Source: a virus (lineage: Duplodnaviria; Heunggongvirae; Uroviricota; Caudoviricetes). From it: 13,383 nucleotides of DNA. A program made the translations under genes and the position numbers. The stretch is from positions 1-13,383 of IMG/VR virus record IMGVR_UViG_2534681933_000013; one strand, given 5' to 3'. The notes beneath the pieces were generated by a model. The model was given only the letters and a program-made list of their open reading frames with translations, did not search any database and was not told the DNA's origin. Positions 1-13,383 of the stretch are shown here, piece after piece (positions within the stretch are counted from its first letter, which is position 1; each line of letters opens with the position of its first letter).

Positions 1-777
<777 letters not shown>

Positions 778-856
778 TTCGAACTCCTTAAATTTATTTG
801 AAGGCAATAAAAAAGTAGGATTTATCCGCAATGGAAGCAAGGCATTACAGGCTTAA

Positions 857-876
857 TTTAAATAACAAAATCCTAA
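857..876 (-). promoter_or_regulatory. GAD box (GadE/GadX-type activator site) upstream of gadA
   Basis: The minus strand reads TTAGGATTTTGTTATTTAAA, an exact match to the 20-bp gad box as I recall it. It lies about 80-100 bp upstream of the gadA ATG in an AT-rich region. Confidence 0.6.
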
Positions 877-944
877 GCAGAAAAATGATCTTTTATAATA
901 TAAACATTTAATATGATAATATTAAAAACAGACTTTATTATCGT

Positions 945-977
945 AATAAAAATCGCCCAAACATTCCTGTTCGGGCG
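945..977 (-). terminator. Intrinsic terminator downstream of yhjA
   Basis: Stem CGCCCAAACA (954-963), loop TTCC, stem TGTTCGGGCG (968-977), 9 of 10 pairs. On the minus-strand RNA it is followed by AUUUUUAUU, about 10 nt after the yhjA stop. Confidence 0.6.
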
Positions 978-987
978 ATCAAATTAA

Positions 988-2385
988 TTATTGTTTATCC
1001 TGCATATACGGCGTGTAAACCCCGTTCAGACTGTGCAGGAAAGCTACGATATCATCCACATCCTCCTGCGGCAGCTCTTTGCCTACCTGATAGCGCAACA
1101 TCAGTTTCACCGCCCCGTCCAGCGTCGGCACGTCACCGCGATGGAAGTACGGTGCCGTTAAAGCAACGTTACGTAAACCGGGTACTTTCTGACGCAATTT
1201 ATCACGCTCTTCTTTAGTCACATTCATACGACCAATATCCGCCGCCGTAATTTCCCCAAAGTTAAAGTCTTTTTTCAGCCCCAACGGTTCGAAGGAACGT
1301 CCGCCGAGAATAATTCCACCATGACAAGTTGCACATTTATTATCTTTAAATAATTGATAGCCTTTTTTCTGTTGCGCCGTCAGCGCATTTTCATCCCCAC
1401 GCAACCATTTATCAAATGGGGAATCCGGCGTAATTAATGTTTTCTCAAATTCAGCAATGGCATCAGTAATATTTTCGCCACTGAAACCTTGCGGATAGAC
1501 GTCGAGGAACTGCGCTTTAAGCTGCGGATCTTTTTCCAGCTTAGCAATAATTTCGTCCCAGGATTTTGACGCCATTTCAATCGGGTTCAACGGCGGTCCA
1601 CCAGCCTGATCCTGCAATGTTGCCGCACGACCATCCCAGAACTGCTCAACGTTAAATACTGAGTTAAATACCGTCGGCGCGTTAATCGGCCCAACTGCGC
1701 CACCAACACCAATCGATGTTTTTCTGCCATCGACGCCCCCCGCATTCAACGCATGGCAATGAGCGCATGAAATGGTGCTATCAGCCGATAAACGGGGATC
1801 GTGATACAGCGCAAAGCCCAACGCCACTTTTTGCGCATCGGTAGGCAGTTTTTGCGGGATGGGCTGCACCGGTTCATTGCGATGCTCCGGAGCAGTATCA
1901 TTGCTGGCGTAATATTCCGCGCGCTGTTTTGCAATCCAGGCCAGTATTTCCGCCCGCTCTTCATCACTCACCTTACCCGCCCAGTGTAGCGCGGTATAAC
2001 GCGTTGGCGGCATAGTTTCATACTGCATCACCCATTCAATCTTATTCAGATCGCTTTGCGAAACGGGTTTATCAGCCAGCAGAGCAGCACGCACGGCCTC
2101 GAGGTTAAAAGATTTATATCCAAGCTTAATGTCGTAATCCATCAACTGTTTCGCGCCAGGAATATAATAATAGGCGGGTAATTCTGCCGAAGGCGTGTGG
2201 CAATAGTCGCATCCTTTTTCGCGGAGAAAGCCTAAAACCTTATTATTTTCACTGACAGCAGATGCCTGAACATCGGCCTGTTTACTGCGTTTATTATCGT
2301 GGTACCACACATAACCAGATAACCCTAAATAGCAAATCGCGACGCCAGCCAGGCCGATCGCGGTAATACGTGAGACCATTTTCAT
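988..2385 (-). CDS. yhjA: Membrane-anchored tri-haem cytochrome c peroxidase (465 aa)
   Basis: Complete ORF with an N-terminal hydrophobic segment and three CxxCH haem motifs (CDYCH, CAHCH, CATCH). GAGGGA Shine-Dalgarno upstream of the ATG. Position between gadA and treF matches K-12. Confidence 0.9.
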   Translation of the reverse strand: MKMVSRITAIGLAGVAICYLGLSGYVWYHDNKRSKQADVQASAVSENNKVLGFLREKGCDYCHTPSAELPAYYYIPGAKQLMDYDIKLGYKSFNLEAVRAALLADKPVSQSDLNKIEWVMQYETMPPTRYTALHWAGKVSDEERAEILAWIAKQRAEYYASNDTAPEHRNEPVQPIPQKLPTDAQKVALGFALYHDPRLSADSTISCAHCHALNAGGVDGRKTSIGVGGAVGPINAPTVFNSVFNVEQFWDGRAATLQDQAGGPPLNPIEMASKSWDEIIAKLEKDPQLKAQFLDVYPQGFSGENITDAIAEFEKTLITPDSPFDKWLRGDENALTAQQKKGYQLFKDNKCATCHGGIILGGRSFEPLGLKKDFNFGEITAADIGRMNVTKEERDKLRQKVPGLRNVALTAPYFHRGDVPTLDGAVKLMLRYQVGKELPQEDVDDIVAFLHSLNGVYTPYMQDKQ

Positions 2386-2492
2386 TATTCTTCCCTCACG
2401 GTGGTGAGTTATTGTGACCCAGAAAATTTTCCAGAATGCTGCAAACGTCTCTGCGAGACAAAGCCATCATAAAAAACAGGGAGATACGCTTT

Positions 2493-2506
2493 TTGATAGG
2501 AATCAA
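2493..2506. promoter_or_regulatory. FNR/CRP-family box TTGAT-N4-ATCAA upstream of yhjA
   Basis: TTGATAGGAATCAA matches both FNR half-sites perfectly, centred about 114 bp upstream of the yhjA ATG. yhjA is known to be anaerobically induced via FNR. Confidence 0.55.
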
Positions 2507-2759
2507 TCAATTACATGAATATAAACTATCAATAAGATAGCCTGTGCCTATTACCCAGATCAGGAATGGCATATCATGATTGCGGCAAGAGCAGGATTGA
2601 ATGTTCTGAAAATGAAAAACAACACGAAATCTGTATTTTTATAAATTCCATTGATATTAGTGCGTTATATTTTTTGACAGGTTAATAAACGTGATCCACC
2701 GCACGCTTTGTCGCCCACCAGGCGGAGCGAATGACTACCCTTAAAGAAAAGCCCGATAA

Positions 2760-4439
<1,680 letters not shown>

Positions 4440-4442
4440 TAT

Positions 4443-4480
4443 TTTTACAGCCAGCCGCTAACTTCCTGCTGGCTGTAAAA
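4443..4480. terminator. Hairpin between convergent treF and yhjB, possible terminator
   Basis: Perfect 12-13 bp inverted repeat TTTTACAGCCAGC / GCTGGCTGTAAAA around a 12-nt loop, starting 4 bp after the treF stop. The flanking U-tract is weak, so terminator function is uncertain. Confidence 0.4.
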
Positions 4481-4489
4481 TTATCCTCT

Positions 4490-5092
4490 TCAGGAGGAGA
4501 TATTTAACATCATTGCCGCCTGGGTGCGATTTTTCACTTCCAGACGGCGATACAGGGATTCCAGATGCGCTTTTACCGTTCCGGTACTGATATTCAGCGC
4601 TCTGCCGATCTCCTTATTTGATTCGCCCGCCGCTAACATGGTTAAAATCTCCCGCTGGCGGGCGCTTAACGATTTGAGATCTTTAATGTCCTTTTCCGGC
4701 GTCGTCCGCCAGTCTCCAGGCAGAAACATCATCCCCATCGCCGCACTATTTACCGCCAACGCAAATGTCTCGACGGTTGAATCACGAGGCACAATGGCCA
4801 GCACATTAAAATGGATAACTTCCTGTAACCACCGTTTATTGCAGTCCGTCGCCGTAATTAACACCTTAACCTCAGGAAATTGCACCACGGTTTTTTGCAG
4901 CAACCAGTAGCAAAACTCACCATCCTGATCGCCATCGAGCATAACTAAGGCTTCAGGGTAACTTTCCAGCTTTTGCCATAACTCGTCTGCCTGACTGGCC
5001 CCCTGAATACTCACTCCTGGAATACGCTGCTGTAAACTGATTTTCATTCCATGAATAAATATTGACTGCCTGTCAAACATGACTATTTGCAT
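4490..5092 (-). CDS. yhjB: LuxR/FixJ-type HTH regulator with a degenerate receiver-like N-terminus (200 aa)
   Basis: Complete ORF with a C-terminal LuxR-type HTH (REILTMLAAGESNKEIGRALNISTGTVKAHLESLYRRL). Position and length match K-12 yhjB. Confidence 0.85.
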   Translation of the reverse strand: MQIVMFDRQSIFIHGMKISLQQRIPGVSIQGASQADELWQKLESYPEALVMLDGDQDGEFCYWLLQKTVVQFPEVKVLITATDCNKRWLQEVIHFNVLAIVPRDSTVETFALAVNSAAMGMMFLPGDWRTTPEKDIKDLKSLSARQREILTMLAAGESNKEIGRALNISTGTVKAHLESLYRRLEVKNRTQAAMMLNISS

Positions 5093-5611
5093 AACTGAAT
5101 CTCCACCTGAATACGTTAAAAAGACTTAAGTAGTGGAAGGGTATTACCCGCGAGAAAAAATAAGAATTCGCCATTTGGCGGTGGCCATTCTACAGAGATG
5201 GCGCGTAGAAAATAGTTACCGATATAAATAGTTACAGCTAAACGCCTGAAATTACATGTCGAGGGCACTATTTAAAACAATTTTGAGGATTTCCTTATAT
5301 TGGTGGTTAGTACGCATGCAATTAAAAATGAAATTCCGCGACCACAAGCCAAAATAACAAATGGCAATGAGACAAAAATAAGCACAAATAGCCAATATGT
5401 CCTCTATTCACTTTAAAGGGAATCGCTGAAAAATACGCTCTGTTTAAGGGGATTCACCTTTCTCAGAAAGCTATTCCGCCCTTTTCCTGCTGAGAAATCG
5501 CCACATTCGTCATGACAACATTGTGAAACCCGGCATTAGATGTTAGAAAAAATAATAAACAATGCGATATGCGCGTTACTGTTTCGCTGTGAACAACAAT
5601 CGGTCAAAGAA

Positions 5612-6592
5612 ATGGATAAAATTCACGCAATGCAGTTGTTCATCAAAGTCGCGGAGCTGGAAAGTTTTTCCCGCGCAGCGGATTTCTTTGCTTTGCCAAA
5701 AGGAAGTGTTTCGCGCCAGATACAGGCACTGGAACATCAACTTGGCACCCAGCTTCTCCAGCGCACCACGCGACGGGTCAAACTCACGCCAGAAGGCATG
5801 ACCTATTATCAACGAGCAAAAGATGTGTTGAGTAATCTCAACGAACTGGACGGTCTGTTTCAGCAGGATGCCACCAGTATCAGCGGTAAATTACGCATCG
5901 ACATCCCGCCAGGAATCGCAAAAAGCCTGTTACTGCCGCACCTGTCGGAATTTCTCTATCAGCATCCGGGAATTGAGCTGGAACTGAGTAGCCATGACCG
6001 TCCGGTAGATATTCTTCATGATGGTTTTGATTGCGTGATACGCACTGGCGCGTTACCGGAAGATGGCGTTATCGCCCGTCCCCTCGGCAAACTGACCATG
6101 GTCAACTGTGCCAGTCCGCACTATCTGACGCGCTTTGGTTATCCGCAAAACCCCGACGATCTCACTTCACACGCAATAGTGCGTTATACACCGCACCTGG
6201 GTGTACATCCGTTAGGTTTTGAGGTTGCCAGCGTTAATGGCGTCCAGTGGTTTAAGTCTGGCGGCATGTTGACGGTAAACAGTAGCGAAAACTATCTCGC
6301 CGCCGGTCTTGCCGGTCTGGGGATTATTCAGATCCCGCGCATTGCCGTGCGCGAAGCCCTGCGTGCCGGGCGGCTTATTGAAGTGTTGCCAGGCTACCGT
6401 GCCGAGCCGCTCTCCCTTTCGCTGGTTTATCCGCAGCGTCGGGAGCTTTCCCGGCGTGTAAACCTGTTTATTGATGCGCCGCGCGATAAATGCACTCTAT
6501 CTTGTGCGATAAATGGCATCCACGCGGCGTTTCATTATTTGAAAAAGAATTACATTTCAGGTTGCGTTATGACAGTCCCAACAGGGTGGTAG
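5612..6592 (+). CDS. yhjC: LysR-family transcriptional regulator whose last ~40 codons read into prophage DNA (chimeric C-terminus)
   Basis: N-terminal LysR HTH (MDKIHAMQLFIKVAELESFSRAADFFALPKGSVSRQ). I prefer the ATG at 5612 to the ORF-track start at 5540 because it gives the canonical LysR N-terminus. The ORF is 326 codons versus about 299 expected, and the tail from about 6472 has Mu-end character. Confidence 0.8.
   Translation: MDKIHAMQLFIKVAELESFSRAADFFALPKGSVSRQIQALEHQLGTQLLQRTTRRVKLTPEGMTYYQRAKDVLSNLNELDGLFQQDATSISGKLRIDIPPGIAKSLLLPHLSEFLYQHPGIELELSSHDRPVDILHDGFDCVIRTGALPEDGVIARPLGKLTMVNCASPHYLTRFGYPQNPDDLTSHAIVRYTPHLGVHPLGFEVASVNGVQWFKSGGMLTVNSSENYLAAGLAGLGIIQIPRIAVREALRAGRLIEVLPGYRAEPLSLSLVYPQRRELSRRVNLFIDAPRDKCTLSCAINGIHAAFHYLKKNYISGCVMTVPTGW
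6472..6540. repeat. Prophage terminal region with Mu R1/R2-like transposase-binding repeats
   Basis: TGATGCGCCGCGCGATAAATGC matches 17 of 22 positions of the Mu right end as I recall it (TGAAGCGGCGCACGAAAAACGC). CGATAAATG occurs twice, at 6484-6492 and 6507-6515, 23 bp apart. Confidence 0.55.
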
Positions 6593-7122
6593 CGGTAGAT
6601 CGTTGACAGTCCAATATCATAGATAATTGCCAGCCGCTTTCTGTCATACCCTTTCTGGAGCAATCTTGCGATCTGCTCATGCTGCTCCTTCGTCAGTTTC
6701 GGGCGACGTCCTCCAACTCTCCCTTGTGCTCGCGCAGCAGCCAGTCCTGCCAGCGTGCGCTCAACTATCAGTTCACGCTCCATTTCTGCCAGTGCACCCA
6801 TCATATGAAAAAAGAACCTTCCCATCGGAGTGCTGGTATCGATTGAATCCGTCAGACTGCGAAAATTGACACCTTTTGCGCGTAGCTCTTCTGTGAGAGC
6901 AATGAGGTGTTTCATTCTTCTACCCAACCGATCCAGCTTCCAGACCACCAATGTATCCCCTCTTTTAAGGCACTTTAAAGCGCGTTTCAGGCCTGGTCGT
7001 TCCGACTTGGTTCCGCTCATTTTGTCCTCAAAAATCTGTTCACATCCTGCGCACATTAATGCATTGCGTTGCAAATCTGTGTTTTGGTCATTTGTTGACA
7101 CACGTATGTAGCCAATCAGCAT
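6550..7122 (-). CDS. Serine DNA invertase of the Hin/Gin/Pin/Cin family (190 aa)
   Basis: Translation from the ATG at 7120-7122 reads MLIGYIRVSTNDQNTDLQRNAL...DRLGRRMKHL...SLTDSIDTSTPMGRFFFHMMGALAEMERELIVERTLAGLAAARAQGR, closely resembling Hin and Gin with the catalytic Ser in RVSTNDQ. The 292-aa ORF-track extension upstream is antisense read-through of a fibre cassette. Confidence 0.9.
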   Translation of the reverse strand: MLIGYIRVSTNDQNTDLQRNALMCAGCEQIFEDKMSGTKSERPGLKRALKCLKRGDTLVVWKLDRLGRRMKHLIALTEELRAKGVNFRSLTDSIDTSTPMGRFFFHMMGALAEMERELIVERTLAGLAAARAQGRVGGRRPKLTKEQHEQIARLLQKGYDRKRLAIIYDIGLSTIYRYHPVGTVITQPEM

Positions 7123-7176
7123 TAAAAATACTCCCTTTTGAGTGGTTAAAGTACTGAGATAATGTGGGGAGGATTT

Positions 7177-7202
7177 GAGAGATAAACGTTGGTTTAGGGG
7201 AA
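7177..7202 (+). promoter_or_regulatory. hix/gix-like 26-bp recombination site 1
   Basis: GAGAGATAAACG-TT-GGTTTAGGGGAA. The right half-site is shared with sites 2 and 3, and the site sits at the 5' edge of the conserved fibre crossover region. Confidence 0.55.
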
Positions 7203-7700
7203 GACTCGGCGCTGCCCGTTGGTGTGCCCGTTCCATGGCCCTCAGCCACACCGCCAACGGGGTGGCTGAAATGCAATGGTGCAGCATTTTCTTCTGAAAT
7301 GTATCCCAAACTGGCAAAAGCCTACCCACCAATAAATTACCGGATTTACGGGGAGAATTTATTCGCGGTTGGGATGATGGGCGCGGGGTGGATGCTGGCC
7401 GCGCTTTGCTTAATTGGCAGCCACACACAATTTTGGATCATGCACACTATATGGAATTATGGACCGGGGATGGACTTGCCGCGGGAAGTACACGGGAAGG
7501 AGTAACCCCTGGAATACTGGCTACATACGGGGACGGGGGAATAGTTAAAACAGACGTAACCCGGTTTTAAATGTGCCTTCCTCACTACGTAGCCATTTAG
7601 CTCTCGTAATGTAAAACGGTTTGGTGAAATTAGTGGAAATGTAGGTACAGAAACTCGCCCTCGCAACGTTGCATTTAATTACATCGTAAGAGCCGCATGA
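7203..7700 (+). pseudogene. Silent, degenerate alternative tail-fibre C-terminal cassette 1
   Basis: Begins with the crossover-region peptide (ALPVGVPVPWPSATPPTGWLKCNGAAFSSEMYPKLAKAYP). A 1-nt deficit in a C-run near 7326-7330 shifts the frame, a stop follows at 7568-7570 and several stops at 7590-7627. The conserved C-terminus GNVGTETRPRNVAFNYIVRAA is still encoded at 7635-7697. Confidence 0.6.
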
Positions 7701-7719
7701 AAACGTTGGTTTAGGAGAA
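7694..7719 (+). promoter_or_regulatory. hix/gix-like 26-bp recombination site 2
   Basis: CGCATGAAAACG-TT-GGTTTAGGAGAA, in the same orientation as site 1. It overlaps the stop codon of cassette 1 and immediately precedes cassette 2. Confidence 0.55.
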
Positions 7720-8187
7720 GGTTCTGCACTGCCCGTTGGCGTGCCTGTTCCATGGCCCTTAGCAACACCACCAACGGGCTGGCTGAAATGTAACGGTGCA
7801 GCATTTTCTTCTGAAATGTACCCCAAACTGGCAAAAGCCTACCCCACCAATAAATTACCGGATTTACGCGGAGAATTTATCCGTGGCTGGGATGATGGGC
7901 GAGGAATTGATGCGGCACGCGCTTTATTGAGCATTCAAAGCGGGATGTTGGAAAAACATCGCCATATTGTTGTAGCTAACGATGGATATGACACAAAAGA
8001 TGAATGGGAGTTGGCTACGATTTTCAAAAAAACATATACACAAGGCAGGGGGCTTGATGCCACAAATACAGGAGGGAGTTTGATTCCATCACCAACGCTT
8101 CATTCACGAGGAAGTATTGGTAACACAGGTGGTAGTGAAACCCGCCCCCGCAATATTGCATTTAACTATATCGTGAGGGCGGCTTAG
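7720..8187 (+). CDS. Silent alternative tail-fibre C-terminal cassette 2, promoterless gene segment with an intact frame
   Basis: Open frame from the crossover site through GSALPVGVPVPWPLATPPTGWLKCNGAAFSSEMYPKLAKAYPTNKLPDLRGEFIRGWDDGRG to the family C-terminus ...ETRPRNIAFNYIVRAA. It has no start context of its own and would be expressed only after inversion. Confidence 0.6.
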   Translation, partial: GSALPVGVPVPWPLATPPTGWLKCNGAAFSSEMYPKLAKAYPTNKLPDLRGEFIRGWDDGRGIDAARALLSIQSGMLEKHRHIVVANDGYDTKDEWELATIFKKTYTQGRGLDATNTGGSLIPSPTLHSRGSIGNTGGSETRPRNIAFNYIVRAA

Positions 8188-8193
8188 TTATAT

Positions 8194-8805
8194 TCAACTG
8201 GCTGATGCCAGTGGTATTTCCGGCAAGTTGATATCTGGTGCCATGTTTATATCCATTGCGTTCAGCGCGTCTATATAATCCAGCACGGCATTAAGCCGGG
8301 TGGTTTCTGCCTGCGTCAACTTCCGCCCGGCCCGCAACTTCAACTGAATCAGACTTATGGAATCCATTGCCGCATCAGCCAGTGACTGGCGCTTGGTTTC
8401 TGCCGCTTCTACTGCGGCACGATGTTGTACCTCAGTATCTGTCACCCATTTTTCACCATCCCATTTATCGTATGGTGTTAACGGGGCGATAGTGGTTGTA
8501 TTTTTCGGGTAGTCACCCAGCGCCGTGATTTCTTCGGTGTTTCCCGTGTCAGTGCTATAGACGGTTTCACCACGATGGTCTGGCGCATACTCCCATGAAT
8601 TTAAATCCTCCGAACGGCGAATAGCATAGCCAGATTTATGTGCGCCTGGGGCATCTAAACAGGAATTAGCCGGAATACCAACACCCACAGCAAGATATTC
8701 AGTTGATTCGGAAATATATTCCCGTGTCTCACCATCATAGTTATAAACGACGATGTTTCCTGCCTGTACGGCAATAAGGTCATCATTTAATATCGCGTTA
8801 TTCAT
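8194..8805 (-). CDS. Tail-fibre assembly chaperone (Mu U / lambda Tfa-like, 203 aa)
   Basis: Complete ORF immediately downstream of the fibre gene with a TAATG stop/start overlap, in the position occupied by tfa genes in Mu, P1, e14 and lambda. Call is by position and size; I could not confirm a family motif. Confidence 0.75.
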   Translation of the reverse strand: MNNAILNDDLIAVQAGNIVVYNYDGETREYISESTEYLAVGVGIPANSCLDAPGAHKSGYAIRRSEDLNSWEYAPDHRGETVYSTDTGNTEEITALGDYPKNTTTIAPLTPYDKWDGEKWVTDTEVQHRAAVEAAETKRQSLADAAMDSISLIQLKLRAGRKLTQAETTRLNAVLDYIDALNAMDINMAPDINLPEIPLASAS

Positions 8806-9253
8806 TATGCGGTTCTCACAATATAATTGAAGGCAATATTGCGTGGGCGGTTTTCATTCCCATCTGAGGATTCCGTTCTGTATTGACTGGTAAATCTACC
8901 GTTAATTGCACCTTGCCGGACGGCATTATCTGTCGACAACAGACTATCCCCTCTTTTGTCATTTGGCACCAGTACCGTGTTATCCCACGCATCCCATGAC
9001 CGAATATTATGATAATGACTTCCTGTTAACCACCCCTGCATGCTTAAGATGCCCCTTCCGGCATCCACCCCGCGCCCATCATCCCAGCCACGGATAAATT
9101 CTCCGCGTAAATCCGGTAATTTATTGTTGGGTAGGCCTTTGCCAGATTTGGGTACATTTCAGAAGAAAATGCTGCACCGTTACATTTCAGCCAGCCCGTT
9201 GGTGGTGTTGCTAAGGGCCATGGAACAGGCACGCCAACGGGCAGTGCAGAACC

Positions 9254-9279
9254 TTCTCCTAAACCAAGGTAATTGAGGA
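9254..9279 (-). promoter_or_regulatory. hix/gix-like 26-bp recombination site 3, within the expressed fibre gene
   Basis: Plus strand TTCTCCTAAACC-AA-GGTAATTGAGGA matches about 19 of 26 positions of hixL as I recall it (TTCTTGAAAACCAAGGTTTTTGATAA). It is inverted relative to sites 1 and 2 and lies at the constant/variable boundary. Confidence 0.6.
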
Positions 9280-9439
9280 CTTCTTTTATACTGCCCATAG
9301 CGATAATAGCGCGACCAATAGCTGTAAGGGTTGTCAGTGCTGCGCGGTCTGCTCCGGTAAAATAAGGCAACCGATCTGCTGCAGTGGCAAGTCCTGCCAG
9401 AGCAGTGAGCGTGGCATCTGCCGGTTGTTTTCCGTTTGC

Positions 9440-9990
9440 CAGATCGTATGCAGCCTTGACCGCTTTCGGTGTGGCGGCCAGTATTTCAGACGTGCTGTTG
9501 ATGTCACTGCTCAATTGTACGGTGCCTTTTGCCGTCAGCGAGGCAGCAGGCACTCCCGTTATCTGACTCCACGGGTGAGTGTGGCTGACGGGCGCCTTGC
9601 CGGCTGCAAGGTCGTATGCAGCCTTGACCGCCTTCGGCGTGGCAGCCTCAGTTTCTGATTGACTGTCCGTGGCGCTGCTCAGTTGTACGGTGCCTTTTGC
9701 CGTCAGCGAGGCAGCAGGGACTCCCGTTATCTGACTCCACGGGTGAGTGTGGCTGACGGGCGCCTTGCCGGCTGCAAGGTCGTATGCAGCCTTGACCGCC
9801 TTCGGCGTGGCAGCCTCAGTTTCTGATTGACTGTCCGTGGCGCTGCTCAGTTGTACGGTGCCTTTTGCCGTCAGCGAGGCAGCAGGCACTCCCGTTATCT
9901 GACTCCACGGGTGAGTATGGCTGACGGGGGCCTTGCCGGCAGCCAGGTCATATGCAGCCTTGACGGCCTTTGGTGTGGCGGCCAGCGTTT
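9440..9990 (-). repeat. 168-bp in-frame tandem repeat array inside the tail-fibre gene
   Basis: The string CTGACTCC recurs at 9563, 9731 and 9899. Units 9563-9730 and 9731-9898 are near-identical; the flanking units are partial or diverged. Each unit encodes a 56-aa module. Confidence 0.8.
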
Positions 9991-10252
9991 CAGAGGTGCT
10001 AGTTGGTGGCACTGCTCAGTTGGGTGAACCCCTTAGCTGTCAGTGTCGCGTCCGGGTGGTTACGGGAACGTACGTGTTCAGCCAGTGACTGTGCGGCTTC
10101 CTCCGTTTTTTTCTTCAGCCATTTCGTCCTGTTTGCCAGTTGCCGGGGGGCTCGATTTGATATCCCGTCTGCACCACCCAGAACCGGATCTGATGTCTCC
10201 AGTTGATAGATATTTTCTTCCCACTTTTCTGTTTCATTCAGGTTTCCCATAA

Positions 10253-10831
10253 TCAACTGCTCCCGTGGTTATAACTGCCATCATGGATGGCGGTATTGTT
10301 ATAGCGAATGGCCACAGACTGATACTCCAGGCTGGCCAGATGGCAGCGGGCCGGTGCAAATGCAGCCAGCGTCTGACGCAGCATCGCGGCCTGATCGTTA
10401 GTAATGGGCTGTTTCAGAATAACGCGATAAACTGCCCAGGCGGCTGCATCTCCATGAACAAACAGTCCGTTATAGCTGCGATTGCCGTCGTAACTGAGAC
10501 GACCTGTGCCTTCAATCAGATCCACTTCACCAAAGCCAAAACGGCGGATAACTTCCCGGATTGACCACGGCGTCCCTTTATACCGGTGCAGTTCGATGGC
10601 TGCTTTTATAAGCATGCGGCGAACATCGTCCGATTCCGCCAGCTCCCAGCCATCGCCAGACAGTGAGAACTGCTCGCCCAGCCATGGCAGCGCGGAACTG
10701 TCGACGATATCGACGAGAAAGACCATCAGTACGCTCAGGTCGATGTTATCCAGCCGTCCTGCCAGTCTTCCCAGCGTCCTGAGACTGATATCACCCTCAA
10801 GCGGTGGCGGGAGTTGTAATGGCTCAGTCAT
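10253..10831 (-). CDS. Baseplate/tail protein, P2 gpI / Mu gp48-like (192 aa)
   Basis: Complete ORF immediately upstream of the fibre gene, with overlapping stop and start codons on both sides. Call is by size and position in the baseplate operon. Confidence 0.7.
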   Translation of the reverse strand: MTEPLQLPPPLEGDISLRTLGRLAGRLDNIDLSVLMVFLVDIVDSSALPWLGEQFSLSGDGWELAESDDVRRMLIKAAIELHRYKGTPWSIREVIRRFGFGEVDLIEGTGRLSYDGNRSYNGLFVHGDAAAWAVYRVILKQPITNDQAAMLRQTLAAFAPARCHLASLEYQSVAIRYNNTAIHDGSYNHGSS

Positions 10832-11927
10832 CAGACACTCCAGTCATGTTAAGAGTGATTGCCGTACAGTTTGCCCATTCGTTTTCTGCCACCACCCGCA
10901 GTGCCGGTGTCACCAGTTCAACCTGGTACACCCCGGAAACGGACAATGCACTGATAATCTGGCTGGGGACAATATCGCGCCCCAGCGTGGCGGCACGTGA
11001 TGCCACCCAGTTCTGTATGGCGCTGTTAGCGGCATCTTTTACAGACCTGGCATCCTGATCACGATAGATCGTAATCTTGGCTTCAATGGTGTAATCCACC
11101 TTCACTGGTGTTTTAGCCCGCACTGTATCAGTGAGTGGCCTGACTTTCTCATCAGAGCAGAAACTCTCTACCAGCGTGAGAACACCGCCGTCCGGCAGAC
11201 CGGTACTGAGCAGCGGATACAGATCTACGGTCCCGGGAACCGGGGAAAGCACAGCAACATCGACAATGTTGGGATGGGCCTGCATGGCATGAAAGCGGTA
11301 TGCGCCACGGCTTCCGGCATTGGTGAATGACTCCGGGGCCAGCCTGATACGCTCCCGGAGCCTGTCATCGTCTTCCTGTTCTGAACCGCCGGAACTGGCC
11401 GTCAGATTGCTCACCAGCAGGTCGACGTTATCAATCTCATCGAGTAACTGACTGACCTGCGCAGGTTGCCAGCCGTTACCAGCGGTACCGGGTTCGGTAC
11501 AGGTGGACGTGACATTGACCAGCAGCAATCCGGCCTTCAGTACCACATCTGTATCGGTGGCAAAAATAACGCTGTCGGAAGCGCTGACGCGGGTGCCTGC
11601 CGGGATCAGCACATCAATGGCCAGTGCCTCATCTACGGAGAACTGGAGCGTGGTAGTGGCAGGCTGCGCGGCAAGACGGTATACACCGACCAGTTCACCG
11701 AGGTAATCAATCATCGGCTCACGGGCAAAGGCGACCAGATTCTGCTTTGCTGCCTCCTGTACCGCAACCCTGACCAGCATTTCGCGATAGGCCCACAGAT
11801 CAATCAGCAGACGTTCTGCCTGTGCCGGGTACAGCGTTTTGCCGGTATCCGCTTCATACTTCGCAATCATTTCTGCCGTGATTTTGTCGGCATCGCGTTC
11901 AATAAAATCGGGTTCTGTCAGCGCCAT
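10824..11927 (-). CDS. Baseplate protein, P2 gpJ / Mu gp47-like (367 aa)
   Basis: Complete ORF between the gp25-like and gpI-like genes, overlapping both neighbours by 8-10 nt. Size and position fit the Baseplate_J family. Confidence 0.75.
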   Translation of the reverse strand: MALTEPDFIERDADKITAEMIAKYEADTGKTLYPAQAERLLIDLWAYREMLVRVAVQEAAKQNLVAFAREPMIDYLGELVGVYRLAAQPATTTLQFSVDEALAIDVLIPAGTRVSASDSVIFATDTDVVLKAGLLLVNVTSTCTEPGTAGNGWQPAQVSQLLDEIDNVDLLVSNLTASSGGSEQEDDDRLRERIRLAPESFTNAGSRGAYRFHAMQAHPNIVDVAVLSPVPGTVDLYPLLSTGLPDGGVLTLVESFCSDEKVRPLTDTVRAKTPVKVDYTIEAKITIYRDQDARSVKDAANSAIQNWVASRAATLGRDIVPSQIISALSVSGVYQVELVTPALRVVAENEWANCTAITLNMTGVSDD

Positions 11928-12265
11928 AGCAGCTCCTGAGTCCGGGTCTGTCCGTCTGAGCCTTTCCAGCTCACCCGGAGCGTAAGATGTTCGCCGTCGA
12001 CGGCGGGTTTAACTGACATAAGCTGGCAGCGGGGCTCCCAGCGCCGGATGGCATCGACGGATTCGCGCACCACATGCGGAATGGCCCGGTCTACAGGCCA
12101 GTCGATATAAAGATGCAGATTGCTGCCGAACTCCGGGCGATGCGGGTCGCTGCCGCGGGGAGTCCGCAGGATAATTTGAATCGCCTGCCGGATATCATCC
12201 AGCCCCCGGACAATTTCGCCGGGAGCCTGCAGGGTCGGTTGCCAGAATACTGAGGTTGTTTTCAT
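11918..12265 (-). CDS. Baseplate wedge protein, gp25/gpW-like (115 aa)
   Basis: Contains the gp25-family core IQIILRTPRGSDPHRPEFGSNL. The 115-aa size matches P2 gpW and Mu gp46. Confidence 0.8.
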   Translation of the reverse strand: MKTTSVFWQPTLQAPGEIVRGLDDIRQAIQIILRTPRGSDPHRPEFGSNLHLYIDWPVDRAIPHVVRESVDAIRRWEPRCQLMSVKPAVDGEHLTLRVSWKGSDGQTRTQELLWR

Positions 12266-12283
12266 GGGGGCAGTATTGCCCCC
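12266..12283 (-). other. Stable hairpin abutting the start codon of the gp25-like gene
   Basis: GGGGGCA-GTAT-TGCCCCC, a perfect 7-bp GC-rich stem. On the mRNA it ends directly at the AUG and covers the likely Shine-Dalgarno position. Confidence 0.5.
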
Positions 12284-12319
12284 GTGCGGGAACGCTGATA
12301 TTAAAGGCGTTTAAAAAGC

Positions 12320-12916
12320 TCAGTGGGAGTGGTGGCTGGAGTTTTCGCCATCAGACAACATACTGCCCGTGGCATGGGCATTCCCTTTAATCTCGATATT
12401 GCCATGGATGGTCGCGGTAACACCTTCACCACCAGAACCCGCCATGCCTCCTTCGTAAATCAGCTTACCCCTGACACGCAGATCTCCGGTAAGTTCGGTT
12501 TCCGGTGCGTCAATCGTGGCTTTCTGTGTTTTCAATACCACATCAGCACCACACTCAATGACAATATGCTCAATGCCGCCCCGGATGGTCAGAGTGTGCG
12601 TCTTCCGGTTGTAGCTGTACTCTGCACCATCAGCAAACCGGGTTCCCCGGATATTTTTGTCACTGAACGGTGGTTTATCGACGTCTGAATACACCGCGCC
12701 CAGAATAACACCATCCTCGCCGTTGGCATCGAGCAGTACCTCAACCTGCTCCCCCACGTCAGGGAGCCAGTAATCTTTGTTATCCTGGGTATTGCGCTGC
12801 AGCACGTTAAGCCAGTTTGTGCGCAGGTTATCGCATTCAGGCAGACGAACGCGGGCCTGAACCCTGTCGGCATCAACGGCACTGACCGTACCGACCTGAC
12901 GAGTGACACCAGTCAT
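12320..12916 (-). CDS. Baseplate spike/assembly protein, gpV / Mu gp45-like (198 aa)
   Basis: Complete ORF with a gpV-like N-terminal segment (WLPDVGEQVEVLL) and a glycine-rich C-terminal part. Its start overlaps the upstream gene's stop (ATGA). Confidence 0.75.
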   Translation of the reverse strand: MTGVTRQVGTVSAVDADRVQARVRLPECDNLRTNWLNVLQRNTQDNKDYWLPDVGEQVEVLLDANGEDGVILGAVYSDVDKPPFSDKNIRGTRFADGAEYSYNRKTHTLTIRGGIEHIVIECGADVVLKTQKATIDAPETELTGDLRVRGKLIYEGGMAGSGGEGVTATIHGNIEIKGNAHATGSMLSDGENSSHHSH

Positions 12917-13383
12917 TTTTTCTTCTCCTTAATCACCGTCGATGTACTGCCATCCGGGTGATAAACCGTGAGTTTCTGAGTTTTTTGTTTTTTCCCTCTT
13001 GTGACTGGCCCCCGTGCCACTTCCAGCTCTGTGGTGTAGCCGCTGTTACGGTCAAACGCATGGCGGGCAGTGGTTATGAGCCATGGCCCGGATAACTGCC
13101 CAAAACCCACCAGTTCAATTTTGTTGCCTGCTGTCAGTTGAGGTGTTCCCGTCAGCGTCAGGGAGCCGTTCTGCTGGTATTCGTTATGTCTGGCCAGTGC
13201 TGAATCCGCTTTAATCCGGGCACTGTCCGGGTCGCTGACGCGGCTGTTAACTTTAAGTGAGTCAGCGCTGGTAACCTTACCACCTTTGAGCTTTTTGTCG
13301 CTTTCACGGGTACCACCATCAGCTTCGTAGACGATCAGTTTTTTACTGCTGCTTTTCTGGTGTTTTACCTTTGCAGATTTATA
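12913..13383 (-). CDS. Phage baseplate/tail protein, C-terminal 156 codons; possibly the gpD / Mu gp44 hub, by synteny only
   Basis: The minus-strand frame is open from the window end to the stop at 12913-12915 (ends ...LTVYHPDGSTSTVIKEKKK). The ORF track shows only its last 65 codons from an internal GTG. Product assignment is positional. Confidence 0.45.
   Translation of the reverse strand, partial: YKSAKVKHQKSSSKKLIVYEADGGTRESDKKLKGGKVTSADSLKVNSRVSDPDSARIKADSALARHNEYQQNGSLTLTGTPQLTAGNKIELVGFGQLSGPWLITTARHAFDRNSGYTTELEVARGPVTRGKKQKTQKLTVYHPDGSTSTVIKEKKK

Follow-up and report, generated by a model that had tools for sequence, protein, structure and literature searches.

The stretch of DNA analysed here, the window, is the whole of a 13,383-bp (13.4-kb) draft contig, AIFS01000042.1, from Escherichia coli assembly GCA_000249535.2. 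It joins chromosomal DNA (positions 1-6471) to DNA of a phage. We put at roughly 0.9 the probability that positions 6472-13383 form the right-hand part of a myovirus prophage that belongs to the transposable BcepMu family, of the Bcepmuvirus kind exemplified by Escherichia phage PhiKM, which has transposed into codon 287 of yhjC (rcdB). The insertion site is new, being unseen in 5,426 complete E. coli genomes; the element itself is already known and common. Transposable prophages of BcepMu type with such an end occur in about 11% of complete E. coli genomes and the significance of the finding is mainly for annotation: this is an ordinary insertion by a known and common kind of E. coli phage. 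The other prophage end, the transposase gene and the duplication belonging to this copy lie outside view because the window is the entire contig, which ends at 13383.

The junction in yhjC and its chimeric product

A blastn search of the window against E. coli K-12 MG1655 returned one alignment only, covering 1-6471 at 98.8% identity with one gap and ending exactly at 6471. The gene order over this segment, gadA'-ccp(yhjA)-treF-yhjB-yhjC(rcdB), is the same as in K-12. Past 6471 K-12 continues as ...CCTGTTTAT/GCAGTGGCTGG... (GCAGTGG...) and the window as ...CCTGTTTAT/TGATGCGCCGCGCGATAAATG..., the slash marking the junction. Positions 6472 and 6473 are T and G, the 5'-TG terminus of the foreign DNA. 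An initial annotation, made from the letters of the window, had proposed K-12 order up to about 6471, a break in identity at 6471/6472 and phage DNA starting with 5'-TG from 6472; the alignment and these two bases confirm it on each point. Its remaining coordinates (a stop at 6590-6592, 40 codons read into the phage DNA, 13 native residues lost and 78 bp from the end to an invertase gene) all held.

The chimeric yhjC frame starts at 5612 on the plus strand and reads across the junction to a stop at 6590-6592. Translation of this ORF (5612-6592) gives 326 residues, 286 native and 40 encoded by the phage, and a gene with exactly such a product is on record for the contig. Pfam recognizes HTH_1 and LysR_substrate. 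Alignment with K-12 places the junction in codon 287, where ATG becomes ATT, and the native tail of 13 residues, MQWLAGVMKEYLD, is swapped for IDAPRDKCTLSCAINGIHAAFHYLKKNYISGCVMTVPTGW. Depending on the reading phase, a frame that enters the phage end meets a stop after 0, 13 or 40 codons. The phase entered by yhjC is the last of these, and the gene would be translated into phage DNA because the right end has no stop for 40 codons in that phase. A native but divergent yhjC allele was considered and rejected, the odd C-terminus of YhjC being an artefact of the phage insertion.

The Pfam LysR_substrate domain spans residues 90-293 of native YhjC, so the break after residue 286 falls inside its last few residues; the chimera scores lower by only about 2 bits. 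In a sequence search of the PDB, the alignments with LysR-type homologues all stop by residue 288 (...RVNLFID). The native stretch RRVNLFMQWLAGVMKEYLD looks like the usual C-terminal helix of LysR-type regulators, and the chimera carries a proline three residues past the junction. These features suggest that in the chimeric protein the C-terminal segment, which is probably helical, has been truncated and replaced. A single-sequence AlphaFold model of the chimera has a mean pLDDT of 34, too low to be usable.

The chimeric ORF and the invertase gene converge and overlap on opposite strands, the ORF ending within the last 43 nt of the invertase gene. A promoter and terminator scan of 6300-7300 was empty, with no terminator-like site between the two genes.

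In published accounts, RcdB/YhjC is reported to regulate csgD (curli) in E. coli, and Shigella flexneri and Salmonella Typhimurium are reported to need it for virulence (virulence gene expression). A yhjC phenotype is conceivable because the protein regulates curli and, in related pathogens, virulence; the insertion may, conceivably, be more than a neutral scar. We tentatively suggest that the truncation of a conserved C-terminal segment and the addition of a 40-residue phage tail could alter the assembly or action of RcdB/YhjC, and that the phage end could be a recurrent source of chimeric host proteins, a proposal we hold to be rather doubtful. The open 40-codon phase does recur in strain MS20677, where ascB, annotated as intact, continues into the same phage end. 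Since one reading phase of the right end is open, gene-calling programs carry the frame of an interrupted host gene on into the phage, as with yhjC here and ascB in MS20677.

Recurrence of the phage end and the target duplication

The right terminus of the prophage (6472-6549) is non-coding, with 78 bp between the invertase coding sequence and the phage end, and a 100% identical end is found in many genomes. Read inward from its 5'-TG (6472-6473) the sequence is TGATGCGCCGCGCGATAAATGCACTCTATCTTGTGCGATAAATGG. It contains two 9-bp repeats, GCGATAAAT, at 6483-6491 and 6506-6514, corresponding to positions 12-20 and 35-43 from the tip. At these same two positions the motif G[CA]GATAWWT is present in the window end, in the three E. 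coli left-end variants and at either end of BcepMu; elsewhere in the window it occurs only twice. By analogy with other transposons, the repeats are presumed to be transposase binding sites. At the tip, 16 of the first 21 bases match the right end of Mu, a resemblance to which the initial annotation had pointed and which stands, though the transposases have no detectable sequence similarity. The right ends of BcepMu and Mu themselves have TGAAGCG in common.

When the 129 bases from 6472 are sought among 5,426 complete E. coli genomes they are found in 655 places in 597 genomes (about 11%), 14 of them on plasmids, with up to three copies per genome. Identity is at least 99% in 586 records. The match begins at query position 1, the same T, in all 60 among the matches listed. 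In none of the 5,426 complete genomes is this end joined to yhjC. The genes beside it vary, and include zntB, rstB, yeiB, yqhA, nfrB, csiE, emrA, idi, ascB, dmsC, ssuB and a phosphopentomutase gene.

Six full-length copies were examined, in ABU 83972, DLI.5a, B1.H1.1, MS20677, PK8275 and GN04275. They are 36.4-38.2 kb long and interrupt six different genes. All six start with 5'-TG and finish with CA-3', and every one is flanked by direct repeats of exactly 6 bp (ACAAAT, GCAAGG, TTGGCA, CGTTGC, ATATCC and CCATCG). The TG...CA ends together with the 6-bp repeats are the signature of transposition with a 6-bp stagger; in Mu the stagger, and hence the target duplication, is 5 bp. The initial annotation had described a transposable prophage resembling Mu, inserted near the 3' end of yhjC, with neither att site nor integrase. 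The recurrence of the end beside unrelated genes agrees with this description, as do the relatives, with their TG...CA termini, target duplications, DDE transposase, partner ATPase, Gam, Mor, GemA and Mu-type head genes.

A site-specific temperate phage of the P2 type, or an assembly chimera of yhjC with an unrelated prophage contig, would have been suggested by the P2-type tail genes and by the draft nature of the source assembly. However, the breakpoint is precisely the terminal T of an end independently defined in hundreds of genomes, a coincidence not expected of a misassembly, and the assembly chimera is rejected on that ground. The P2-like prophage is likewise rejected: insertion sites differ between genomes, the end is found at many sites, accompanied by target duplications, and the annotation of the full-length relatives shows no integrase. 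Together these two readings have a negligible probability.

The preferred reading, transposition of a BcepMu-type prophage into yhjC, leads to a specific expectation for the far junction. Because duplications of 6 bp accompany six of six related insertions, the duplicated target adjoining the phage end is expected to be GTTTAT (6466-6471); the initial annotation had expected a 5-bp duplication, TTTAT (6467-6471), and requires correction here. At the other end of the prophage GTTTAT would be found again, followed by GCAGTGGCTGG..., the rest of yhjC. The predicted junction would then read (left end)...TCA/GTTTAT/GCAGTGGCTGGCTGGCGTAATGAAAGAGTACCTGGACTGA, that is ...CA/GTTTATGCAGTGG in the 6-bp form, as opposed to ...CA/TTTATGCAGTGG if a 5-bp duplication of the Mu type had been made. 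Neither form was found in the genome-contig and metagenome-contig collections that were scanned. The BcepMu prophage of Burkholderia cenocepacia NCTC13227 has exact TG ends and no flanking direct repeat, and for this reason the demonstration of the 6-bp rule is confined to the E. coli lineage; the repeat around the NCTC13227 prophage may perhaps have been lost in a later rearrangement.

Gene content and phage family

The phage segment of the window begins with a Gin-type serine DNA invertase of 190 residues (6550-7122, minus strand), assigned by the Pfam domains Resolvase and HTH_7 and 77% identical to Gin of Mu. That an invertase gene lies 78 bp inside the end and is followed by a fibre and baseplate operon had been noted at the outset, and is borne out by this coding sequence and by the P2-type module downstream. 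Two silent tail-fibre C-terminal cassettes come next on the plus strand, each with a collar domain. The first (7186-7570) has a 1-nt frameshift near 7325 and overlaps gix-like crossover site A (7177-7202, plus strand), GAGAGATAAACGTTGGTTTAGGGGAA, the right half of which equals the gix site of Mu at 10 of 12 bases. The second (7694-8187) comprises gix-like site B (7694-7719) and an intact ORF, 7741-8187. The tail-fibre assembly protein (8194-8805; Pfam Caudo_TAP) is encoded on the minus strand, as is the P2 gpH-like tail-fibre gene (8805-10256), which is in the expressed orientation and split into three ORFs by two 1-nt indels (at about 10001 and 9130). Inside the fibre gene are gix-like site C (9254-9279, minus strand) and a tandem repeat of 168 nt in 3.3 copies (9437-9983).

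A near-identical collar segment follows each of the three gix-like sites, giving one expressed and two silent fibre C-termini in inverted cassette repeats. We propose that the Gin-like invertase switches the tail-fibre C-terminus among the three cassettes. The two indels in the fibre gene are seen relative to five relatives; these, and the single one in cassette 1, may represent decay or errors in the draft sequence.

From 10253 to 13383 the minus strand carries P2-type baseplate genes, identified with Pfam and collinear with the annotated ABU 83972 prophage. They are gpI (10253-10831), gpJ (10824-11927), gpW (11918-12265), gpV (12320-12916) and the C-terminal part of gpD (12913-13383), which is truncated where the contig stops. 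An Rfam scan over the full window gave no hit.

It might be supposed that the right arm, with its invertase, fibre and baseplate genes, is a defective remnant left beside yhjC after deletion of everything else. Only 6.9 kb of the element are in the window, the contig stops inside gpD with the transposase, repressor and left end not within it, and the frameshifts in the fibre gene and one cassette would suit such decay, as would the fibre gene of DLI.5a, which is likewise shortened and partly pseudogenised. Against this, the six copies examined in complete genomes are all full length, and the 6.9 kb that is present is collinear with DLI.5a, its closest relative among complete genomes, at 97.5-99.4% identity. 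Contig breaks inside prophages are usual in short-read drafts and single-base indels may be sequencing errors. To the other full-length copies the identity is about 98-99% outside the variable fibre and cassette region. We judge a remnant to be unlikely; a full BcepMu-type prophage in this strain is the more probable state.

The annotated relatives allow the remainder of such a prophage to be described. On one strand they carry mor, gemA (gp16), small genes, gam, an ExeA-family AAA+ ATPase, a protein annotated as having an integrase catalytic domain, a DUF3102 protein and small HTH proteins. On the other are the repressor, variable cargo (often a Dam methylase), holin, SLT endolysin, spanin, small and large terminase, DUF935 portal, Mu F- and G-like proteins, protease/scaffold and major head protein. 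A tail region in P2-type order succeeds these: sheath, tube, E, tape measure, U, X, D, V, W, J, I and H, then the fibre-assembly gene, silent fibre cassettes and invertase. A PADLOC scan of the variable cargo genes in related copies found nothing. In ABU 83972, DLI.5a, B1.H1.1 and MS20677, whose annotation was compared with that of BcepMu, the early arm from mor to the transposase and the genes for lysis, head and tail are on opposite strands, and the repressor sits where the two blocks meet. The same opposition is described for the BcepMu family (PMC2771037).

The relatives' transposase is 68% identical to BcepMu gp09 and their ATPase 59% identical to gp08. No significant BLASTP match was found between the transposase and MuA (E = 0.46) or between the ATPase and MuB (E = 3.8). 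Pfam detects only rve in the former and only AAA_22 in the latter, with no Mu-transposase domains in either. The initial annotation had recommended a search for Mu A and B genes, a point that calls for correction, as full-length relatives carry the BcepMu-type pair, which is without BLASTP similarity to MuA and MuB. A prophage of the Mu genus (Muvirus), transposed by MuA and MuB with TTTAT as its 5-bp duplication, would account for the TG terminus, the 16 of 21 bases that match the Mu right end, an invertase so close to Gin, and the Gam, Mor, GemA and Mu-type head genes of the relatives. Yet it is at odds with those transposase and ATPase results, with 6-bp duplications in six of six related insertions, and with an early arm that is inverted and internal and an element that has no com or mom. 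The baseplate tells in the same direction, the window gpJ being 55% identical to BcepMu gp50 as opposed to 27% to Mu gp47 over half its length. A Muvirus is, on this evidence, very improbable. Search rules based on Mu will mis-define these E. coli elements because of their 6-bp duplications and the lack of MuA and MuB homologues.

Escherichia phage PhiKM (PQ738613), which GenBank lists under Bcepmuvirus, matches 4 kb of the window at 98% identity. Bcepmuvirus prophages have been reported previously, in E. coli ST131 and also in a set of phages that were induced from bacteria of the human gut. Work by Summer and co-workers in 2004 is said to have placed the SalMu, PhotoMu and ChromoMu prophages in the BcepMu family.

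Entry into the chromosome would have occurred by DDE-transposase-mediated strand transfer into codon 287 of yhjC. The rve-fold transposase (Tn552/IS1604-like) and its ExeA-like AAA+ partner are presumed to bind the two 9-bp repeats at each end. Cleavage would take place next to the terminal 5'-TG...CA-3' and the ends would be joined to the target with a 6-bp stagger, the repair of which would duplicate 6 bp. The yhjC frame would then be read into the open phase of the right end, yielding the 326-residue LysR-type protein with its replaced C-terminus.

Comparison with BcepMu, Mu and Tn552

Phages of the BcepMu group live in the manner of Mu; their termini are TG...CA, their rve transposase is of Tn552/IS1604 type, and they have a homologue of ExeA and early genes on the bottom strand (PMC2628397, PMC2771037). 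The E. coli phage follows BcepMu gene for gene. In its relatives the map shows the inverted early arm with mor, gemA and gam, the lysis cassette with SLT endolysin and the Mu-type head. The P2-type tail and baseplate module (D, V, W, J, I, H) is homologous to gp47-52 of BcepMu, and in the window is recognized by the Pfam families Tail_P2_I, Baseplate_J, GPW_gp25 and Phage_base_V. Termini of the form TG...CA with two 9-bp repeats, at positions 12-20 and 35-43, are likewise shared. The two differ at the right end, which is occupied in BcepMu by an acyltransferase gene and in the E. coli phage by a Gin-type invertase with a three-cassette invertible fibre region. BcepMu itself is without a fibre inversion system (PMC2771037), and for that reason the E. 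coli phage is best regarded as a mosaic, a BcepMu backbone with a fibre switch of Mu/P1 type. A further difference is in the flanks, the NCTC13227 prophage having no repeat whereas the E. coli copies have clean 6-bp duplications.

With Mu the E. coli phage shares transposition as the means of integration and replication, insertion into genes at many sites and TG...CA ends. Its relatives have Gam, Mor, GemA and the Mu-type portal and head genes in common with Mu, and a Gin invertase (77% identity) lies by the right end, where it would switch the fibre C-terminus. The arrangement of the genome is different. Mu has c-ner-A-B at the left end with everything read rightward, whereas the early region of the E. 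coli phage is inverted and internal. Mu has com and mom at its right end; the E. coli phage has neither, and in the window only 78 non-coding bp lie past the invertase. The E. coli phage also has a P2-type tail, a duplication of 6 bp rather than 5 bp and one fibre-assembly gene for three cassettes.

The BcepMu transposase has been placed in the Tn552/IS1604 group of DDE (rve) transposons (PMC2628397, PMC2771037). In the E. coli phage, by contrast, the transposition module drives a myovirus genome of 37 kb. Tn552 has TG...CA ends, a partner ATPase and target duplications of 6-7 bp, with which the 6 bp observed in the E. coli copies fits.

Host genes running into the right end of the element

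The chimeric yhjC ORF (5612-6592, plus strand), in which 40 phage-encoded codons follow the native ones, is convergent with the invertase gene of the prophage. Its final 43 nucleotides (6550-6592) overlap the 3′ end of that gene and no terminator-like site was found between the two. Transcription starting at the yhjC promoter could therefore enter the invertase gene antisense.

A further host gene with a C-terminus encoded by the same phage element is ascB of E. coli MS20677 (NZ_CP082053.1). Here (positions 1-541 of locus L006, the prophage copy of this strain) the CDS, annotated as intact, extends 40 nucleotides into the right end.

The fibre gene and its cassettes

Two single-nucleotide indels break the tail-fibre gene (8805-10256, minus strand) into three ORFs. 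That near 10001 is an extra A, absent from the five relatives that match there; near 9130 a run is one G/C short, which is not the case in the matching DLI.5a copies. Silent cassette 1 (plus strand) also lacks one C near position 7325, in the stretch 7300-7350, reading CCC as opposed to CCCC. These indels, in the fibre gene and cassette alike, could represent real decay or errors in the draft assembly.

Within the fibre gene there is a tandem repeat (9437-9983) of 3.3 copies of a 168-nucleotide unit with 92% matches, and the units encode the repeated ...TPKAVKAAYDLA...SHTHPWSQITGVP... The offsets of blastn matches among fibre genes are multiples of this repeat, and the annotated fibre lengths of the relatives run from about 250 to 611 amino acids.

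Three gix-like sites are present, at 7177-7202, 7694-7719 and 9254-9279. A single fibre-assembly gene (8194-8805) serves three fibre C-terminal cassettes, whereas Mu carries one assembly gene for each orientation. Inversion of the segment would place the assembly gene in antisense orientation relative to the fibre gene.

Variable cargo and the contig end

Cargo varies among the E. coli copies at two spots, the repressor-holin interval and the interval between mor and the left end. The segments concerned are 4575-5680 and 14289-16580 of L003, 25646-28621 of L004, 3852-5163 of L005 and 25810-27982 of the MS20677 copy. The repressor-holin interval encodes a Dam methylase, a 'nucleoid-associated protein', a small ATPase and hypothetical proteins; none of the nine cargo proteins tested matched a PADLOC defence model.

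The contig terminates at 13383, within the gpD-like gene of the prophage, and a stop at this point suggests that the assembly was broken by a second related copy or by another repeat in the genome.

Termini compared with BcepMu and Mu

A clean 6-bp duplication flanks all six E. coli copies, in contrast to the prototype BcepMu prophage of B. cenocepacia NCTC13227. The latter has exact TG ends (L015 position 6179 and L026 position 2926, both loci from that strain) but its flanks, ...GAGCATG| and |AATTGGA..., have no direct repeat in common. Despite the lack of any BLASTP similarity between the transposases, 16 of the 21 bases at the tip of the element (6472-6492) are shared with the right end of Mu, and the TGAAGCG start is common to the right ends of BcepMu and Mu.

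Follow-up and report, generated by a model that had tools for sequence, protein, structure and literature searches.

The analysed stretch, called the window throughout, comprises all 13,383 nt of the virus record, and its features are collected in Table 1. Host genes fill the window from its left end up to rcdB, and this host flank (1-6471) is 100% identical to many O157:H7 genomes. When positions 5400-7600 were compared by megablast with 5426 complete E. coli genomes, the matches split at query position 1072/1073, which corresponds to a host/prophage junction at 6471/6472. Up to 6471 the window is host rcdB. Prophage DNA, beginning with TGATGCGCC..., follows from 6472 on, and in other strains the same DNA adjoins unrelated host genes. 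The intact rcdB gene reads ...CCTGTTTAT/GCAGTGGCTGG... up to its stop codon (also given as ...CCTGTTTAT/GCAGTGG..., with the slash at the junction), that is, for 13 further codons. Because of the megablast split and this continuation of the intact gene, we conclude that a mobile element was inserted after 6471. The earlier note, made from the letters of the sequence, had read 6472 as a prophage terminus, and this reading holds: the junction is the end of a transposable prophage.

Table 1. Features of the window at and around the prophage right end (coordinates in the window)
Feature	Position	Strand	Basis or remark
rcdB, 5' 860 nt	5612..6471	+	LysR-family regulator gene cut by the prophage; 100% identical to annotated rcdB of O157:H7 genomes (megablast)
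GTTTAT, presumed right-hand copy of the 6-bp target-site duplication	6466..6471		Inferred from the duplications in two complete copies
attR, complete conserved right end, ~82 bp	6472..6553	+	Logo of 62 non-redundant family right ends
Terminal TG and site 1, TGATGCGCCGCGCGATAAATG (core GCGCGATAAATG, 6481-6492)	6472..6492	+	Fits the pattern TGWWGCGCSGCGCGAWAWWT; 17/22 of Mu R1
Site 2, TCTTGTGCGATAAATG (core GTGCGATAAATG, 6504-6515)	6500..6515	+	Repeats site 1 in direct orientation, 23 bp inward
Third conserved block, GTTTCA-ttatt-TGAAA-aagaa-TTACA	6529..6554	+	Terminus positions 58-61, 71-72 and 76-81 conserved
Gin/Pin/Cin-type serine DNA invertase, transcribed toward the terminus	6550..7122	-	Pfam Resolvase 8e-51, HTH_7; 77% identical to Mu Gin
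Invertible tail-fibre segment, alternative C-terminal cassettes and tail-fibre assembly gene	7186..9270		Inverted repeats, ORFs, annotation of the equivalent L001 region
Tail-fibre and P2-like baseplate/tail genes	9191..13383	-	98.1% identical to Escherichia phage PhiKM, classified as Bcepmuvirus

The insertion at this point of rcdB is carried by 0 of the 5426 complete E. coli genomes; each of the listed O157:H7 genomes gave a single rcdB match and none to the prophage part of the query. Across the junction runs a fusion ORF (5540-6592), in which rcdB without its last 13 codons is followed by about 40 phage-encoded codons that cross the prophage end and terminate at a stop codon at 6590-6592. 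The insertion probably alters or inactivates the LysR regulator RcdB.

On the phage side, the invertible segment next to the invertase gene contains two pairs of inverted repeats, 7186-7398/9058-9270 (213 nt, 89%) and 7703-7847/9126-9270 (145 nt, 97%). With a further nested inverted repeat at 7822-7937/9037-9152, it is a multiple-inversion tail-fibre region, and the nested repeats imply more than one alternative fibre C-terminus, like the Mu G, P1 C and p15B Min systems.

The prophage starts with a terminal TG (6472-6473). An exact 10-mer, GCGATAAATG, occurs at 6483 and again at 6506, with the 23-bp spacing given in the earlier note and no further exact copy in the window, and CGATAAATG is found at 6484 and 6507. 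By our own arithmetic about 0.8 exact 10-mers repeated within 60 nt are expected per 13-kb window, so that by itself the repeat is weak evidence; what gives it weight is its place at the terminus and its conservation across the family. When one mismatch was allowed, 3 copies of the motif were counted in the window against 1.26 expected, which is not significant by itself. Site 1 is a putative binding site of the terminal transposase protomer.

The spacer between the invertase stop codon and the terminus (6472-6549) is 78 bp long, as had been noted before. Since the conserved end measures about 82 bp and the invertase stop codon (6550-6552) lies inside it, these 78 bp leave no spare spacer; judged from the family alignment, they are wholly end sequence, fully occupied by conserved end elements. 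Simple scans of 6300-7300 found no sigma-70-like promoter and no intrinsic terminator, and a role of the 78 bp as terminator or promoter of the invertase gene was rejected on this basis.

To describe the end in the family, a pattern, TGWWGCGCSGCGCGAWAWWT, was derived from the window, BcepMu and B3, and positions 6472-6491 fit it. A scan of IMG/VR with this pattern returned at least 119 sites, mostly at contig ends. Site 2 had been left out of the search pattern, so its conservation is independent of it: site 2 is found at an offset of 22 or 23 in 62 of 70 non-redundant ends. In the logo of 62 ends, two direct repeats 22-23 bp apart are followed by the third block, and the information content is close to zero after position ~82. 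The first ORF boundary lies at a median of 88 nt from the terminus (mode 78-97; 68 family ends), with 46 of these ORFs facing the end and 22 facing inward. In the BcepMu/B3 family the first gene thus normally begins or ends about 78-97 bp from the terminus, and the window is typical in this respect. In complete E. coli genomes the same right end is present in 650 of 5426, inserted at many different sites, with as many as 3 occurrences in one genome; its host neighbours include rcdB (in the window), yidK, malE, ssuB, an EAL-domain gene and others.

Two complete prophages of about 36.9 kb have a right end 100% identical to that of the window, one in yidK (L001, strain DLI.5a) and one in malE (L184, BLSE177-2012). 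From the left end they carry Mor, GemA, further genes, Gam, B (an ExeA/AAA_22 ATPase), A, a DUF3102 protein and a Ner-like protein, in an early operon that is transcribed toward the left end and has Mor as its last gene. A divergent repressor and a Dam-like methylase come next, and then the lysis, Mu-like head, P2-like tail, tail-fibre and invertase genes, transcribed toward the right end. An early operon inverted relative to Mu is the arrangement of B3 and BcepMu (PMC5977238).

Both complete copies have TG...CA termini at both ends, a feature that is common to many DDE elements and does not discriminate between them. Their target duplications are 6 bp long (2 of 2), CCTTGC in yidK and ACCTTC in malE, and the empty site reconstructed for CCTTGC matches yidK perfectly. 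By analogy, the duplication in the window should be GTTTAT, with the other copy presumably at the left end, outside the window. We would expect the source prophage to be about 37 kb long, its left end ...CATTTATCTCAAGTCTAATCA being joined to GTTTAT and then to the last 40 nt of rcdB. Outside the window, and observed in relatives only, are the transposase, the left end and the second copy of the duplication; these relatives are 98-100% identical over the end. As end references we used neither PhiKM and phiE255, whose records are permuted or partial, nor KP12, whose record starts 23 bp before the invertase stop codon.

Transposase A of the complete copies is a protein of 589 aa, of the WP_000990525 type, in which rve is the only Pfam match, and it is 69% identical to TnpA of BcepMu/phiE255 and 57% identical to TnpA of B3. 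The DD35E residues D160, D254 and E290 are invariant in 114 homologues. Compared with MuA directly, it gave a BLASTP E value of 0.45 and, with the 114-sequence profile, an hhalign probability of 0.2%. Single-sequence and shallow-profile searches of the PDB returned weak integrase-core matches only; the PDB profile search returned retroviral integrases and TnsB, with MuA absent from the matches. A first AF2 model, built on 28 sequences at least 67% identical, was poor (pLDDT 58) and its fold matches unreliable, and it was replaced by a model based on the 114 sequences. The predicted structure has the parts of a multi-domain transposase, namely a pair of DNA-binding domains at the N terminus (residues 1-145), a DD35E core of RNase H-like fold and a beta-barrel, and by this model the protein is structurally closest to TnsB and IstA.

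At the left ends the motif is inverted, TGAnnAGAnnTGAGATAWWT, and a second GTGAGATAAAT lies 22-23 bp further in (L001, L184, BcepMu, B3 and IMG/VR contigs). A scan with the left-end pattern gave the mirror image of the right-end picture. The earlier note had proposed to look for inverted copies of the motif at the opposite end, and at the left ends of the complete copies they are present. Imperfect direct repeats of ~23 bp at each end, inverted between the ends, have been published for phiE255 and BcepMu (PMC2920897).

The right ends of the three phages can be aligned base for base, with TGATGCGCCGCGCGATAAATG...GTGCGATAAATG in the window, TGAAGCGCGGCGCGATATTTC...GCGCGATAAATT in BcepMu and TGTAGCGCGGCGCGAAATTTG...TGCGCAATAAATG in B3. 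In the Burkholderia phages BcepMu and phiE255 (genus Bcepmuvirus), a terminal TGAAG/TGATG is followed by GCGCSGCGCGATAWWT, a second GCGCGATAAAT site lies 22-23 bp further in, the third block is found at ~58-82, and the inverted motif stands at the left end. They also share with the E. coli phage the rve transposase, the ExeA-type B protein, the early operon directed toward the left end, the P2-like tail and the Mu-like head genes. However, nucleotide identity with them is restricted to the end motifs, and the genes next to the right end differ: an acyltransferase gene in BcepMu and several strain-specific genes in phiE255, but a Gin-type invertase with an invertible fibre segment in the E. coli phage.

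Pseudomonas phage B3 (Beetrevirus) has TGTAGCGCGGCGCGAAATTT..GCGCAATAAATG, CGTTTC at 57-62 and AAAAGAATT at 71-79, all at the same positions as in the window, and its early operon is inverted as well. It differs in its siphovirus-type tail, in having no invertase, and in carrying, inside the tail cluster (L007, 25863-26812), a Com-like gene (tblastn against Mu Com, 4e-7) and after it a gene for a DNA adenine methyltransferase. In the E. coli prophage L001, a D12-class Dam-like methylase is encoded in the central regulatory region (27418-28188). DNA modification functions are therefore present in the BcepMu/B3 lineage, but not at the right end. Tandem end sites are also a matter of small transposons without phage genes, such as Tn552, Tn7 and the CAST elements, whose ends are bound by p480 or TnsB; we take their site sequences to be unrelated to those of the window, and the number and spacing of sites in Tn7 to be different.

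Using tblastn with Mu Com and Mom as queries, we detected no homologues in the window, L001, PhiKM or KP12 (E above 1), which agrees with the earlier remark that a mom/com module is missing. Nothing has been lost, as the BcepMu/B3 family carries no mom/com at its right end. Because the terminus is found at many host sites, and because of the gene order, the rve transposase, the aligned ends, the 6-bp duplications and the lack of Mom/Com, we consider it very probable that 6472-6553 is the attR of a transposable prophage of BcepMu/B3 type, inserted by transposition into the 3' part of rcdB. A feature of this kind is already known, and this one is itself widespread in public genomes.

The resemblance to Mu deserves a separate description. 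The actual right end of Mu (NC_000929, reverse complement) is TGAAGCGGCGCACGAAAAACGC, and the Mu sequence used in the earlier note, with its 17 matches in the first 22 nt, proved accurate. For this ungapped match the binomial P is 4e-7 with p=0.25 and 6e-5 with p=0.35. On the family site-1 matrix Mu R scores 14.3 bits, a value reached by 0 of 500,000 random 21-mers starting with TG, and its best site-2 match in the family register is GATAAA at 36, compared with 36/37 in the family (P = 5.5e-4). Mu L gave no match to the family end matrices. Moreover, Mu attR has the TG terminus, two head-to-tail sites with a period of ~22-23 bp and a third element at ~56-80, and CGATAAATG is found in R2 at Mu 35-43, compared with 36-44 in the window. 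A Gin invertase is the neighbouring module in Mu as well, and the overall logic, a multi-domain DDE transposase with an AAA+ partner, is the same.

The differences concern the features that discriminate. MuA sites are generally about 22 bp long, with an inner half ending in CGAAA(R); Mu R1 has CGAAAG at 22-27 and R2 has CGAAAA at 45-50, whereas CGAAA occurs nowhere in 6472-6549 and the repeated core of the window, GYGCGATAAATG, is without this element. MuA is of the Pfam DDE_2/Mu-transpos_C type with catalytic residues D269/D336/E392, unlike the rve type with D160/D254/E290 in the complete copies with the window's end. Mu makes 5-bp duplications, in contrast to 6 bp in the complete copies with the window's end, and its early operon (ner-A-B...) reads inward from the left end, while that of L001 and L184 reads toward it. 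From the gin stop (35673) to the Mu end (36717) there are 1044 bp holding com and mom, compared with the 78 bp of the window. Membership of the Mu/MuA family thus fails on every discriminating feature tested. The earlier note had seen adjacent MuA-type sites in the repeats: two tandem, putatively transposase-binding sites at the expected spacing are indeed there, but they are not of the MuA type. Its larger conclusion, a Mu relative with a minimal right end, has to be given up, since complete copies with the identical end have the BcepMu/B3 gene order, an rve/DD35E transposase and 6-bp duplications, and about 80-90 bp from the last gene to the terminus is the family norm and no reduction from a Mu-like state. 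The Gin-like invertase with its invertible fibre segment, a module common to unrelated phages, probably prompted the Mu reading.

A genuine MuA-type prophage of the Mu family, with the com/mom module deleted and attR shortened, could draw on the identity to Mu R1, on the nearly equal register of CGATAAATG in Mu R2 and on the invertase close to Mu Gin. We regard it as hardly credible all the same, given a transposase unlike MuA in the complete copies, the inverted early operon, the length of the target duplications and the repeats without CGAAA. Moreover, the same 82-bp end architecture exists in Burkholderia BcepMu and Pseudomonas B3, and the end is therefore ancestral to the lineage and no deletion product. 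Smaller still, practically nil, is the probability that the 10-mer repeat and the Mu match arose by chance and that 6472 is an ordinary site-specific att junction or the end of a deletion. The expected number of such repeats per window and the insignificant motif count would both allow for it. However, this terminus adjoins many different host genes, the duplicated 6-bp host sequences differ from copy to copy, the repeat is conserved in the great majority of the non-redundant ends, the site-1 score of Mu R was reached by none of the random 21-mers, and its site-2 match has a low chance probability; the comparative data refute this reading.

Another question is whether the right end is still a working substrate of transposition. 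The window stops inside the tail genes and its rcdB insertion is found in none of the complete genomes, as might be the case for a remnant, that is, a defective or truncated prophage. But the end is fully identical to those of two full-length prophages, the window's invertase and tail ORFs are intact, and two phages of the same type, PhiKM and KP12, have been deposited as isolates, which makes a remnant quite unlikely.

For the attR of a BcepMu/B3-like prophage, a mechanism can be proposed by analogy to the transpososomes of TnsB, MuA and Tn552, in which binding is in tandem. Two TnsB/IstA-like DD35E transposase protomers would bind sites 1 and 2 in tandem through their two N-terminal DNA-binding domains, and would pair with protomers at the two inverted sites of the left end. 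Together with the AAA+ partner (ExeA/AAA_22, the analogue of MuB/TnsC), with which the target would also be chosen, they would join the 3' ends to this target, the cuts in its strands being staggered by 6 bp. The invertase gene, as the last gene of the phage, abuts the end, with its stop codon overlapping the third block. The model builds on the observed position, repetition, inversion between the ends and conservation of sites 1 and 2, and on the 6-bp duplications; binding of the repeats by TnpA is what the first four of these suggest.

The third block is a different motif, and no third inverted copy of GCGATAAAT was found in 6517-6560. Its half-sites co-vary between phages (TTTCA/TGAAA, TTGCA/TGCAA, TTGCC/GGCAA), and perfect inverted repeats of at least 5 bp are found in it in 43% of the ends, compared with 16% of shuffles and 22% of a downstream control. 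An IHF site and a -35/-10 pair were rejected, as the conserved letters fit neither. The left ends contain, ~85-100 nt inward, related elements of the form TTKCR (K = G or T, R = A or G). The block also occupies what we take to be the position of R3, the third MuA site, in Mu. Most likely, although we say so with low confidence, it is a third transposase site or a site of an accessory factor. Short co-varying inverted repeats are typical of operators or hairpins, and the overlap with the invertase stop codon could likewise point to a signal of gene expression outside the transposition machinery, for example a terminator or a promoter of the invertase gene or of the late operon, or an operator of a phage regulator. 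We consider such a main function unlikely: the simple scans detected neither a sigma-70-like promoter nor an intrinsic terminator at the block, its distance from the terminus is fixed whatever the adjacent gene or its orientation (46 toward the end, 22 inward), and both the left-end elements and the presumed correspondence to Mu R3 speak for a part in the end itself.

The resemblance between Mu attR and the BcepMu/B3 right end is real and, by the matrix scores, far beyond chance, despite transposases without sequence similarity; MuA and the DD35E TnpA are distant structural relatives only. A model with unrelated transposases does not account for how strongly Mu attR matches the family consensus. 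The ends might descend from an ancient common ancestor, they might have been exchanged between lineages, or distantly related DNA-binding domains might share a mode of recognition. Tentatively, and with less than even probability, the right ends of Mu and of BcepMu/B3 might be homologous or held alike by a shared mode of end recognition, and the third block might then be an R3-like site or the site of an accessory protein common to these phages.

The overall significance of these results is modest. A prophage that is common in E. coli, being present in ~12% of complete genomes, ST131 among them, is assigned to the BcepMu/B3 lineage and not to Mu, and one more gene disruption, that of the regulator gene rcdB, is documented. 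The 82-bp three-block consensus of the right end, the 6-bp duplications and the TnsB-like fold of the transposase are by-products that could serve prophage annotation or the design of mini-elements. The likeness of Mu attR poses a modest evolutionary puzzle, namely whether transposon ends are conserved or exchanged across transposase families.

Several minor observations were made in the relatives. In the IMG/VR contig L089, a right-end motif (2344-2363) and a left-end motif (8163-8189) lie on the same strand 5.8 kb apart, which may represent two adjacent or nested elements or a rearranged one. The malE copy (L184) has two extra small genes between Mor and the left end (796-1593), and its left end differs (TGATCAGACATGAGATAAATG) while the right end is identical, so the left-end region is variable among otherwise close prophages. 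The left ends of the family and of Mu all have several short repeats of the GGGA(W) type directly inward of the second transposase site, in L001 at 39040-39100 (left-end positions ~45-100), in Mu at 30-75, in BcepMu at 50-85 and in B3 at 45-90; these may be pac elements, since all these phages have Mu-like terminases and pac lies at the left end according to the literature. Finally, the Gin-like invertase sits in a phage that otherwise belongs to a different lineage of transposable phages, and the invertase/fibre module appears to move between lineages.

Follow-up and report, generated by a model that had tools for sequence, protein, structure and literature searches.

Din-type tail-fibre shufflons with three or more sites have been known since the Min multiple-inversion system of p15B, which was reportedly the work of Sandmeier et al. 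in 1990 and 1991, and a further example carries little weight as a discovery. Exchange by Din-family invertases takes place at a 2-bp core. Here we analysed a stretch of viral DNA of 13,383 nucleotides (IMG/VR record IMGVR_UViG_2534681933_000013, positions 1 to 13,383; hereafter the window). We consider it roughly 85% probable that its tail-fibre locus represents a multiple DNA-inversion system of the Din family (Pin/Gin/Cin/Min-type) located at the right end of a Mu-like prophage, a switch that has probably become a relic at the protein level in this copy.

The comparison with p15B was based on the site table in PMC3241671 and on a P1-like plasmid that was examined directly. Judged from its sequence, the architecture of the window is the already known p15B Min-type multiple-inversion layout. 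The p15B and P1-like phage-plasmid systems and the window have in common a Din-family serine invertase, more than two 26-bp sites with an AA core, tandem cassettes whose stop codon is located in the outer half-site of the following cassette (CGTTTTTATGCC type), a site of the GGTAATCAAGAA type next to the constant fibre part, and far fewer tfa (tail-fibre assembly) genes than cassettes. However, six sites are found in p15B and nine in the P1-like plasmid but three in the window, and a second tip, gp53-like and accompanied by a separate tfa of 138 aa, is present in the p15B and P1-like systems.

The P2-like prophage of E2348/69 has the same layout as the window, with an invertase, two tandem cassettes without tfa, a single tfa, and a fibre gene that carries the third cassette as a fusion. 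The C2, C3 and tfa types are the same, with a DNA identity of about 88-90%; the invertase is 85% identical, and the three sites are homologous. However, the backbone is P2-like there and Mu-like transposable in the window, cassette 1 is of another type, and the fibre gene is intact in E2348/69 but frameshifted in the window. Four isomers and three C-termini were demonstrated for the E2348/69 module by sequencing and PCR (Genome Med; PMC4272514).

Systems with two sites differ in layout. Mu G/Gin and P1 C/Cin share with the window the recombinase family (72-74% identity), sites of 12+2+12 bp, the fusion of a constant Sc to an alternative Sv part, and the position at the phage right end beside the fibre gene. 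The window has three sites, cassettes of about 155 codons and one tfa, whereas in Mu and P1 the sites number two, as do the large cassettes, and a tfa is co-oriented in every orientation because there are two of these genes (U and U'). The P segment/Pin system of e14 in E. coli K-12 is likewise a Din invertase system in a defective prophage, and its inversion still operates in the cryptic element (PMC4272514), but it has two sites and two tfa genes. The sequence-only reading had set the locus apart from the classic two-site Mu G or P1 C segment and had proposed a comparison of site architecture with p15B Min and P1/Mu/e14. This comparison gave a p15B Min-type match; the locus does differ from the two-site Mu G and P1 C segments, but its layout is that of p15B Min, and E2348/69 has the same one (PMC4272514).

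Two further systems are similar in concept. The FR-phi shufflon of an Enterobacter prophage produces three C-termini with a Gin-type recombinase, and its isoforms occur at 50:25:25 (PMC13418256), the ratio predicted by the four-state model described below; it belongs to another phage and host and is likened to the window by scheme, not by sequence. R64-type (Rci) shufflons also swap adhesin C-terminal segments by multiple inversions. However, they use a tyrosine recombinase and 19-bp sfx sites and act on pilV, and membership of the window in this group was ruled out, as its recombinase is a serine resolvase/invertase.

The locus lies at the right end of a Mu-like prophage

The first 6471 nt of the window are host flank with 100% identity to several O55:H7/O157:H7 chromosomes, and this identity ends at 6471. 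The right end of the prophage follows at 6472-6549; it begins with TGATGCGCCGCGCGATAAATGC and is inserted in the host gene rcdB (yhjC). In five related viral contigs and in the cS51a and DLI.5a prophages, the match to the window begins at 6471/6472, and the host site is different in each. The phage end lies in rcdB in the window and just downstream of torZ in cS51a; in DLI.5a it is found where a truncated solute:sodium symporter gene by yidJ breaks off. The cS51a prophage carries genes for a DDE transposase, an ExeA/MuB-like protein, Gam and Mor. Unrelated insertion sites, a defined end and the transposase, MuB, Gam and Mor genes of cS51a are all features of a Mu-like transposable phage, to which we assign the element on sequence grounds; the host is assigned likewise to an O55:H7/O157:H7-lineage E. 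coli. The left end of the prophage and any target duplication are located outside the window. Shigella pinD or a defective Mu was rejected as the identity of the window, the flank being 100% O55:H7/O157:H7 E. coli.

The invertase gene (6550-7122, minus strand) is intact and encodes a Din-family serine DNA invertase (Pin/Gin/Min-like) of 190 aa with Resolvase (PF00239, E=8e-51) and HTH_7 (PF02796, E=1e-12) domains. The motif RVSTNDQ is conserved and the catalytic Ser9 is present. The protein shares 74% identity with Gin, 72% with Cin, and 84-85% with the invertases of E2348/69 and the P1-like plasmid. All 711 aligned positions of the region 6480-7190 are the same in cS51a (711/711), one and the same invertase protein is annotated in cS51a and DLI.5a, and in five IMG/VR contigs the best tblastn segment is 100% identical. 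Within the gene, positions 7033-7104 (minus strand) align with the enhancer annotated at nt 19-90 of cin in the P1 record, with 54 of 72 positions the same as in cin (75%) and 55 of 72 as in gin (76%), compared with 63-68% in the rest of the gene. Because this region is also coding, and coding constraint confounds the comparison, the similarity is only suggestive of a recombinational (Fis) enhancer.

Three crossover sites of the Din type

The common half-site noticed in the sequence-only reading, GGTTTAGGAGAA, was found in exact copies at 7708-7719 (plus strand) and 9254-9265 (minus strand), and with one mismatch, as GGTTTAGGGGAA, at 7191-7202 (plus strand). A search for this half-site with up to two mismatches gave four matches against 0.69 expected, and none of 200 shuffled sequences reached four. 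Site s1 (7177-7202, plus strand; GAGAGATAAACG TT GGTTTAGGGGAA; core 7189-7190) adjoins the invertase gene, whose start lies 55 bp away. Site s2 (7694-7719, plus strand; CGCATGAAAACG TT GGTTTAGGAGAA; core 7706-7707) is internal and a direct repeat of s1. Site s3 (9254-9279, minus strand; core 9266-9267) adjoins the constant fibre part and is inverted relative to s1 and s2. This orientation had been recognized before, and the cores lie at the break points then proposed (7190, 7707 and 9266). Written with the conserved half first, s1 reads TTCCCCTAAACC AA CGTTTATCTCTC and s2 reads TTCTCCTAAACC AA CGTTTTCATGCG, the reverse complements of 7177-7202 and 7694-7719, respectively; s3 reads TTCTCCTAAACC AA GGTAATTGAGGA on the plus strand of 9254-9279. 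The AA core is thus common to all three potential partner sites, whereas the core in Mu is GA.

Compared with published Din-family sites, the three sites agree at 21-23 of 26 positions, while the next best 26-mer in the whole window reaches 18. The best counts were 22/26 for s1 with p15B mix sites, 23/26 for s2 with p15B mixMr''N', and 21/26 for s3 with p15B mixQ''R' and cixR. The pix sites of e14 also resemble s1-s3, with pixR (CGTTTATGAAAA) closely similar to s1 (CGTTTATCTCTC), and the outer half of s1 is the same in cS51a and DLI.5a. Dyad symmetry amounts to 5-7 of 12 positions and is concentrated in the core-proximal AAAC(C/G), as in pix and mix sites. Symmetry and conservation against known Din sites, which had been put forward as a check, both speak for genuine crossover sites. 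With three sites, and cassettes separated by a directly repeated internal site, the arrangement is that of a Min-type multiple-inversion system; the stop codon of cassette 1 even lies inside the outer half of s2, a design found in tandem Min cassettes.

Homology extends beyond the sites for 213 nt at 89% between the s1 and s3 sides, for 145 nt at 97% plus another 116 nt at 79% between s2 and s3, and for 144 nt at 90% between s1 and s2. A conserved crossover region of about 130 bp had been proposed here. The homology is present, but it is longer than that, and it encodes the conserved phage tail Collar domain (PF07484) rather than being a crossover region.

Cassettes, tfa and the constant fibre part

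Each of the three cassettes is about 155 codons long, and all share the Collar domain and a common C-terminal motif (...RPRNIAFNYIVRAA). Cassette 1 (C1; 7191-7700, plus strand) is a silent C-terminal fibre cassette and a pseudogene in this copy. Compared with the intact 157-aa cassette of DLI.5a, it lacks one nucleotide at 7325 and carries four single-nucleotide insertions (7557, 7565, 7590 and 7596), and these changes cause its internal stops; its best match among complete E. coli genomes is 96.8%, with none higher. Cassette 2 (C2; 7708-8187, plus strand) is also silent but intact, with 159 codons ending in ...ETRPRNIAFNYIVRAA*. In annotation, the "phage tail protein" fragments at 7191-8187 should be read as alternative fibre tips and not as separate genes.

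The sole tfa gene (8194-8805, minus strand) is intact and encodes 203 aa with a Caudo_TAP domain (E=1e-30). Its start overlaps the stop codon of cassette 3 (ATAATG). Cassette 3 (C3; 8805-9265, minus strand) is joined to the constant part but is frameshifted, as one nucleotide present in cS51a and DLI.5a is missing near 9122, and the frame entering from the constant part stops at 9044. The constant N-terminal part of the tail-fibre gene (9266-10252, minus strand) contains Phage_fiber_2 repeats and a premature TAG, which arises from an additional base at 10001. This base is absent from all complete E. coli genomes, the best match being 99.8%. Three tandem 168-bp (56-aa) fibre-shaft repeats (9429-9994, minus strand; repeat family D1) are present, compared with four in cS51a; besides this missing repeat and the extra base, all 994 aligned positions of the constant part are the same in cS51a (994/994).

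These features agree with the earlier description of a multi-site Din-type tail-fibre switch with two tandem cassettes on the same strand and one tfa, the sites matching at 21-23 of 26 positions and the Caudo_TAP gene being single. Cassette 3 had also been described as expressed. This does not hold for the sequence as it stands, in which the fibre gene is inactivated by the premature TAG and the deletion near 9122.

Inversion isomers

We propose that the serine invertase pairs s3 with the oppositely oriented s1 or s2, cuts at the common AA core, and lets the DNA between the paired sites invert. Because a 26-bp site lies at the 5' edge of each receptor-binding cassette, inversion would exchange the C-terminus that is read in frame from the constant part. 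No more than four isomers would be reachable with three sites. V1, the state of the window, has constant part-C3-tfa with C2 and C1 silent; V2 would have constant part-C2, with tfa and C3 antisense; V3 would have constant part-C1-C2, again with tfa and C3 antisense; and V4 would have constant part-C1-C3-tfa, with C2 antisense. The fibre could end in any of three tips, and two of the four states would express C1; the function may be host-range bet-hedging of the phage.

The isomers were found among relatives. The near-identical cS51a prophage is in the V2 state, with cassette 2 joined in frame to the same constant part and tfa convergent; a synthetic junction of constant part and C2 matched it in one piece, at 98.7% over 838 nt, inside an intact fibre ORF of 543 aa. 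Two isomers of one strain are seen in the assemblies of E2348/69, V1 in CP059840.2 and V3 (constant part-C1) in NC_011601. The IMG/VR relatives cover all four topologies: V1 (L015 and L029), V2 (L022), V3 (L030 and L032) and V4 (L014). In EPEC E2348/69, Goldberg et al. (2014; PMC4272514) reported two inversions that overlap and, with confirmation by PCR, four variants existing side by side, and the ends of these inversions (NC_011601, 1891695-1893703 and 1892127-1893703) coincide with the three homologous sites located here. An assembly of such a locus captures one of four isomers that exist together, and it is often there that contigs end.

It had been suggested that inversion between s3 and s2 or s1 places a new C-terminus in frame while turning tfa antisense, and both products are seen, with C2 in cS51a and C1 in the E2348/69 reference assembly. 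The antisense position of tfa applies to the single inversions, but in the fourth isomer tfa returns to sense behind cassette 1. In two of the four isomers, tfa and the fibre point the same way, and cassette 2 is the only cassette that is never co-oriented with tfa. We infer that the window copy can still flip, because its invertase and sites are intact and its invertase-region DNA is the same as that of a relative in another isomer.

State of the window copy

As sequenced, the coding regions of the switch module are all damaged except cassette 2, tfa and the invertase. Because of the premature stop and the frameshifts in cassettes 3 and 1, a full-length fibre is impossible in any orientation of this sequence, suggesting that the switch is probably a protein-level relic in this copy. 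It is a minority possibility, though one to be taken seriously, that the prophage is fully functional, that the frameshifts (10001, about 9122, 7325 and 7557-7596) are sequencing or assembly errors, and that cassette 3 is expressed, the locus being an active host-range switch with three tips. All seven indels are confined to the window sequence and absent from the best complete-genome matches, four single-base insertions within 40 nt of cassette 1 are odd for natural decay, and the neighbouring baseplate genes are intact, as are tfa, cassette 2 and the invertase. The private frameshifts could therefore be errors. However, base-calling quality looks high from the identities of the host flank (6471 nt at 100%), the invertase region and the constant part with cS51a. 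That the 6.5-kb flank, the invertase region and the remaining constant part are error-free against relatives favours real mutations. Furthermore, the DLI.5a and E-1246 copies also have degraded fibre genes, which indicates that the locus decays in lysogens.

One tfa gene for several cassettes

In a survey of locus architecture by an IMG/VR scan, one tfa with 2-9 cassettes was found in 19 of 80 related viral loci, and among these 19 the sense and antisense orientations of tfa were about equally frequent; a prior genome-contig scan with the invertase had given five loci, mostly at contig ends. A tfa-like ORF came directly behind every C3-type cassette surveyed (15/15), and 14 of these ORFs were of about 200 aa. 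Elsewhere, 5 of 10 C1-type and 7 of 27 C2-type cassettes have their own downstream tfa. The copies without tfa in the window could accordingly be deletion products, and cassettes 1 and 2 might be dead cargo from a larger two-tfa segment, never productive, leaving effectively a one-tip system; that cassette 1 is a pseudogene here would fit. We regard this as improbable. The C2-type homologues differ across elements with Ka/Ks of 0.03-0.11 and Ks up to 0.73, pointing to strong purifying selection, intact fusions of the constant part to C2 and to C1 occur in otherwise intact prophages, and single-tfa arrays recur in the 19 loci.

Returning to a productive multiple-inversion system, the supply of Tfa differs from that in Mu S and P1 S: a co-oriented tfa does not accompany each orientation, and there is one Caudo_TAP gene (8194-8805). 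The Tfa proteins behind C1- or C2-type cassettes elsewhere are 75-80% identical to the window Tfa, which weakens the idea, prompted by the 15/15 C3-type cassettes with a tfa-like ORF behind them, of a tfa dedicated to the C3-type tip only. Most likely, to judge from these similarities, one conserved-family Tfa is able to serve all cassettes, which share the ...RPRNIAFNYIVRAA C-terminus. A promoter/terminator scan of 6450-10400 gave two weak promoter-like matches against 4.7 expected and revealed neither an orientation-independent tfa promoter nor an inward promoter from the invertase side; a TGnGATAAT-like element noticed by eye at about 7155-7165 failed the scan. We tentatively raise the possibility, which is somewhat doubtful, that in the widespread arrays of many cassettes with one tfa the supply of Tfa does not depend on fibre orientation: tips of the C1 and C2 types might fold without Tfa in cis, or Tfa might act in trans on ...RPRNIAFNYIVRAA although its gene is antisense to late transcription. 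The trans-acting source may be one conserved Tfa or the Tfa of another resident prophage. If this were true, chaperone dependence would be cassette-specific, and the growth of arrays would be explained by capture of bare tips. How a tip is chaperoned while the only tfa is antisense is a family-wide question, not one specific to the window, and bears on host-range engineering of phages and tailocins.

Host use of fibre fragments and homologous recombination

A decaying module might also have been taken over by the host, with a chimeric fibre fragment made by inversion acting at the cell surface, for example by blocking the adsorption of other phages. PinQ/StfE2 of e14 in E. coli K-12 is a reported case of such a surface-acting fragment (PMC12529663), and the invertase, cassette 2 and tfa of the window are intact while the fibre N-terminus is broken. 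However, this is very improbable here: the premature stop lies upstream of all cassettes, so that none is joined to a translated N-terminus, a cassette-only product would have no detectable start codon or, by the scan of 6450-10400, promoter, and the frameshifts are private and recent-looking.

RecA-dependent homologous recombination between the 145-213-bp inverted repeats, instead of site-specific exchange at the 26-bp sites, is hardly credible: although the repeats are long and 89-97% identical, and comparison of the isomers places the exchange no more precisely than between the core and a point about 36 nt into the repeat, this interval always abuts the outer boundary of the repeat, the position of the Din site, an intact Din invertase adjoins, the sites match known crossover sites with a common AA core, the isomers co-exist at high frequency in clonal cultures (PMC4272514), and deletion of gin locks the state of the comparable three-cassette FR-phi locus (PMC13418256).

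Recombination sites and layout of the switch

The sequence-only reading had placed three sites with a shared half-site in this stretch, and the half-site GGTTTAGGAGAA was found at each of them, with one mismatch in site 1. With up to two mismatches allowed, 4 matches were obtained against 0.69 expected, which is far above chance. Written with the conserved half first, the 26-bp sites are TTCCCCTAAACC AA CGTTTATCTCTC (site 1, 7177-7202), TTCTCCTAAACC AA CGTTTTCATGCG (site 2, 7694-7719) and TTCTCCTAAACC AA GGTAATTGAGGA (site 3, 9254-9279). When they are set against the Din-family sites published in PMC3241671 (Table 3), 21-23 of 26 positions agree, the next best 26-mer of the window reaching 18, and their closest published counterparts are the p15B Min sites. 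The conserved regions reported after the sites do exist; they extend over 145-213 nt instead of the proposed 130 bp, with 89-97% identity, and code for the Collar domain that opens each cassette. A gix-like sequence with an AC core, TTCCTGTTAACC AC CCCTGCATGCTT, lies inside cassette 3 (9020-9045, plus strand) and differs from the gix half-site TTCCTGTAAACC at a single position. It encodes GWLTGS and is kept in all C3-type loci examined (the window, DLI.5a, cS51a, E-1246, E2348/69 and locus L002); it may be a quasi-site or have arisen by chance.

The sites adjoin an intact serine invertase gene (6550-7122, minus strand) encoding 190 aa with Resolvase and HTH_7 domains. The protein shares 74% identity with Gin and 72% with Cin, and 84-85% with its counterparts in the P2-like prophage of E2348/69 and in a P1-like plasmid. 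A 1268-bp contig labelled Moraxella osloensis (CAXORL010000041.1) encodes an invertase 100% identical to that of the window; this probably reflects a contaminated assembly and not a Moraxella gene. Then follow the fibre C-terminal cassettes 1 (C1, 7191-7700, plus) and 2 (C2, 7708-8187, plus, intact), the intact tail-fibre assembly gene tfa (8194-8805, minus; Caudo_TAP), cassette 3 (C3, 8805-9265, minus) and the constant N-terminal part of the fibre gene (9266-10252, minus), with the baseplate genes I, J, W and V further inward. The constant part contains three tandem 168-bp shaft repeats (56 aa, Phage_fiber_2; 9429-9994), against four in the cS51a gene, which is identical in other respects; therefore, shaft length differs between copies by whole repeats.

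The locus conforms to the Din family in the type of recombinase, in the design of the sites with their identical cores and inverted orientation, and in their position beside the recombinase gene. For the enhancer, comparison with the one annotated in cin gave 75% identity. An R64-type shufflon was rejected, because that type uses a tyrosine recombinase and the window encodes a serine invertase. The layout had been set apart from the classic two-site segments. It does differ from Mu G and P1 C, in both of which two sites and two tfa genes accompany large cassettes. The multi-site arrangement is shared with the Min type. The proposed mechanism was right; the three-site switch is of an already known kind, not novel, and a fourth isomer and the inactivated fibre gene had been overlooked.

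Inversion isomers in relatives

The predicted post-inversion junctions were constructed and searched against complete E. coli genomes. The junction of the constant part with C2 was found in strain cS51a as a single piece, with 98.7% identity across all 838 nt. The order there is invertase / C1(+) / C3(+) tfa(+) / C2-constant part(-), with an intact fibre ORF of 543 aa, and this arrangement is the exact product of inversion between sites 3 and 2. The junction of the invertase side with C3 was present in 38 genomes, among them the E2348/69 reference assembly NC_011601, which reads invertase / C3(+) tfa(+) / C2(-) C1-constant part(-). A later E2348/69 assembly, CP059840.2, reads invertase / C1(+) C2(+) / tfa(-) C3-constant part(-). 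Therefore, one strain has been assembled as two isomers that are one inversion between sites 3 and 1 apart; the internal site is flipped between them as expected, and the exchange interval adjoins the 26-bp sites. In E2348/69, three inverted repeats with overlapping large and small inversions have been described, giving four co-existing, PCR-confirmed variants and three alternative C-termini, and the reported inversion coordinates in NC_011601 (1891695-1893703 and 1892127-1893703; Goldberg et al. 2014, PMC4272514) match the positions of all three sites as mapped here. In Enterobacter phage FR-phi, also studied by experiment, three C-termini occur at about 50:25:25, and deletion of gin locks the locus (PMC13418256).

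When the window (6480-10260) was aligned with cS51a, every aligned position agreed in the invertase region (711/711) and in the constant part (994/994), C3, C2 and tfa were only 96-98% identical, and C1 differed in type (82.6% aligned identity, many indels). From this mosaic pattern it appears that prophages have swapped the invertible segment separately from the DNA on either side of it.

Proposed switching scheme

Productive recombination in the Din family occurs only between oppositely oriented sites. Since, in addition, the 3' end of C3 is physically joined to tfa, the reachable states would be V1-V4. In V1, the state of the window, the constant part would be followed by C3 and tfa, with C2 and C1 silent. 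V2 would join the constant part to C2, with tfa, C3 and C1 antisense; V3 would read constant part-C1-C2, with tfa and C3 antisense; and V4 would read constant part-C1-C3-tfa, with C2 antisense. These states would be connected as a cycle, V1-V2-V4-V3-V1, and C1 would be expressed in two of the four, in line with the FR-phi ratio. Single inversions from the present state would leave tfa antisense (V2 and V3), as had been pointed out; tfa would be sense again in V4, behind C1, and C2 would be co-oriented with tfa in none of the four states. Among 80 IMG/VR invertase relatives, V1 was found in contigs L015 and L029, V2 in L022, V3 in L030 and L032, and V4 in L014. Two-cassette versions of the module with one tfa (invertase / C(+) / tfa(-) C-constant part) occur in contigs L016 and L018 and in several E. 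coli matches; these may have arisen by deletion between the direct repeats, sites 1 and 2.

A single tfa alongside several cassettes

The single tfa had been listed among the differences from the classic two-site segments. It is not peculiar to the window: one tfa accompanies 2-9 Collar-type cassettes in 19 of the 80 related loci. Of these 19, 10 have tfa in the sense direction and 9 in the antisense direction (13 and 11, respectively, once the reference loci, including the window, are added). A nine-site P1-like plasmid carries eight Collar-type cassettes and one tfa of the window type, as well as a gp53-like tip of another kind, which has a 138-aa tfa to itself. All Collar-type cassettes terminate in ...RPRN(I/V)AFNYIVRA(A/T).

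In our survey, a tfa-like ORF followed the C3-type cassette in 15/15 cases (about 200 aa in 14), and in other elements 7/27 C2-type and 5/10 C1-type cassettes had a tfa of their own. The Tfa proteins found after C1- and C2-type cassettes elsewhere are 75-80% identical to the window Tfa over the whole length. Strong purifying selection acts on the C2-type cassette (Ka/Ks 0.03-0.11, Ks up to 0.73), which indicates that tfa-less cassettes are put to productive use in at least part of the family. On the simplest interpretation, a single Tfa of this conserved family can serve all cassettes. Mu Tfa binds the distal fibre and remains on the virion (published work summarised in PMC9608196). A promoter for tfa in the antisense states was looked for and none was found. 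While tfa is antisense, Tfa may be supplied by other resident prophages, or the tip may instead fold independently of Tfa; tip chaperoning in these states is a question for the whole family, not for the window alone.

Inactivated fibre coding

C3 had been described as the expressed cassette. However, an additional base at 10001 introduces a TAG behind '...SSATN' in the constant part, which otherwise equals cS51a at 994/994 aligned positions, and C3 itself has a 1-nt deletion near 9122. Compared with the intact DLI.5a cassette, C1 carries one deletion (a C at 7325) and four separate single-T insertions within 40 nt (7557-7596). The indels in all three parts are private to the window sequence, and a full-length fibre cannot be made from this copy as sequenced. 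DNA flipping by the switch as sequenced probably continues, since neither the invertase nor the sites are damaged and the DNA of the invertase region equals that of a relative in another isomer. The insertion cluster at 7557-7596 is unusual for natural decay and might stem from an error in the sequence at this spot or from a recombinant patch. In DLI.5a (L001, 10104-10214) and E-1246 (L005, 5246-6865), the related copies likewise have fibre genes that are truncated or in fragments, so the fibre locus decays repeatedly in lysogens.

Prophage end and host flank

Positions 1-6471 are host chromosome (gadA, ccp, treF, yhjB and rcdB/yhjC), with 100% identity to E. coli O55:H7 and O157:H7 genomes without the prophage insertion. 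Identity to these genomes ends inside rcdB, and phage DNA begins at 6472 with TGATGCGCCGCGCGATAAATGC... An identical phage end lies in DLI.5a where a truncated solute:sodium symporter gene breaks off, beside yidJ, and in cS51a immediately downstream of torZ; in five IMG/VR contigs, the match likewise starts at the phage end. The complete cS51a prophage (about 37.6 kb) encodes a DDE transposase, a MuB-like ATPase, Gam and Mor. Because the phage end occurs at differing host positions and the cS51a copy carries these genes, the element is a Mu-like transposable prophage, of which the window holds the right end. In the window (6440-6560), this end, with two CGATAAATG repeats, splits the LysR-family gene rcdB (yhjC) at 6471/6472, and an apparent 350-aa ORF (5540-6592) is a host-phage fusion.

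Follow-up and report, generated by a model that had tools for sequence, protein, structure and literature searches.

Frameshifts in the invertible tail-fibre cassettes of a Mu-like prophage of Escherichia coli DEC5C are probably draft-assembly errors

Do the frameshifts in the tail-fibre cassettes of a Mu-like prophage of Escherichia coli DEC5C (O55:H7) belong to the genome of that strain, or to its assembly? The prophage lies on contig AIFS01000042.1 of draft assembly GCA_000249535.2, the whole of which (13,383 bp) was analysed here and is referred to as the window. It carries three related fibre cassettes, and a first-pass annotation reported that cassette 2 is in frame and that cassettes 1 and 3 are each one base short – an observation that the deposited sequence bears out. 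The same annotation placed both losses at one position of one C-run, and offered gene conversion, an old shared mutation, a slippage-prone tract, or a systematic homopolymer sequencing error as possible causes.

The left part of the window (1-6471) is chromosomal, carrying gadA', ccp, treF, yhjB and rcdB (also known as yhjC), and matches closed O55:H7 genomes (e.g. RM12579 and TB182A) at 100.0 % identity, in a single gap-free piece of equal length. The remainder (6472-13383) comes from a Mu-like transposable prophage and represents its right-hand part, which starts with TG at 6472, is truncated by the contig end, and interrupts the LysR-family gene rcdB (window 6467-6480); a chimeric ORF at this junction (5540-6592) runs into the prophage. 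Neither 5,426 complete E. coli genomes nor an exact-protein index yielded a second copy of the rcdB insertion. Elsewhere in E. coli the same prophage end adjoins the unrelated genes zntB, rstB, yeiB and nfrB, a symporter gene, and an EAL-domain gene, and the insertion sites of this prophage are random across different hosts. Among named phages, the closest is Escherichia phage PhiKM (PQ738613.1; filed under Bcepmuvirus, with GemA and Mor/C-type genes), which shares 98 % identity across the baseplate genes and the constant part of the fibre. At its left end the contig begins within gadA, of which a near-identical paralogue, gadB, exists, and it ends (13383) inside a gpD-like tail gene of the prophage, where repeats are not known; these two end-points hint that coverage was low, or that DEC5C has a second related element.

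The fibre genes of this prophage form an invertible module. Gene order on the minus strand is baseplate genes (V, W, J, and I-like), the tail-fibre gene, cassette 3, and the tail-fibre assembly gene. The constant part of the fibre gene (9277-10250, minus strand, with its ATG at 10250) is joined to cassette 3 (8805-9279, minus), which has an interrupted Collar domain, and is followed by the assembly gene (8194-8805, minus), the only one for all three cassettes, whose 203-aa product occurs exactly in many prophages. Two silent cassettes lie on the plus strand: cassette 2 (7694-8187), which is intact, with a Collar domain and a 152-aa ORF at 7729-8187, and cassette 1 (7177-7700, from crossover site to stop codon), whose intact orthologue has 171 aa. 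Next to these is a 190-aa serine DNA invertase gene (6550-7122, minus; Resolvase, E = 8e-51, plus HTH_7), which is itself intact.

Three crossover sites, which we take to resemble hix/gix sites, share a common right half-site, GGTTTAGGRGAA, around a TT core. They are located at the start of cassette 1 (7177-7202, plus; GAGAGATAAACG TT GGTTTAGGGGAA), at the start of cassette 2 (7694-7719, plus; CGCATGAAAACG TT GGTTTAGGAGAA), and where the constant part meets cassette 3 (9254-9279, minus; TCCTCAATTACC TT GGTTTAGGAGAA), the last in inverted orientation with respect to the others. The three cassettes have in common a conserved 5′ part of approximately 210 bp, 88-93 % alike between them; the corresponding inverted repeat formed by 7703-7847 and 9126-9270 is 97 % complementary. 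A related prophage (L011) has a different arrangement, in which the constant part is joined to cassette 1, cassette 3 lies with the assembly gene, and cassette 2 is inverted, two inversions away from the order in the window. Because relatives carry the same cassettes in other arrangements, the region appears to be a functional fibre module of multiple-inversion type, akin to Mu G, P1 C, or p15B Min. The system is of a known kind – an invertible fibre module with three cassettes and one assembly gene, in a Mu-like prophage – with several isomers across E. coli.

Several further observations concern the parts of this module. Three fibre cassettes per single assembly gene (four elsewhere) are seen in the window (7177-9279), in L011, and in loci L025, L008, and L012, and in some isomers the assembly gene points away from the fibre operon. 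The identical 203-aa assembly protein is found in Mu-like and P2-like prophages alike, and O55:H7 strain CB9615 has paralogous cassettes, 96 % identical, in a P2-like prophage. The constant part of the fibre holds 3.3 copies of a 168-nt shaft repeat (9437-9983), equivalent to 56 aa, and related fibres of 375, 431, 487, and 543 aa differ in 56-aa steps, such that the copy number of the shaft repeat appears to vary among them.

Invertases of the Gin/Cin/Pin/Hin family drive the invertible fibre segments of Mu (G), P1 (C), and e14 (P), and the multiple-inversion Min system of p15B. The window has the hallmarks in common with these: an adjoining 190-aa Resolvase/HTH_7 invertase, hix-like sites at the boundary of constant and variable parts with isomers across genomes, and alternative C-terminal cassettes with a Collar domain together with a tail-fibre assembly gene. 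Mu and P1, however, have two cassettes, each with its own U or U′ gene, whereas the window has three cassettes and one assembly gene; and unlike the Mu type there is no mom-like gene after the invertase, the prophage end following directly. By analogy, the module would be related most closely to the Min system of plasmid p15B. The frameshifts are not part of such a system.

At the affected position, cassette 2 has the intact version, TACCCCACCAATAAA (7840-7854, plus), read in frame as TAC CCC ACC AAT AAA (YPTNK). The cassette 1 version, TACCCACCAATAAA (7323-7336, plus), is missing one C of the CCCC in the intact orthologue, and the cassette 3 version, TACCCAACAATAAA (9120-9133, minus; contig text at 9128-9120, AACAATAAA), has a left half of cassette-3 type (TACCCAAC) and a right half of cassette-2 type (AATAAA), which leaves it one base short overall. 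Each of the two short versions measures 37 nt, compared with 38 nt in every homologue. Following the loss in cassette 3, the reading frame stops at a TAA (9046-9044) located 26 codons past the ACA codon, the C-terminal ORF (KLPDLRGEF...IVRTA*) lies in a different frame, and the Pfam Collar domain is broken at profile position 33 of 57, whereas intact homologues match positions 1-57.

Alignment of six cassette 5′ parts shows that two allele types occur naturally at this position, one in cassettes 1 and 2 (TAC CCC ACC AAT AAA, YPTNK) and one of cassette-3 type (TAC CCA ACG TTA AAA, YPTLK), and that aligning the two requires a pair of 1-nt gaps, which compensate each other and are separated by 10 nt. 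The CCC of cassette 3 is native to its allele type, being present as TA-CCCAACGTTAAAA in L011 and in an intact, nearly identical prophage (L004) considered below. Cassette 3 keeps the native TACCCAAC and continues with the cassette-2-type AATAAATTACCGG, its right side reading AAT AAA TTA CCG G; it is short because the downstream GTTAAAA has been exchanged for the cassette-2-type AATAAA, and an allele switch between the two gap columns costs one base. The lesions of cassettes 1 and 3 are therefore not the same lesion – the first lost a C from CCCC and the second is an allele chimera – and the proposal of a common position in a common C-run does not hold.

The chimera at 9120-9133 is a small part of a longer tract (9099-9260, minus) over which the 5′ part of cassette 3 is a mosaic, with 12 substitutions and one deletion relative to L004. 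The tract is of cassette-2 type from the first polymorphic base past the crossover site, then of types 3, 2, 3, and 2 in turn, before it reverts to cassette-3 type in the variable part, amounting to at least five type switches in 160 nt, in patches on a scale of 2-20 nt. Gene conversion, as first suggested, is right as to form, cassette 3 being a mosaic of cassettes 2 and 3, but cassettes 1 and 3 have no one lesion in common; the mosaic may equally have arisen in the assembler.

The L004 prophage (GCA_045618685.1) is the same prophage at another chromosomal site, with 99.67 % identity over window positions 6472-13383 and, unlike L011, in the isomer found in the window. Its fibre ORFs are all intact, with a fibre of 481 aa and silent cassettes of 171 and 152 aa, and it reads TACCCCACCAATAAA at the cassette 1 site, with the alignment gap falling at window 7324. 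In both this prophage and PhiKM the fibre ORFs are uninterrupted, in contrast to the window. There are 23 differences between the window and L004, seven single-base indels and 16 substitutions, and all seven indels fall in the fibre gene or its cassettes. Five are in cassette 1, namely the missing C at 7324 and additional T's at 7557, 7565, 7590, and 7596; the others are the one-base loss in cassette 3 (approximately 9119-9122) and one additional base in the constant part, at 10001. Apart from the difference at 10001, all (22/23) are within 7204-9260. The mosaic tract accounts for 12 of the 16 substitutions, and outside it there are six indels versus four substitutions. No differences from L004 were found in the invertase, the tail-fibre assembly gene, the variable part of cassette 3, or approximately 3.4 kb of baseplate genes.

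The difference at 10001 – an extra A on the plus strand – creates an in-frame TAG (9999-10001, minus) that ends the fibre ORF after codon 83, halting the 'expressed' fibre 294 codons ahead of the cassette-3 frameshift. The first-pass annotation, in calling this fibre expressed, overlooked the upstream TAG. Removal of one base at 10001 and addition of one at the cassette-3 lesion restores a 481-aa protein, 478/481 identical to the L004 fibre. The two changes cancel, giving a fibre span of 1,446 nt (8805-10250) equal to that of the L004 gene, with the first 83 codons sharing a frame with the C-terminal ORF and the middle 294 codons out of frame; the five indels in cassette 1 sum to +3. The cancelling indels and the +3 sum are probably coincidental.

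Position 10001 is a place at which other assemblies fail. Eight contigs from seven other assemblies end, and one scaffold is gapped (L014-L022), within 2 nt of it, and because of these contig ends and this gap it appears to be a module or repeat boundary where assemblers break. One candidate for such a repeat, the resemblance of the fibre shaft to the H gene of a P2-like prophage, was rejected, the two having 75-80 % similarity, which does not account for a break at 10001 in DEC5C itself.

The four added T's of the cassette 1 variable part (7557-7598, plus), each a single base, all lie within 40 nt, two having the form ACG[T]A and two extending short T runs, and neither a biological nor a technical mechanism accounts for them well.

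Are any of these lesions shared with other genomes? The cassette-1 variable part is present in 113 complete E. coli genomes, and the best matches listed all span 277 nt, compared with 281 nt in the window, and so are without the four extra T's. At the position of the one-base losses, 121 other homologous cassette copies (50 loci, 27 alleles) are all 38 nt and in frame, with no out-of-frame homologue among them (0/121). The run is of merely three or four C's, and with no length variation in any of the 121 copies a slippage-prone tract is not a tenable cause. Searches of viral, metagenome, and species-representative genome collections gave no exact match to the 24-mers spanning the lesions, whereas the intact 25-mer is found in 28 viral contigs. 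For the 5′ part of cassette 3 that bears the lesion, no complete E. coli genome has a match of >95 %. Across 153 billion gene positions, this contig alone encodes the 322-aa product of the frameshift and the product of the rcdB::prophage junction, and there is no second copy of the frameshifted products in the exact-protein index. The lesions are also absent from L004, L011, DLI.5a, and E. coli E30. In the comparison with orthologous Mu-like fibres that the first-pass annotation proposed, the orthologues are intact, and the lesions of cassettes 1 and 3 differ in kind. Exact look-up returned no independent DEC5C assembly, in Logan or elsewhere, and a full-text literature search for DEC5C returned no paper; a closed-genome study of O55:H7 covers DEC5A, B, D, and E.

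These searches bear directly on the suggestion of an old mutation, in which the lesion would be shared by descent, or have spread between cassettes, as part of a decaying prophage lineage. The gaps of both cassettes do fall in the same alignment column, as such a history would predict, but in the cassette-3-type allele that gap is native and compensated. Moreover, the lesions are missing from a 99.67 % identical prophage, from 121 homologous copies, from three sequence collections, and from complete E. coli genomes – in short, from all of the other data searched – and the differences are clustered rather than spread, without the excess of substitutions over indels outside the mosaic tract that decay would leave. 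An inherited pseudogene is thus highly improbable.

Programmed recoding, in which a -1 shift of the ribosome on or close to the C-run would yield the full-length fibre, with two products or an on/off switch, is similarly far-fetched. There is an in-phase C CCA AAT heptamer (9146-9152, minus) 21 nt upstream of the cassette-3 lesion, at which a -1 shift would enter the C-terminal frame, and there is a superficial parallel to the programmed -1 frameshifting of lambda G/GT and other tail-chaperone pairs, in that a phage tail-region gene has two frames that could be joined by a -1 shift. However, the heptamer is also present in intact orthologues that need no shift, there is no slippery heptamer at either lesion, and the downstream fold is ordinary (MFE -34 versus a shuffle mean of -30.5 kcal/mol; z = -1.08), with 29 of 200 shuffles at least as stable. 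The two-frame layout is not conserved, none of the 121 homologues being frameshifted and both L004 and L011 being intact. The shift would occur inside the Collar domain, reading past the upstream TAG would take a +1 event of its own at AAC TAG, a sequence not known as a shift site, and cassette 1, with its five lesions, is silent. The gene also differs from the lambda G/GT type in coding for the fibre tip rather than a tail assembly chaperone, in having neither a conserved slippery site nor conservation in relatives, and in carrying extra lesions.

The distribution of the differences is informative. Cassettes 1 and 2 have eight differences from L004 in 1,001 nt, compared with one in the 5,749 nt of prophage outside these cassettes and the mosaic tract (Fisher p = 1.8e-6), and the probability of eight or more is 2.6e-6 even with the background rate set to its 95 % upper bound. 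Ordinary mutation since divergence cannot yield this clustering, whatever the selection, because the clustering is significant, selection is unable to raise the neutral rate, and natural spectra are not indel-dominated.

More localized events in vivo must also be considered. If the lesions are real and private to DEC5C, then out-of-register conversion between cassettes 2 and 3, together with local error-prone formation of indels, would have left a dead tail fibre. Exchange between cassettes does occur naturally: cassette 1 of E. coli E30 carries a 5′ part of cassette-3 type, seen as a single clean in-frame tract (E30 locus L002, 6695-7198, versus window 7187-7420). The allele types are locally out of register, such that a crossover there would shift the frame, and the very accurate consensus elsewhere argues against a generally unreliable assembler. 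Nonetheless, the exchange seen in nature is one long clean tract and not patches of 2-20 nt, natural spectra do not show indels in excess of substitutions, and no known mechanism inserts four T's into 40 nt. The seven indels and 16 substitutions lie in a stretch of 2.8 kb, while the other 4 kb of the prophage has nothing but one extra base (p ~2e-6), and none of the lesions is common to any second sequence. In addition, because its site is occupied in no other genome and it is otherwise identical to an intact phage, the prophage would be a recent arrival with a working fibre. We therefore consider real, strain-private lesions unlikely, though far less so than recoding or an inherited pseudogene. 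Narrower still, and quite doubtful, is the specific proposal of a real out-of-register conversion between YPTLK and YPTNK cassettes with indel-prone repair confined to the invertible segment; were it true, a prophage could rapidly shut off its host recognition through homologous exchange among its fibre cassettes.

We favour a technical origin. The lesions are private, clustered, indel-dominated, and absent from an almost identical intact prophage, and the frameshifts are likely to be consensus or assembly errors in the invertible, paralogous sequence of a draft contig rather than features of the DEC5C genome. The evidence for this reading is indirect, coming from a comparison of consensus sequences; the assembler mechanism and the sequencing chemistry we infer. 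That the lesions occur in one draft assembly and are absent from near-identical sequences is what would be expected of an artefact.

A plausible sequence of events begins with the invertase, which – as judged from Mu, P1, and p15B – would hold a culture as a mixture of isomers, and reads from different cassettes or isomers could then be piled together. The cassette-3-type TA-CCCAACGTTAAAA and the cassette-1/2-type TACCCCACCAAT-AAA both code for YPT(L/N)K, with their nucleotides locally out of register; a consensus called column by column would therefore drop one base on changing from one allele to the other within this 10-nt stretch. Such a consensus could account for cassette 3 and, less certainly, for the three-C call in cassette 1. 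The mosaic in cassette 3 flips to cassette-2 type exactly at the crossover site, where isomer reads begin to differ, and a fine mosaic is the outcome expected of mixed isomer reads; the presence of cassette-2-type sequence beside the crossover site suggests that the constant part was mostly joined to cassette 2. The extra base at 10001 would be a join error, as it coincides with the break point of many other assemblers.

In 2012 the same sequencing centre used 454 Titanium 3-kb paired ends and Celera 6.0 (PMC3491183), which is circumstantial evidence as regards DEC5C. Data of this kind involve overlap and column-consensus assembly, prone to indels. The window resembles known draft-genome frameshift artefacts, which stem from collapsed or mixed paralogous repeats and 454-type indel errors, in that its lesions are private, indel-dominated, and in repeated or invertible sequence, and in that one of them is exactly where other assemblies break. 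It differs from them in that its homopolymers elsewhere are correct and that four of the seven indels are in sequence unrepeated within the element.

These differences are part of a broader set of observations that run counter to an artefact. Elsewhere the consensus is flawless, including all 165 homopolymer runs of at least four bases outside the fibre region, which agree with closed genomes or the intact prophage (165/165), and generic 454 error does not fit. The four extra T's are in the non-repeated variable part of cassette 1, and derive neither from isomer mixing nor from mixing with CB9615-type sequence. The 5′ part of cassette 2 is clean, although simple isomer mixing should affect it as well. 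As to location at the repeat or paralogue boundaries where assemblers fail, 10001 lies at an assembly break point, such a location is plausible for the two lesions in the cassette 5′ parts, and the four T's lie elsewhere, in the variable part of cassette 1.

Other technical causes were tried and rejected. A collapse with P2-like cassettes of the CB9615 kind is not supported, as the window follows L004 at nearly all sites where L004 and CB9615 differ, and cross-prophage mixing fails because none of the indels is a CB9615 allele. Generic homopolymer error is excluded by the correctness of all other homopolymers. The first-pass annotation was thus right to raise a systematic sequencing error, inasmuch as an artefact is the best explanation, but wrong to attribute it to homopolymers; because those outside the fibre region are all correct, the problem is specific to invertible, paralogous fibre sequence.

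If the lesions should nevertheless prove real, they would represent merely a dead tail fibre in one strain-specific Mu-like prophage of E. coli DEC5C, an unremarkable inactivation. For invertible multi-cassette fibre modules more generally, the finding is a caution that frameshifts in draft genomes should not be interpreted as pseudogenes, phase variation, or recoding before they have been compared with intact, near-identical sequences or with the reads.

Follow-up and report, generated by a model that had tools for sequence, protein, structure and literature searches.

Does a single extra nucleotide in the tail-fibre gene of an E. coli prophage mark a phage that can no longer build its fibre, or an error in the record from which the gene is read? 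We addressed this question in the window, a 13,383-nt stretch that is the reverse complement of a complete draft E. coli contig (AIFS01000042.1; assembly GCA_000249535.2), in which one T at position 10001 interrupts the constant part of a fibre gene with exchangeable ends. The original prediction held the prophage to be defective unless the T was a sequencing error, and it is on this proviso that the question mainly turns. The break is a private single-base frameshift in a known type of gene on a draft contig, an ordinary finding, and the reality of the T is on balance doubtful.

Positions 1-6471 are E. coli chromosome and carry gadA, ccp, treF, yhjB and rcdB. This part is identical to O55:H7 strain RM12579 from 47 to 6471, the sole mismatches in 6,471 nt being positions 40 and 46, and the host chromosome is of the O55:H7/O157:H7 type. 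Both mismatches fall at the contig start, in gadA, at bases that vary between gadA and gadB, and the best match to bases 1-150 in an O157:H7 genome is gadB, which suggests that reads from these paralogues were mixed at the contig start. Prophage sequence follows from 6472, with these features at its right end and in its baseplate region:

6472-6500, plus strand: transposable prophage, right end (TGATGCGCCGCGCGATAAATGCAC...), which meets rcdB 40 nt ahead of the stop codon of that gene
10253-13383, minus strand: P2-type baseplate genes I, J, W, V and the 3' part of D, identified by Pfam families and all open
10253-10831, minus strand: gene I
10824-11927, minus strand: gene J
11918-12265, minus strand: gene W
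12320-12916, minus strand: gene V
12913-13383, minus strand: gene D, 3' part

The prophage terminus TGATGCGCCGCGCGATAAATGCAC (5'-TG...) abuts rcdB here, DNA near yidJ in E. coli DLI.5a (locus L001) and DNA near otsB in E. coli TUM1857 (L002), both complete RefSeq genomes. The same terminus beside different host genes in three lysogens indicates a transposable, Mu-like phage, and the prophage is Mu-like and transposable, of the PhiKM/BcepMu type, a class read from its right end; the left two-thirds lie beyond the window, which ends inside gene D at 13383. Its closest named phage is Escherichia phage PhiKM (PQ738613), filed under Bcepmuvirus. Read on the minus strand from 13383, the order is D (3' part), V, W, J, I, fibre, fibre-assembly gene, two inverted cassettes and serine invertase. 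The baseplate genes differ from those of DLI.5a by 1 substitution and 0 indels, and from those of L035 (IMG/VR UViG_2529292920_000018), the closest relative found, by 0 differences. At the other end of the element, rcdB (yhjC; LysR-type regulator), which spans 5540-6592 across the junction at 6471/6472, has taken on a phage-derived 3' end that runs into the invertase gene. This rcdB-phage junction had no match in complete E. coli genomes or in other assemblies in the collections searched, and a look-up of the fusion protein, through which a second assembly of the same lysogen was sought, returned this contig alone. A search of IMG/VR with the rcdB 3' flank, asking whether L035 is the same insertion, likewise found no match.

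The lesion itself lies just beyond gene I, among the following features of the fibre gene:

9999-10250, minus strand: truncated 5' fibre ORF, which opens with ATG 10250 just past gene I and runs for 83 codons to a TAG at 10001-9999
10001, minus strand: extra T (A on the plus strand), a non-duplicative single-base insertion reading AAC-T-AGC
9044-10012, minus strand: downstream +1-frame ORF of 322 codons from GTG 10012, reading STSETLAATPKAVKAAYDLA...
9437-9983, minus strand: tandem 168-nt (56-aa) fibre repeats, 3.3 copies (four in the constant-part outline)

On the minus strand the truncated frame ends GGG TTC ACC CAA CTG AGC AGT GCC ACC AAC TAG, that is, GFTQLSSATN and a stop, and the fibre goes on in the next frame, exactly as the original prediction had read it and at the coordinates it gave. 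The 83-aa product is a conserved tail-fibre N-terminal module: residues 1-83 match PHROG tail-fibre N-termini, and residues 69-83 hold the beginning of Pfam Phage_fiber_2. From the analogy with P2 H and Mu S, we expect this module to form the baseplate-attachment end of the fibre. The 322-codon ORF comprises the remaining constant part and the start of the currently joined cassette, and is brought to an early end by a second frameshift. The prediction's proposal that one extra nucleotide explains the break also stands, as removal of T 10001 fuses the two ORFs to ...SSATNSTSETLAATPK..., colinear with the intact homologues of DLI.5a, TUM1857 and PhiKM. The repaired protein contains Phage_fiber_2 four times together with Pfam Collar; with one base also added near 9123, the gene encodes a 481-aa fibre whose length and C-terminus equal those of L035.

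The gene's own repeats bear out this reading. The in-frame junction that had been pointed out in the downstream repeats is indeed there, SSATDSQSETEAA occurring twice and SSDINSTSEILAA once, and the extra base is visible in the spacing of a 38-nt repeat core, whose successive copies lie 168, 168 and 169 nt apart. Repeat units 2 and 3 are identical at 161 of 168 positions and include a 113-nt exact run. The break at 10001 is a discrete lesion, not a statistical signal. Phage PhiKM and the related prophages of DLI.5a, TUM1857 and ST131 strains share with the window the gene order D-V-W-J-I-fibre, the same N-terminal module and repeats, and 98.8-99.4% identity across the baseplate genes and constant part, with the same right end in different host flanks. 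Unlike the window, these relatives have their fibre genes in frame, at 369, 443 and other lengths in amino acids, and the number of 56-aa repeats differs. More widely, among relatives' fibre genes lying wholly inside the locus examined, nearly all are open, with 369-667 aa and 2-7 repeat motifs.

Whether the lesion could be bypassed depends on the inversion system downstream, which comprises:

9253-9267, minus strand: crossover site 1, at the boundary between constant and variable parts of the fibre gene
8805-9252, minus strand: cassette A, at present the joined C-terminal part, with the assembly gene after it
8194-8805, minus strand: tail-fibre assembly (chaperone) gene after cassette A, intact, 203 aa, Pfam Caudo_TAP (E = 1e-30), of the same length as in DLI.5a
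7706-8187, plus strand: crossover site 2 (7706-7720) and cassette B, Pfam Collar
7189-7700, plus strand: crossover site 3 (7189-7203) and cassette C
6550-7122, minus strand: Gin/Pin-family serine DNA invertase, 190 aa, intact, beginning MLIGYIRVSTNDQ, with YIRVSTNDQ carrying Ser9

The invertase is closely Gin-like in sequence and matches Pfam Resolvase (8e-51) and HTH_7 (1e-12) and the PHROG 'DNA invertase' family (E = 1e-94). Crossover site 1 contains TTGGTTTAGGAGAAG, and the core common to all three sites is TTGGTTTRGGRGAAG. Homology among the three cassettes begins exactly at these sites, with inverted repeats I1 and I2 starting at 9270. In relatives, all three cassette types are seen as in-frame ends of one and the same constant part: the A type in L001 and L035, the B type in L020 and the C type in L023. 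This is indirect evidence that the cassettes are exchanged, and it indicates that the switch works in this phage family. T 10001 sits 734 nt upstream of crossover site 1 (9267-9253), within the constant part, so no inversion can restore a full-length fibre, a point on which the original prediction was right.

With an invertase, inverted sites and exchanged cassettes, the locus is a member of the Gin/Cin/Pin/Min-type fibre switches. Host-range switches of this kind are known from the G segment of Mu (Gin), the C segment of P1 (Cin) and the P segment of E. coli e14 (Pin). The window resembles them in having a serine invertase beside the invertible segment, a crossover site inside the fibre gene, inverted cassettes and an assembly gene after a cassette. 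It differs from them in having three crossover sites and three cassettes rather than two sites and cassettes, in the presence of a chaperone gene only after cassette A, and in a constant part that is frameshifted in this record. Plasmid p15B carries Min, a multiple-inversion system with six crossover sites, and the window is like Min and the P2-like regions of F163 and O55:H7 CB9615 in having more than two crossover sites and several fibre ends; unlike those regions, it has fewer cassettes and a backbone that is Mu-like, not P2-like or P1-like. Cassettes B and C are 97-98% identical to cassettes of P2-like prophages in O55:H7 CB9615 and E. coli F163, and cassettes have clearly been exchanged between Mu-like and P2-like prophages. 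These two cassettes (7189-8187; 6778-7738 in L001) lack an assembly gene of their own, and that of cassette A would be antisense after inversion, a layout also seen in relatives; B- and C-type ends may fold without a dedicated chaperone or use one encoded elsewhere.

We then asked how widely the T is shared. Against DLI.5a, the 3,450 nt from 13383 to 9934 contain one substitution (12737) and the T insertion as the only indel; against L035, the 4,123 nt from 13383 to 9261, the whole repeat array included, differ by nothing but the T. The segment that contains the T is held by 601 of 5,426 complete E. coli genomes, none of which has the T (best match 140/141). Exact 30-40-mers with the T gave 0 matches in GTDB species genomes, IMG/VR and JGI metagenomes, whereas T-less control 30-40-mers were found in 21 IMG/VR contigs, and a look-up of the 322-aa ORF product across the contig collection returned this contig only. 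The comparison with intact homologues that the original prediction had proposed thus yields a T-less junction in about 600 E. coli genomes and in 21 IMG/VR contigs. An exact look-up of the 83-aa product did find 24 contigs; besides the window, the ones inspected stop immediately past codon 83, where the contig ends or an N-gap begins. A look-up of this type is bound to return such cases, and we gave the coincidence no weight, whether as support for the T or as a sign of a join artefact at this point.

Beyond what the original prediction had noted, the T is accompanied by six further single-base indels, which leave cassette B as the only intact cassette. Cassette A has lost one base near 9123, in a short tract of mingled A-type and B-type bases, a loss that puts the translation back into frame 0. 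Cassette C carries a CCCC>CCC contraction at 7328 and four single-base insertions at 7557, 7568, 7590 and 7598. These five are seen against each of the intact comparators L001, L016 and L017, to which the cassette is otherwise 96-97% identical, and a fourth intact copy, L023, aligns across the cassette with five gaps. Cassette B has 0 indels against L001, L016 and L017. The 5' part of cassette A (9099-9260 compared with 7706-7940) is a fine mosaic of A- and B-type bases, its first ~145 nt and the beginning of cassette B being 97% complementary; similar within-element homogenisation is present in L001. Such a mosaic fits gene conversion between inverted repeats and equally a consensus built from mixed inversion isomers.

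All seven indels lie within 7328-10001, 2,674 nt of repeat-rich, invertible DNA, whereas the unique flank compared with equal stringency, 9,807 nt made up of 6,425 nt of chromosome (47-6471) and 3,382 nt of baseplate genes, contains 0 indels; under uniform placement, the chance that seven of seven would be so confined is about 2e-5. The indels are also alike in kind. Four of the insertions crowd into 41 nt of cassette C, interspersed with one substitution. In all five, the one at 10001 among them, an A has been placed immediately behind a T on a single strand, for those of cassette C the minus strand; the rough chance of this per insertion is 1/8. Both deletions shorten a 4-base run.

From the distribution and type of these indels, which are circumstantial evidence, we consider it somewhat probable that T 10001 and the six others are errors of the draft consensus and not changes in the bacterial DNA, although for the T a sequencing or assembly error and a real knockout are of roughly equal likelihood. 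The constant part of the gene is made up of the 83-aa N-terminal module and four 56-aa fibre repeats, and the Gin/Pin-type invertase can join it to one of three C-terminal cassettes; under the consensus-error reading, the true gene would encode an intact 481-aa fibre. The invertible stretch is the part of the contig most difficult to assemble, on account of near-identical tandem repeats, inversion isomers that probably coexist in culture, and a second, P2-like prophage, present in related O55:H7 genomes, whose cassettes are 95-98% identical. Paralogue contamination of the cassettes is therefore plausible at that level of identity. As a source of the T we judged it unlikely, the P2-like fibre of a related O55:H7 genome being only about 77% identical around 10001.

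Mutation spectra and the near-absence of divergence point the same way. In E. coli, indels are several-fold rarer than substitutions and occur mostly in runs, and the identity with L035 over 4,123 nt leaves almost no time for seven natural frameshifts. The 41-nt insertion cluster is typical of poorly supported consensus, not of spontaneous mutation. Error is further favoured by the suggested paralogue mixing at the contig start, by two homopolymer deletions in the chaperone gene of another draft, L035, and by the absence of the T from every other sequence searched. The contig reads through the 113-nt exact repeat, close to the beginning of the array at which ten other assemblies are interrupted, suggesting that longer, more error-prone reads were used, and the project behind this accession series presumably used pyrosequencing reads, an assumption that we treat only as a lead. 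In pyrosequencing, bases are revealed in the order T-A-C-G and the main errors are insertions, about 44% of them outside homopolymers (PMC2323236). The lesions resemble artefacts of early next-generation drafts, in which single-base indels, some in runs, occur at the weakest read support and break ORFs that are intact in relatives (PMC2323236); unlike typical draft artefacts, T 10001 stands alone in otherwise perfect sequence.

This last point speaks against error. The T is lone in 4.1 kb of perfect sequence, outside a homopolymer and with no close paralogue, and the tandem repeats next to it show no discrepancy from those of L035; a real mutation, too, would look like an isolated clean insertion. 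In addition, a frameshifted silent cassette is found in at least one complete genome (L016), and defective prophages are common.

A genuine and very recent insertion of the T is the strongest rival, a serious possibility that falls short of being probable. The fibre would then be null in every inversion configuration, and the cassette lesions would be real decay or separate errors. The record shows the T without ambiguity, in unique sequence outside any homopolymer and within the 4.1 kb that is otherwise identical to L035, and its place 734 nt upstream of crossover site 1 puts it where inversion cannot act; the sole candidate restart, GTG 10012, has no ribosome-binding site at a suitable distance. 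Prophage structural genes commonly carry inactivating lesions, and one complete genome has a cassette annotated as frameshifted. Against this, zero substitutions in 4.1 kb relative to L035 set the expected number of real indels well below one, the 'A after T' signature common to the insertion cluster is hard to explain naturally, and the T is carried by no second assembly or relative in the collections searched. A non-duplicative +1 insertion is, moreover, a rare spontaneous class in E. coli mutation-accumulation spectra. The claim that the prophage is defective is thus unsupported: the T occurs in no other sequence searched, the lysogen has no second assembly there, and six more indels share a pattern like that of consensus errors.

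The two readings differ in what they imply. If the T is real, a restart product from GTG 10012 would lack the N-terminal module and, in the present orientation, would also be cut short by the second frameshift. There would be no fibre in any configuration, and induced particles would be at best fibreless and non-adsorbing. The lysogen's Mu-like prophage would then be non-infectious in any orientation of the switch, a routine prophage inactivation of strain-local interest. If the T is an error, invertible, repeat-rich fibre loci in drafts gather false frameshifts, and read support is needed before such a gene is labelled a pseudogene or its prophage defective. Either outcome leaves knowledge of fibre inversion systems unchanged.

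We regard it as very improbable that all seven indels are real and reflect decay or mutagenesis specific to the locus, for example through selection against fibre expression or import of decayed cassettes by prophage recombination. The lesions do lie strictly within the fibre and inversion module, the 5' mosaic of cassette A is what gene conversion between cassettes would give, and cassettes have passed between Mu-like and P2-like prophages. Fibre cassettes of cryptic prophages can, moreover, have host-side roles, their inversion being able to serve host defence (PMC12529663). However, four intact copies of cassette C (L001, L016, L017 and L023) are without all five indels, four insertions in 41 nt with one substitution match no known natural spectrum, and the invertase and chaperone genes of the same module are intact. 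Slimmer still is the chance of a locally targeted frameshift process, acting through 'A after T' insertions and run contractions, that silences every fibre configuration of a freshly acquired prophage and spares the invertase, chaperone and baseplate genes.

Least probable of all, with a negligible chance, is a functional break—programmed +1 frameshifting at AAC-UAG, or termination and reinitiation at GTG 10012, giving a one- or two-piece fibre—for although the 14-nt overlap between the stop at 10001-9999 and GTG 10012 could permit coupling, and known +1 sites, prfB among them, have a rare stop codon in the A site, the junction is in frame in all of the ~600 E. coli genomes and 21 viral contigs, the shift from AAC to ACU creates a middle-position mismatch at which Asn tRNA cannot re-pair, direct reading finds no Shine-Dalgarno-like element 3-6 nt upstream, and a separate distal piece would lack the N-terminal module, so that non-conservation and sequence context exclude a programmed frameshift or two-piece fibre in practice. 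We also considered the +1 at 10001 and the -1 near 9123 as a compensated pair and rejected this, the intervening 878 nt being full of stops in frame 0.

Returning to the wider record, broken genes in the fibre module are not rare in public sequences, whatever their cause. In the L035 draft the fibre-assembly gene itself carries two homopolymer deletions, matching window positions 8774 and 8505, and in the complete genome of L016 a cassette (4603-5119) is annotated as 'frameshifted'. Annotation adds breaks of its own: the fibre ORF is open in DLI.5a (L001 5051-6160; 369 aa) and TUM1857 (L002 5051-6382; 443 aa), yet both are annotated as small 'incomplete' fragments and a 3' CDS, and automatic gene calling is evidently confused by the fibre repeats. 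The copy number of the 168-nt Phage_fiber_2 repeat varies among near-identical phages (L001, L002 and L020-L037), from 2 to 7 PKAVK motifs, so that fibre length appears to be a second, repeat-driven variable beside cassette choice. Finally, two contigs of one assembly, L008 and L009 (both GCA_052599095.1), end after fibre codon 83 and have only their last 272 nt in common, with 2 mismatches, and in L008 the 83-aa module follows Mor-region genes, not baseplate gene I; the module may be exchanged between phages as a unit.

Follow-up and report, generated by a model that had tools for sequence, protein, structure and literature searches.

A genuine in-frame array of 56-codon modules in the shaft region of a BcepMu-like prophage tail-fibre gene

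A 168-bp tandem array inside a tail-fibre gene, found in a draft contig in which the frame of that gene is broken on either side of the repeats, raises the question of whether the array and its copy number are real and of what a change in that number would do to the fibre. The comparisons described here lead to the reading that this is very probably a genuine and recent array of in-frame 56-codon modules in the fibre-shaft region of a BcepMu-like prophage, correctly assembled, and that the indels disrupting the frame are probably errors. The stretch of DNA analysed, referred to below as the window (13,383 nt), is the entire contig AIFS01000042.1 of assembly GCA_000249535.2.

Bases 1–6471 of the window match closed E. 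coli O55:H7 genomes (gadA, ccp, treF, yhjB, rcdB) at 100% identity, and the prophage end at position 6472 takes the place of the final 40 nt of rcdB (yhjC). The closest phage record is that of Escherichia phage PhiKM (98.1% identity over window positions 9191–13383), which carries a transposase, gam, gemA and C/Mor and was filed by its depositors under Bcepmuvirus. The type of the prophage is read from such relatives, the transposase and Mu-type early genes of the window prophage falling outside the window. The same prophage end adjoins rcdB in the window and, elsewhere, the yidJ/K region, aroA, sufB and three further loci; the presence of relatives beside many different host genes is as expected for a transposable phage. 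Judged from these comparisons, the host is an O55:H7-like E. coli whose rcdB gene has received, in its 3' end, a BcepMu-like (transposable, Mu-type) prophage, and the array belongs to the tail-fibre gene of that prophage.

That gene, an analogue of Mu S and P2 H, spans positions 8805–10250 in full and is read from the minus strand, a point to be added to an earlier note on this DNA. It is split into three ORFs (9999–10250, 9044–10012 and 8805–9068), an interruption on both sides of the array that the earlier note had overlooked. Upstream, also on the minus strand and all intact, are baseplate genes of the V (12320–12916), W/gp25 (11918–12265), P2 J (10824–11927) and P2 I (10253–10831) types. 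Downstream lies the gene for the tail-fibre assembly protein (8194–8805, minus strand; PF02413 Caudo_TAP, E = 9.6e-31). Two silent alternative fibre C-terminal cassettes are placed on the plus strand: an intact one with a Collar domain (7741–8187), with a gix-like site at 7706–7720 ahead of it, and a second one (7224 to ~7700) broken by private indels at 7328, 7557, 7568, 7590 and 7598. A serine DNA invertase of the Gin/Cin/Pin type is encoded at 6550–7122 on the minus strand (Pfam Resolvase, E = 8e-51, together with HTH_7).

The gix/hix-like crossover core TTGGTTTAGGAGAAG is placed at 9253–9267 on the minus strand, where the constant part of the active fibre gene meets the variable part. The core TTGGTTTAGGRGAAG has three matches in the window, at 9253–9267 (minus), 7189–7203 (plus) and 7706–7720 (plus), with none expected by chance, and each of the two plus-strand sites precedes a Collar-domain cassette. 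An adjacent serine invertase and inverted crossover sites, one of them inside the fibre gene, are the features of a Gin/Cin/Pin-type segment. Invertible fibre tips are classic Mu and P1 biology. The Mu G segment, the P1 C segment and the e14 P region likewise present an invertase at the prophage end, a gix/hix-like site at the junction and inverted copies before silent cassettes; the window differs from Mu in having two co-oriented silent cassettes and one assembly gene, whereas Mu has the paired Sv-U and S'v-U'. In a comparison between strains, the assembly-protein gene is opposite in strand to the fibre gene in four related loci (L005–L008) and co-oriented with it in L009 and in the window, orientations that are consistent with inversion of the segment.

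The array itself was delimited by Tandem Repeats Finder at 9437–9983, on the minus strand within the fibre gene, with a period of 168, 3.3 copies, 92% matches and no indels (score 889). A gapless repeat finder placed three copies over 9429–9994, with start-to-start distances of 168 and 168. When the window was compared with itself at an offset of 168, positions 9552–9718 matched 9720–9886 in an unbroken identity of 167 nt, a self-match that greatly exceeds chance. Four units could be distinguished along the sense strand (minus strand of the window). Module A, the first 56-aa module (LTAKGFTQLSSATN/STSETLAATPKAVKAAYDLAAGKAPVSHTHPWSQITGVPAAS), is placed at 9875–10043 and measures 169 nt owing to a private 1-nt insertion at 10001. 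Module B (9707–9874), the extra copy that gives the array its four motifs, is identical to unit 2 of L002. Module C (9539–9706) is a conserved 56-aa module adjoining the terminal partial unit, and its 168 nt are found identical in L002, L003, L007, L008 and L100. Finally, the partial module D (LTAKGTVQLSSDINSTSEILAATPKAVKAAYDLANGKQP), at 9422–9538, has the PF03406 motif without the HxH linker and runs into the constant region. Copies arranged head to tail, a constant period, a length that is a multiple of 3 in the coding frame and copy-number polymorphism among related alleles are all found here, as in a tandem repeat.

Units B and C differ in a single base (9719 versus 9551), a difference between GTC and GTG that leaves Val in both, and each is translated into the same 56 residues, LTAKGTVQLSSATDSQSETEAATPKAVKAAYDLAAGKAPVSHTHPWSQITGVPAAS. 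As 168 nt correspond to 56 codons, the period of the array is in frame. The earlier note had described near-identical adjacent units of exactly 56 codons; the length of the unit is confirmed, and the near-identity holds for the B/C pair, with its single synonymous base and 167-nt exact run, but not for the remaining copies, which are ~17–24% divergent. Thus, unit A has 29–30 nt different from B and C, and the partial unit D has 28 nt different over 117 nt. The codon differences between A and C are mostly synonymous (18 synonymous against 5 non-synonymous), which shows that the older copies diverged under constraint at the protein level.

The 322-aa ORF of the window (9047–10012, minus strand) matches PF03406 (Phage_fiber_2) in four stretches with 210.4 bits, the cut-off being 22 bits, and PF07484 (Collar) was also matched in the fibre ORF by the Pfam search. 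An intact relative, L002, matches PF03406 in five stretches (295.3 bits). Each 56-aa module is made up of one PF03406 'phage tail fibre repeat' (G-x-x-Q-L-S-S-x-x-x-S-x-S-E-x-x-AATPKAVK) and a conserved linker, AP-x-S-H-T-H-P-W-S-Q-I-T-G-V-P (x is V in the window, followed by -A-A-S), and modules A, B and C all have SHTHPW. PF12789 (PTR, phage tail repeat like) matches on this linker, GKAPVSHTHPWSQITGVP, with 26.5 bits for the window ORF, just under the gathering cut-off of 27 bits; in L002 the whole-protein score of 30.1 bits exceeds that cut-off, with no individual stretch passing it.

Among species representatives of other genera, the PF03406 motifs are usually spaced at 42–45 aa and the linker is absent. 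A spacing of 51–56 aa together with HxHxWxQITG[VI]P was seen in a few loci only, the named isolates including an Escherichia sp., two Superficieibacter and a Dryocola, and in these other genera the linker is conserved in divergent modules of 51–56 aa. In certain E. coli alleles, units of 56 aa occur together with units of 44 aa, which have no HxH linker. The unit in the window exceeds the usual spacing and reaches 56 aa because a 12-residue insertion containing the HxH belongs to each repeat.

The PF03406 family was first noted in lambda Stf, variable-length repeat regions have been reported in the fibres of EHEC prophages, and as of 2012 little was known of the structure or function of the family (PMC3368898). 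Literature searches gave no later structural account of the repeat beyond one contact-based model, which disagreed with its homology model (PMC8078820). The long-catalogued PF03406 fibres (lambda Stf, Mu S, P2 H-type and the collagen-like fibres of EHEC prophages) share the motif that is matched four times in the window ORF, Mu S having a single copy at residues ~109–149. PDB sequence searches with the whole fibre and with two modules matched the PF03406 motif only in those same residues of Mu S and gave no match for the HxH linker among solved structures. An AlphaFold2 model of the intact fibre protein P0013 (481 aa; single chain, no alignment) had a mean pLDDT of 35 and a pTM of 0.25, values too low to interpret.

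Octahedral Fe sites are built from HxH motifs in the fibre shaft of the R1/R2 pyocins, in T4 gp37 and in P2 gpV; wherever such a site has been solved, the metal (Fe or Zn) is coordinated octahedrally by six His drawn from three chains (PMC6116203). These ions are believed to keep the chains in register and to make them stiffer (PMC6116203; see also PMC11705849). The window resembles these systems (the pyocin R1/R2 shaft, the T4 gp37 tip, T4 gp12 and P2 gpV) in placing an H-x-H in a fibre of a P2/Mu-type contractile tail; it differs from them in that the motif, known here from sequence alone, occurs once per tandem module and in the proximal shaft, not at the receptor-binding tip. By analogy with these families, a His6 metal site probably lies on the threefold axis at the conserved HxH of each module, and one such site (HxH from each of 3 chains) would be gained with every module.

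Arrays of this type are prone to collapse in short-read assemblies, and the earlier note had cautioned that the true copy number might differ from that deposited. The caution is sensible in general and was not borne out here, the four-motif array being 100% identical in three other assemblies (L100, L101 and L102). In these the prophage has three different host flanks, one copy being on a 5.2-Mb contig, and the array, base-for-base identical, is part of an intact 481-aa gene. Between 6480 and 13100 they differ from the window at 23 positions, none of them within 9437–9990, so that the array is the same in copy number and at every base. In addition, the intact 481-aa fibre P0013 was found on 10 contigs, four of them larger than 1 Mb, and it equals the frameshift-corrected protein of the window except for four residues near the crossover region. 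On the basis of this agreement between independent assemblies, the array is taken to be correctly assembled in the contig.

An origin of the array, or of its copy number, as a short-read assembly artefact of the draft contig would be in keeping with further irregularities in the repeated part of the fibre DNA, namely seven private single-base indels and a chimeric-looking patch at 9099–9260. More weakly, it would also fit several public short-read contigs that stop 0–2 nt from fibre codon 83, ~45 nt into module A, and one scaffold with an N-gap near the same codon. The base-for-base match of 9437–9990 in three assemblies at other insertion sites, one of them of 5.2 Mb, makes such an artefact highly improbable, as do the matching intact protein on large contigs and the closed genomes that carry arrays of 2 to 7 motifs. 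An apparent excess of assemblies breaking exactly at the site of the T insertion was discounted: an exact-match look-up of the 83-aa product returns only products ending at codon 83, and contig ends at that point are therefore selected by construction.

A closer look at the reading frame in this contig showed two lesions, +1 and −1, one on each side of the array, so that the array as deposited is not translated within a full fibre. The first is an in-frame TAG at 9999–10001 (minus strand), created after fibre residue 83 by a private 1-nt insertion (sense AAC[T]AGC; plus-strand base 10001) that is absent from L001–L009 and from L100–L102. The second is a private 1-nt deletion at ~9123 (within 9113–9130, minus strand), which shifts the frame back and is located inside the patch at 9099–9260, whose 14 positions match the window's own silent cassette at 7741–8187. 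Over ~6.6 kb, the private differences of the window from L100–L102 amount to seven single-base indels (10001, 9123, 7328, 7557, 7568, 7590 and 7598), the 14-position patch and three isolated substitutions. The indels are confined to 7328–10001, and each is within or next to fibre DNA that is repeated or invertible, those at ~9123 and 7328 falling in sequence of which the fibre cassettes have duplicate copies. No differences from closed O55:H7 genomes were seen in the host flank of 6.47 kb, and the 2664 nt of the baseplate genes V-W-J-I are unchanged relative to L100.

Seven indels against three substitutions, all of the indels in or beside repeated or invertible DNA, point to errors of the draft consensus as the likelier source of the fibre frameshifts, which are thus considered probably not a true pseudogenization. 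Were the +1 and −1 indels real, the prophage would be decaying and the array would be a non-functional relic, its structure and origin unchanged. The deposited sequence does contain the in-frame TAG and the second frameshift near 9123, one silent cassette is broken too, and the insertion at 10001 is outside any homopolymer. The 83-aa product with a true stop was found, among the places read, only in this contig, as would be expected of a private lesion whether real or not. Decay of this kind is nevertheless regarded as unlikely: seven indels against three isolated substitutions, in a prophage otherwise identical to its counterpart, are unlike natural decay, they fall in DNA where mixed reads lead a consensus astray, the four baseplate genes are intact and unchanged, and the host flank is free of errors.

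A third possibility, in which programmed ribosomal frameshifting bypasses both frame changes and a full fibre is made, would make use of the fact that indels of +1 and −1 leave the N- and C-terminal parts in a common frame. It was rejected, as intact alleles exist, and its probability is negligible: AAC-TAG-C presents no recognisable slippery sequence, the ribosome would have to stay in the shifted frame for the ~880 nt from one site to the other, and the identical prophage elsewhere has neither indel and one continuous ORF. With draft error as the preferred reading of the lesions, the fibre gene in this contig is best annotated as probably intact rather than as three fragments.

RefSeq annotation splits several related fibre genes that translate as a single open frame. 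Repeat-rich fibre genes are thus a recurring source of false pseudogene calls, and the locus serves as a warning of how easily they are mis-called.

Comparison of the array across related prophages, as the earlier note had proposed, found from 2 to 7 motifs. In nine related loci the fibre genes are, on translation, uninterrupted ORFs with 2, 3, 4, 5, 6 or 7 PF03406 motifs, made up of 1 to 6 full 56-aa modules and, in several of them, one or two 44-aa modules. These intact relatives support the proposal that a change in copy number keeps the frame and would alter the length of the fibre. A wider survey queried complete E. coli genomes with the two array flanks only; 572 carried both, and a spread sample of 48, which is not a census and is dominated by one lineage (ST131-type, three motifs), contained three motifs in 28, five in 2, six in 1 and seven in 5, the others having three motifs plus 132 nt (2), 300 nt (6) or 600 nt (4). 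The length classes in this sample are separated by multiples of 168 and/or 132 nt, and all steps are multiples of 3. In the protein clusters that have the canonical N-terminus (102 in all), the commonest motif spacings were (56,56,56,56) in 47, (56,56,56) in 22 and (56,44,56,44,56,56) in 13, mixed 56/44 architectures being present.

The rate at which the array changes can be judged against the neighbouring baseplate genes. Over the same 2664 nt, L001 (two motifs) and L002 (five motifs) each differ from the window (four motifs) at one position, and L100 (four motifs) at none. These comparisons show an array copy number that changes fast relative to point substitution. The unit distance matrix placed unit C, identical, in five other arrays, and unit B of the window corresponds to unit C with one change and is common to L002. 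The recent duplication or ongoing unequal recombination suggested in the earlier note is supported by the single synonymous base between B and C with unit C shared by five other arrays, and by the 2, 4 and 5 motifs of prophages that are 0–1 substitutions from the window over 2664 bp.

According to the origin proposed here, the commoner three-motif form (A-C-D) would have given rise to the four-motif form A-B-C-D through a very recent duplication of one 168-bp unit. Unequal homologous recombination or replication slippage would be favoured at this locus by its long direct repeats, and either process would leave closely related prophages with different numbers of modules, always in frame. The A-D, A-C-D, A-B-C-D and A-B-x-C-D alleles may all have arisen in this manner, between 168-bp repeats. 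The trimeric shaft would grow by one PF03406 segment per module, at a place bounded by the domain that attaches to the baseplate (residues 1 to ~69) and by the constant region ahead of the switchable tip. If so, the number of modules would set the length of the fibre, as what is known of the family suggests.

Whether such changes are selected is a separate matter. The array could be a contingency locus, in which frequent, selected changes in module number tune the reach of the fibre to the thickness of the O-antigen or capsule, alongside the switching of the tip by the invertase. In keeping with this, copy number differs among prophages that are 99.96–100% identical in neighbouring genes, many architectures coexist in E. 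coli, and the fibre gene also has the invertible tip system with its three gix-like sites and invertase. However, neutral unequal recombination in any long tandem repeat predicts the same pattern, and the three-motif class dominates the sample, so that a contingency locus is considered distinctly unlikely. Similarly improbable is a fast-switching length dial, in which RecA-mediated gain and loss of modules, each with its HxH metal clamp, would produce sub-populations of differing reach, the polymorphism being kept by selection from the O-antigen or capsule. If true, such a dial would be a second axis of host-range variation, beyond the switching of tips by the invertase.

In the pseudo-repeats of the adenovirus fibre shaft and in the intragenic tandem repeats of bacterial surface proteins, the number of in-frame units sets the length of an extended surface structure and varies between strains. 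PMC2639597 offers an example of bacterial intragenic tandem repeats. The folds and organisms of these systems are unrelated to those of the window fibre, and the likeness is one of analogy only. In-frame variation of repeat number in a tail fibre is expected, an ordinary instance of a known phenomenon. As for the module itself, literature searches on PF03406/Phage_fiber_2 and on repeat-number variation in fibres returned no description of the 56-aa composite module or of the 2-to-7 polymorphism.

The locus provides a natural series of fibres, nearly identical in other respects, in which a defined 56-aa module is present one to six times. With it, the influence of shaft length and of HxH-site number on adsorption could be examined, and a structure of the uncharacterised PF03406 repeat would be easier to obtain.

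Comparison with the near-identical prophage present in three other assemblies revealed seven single-base indels that are private to this contig (window positions 7328, 7557, 7568, 7590, 7598, 9123 and 10001). Five of them are a T inserted before an A on the sense strand of the respective cassette, with four falling within 45 nt, and each of these insertions generates a TAA or TAG triplet; in the remaining two a single base has been lost. This pattern suggests that errors entered the consensus sequence where the DNA is repeated or invertible.

The insertion at 10001 creates a TAG directly after codon 83 of the fibre gene, and its position coincides with assembly breaks elsewhere. Among the public contigs matched by exact look-up of the truncated 83-residue product (L011-L019), eight short-read contigs stop 0-2 nt from this codon (window about 10000-10002) and the scaffold L016 carries an N-gap there. 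The exact-match look-up favours contigs ending at this codon and the shared ends may therefore be a trivial coincidence. The contigs that stop here come from diverse sources (NCBI assemblies, an ENA metagenome and Logan), among which the assemblers probably differ. In four of the related loci (L001, L003, L006 and L007) RefSeq labels parts of the fibre gene as 'incomplete; partial in the middle of a contig', and the DNA of all four reads as one unbroken fibre ORF of 369-526 residues. The partial calls look like an artefact that recurs when the repeat region is annotated.

Fibre modules of enterobacterial type were also found in assemblies assigned to unrelated phyla, namely a 400-nt contig of a Corallococcus assembly (L023), two MAGs labelled Sporobacter and Bacillota (L032 and L057) and a Vagococcus assembly (L065), where contamination or mis-binning is their likely origin.

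On the host side, in window 5612-6592, the prophage interrupts rcdB (yhjC), which encodes a LysR-type regulator, with the junction at 6471/6472. The right end of the prophage sits 40 nt ahead of the natural stop, replacing the final 13 codons, and the ORF continues into phage DNA. An insertion of the prophage in rcdB was found in no complete E. coli genome of the collection.

Next to this junction, window 6550-9267 is an invertible fibre-tip system with multiple cassettes. It contains a Gin/Cin-type invertase, three gix-like sites at 7189 (+), 7706 (+) and 9253 (-), two silent cassettes that carry a Collar domain and share one orientation, and only one fibre-assembly gene. Fourteen differences from the three near-identical copies (L100-L102) are clustered as one patch at 9099-9260, which begins where the active fibre gene has its gix-like site and over most of its length matches the window's own silent cassette at 7741-8187 (+). 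The patch could be the footprint of a genuine recombination or inversion, or else a chimera produced by merging reads of different cassettes into one consensus. Among related E. coli genomes, the assembly gene is found in either orientation with respect to the fibre gene (L005-L008 versus L009).
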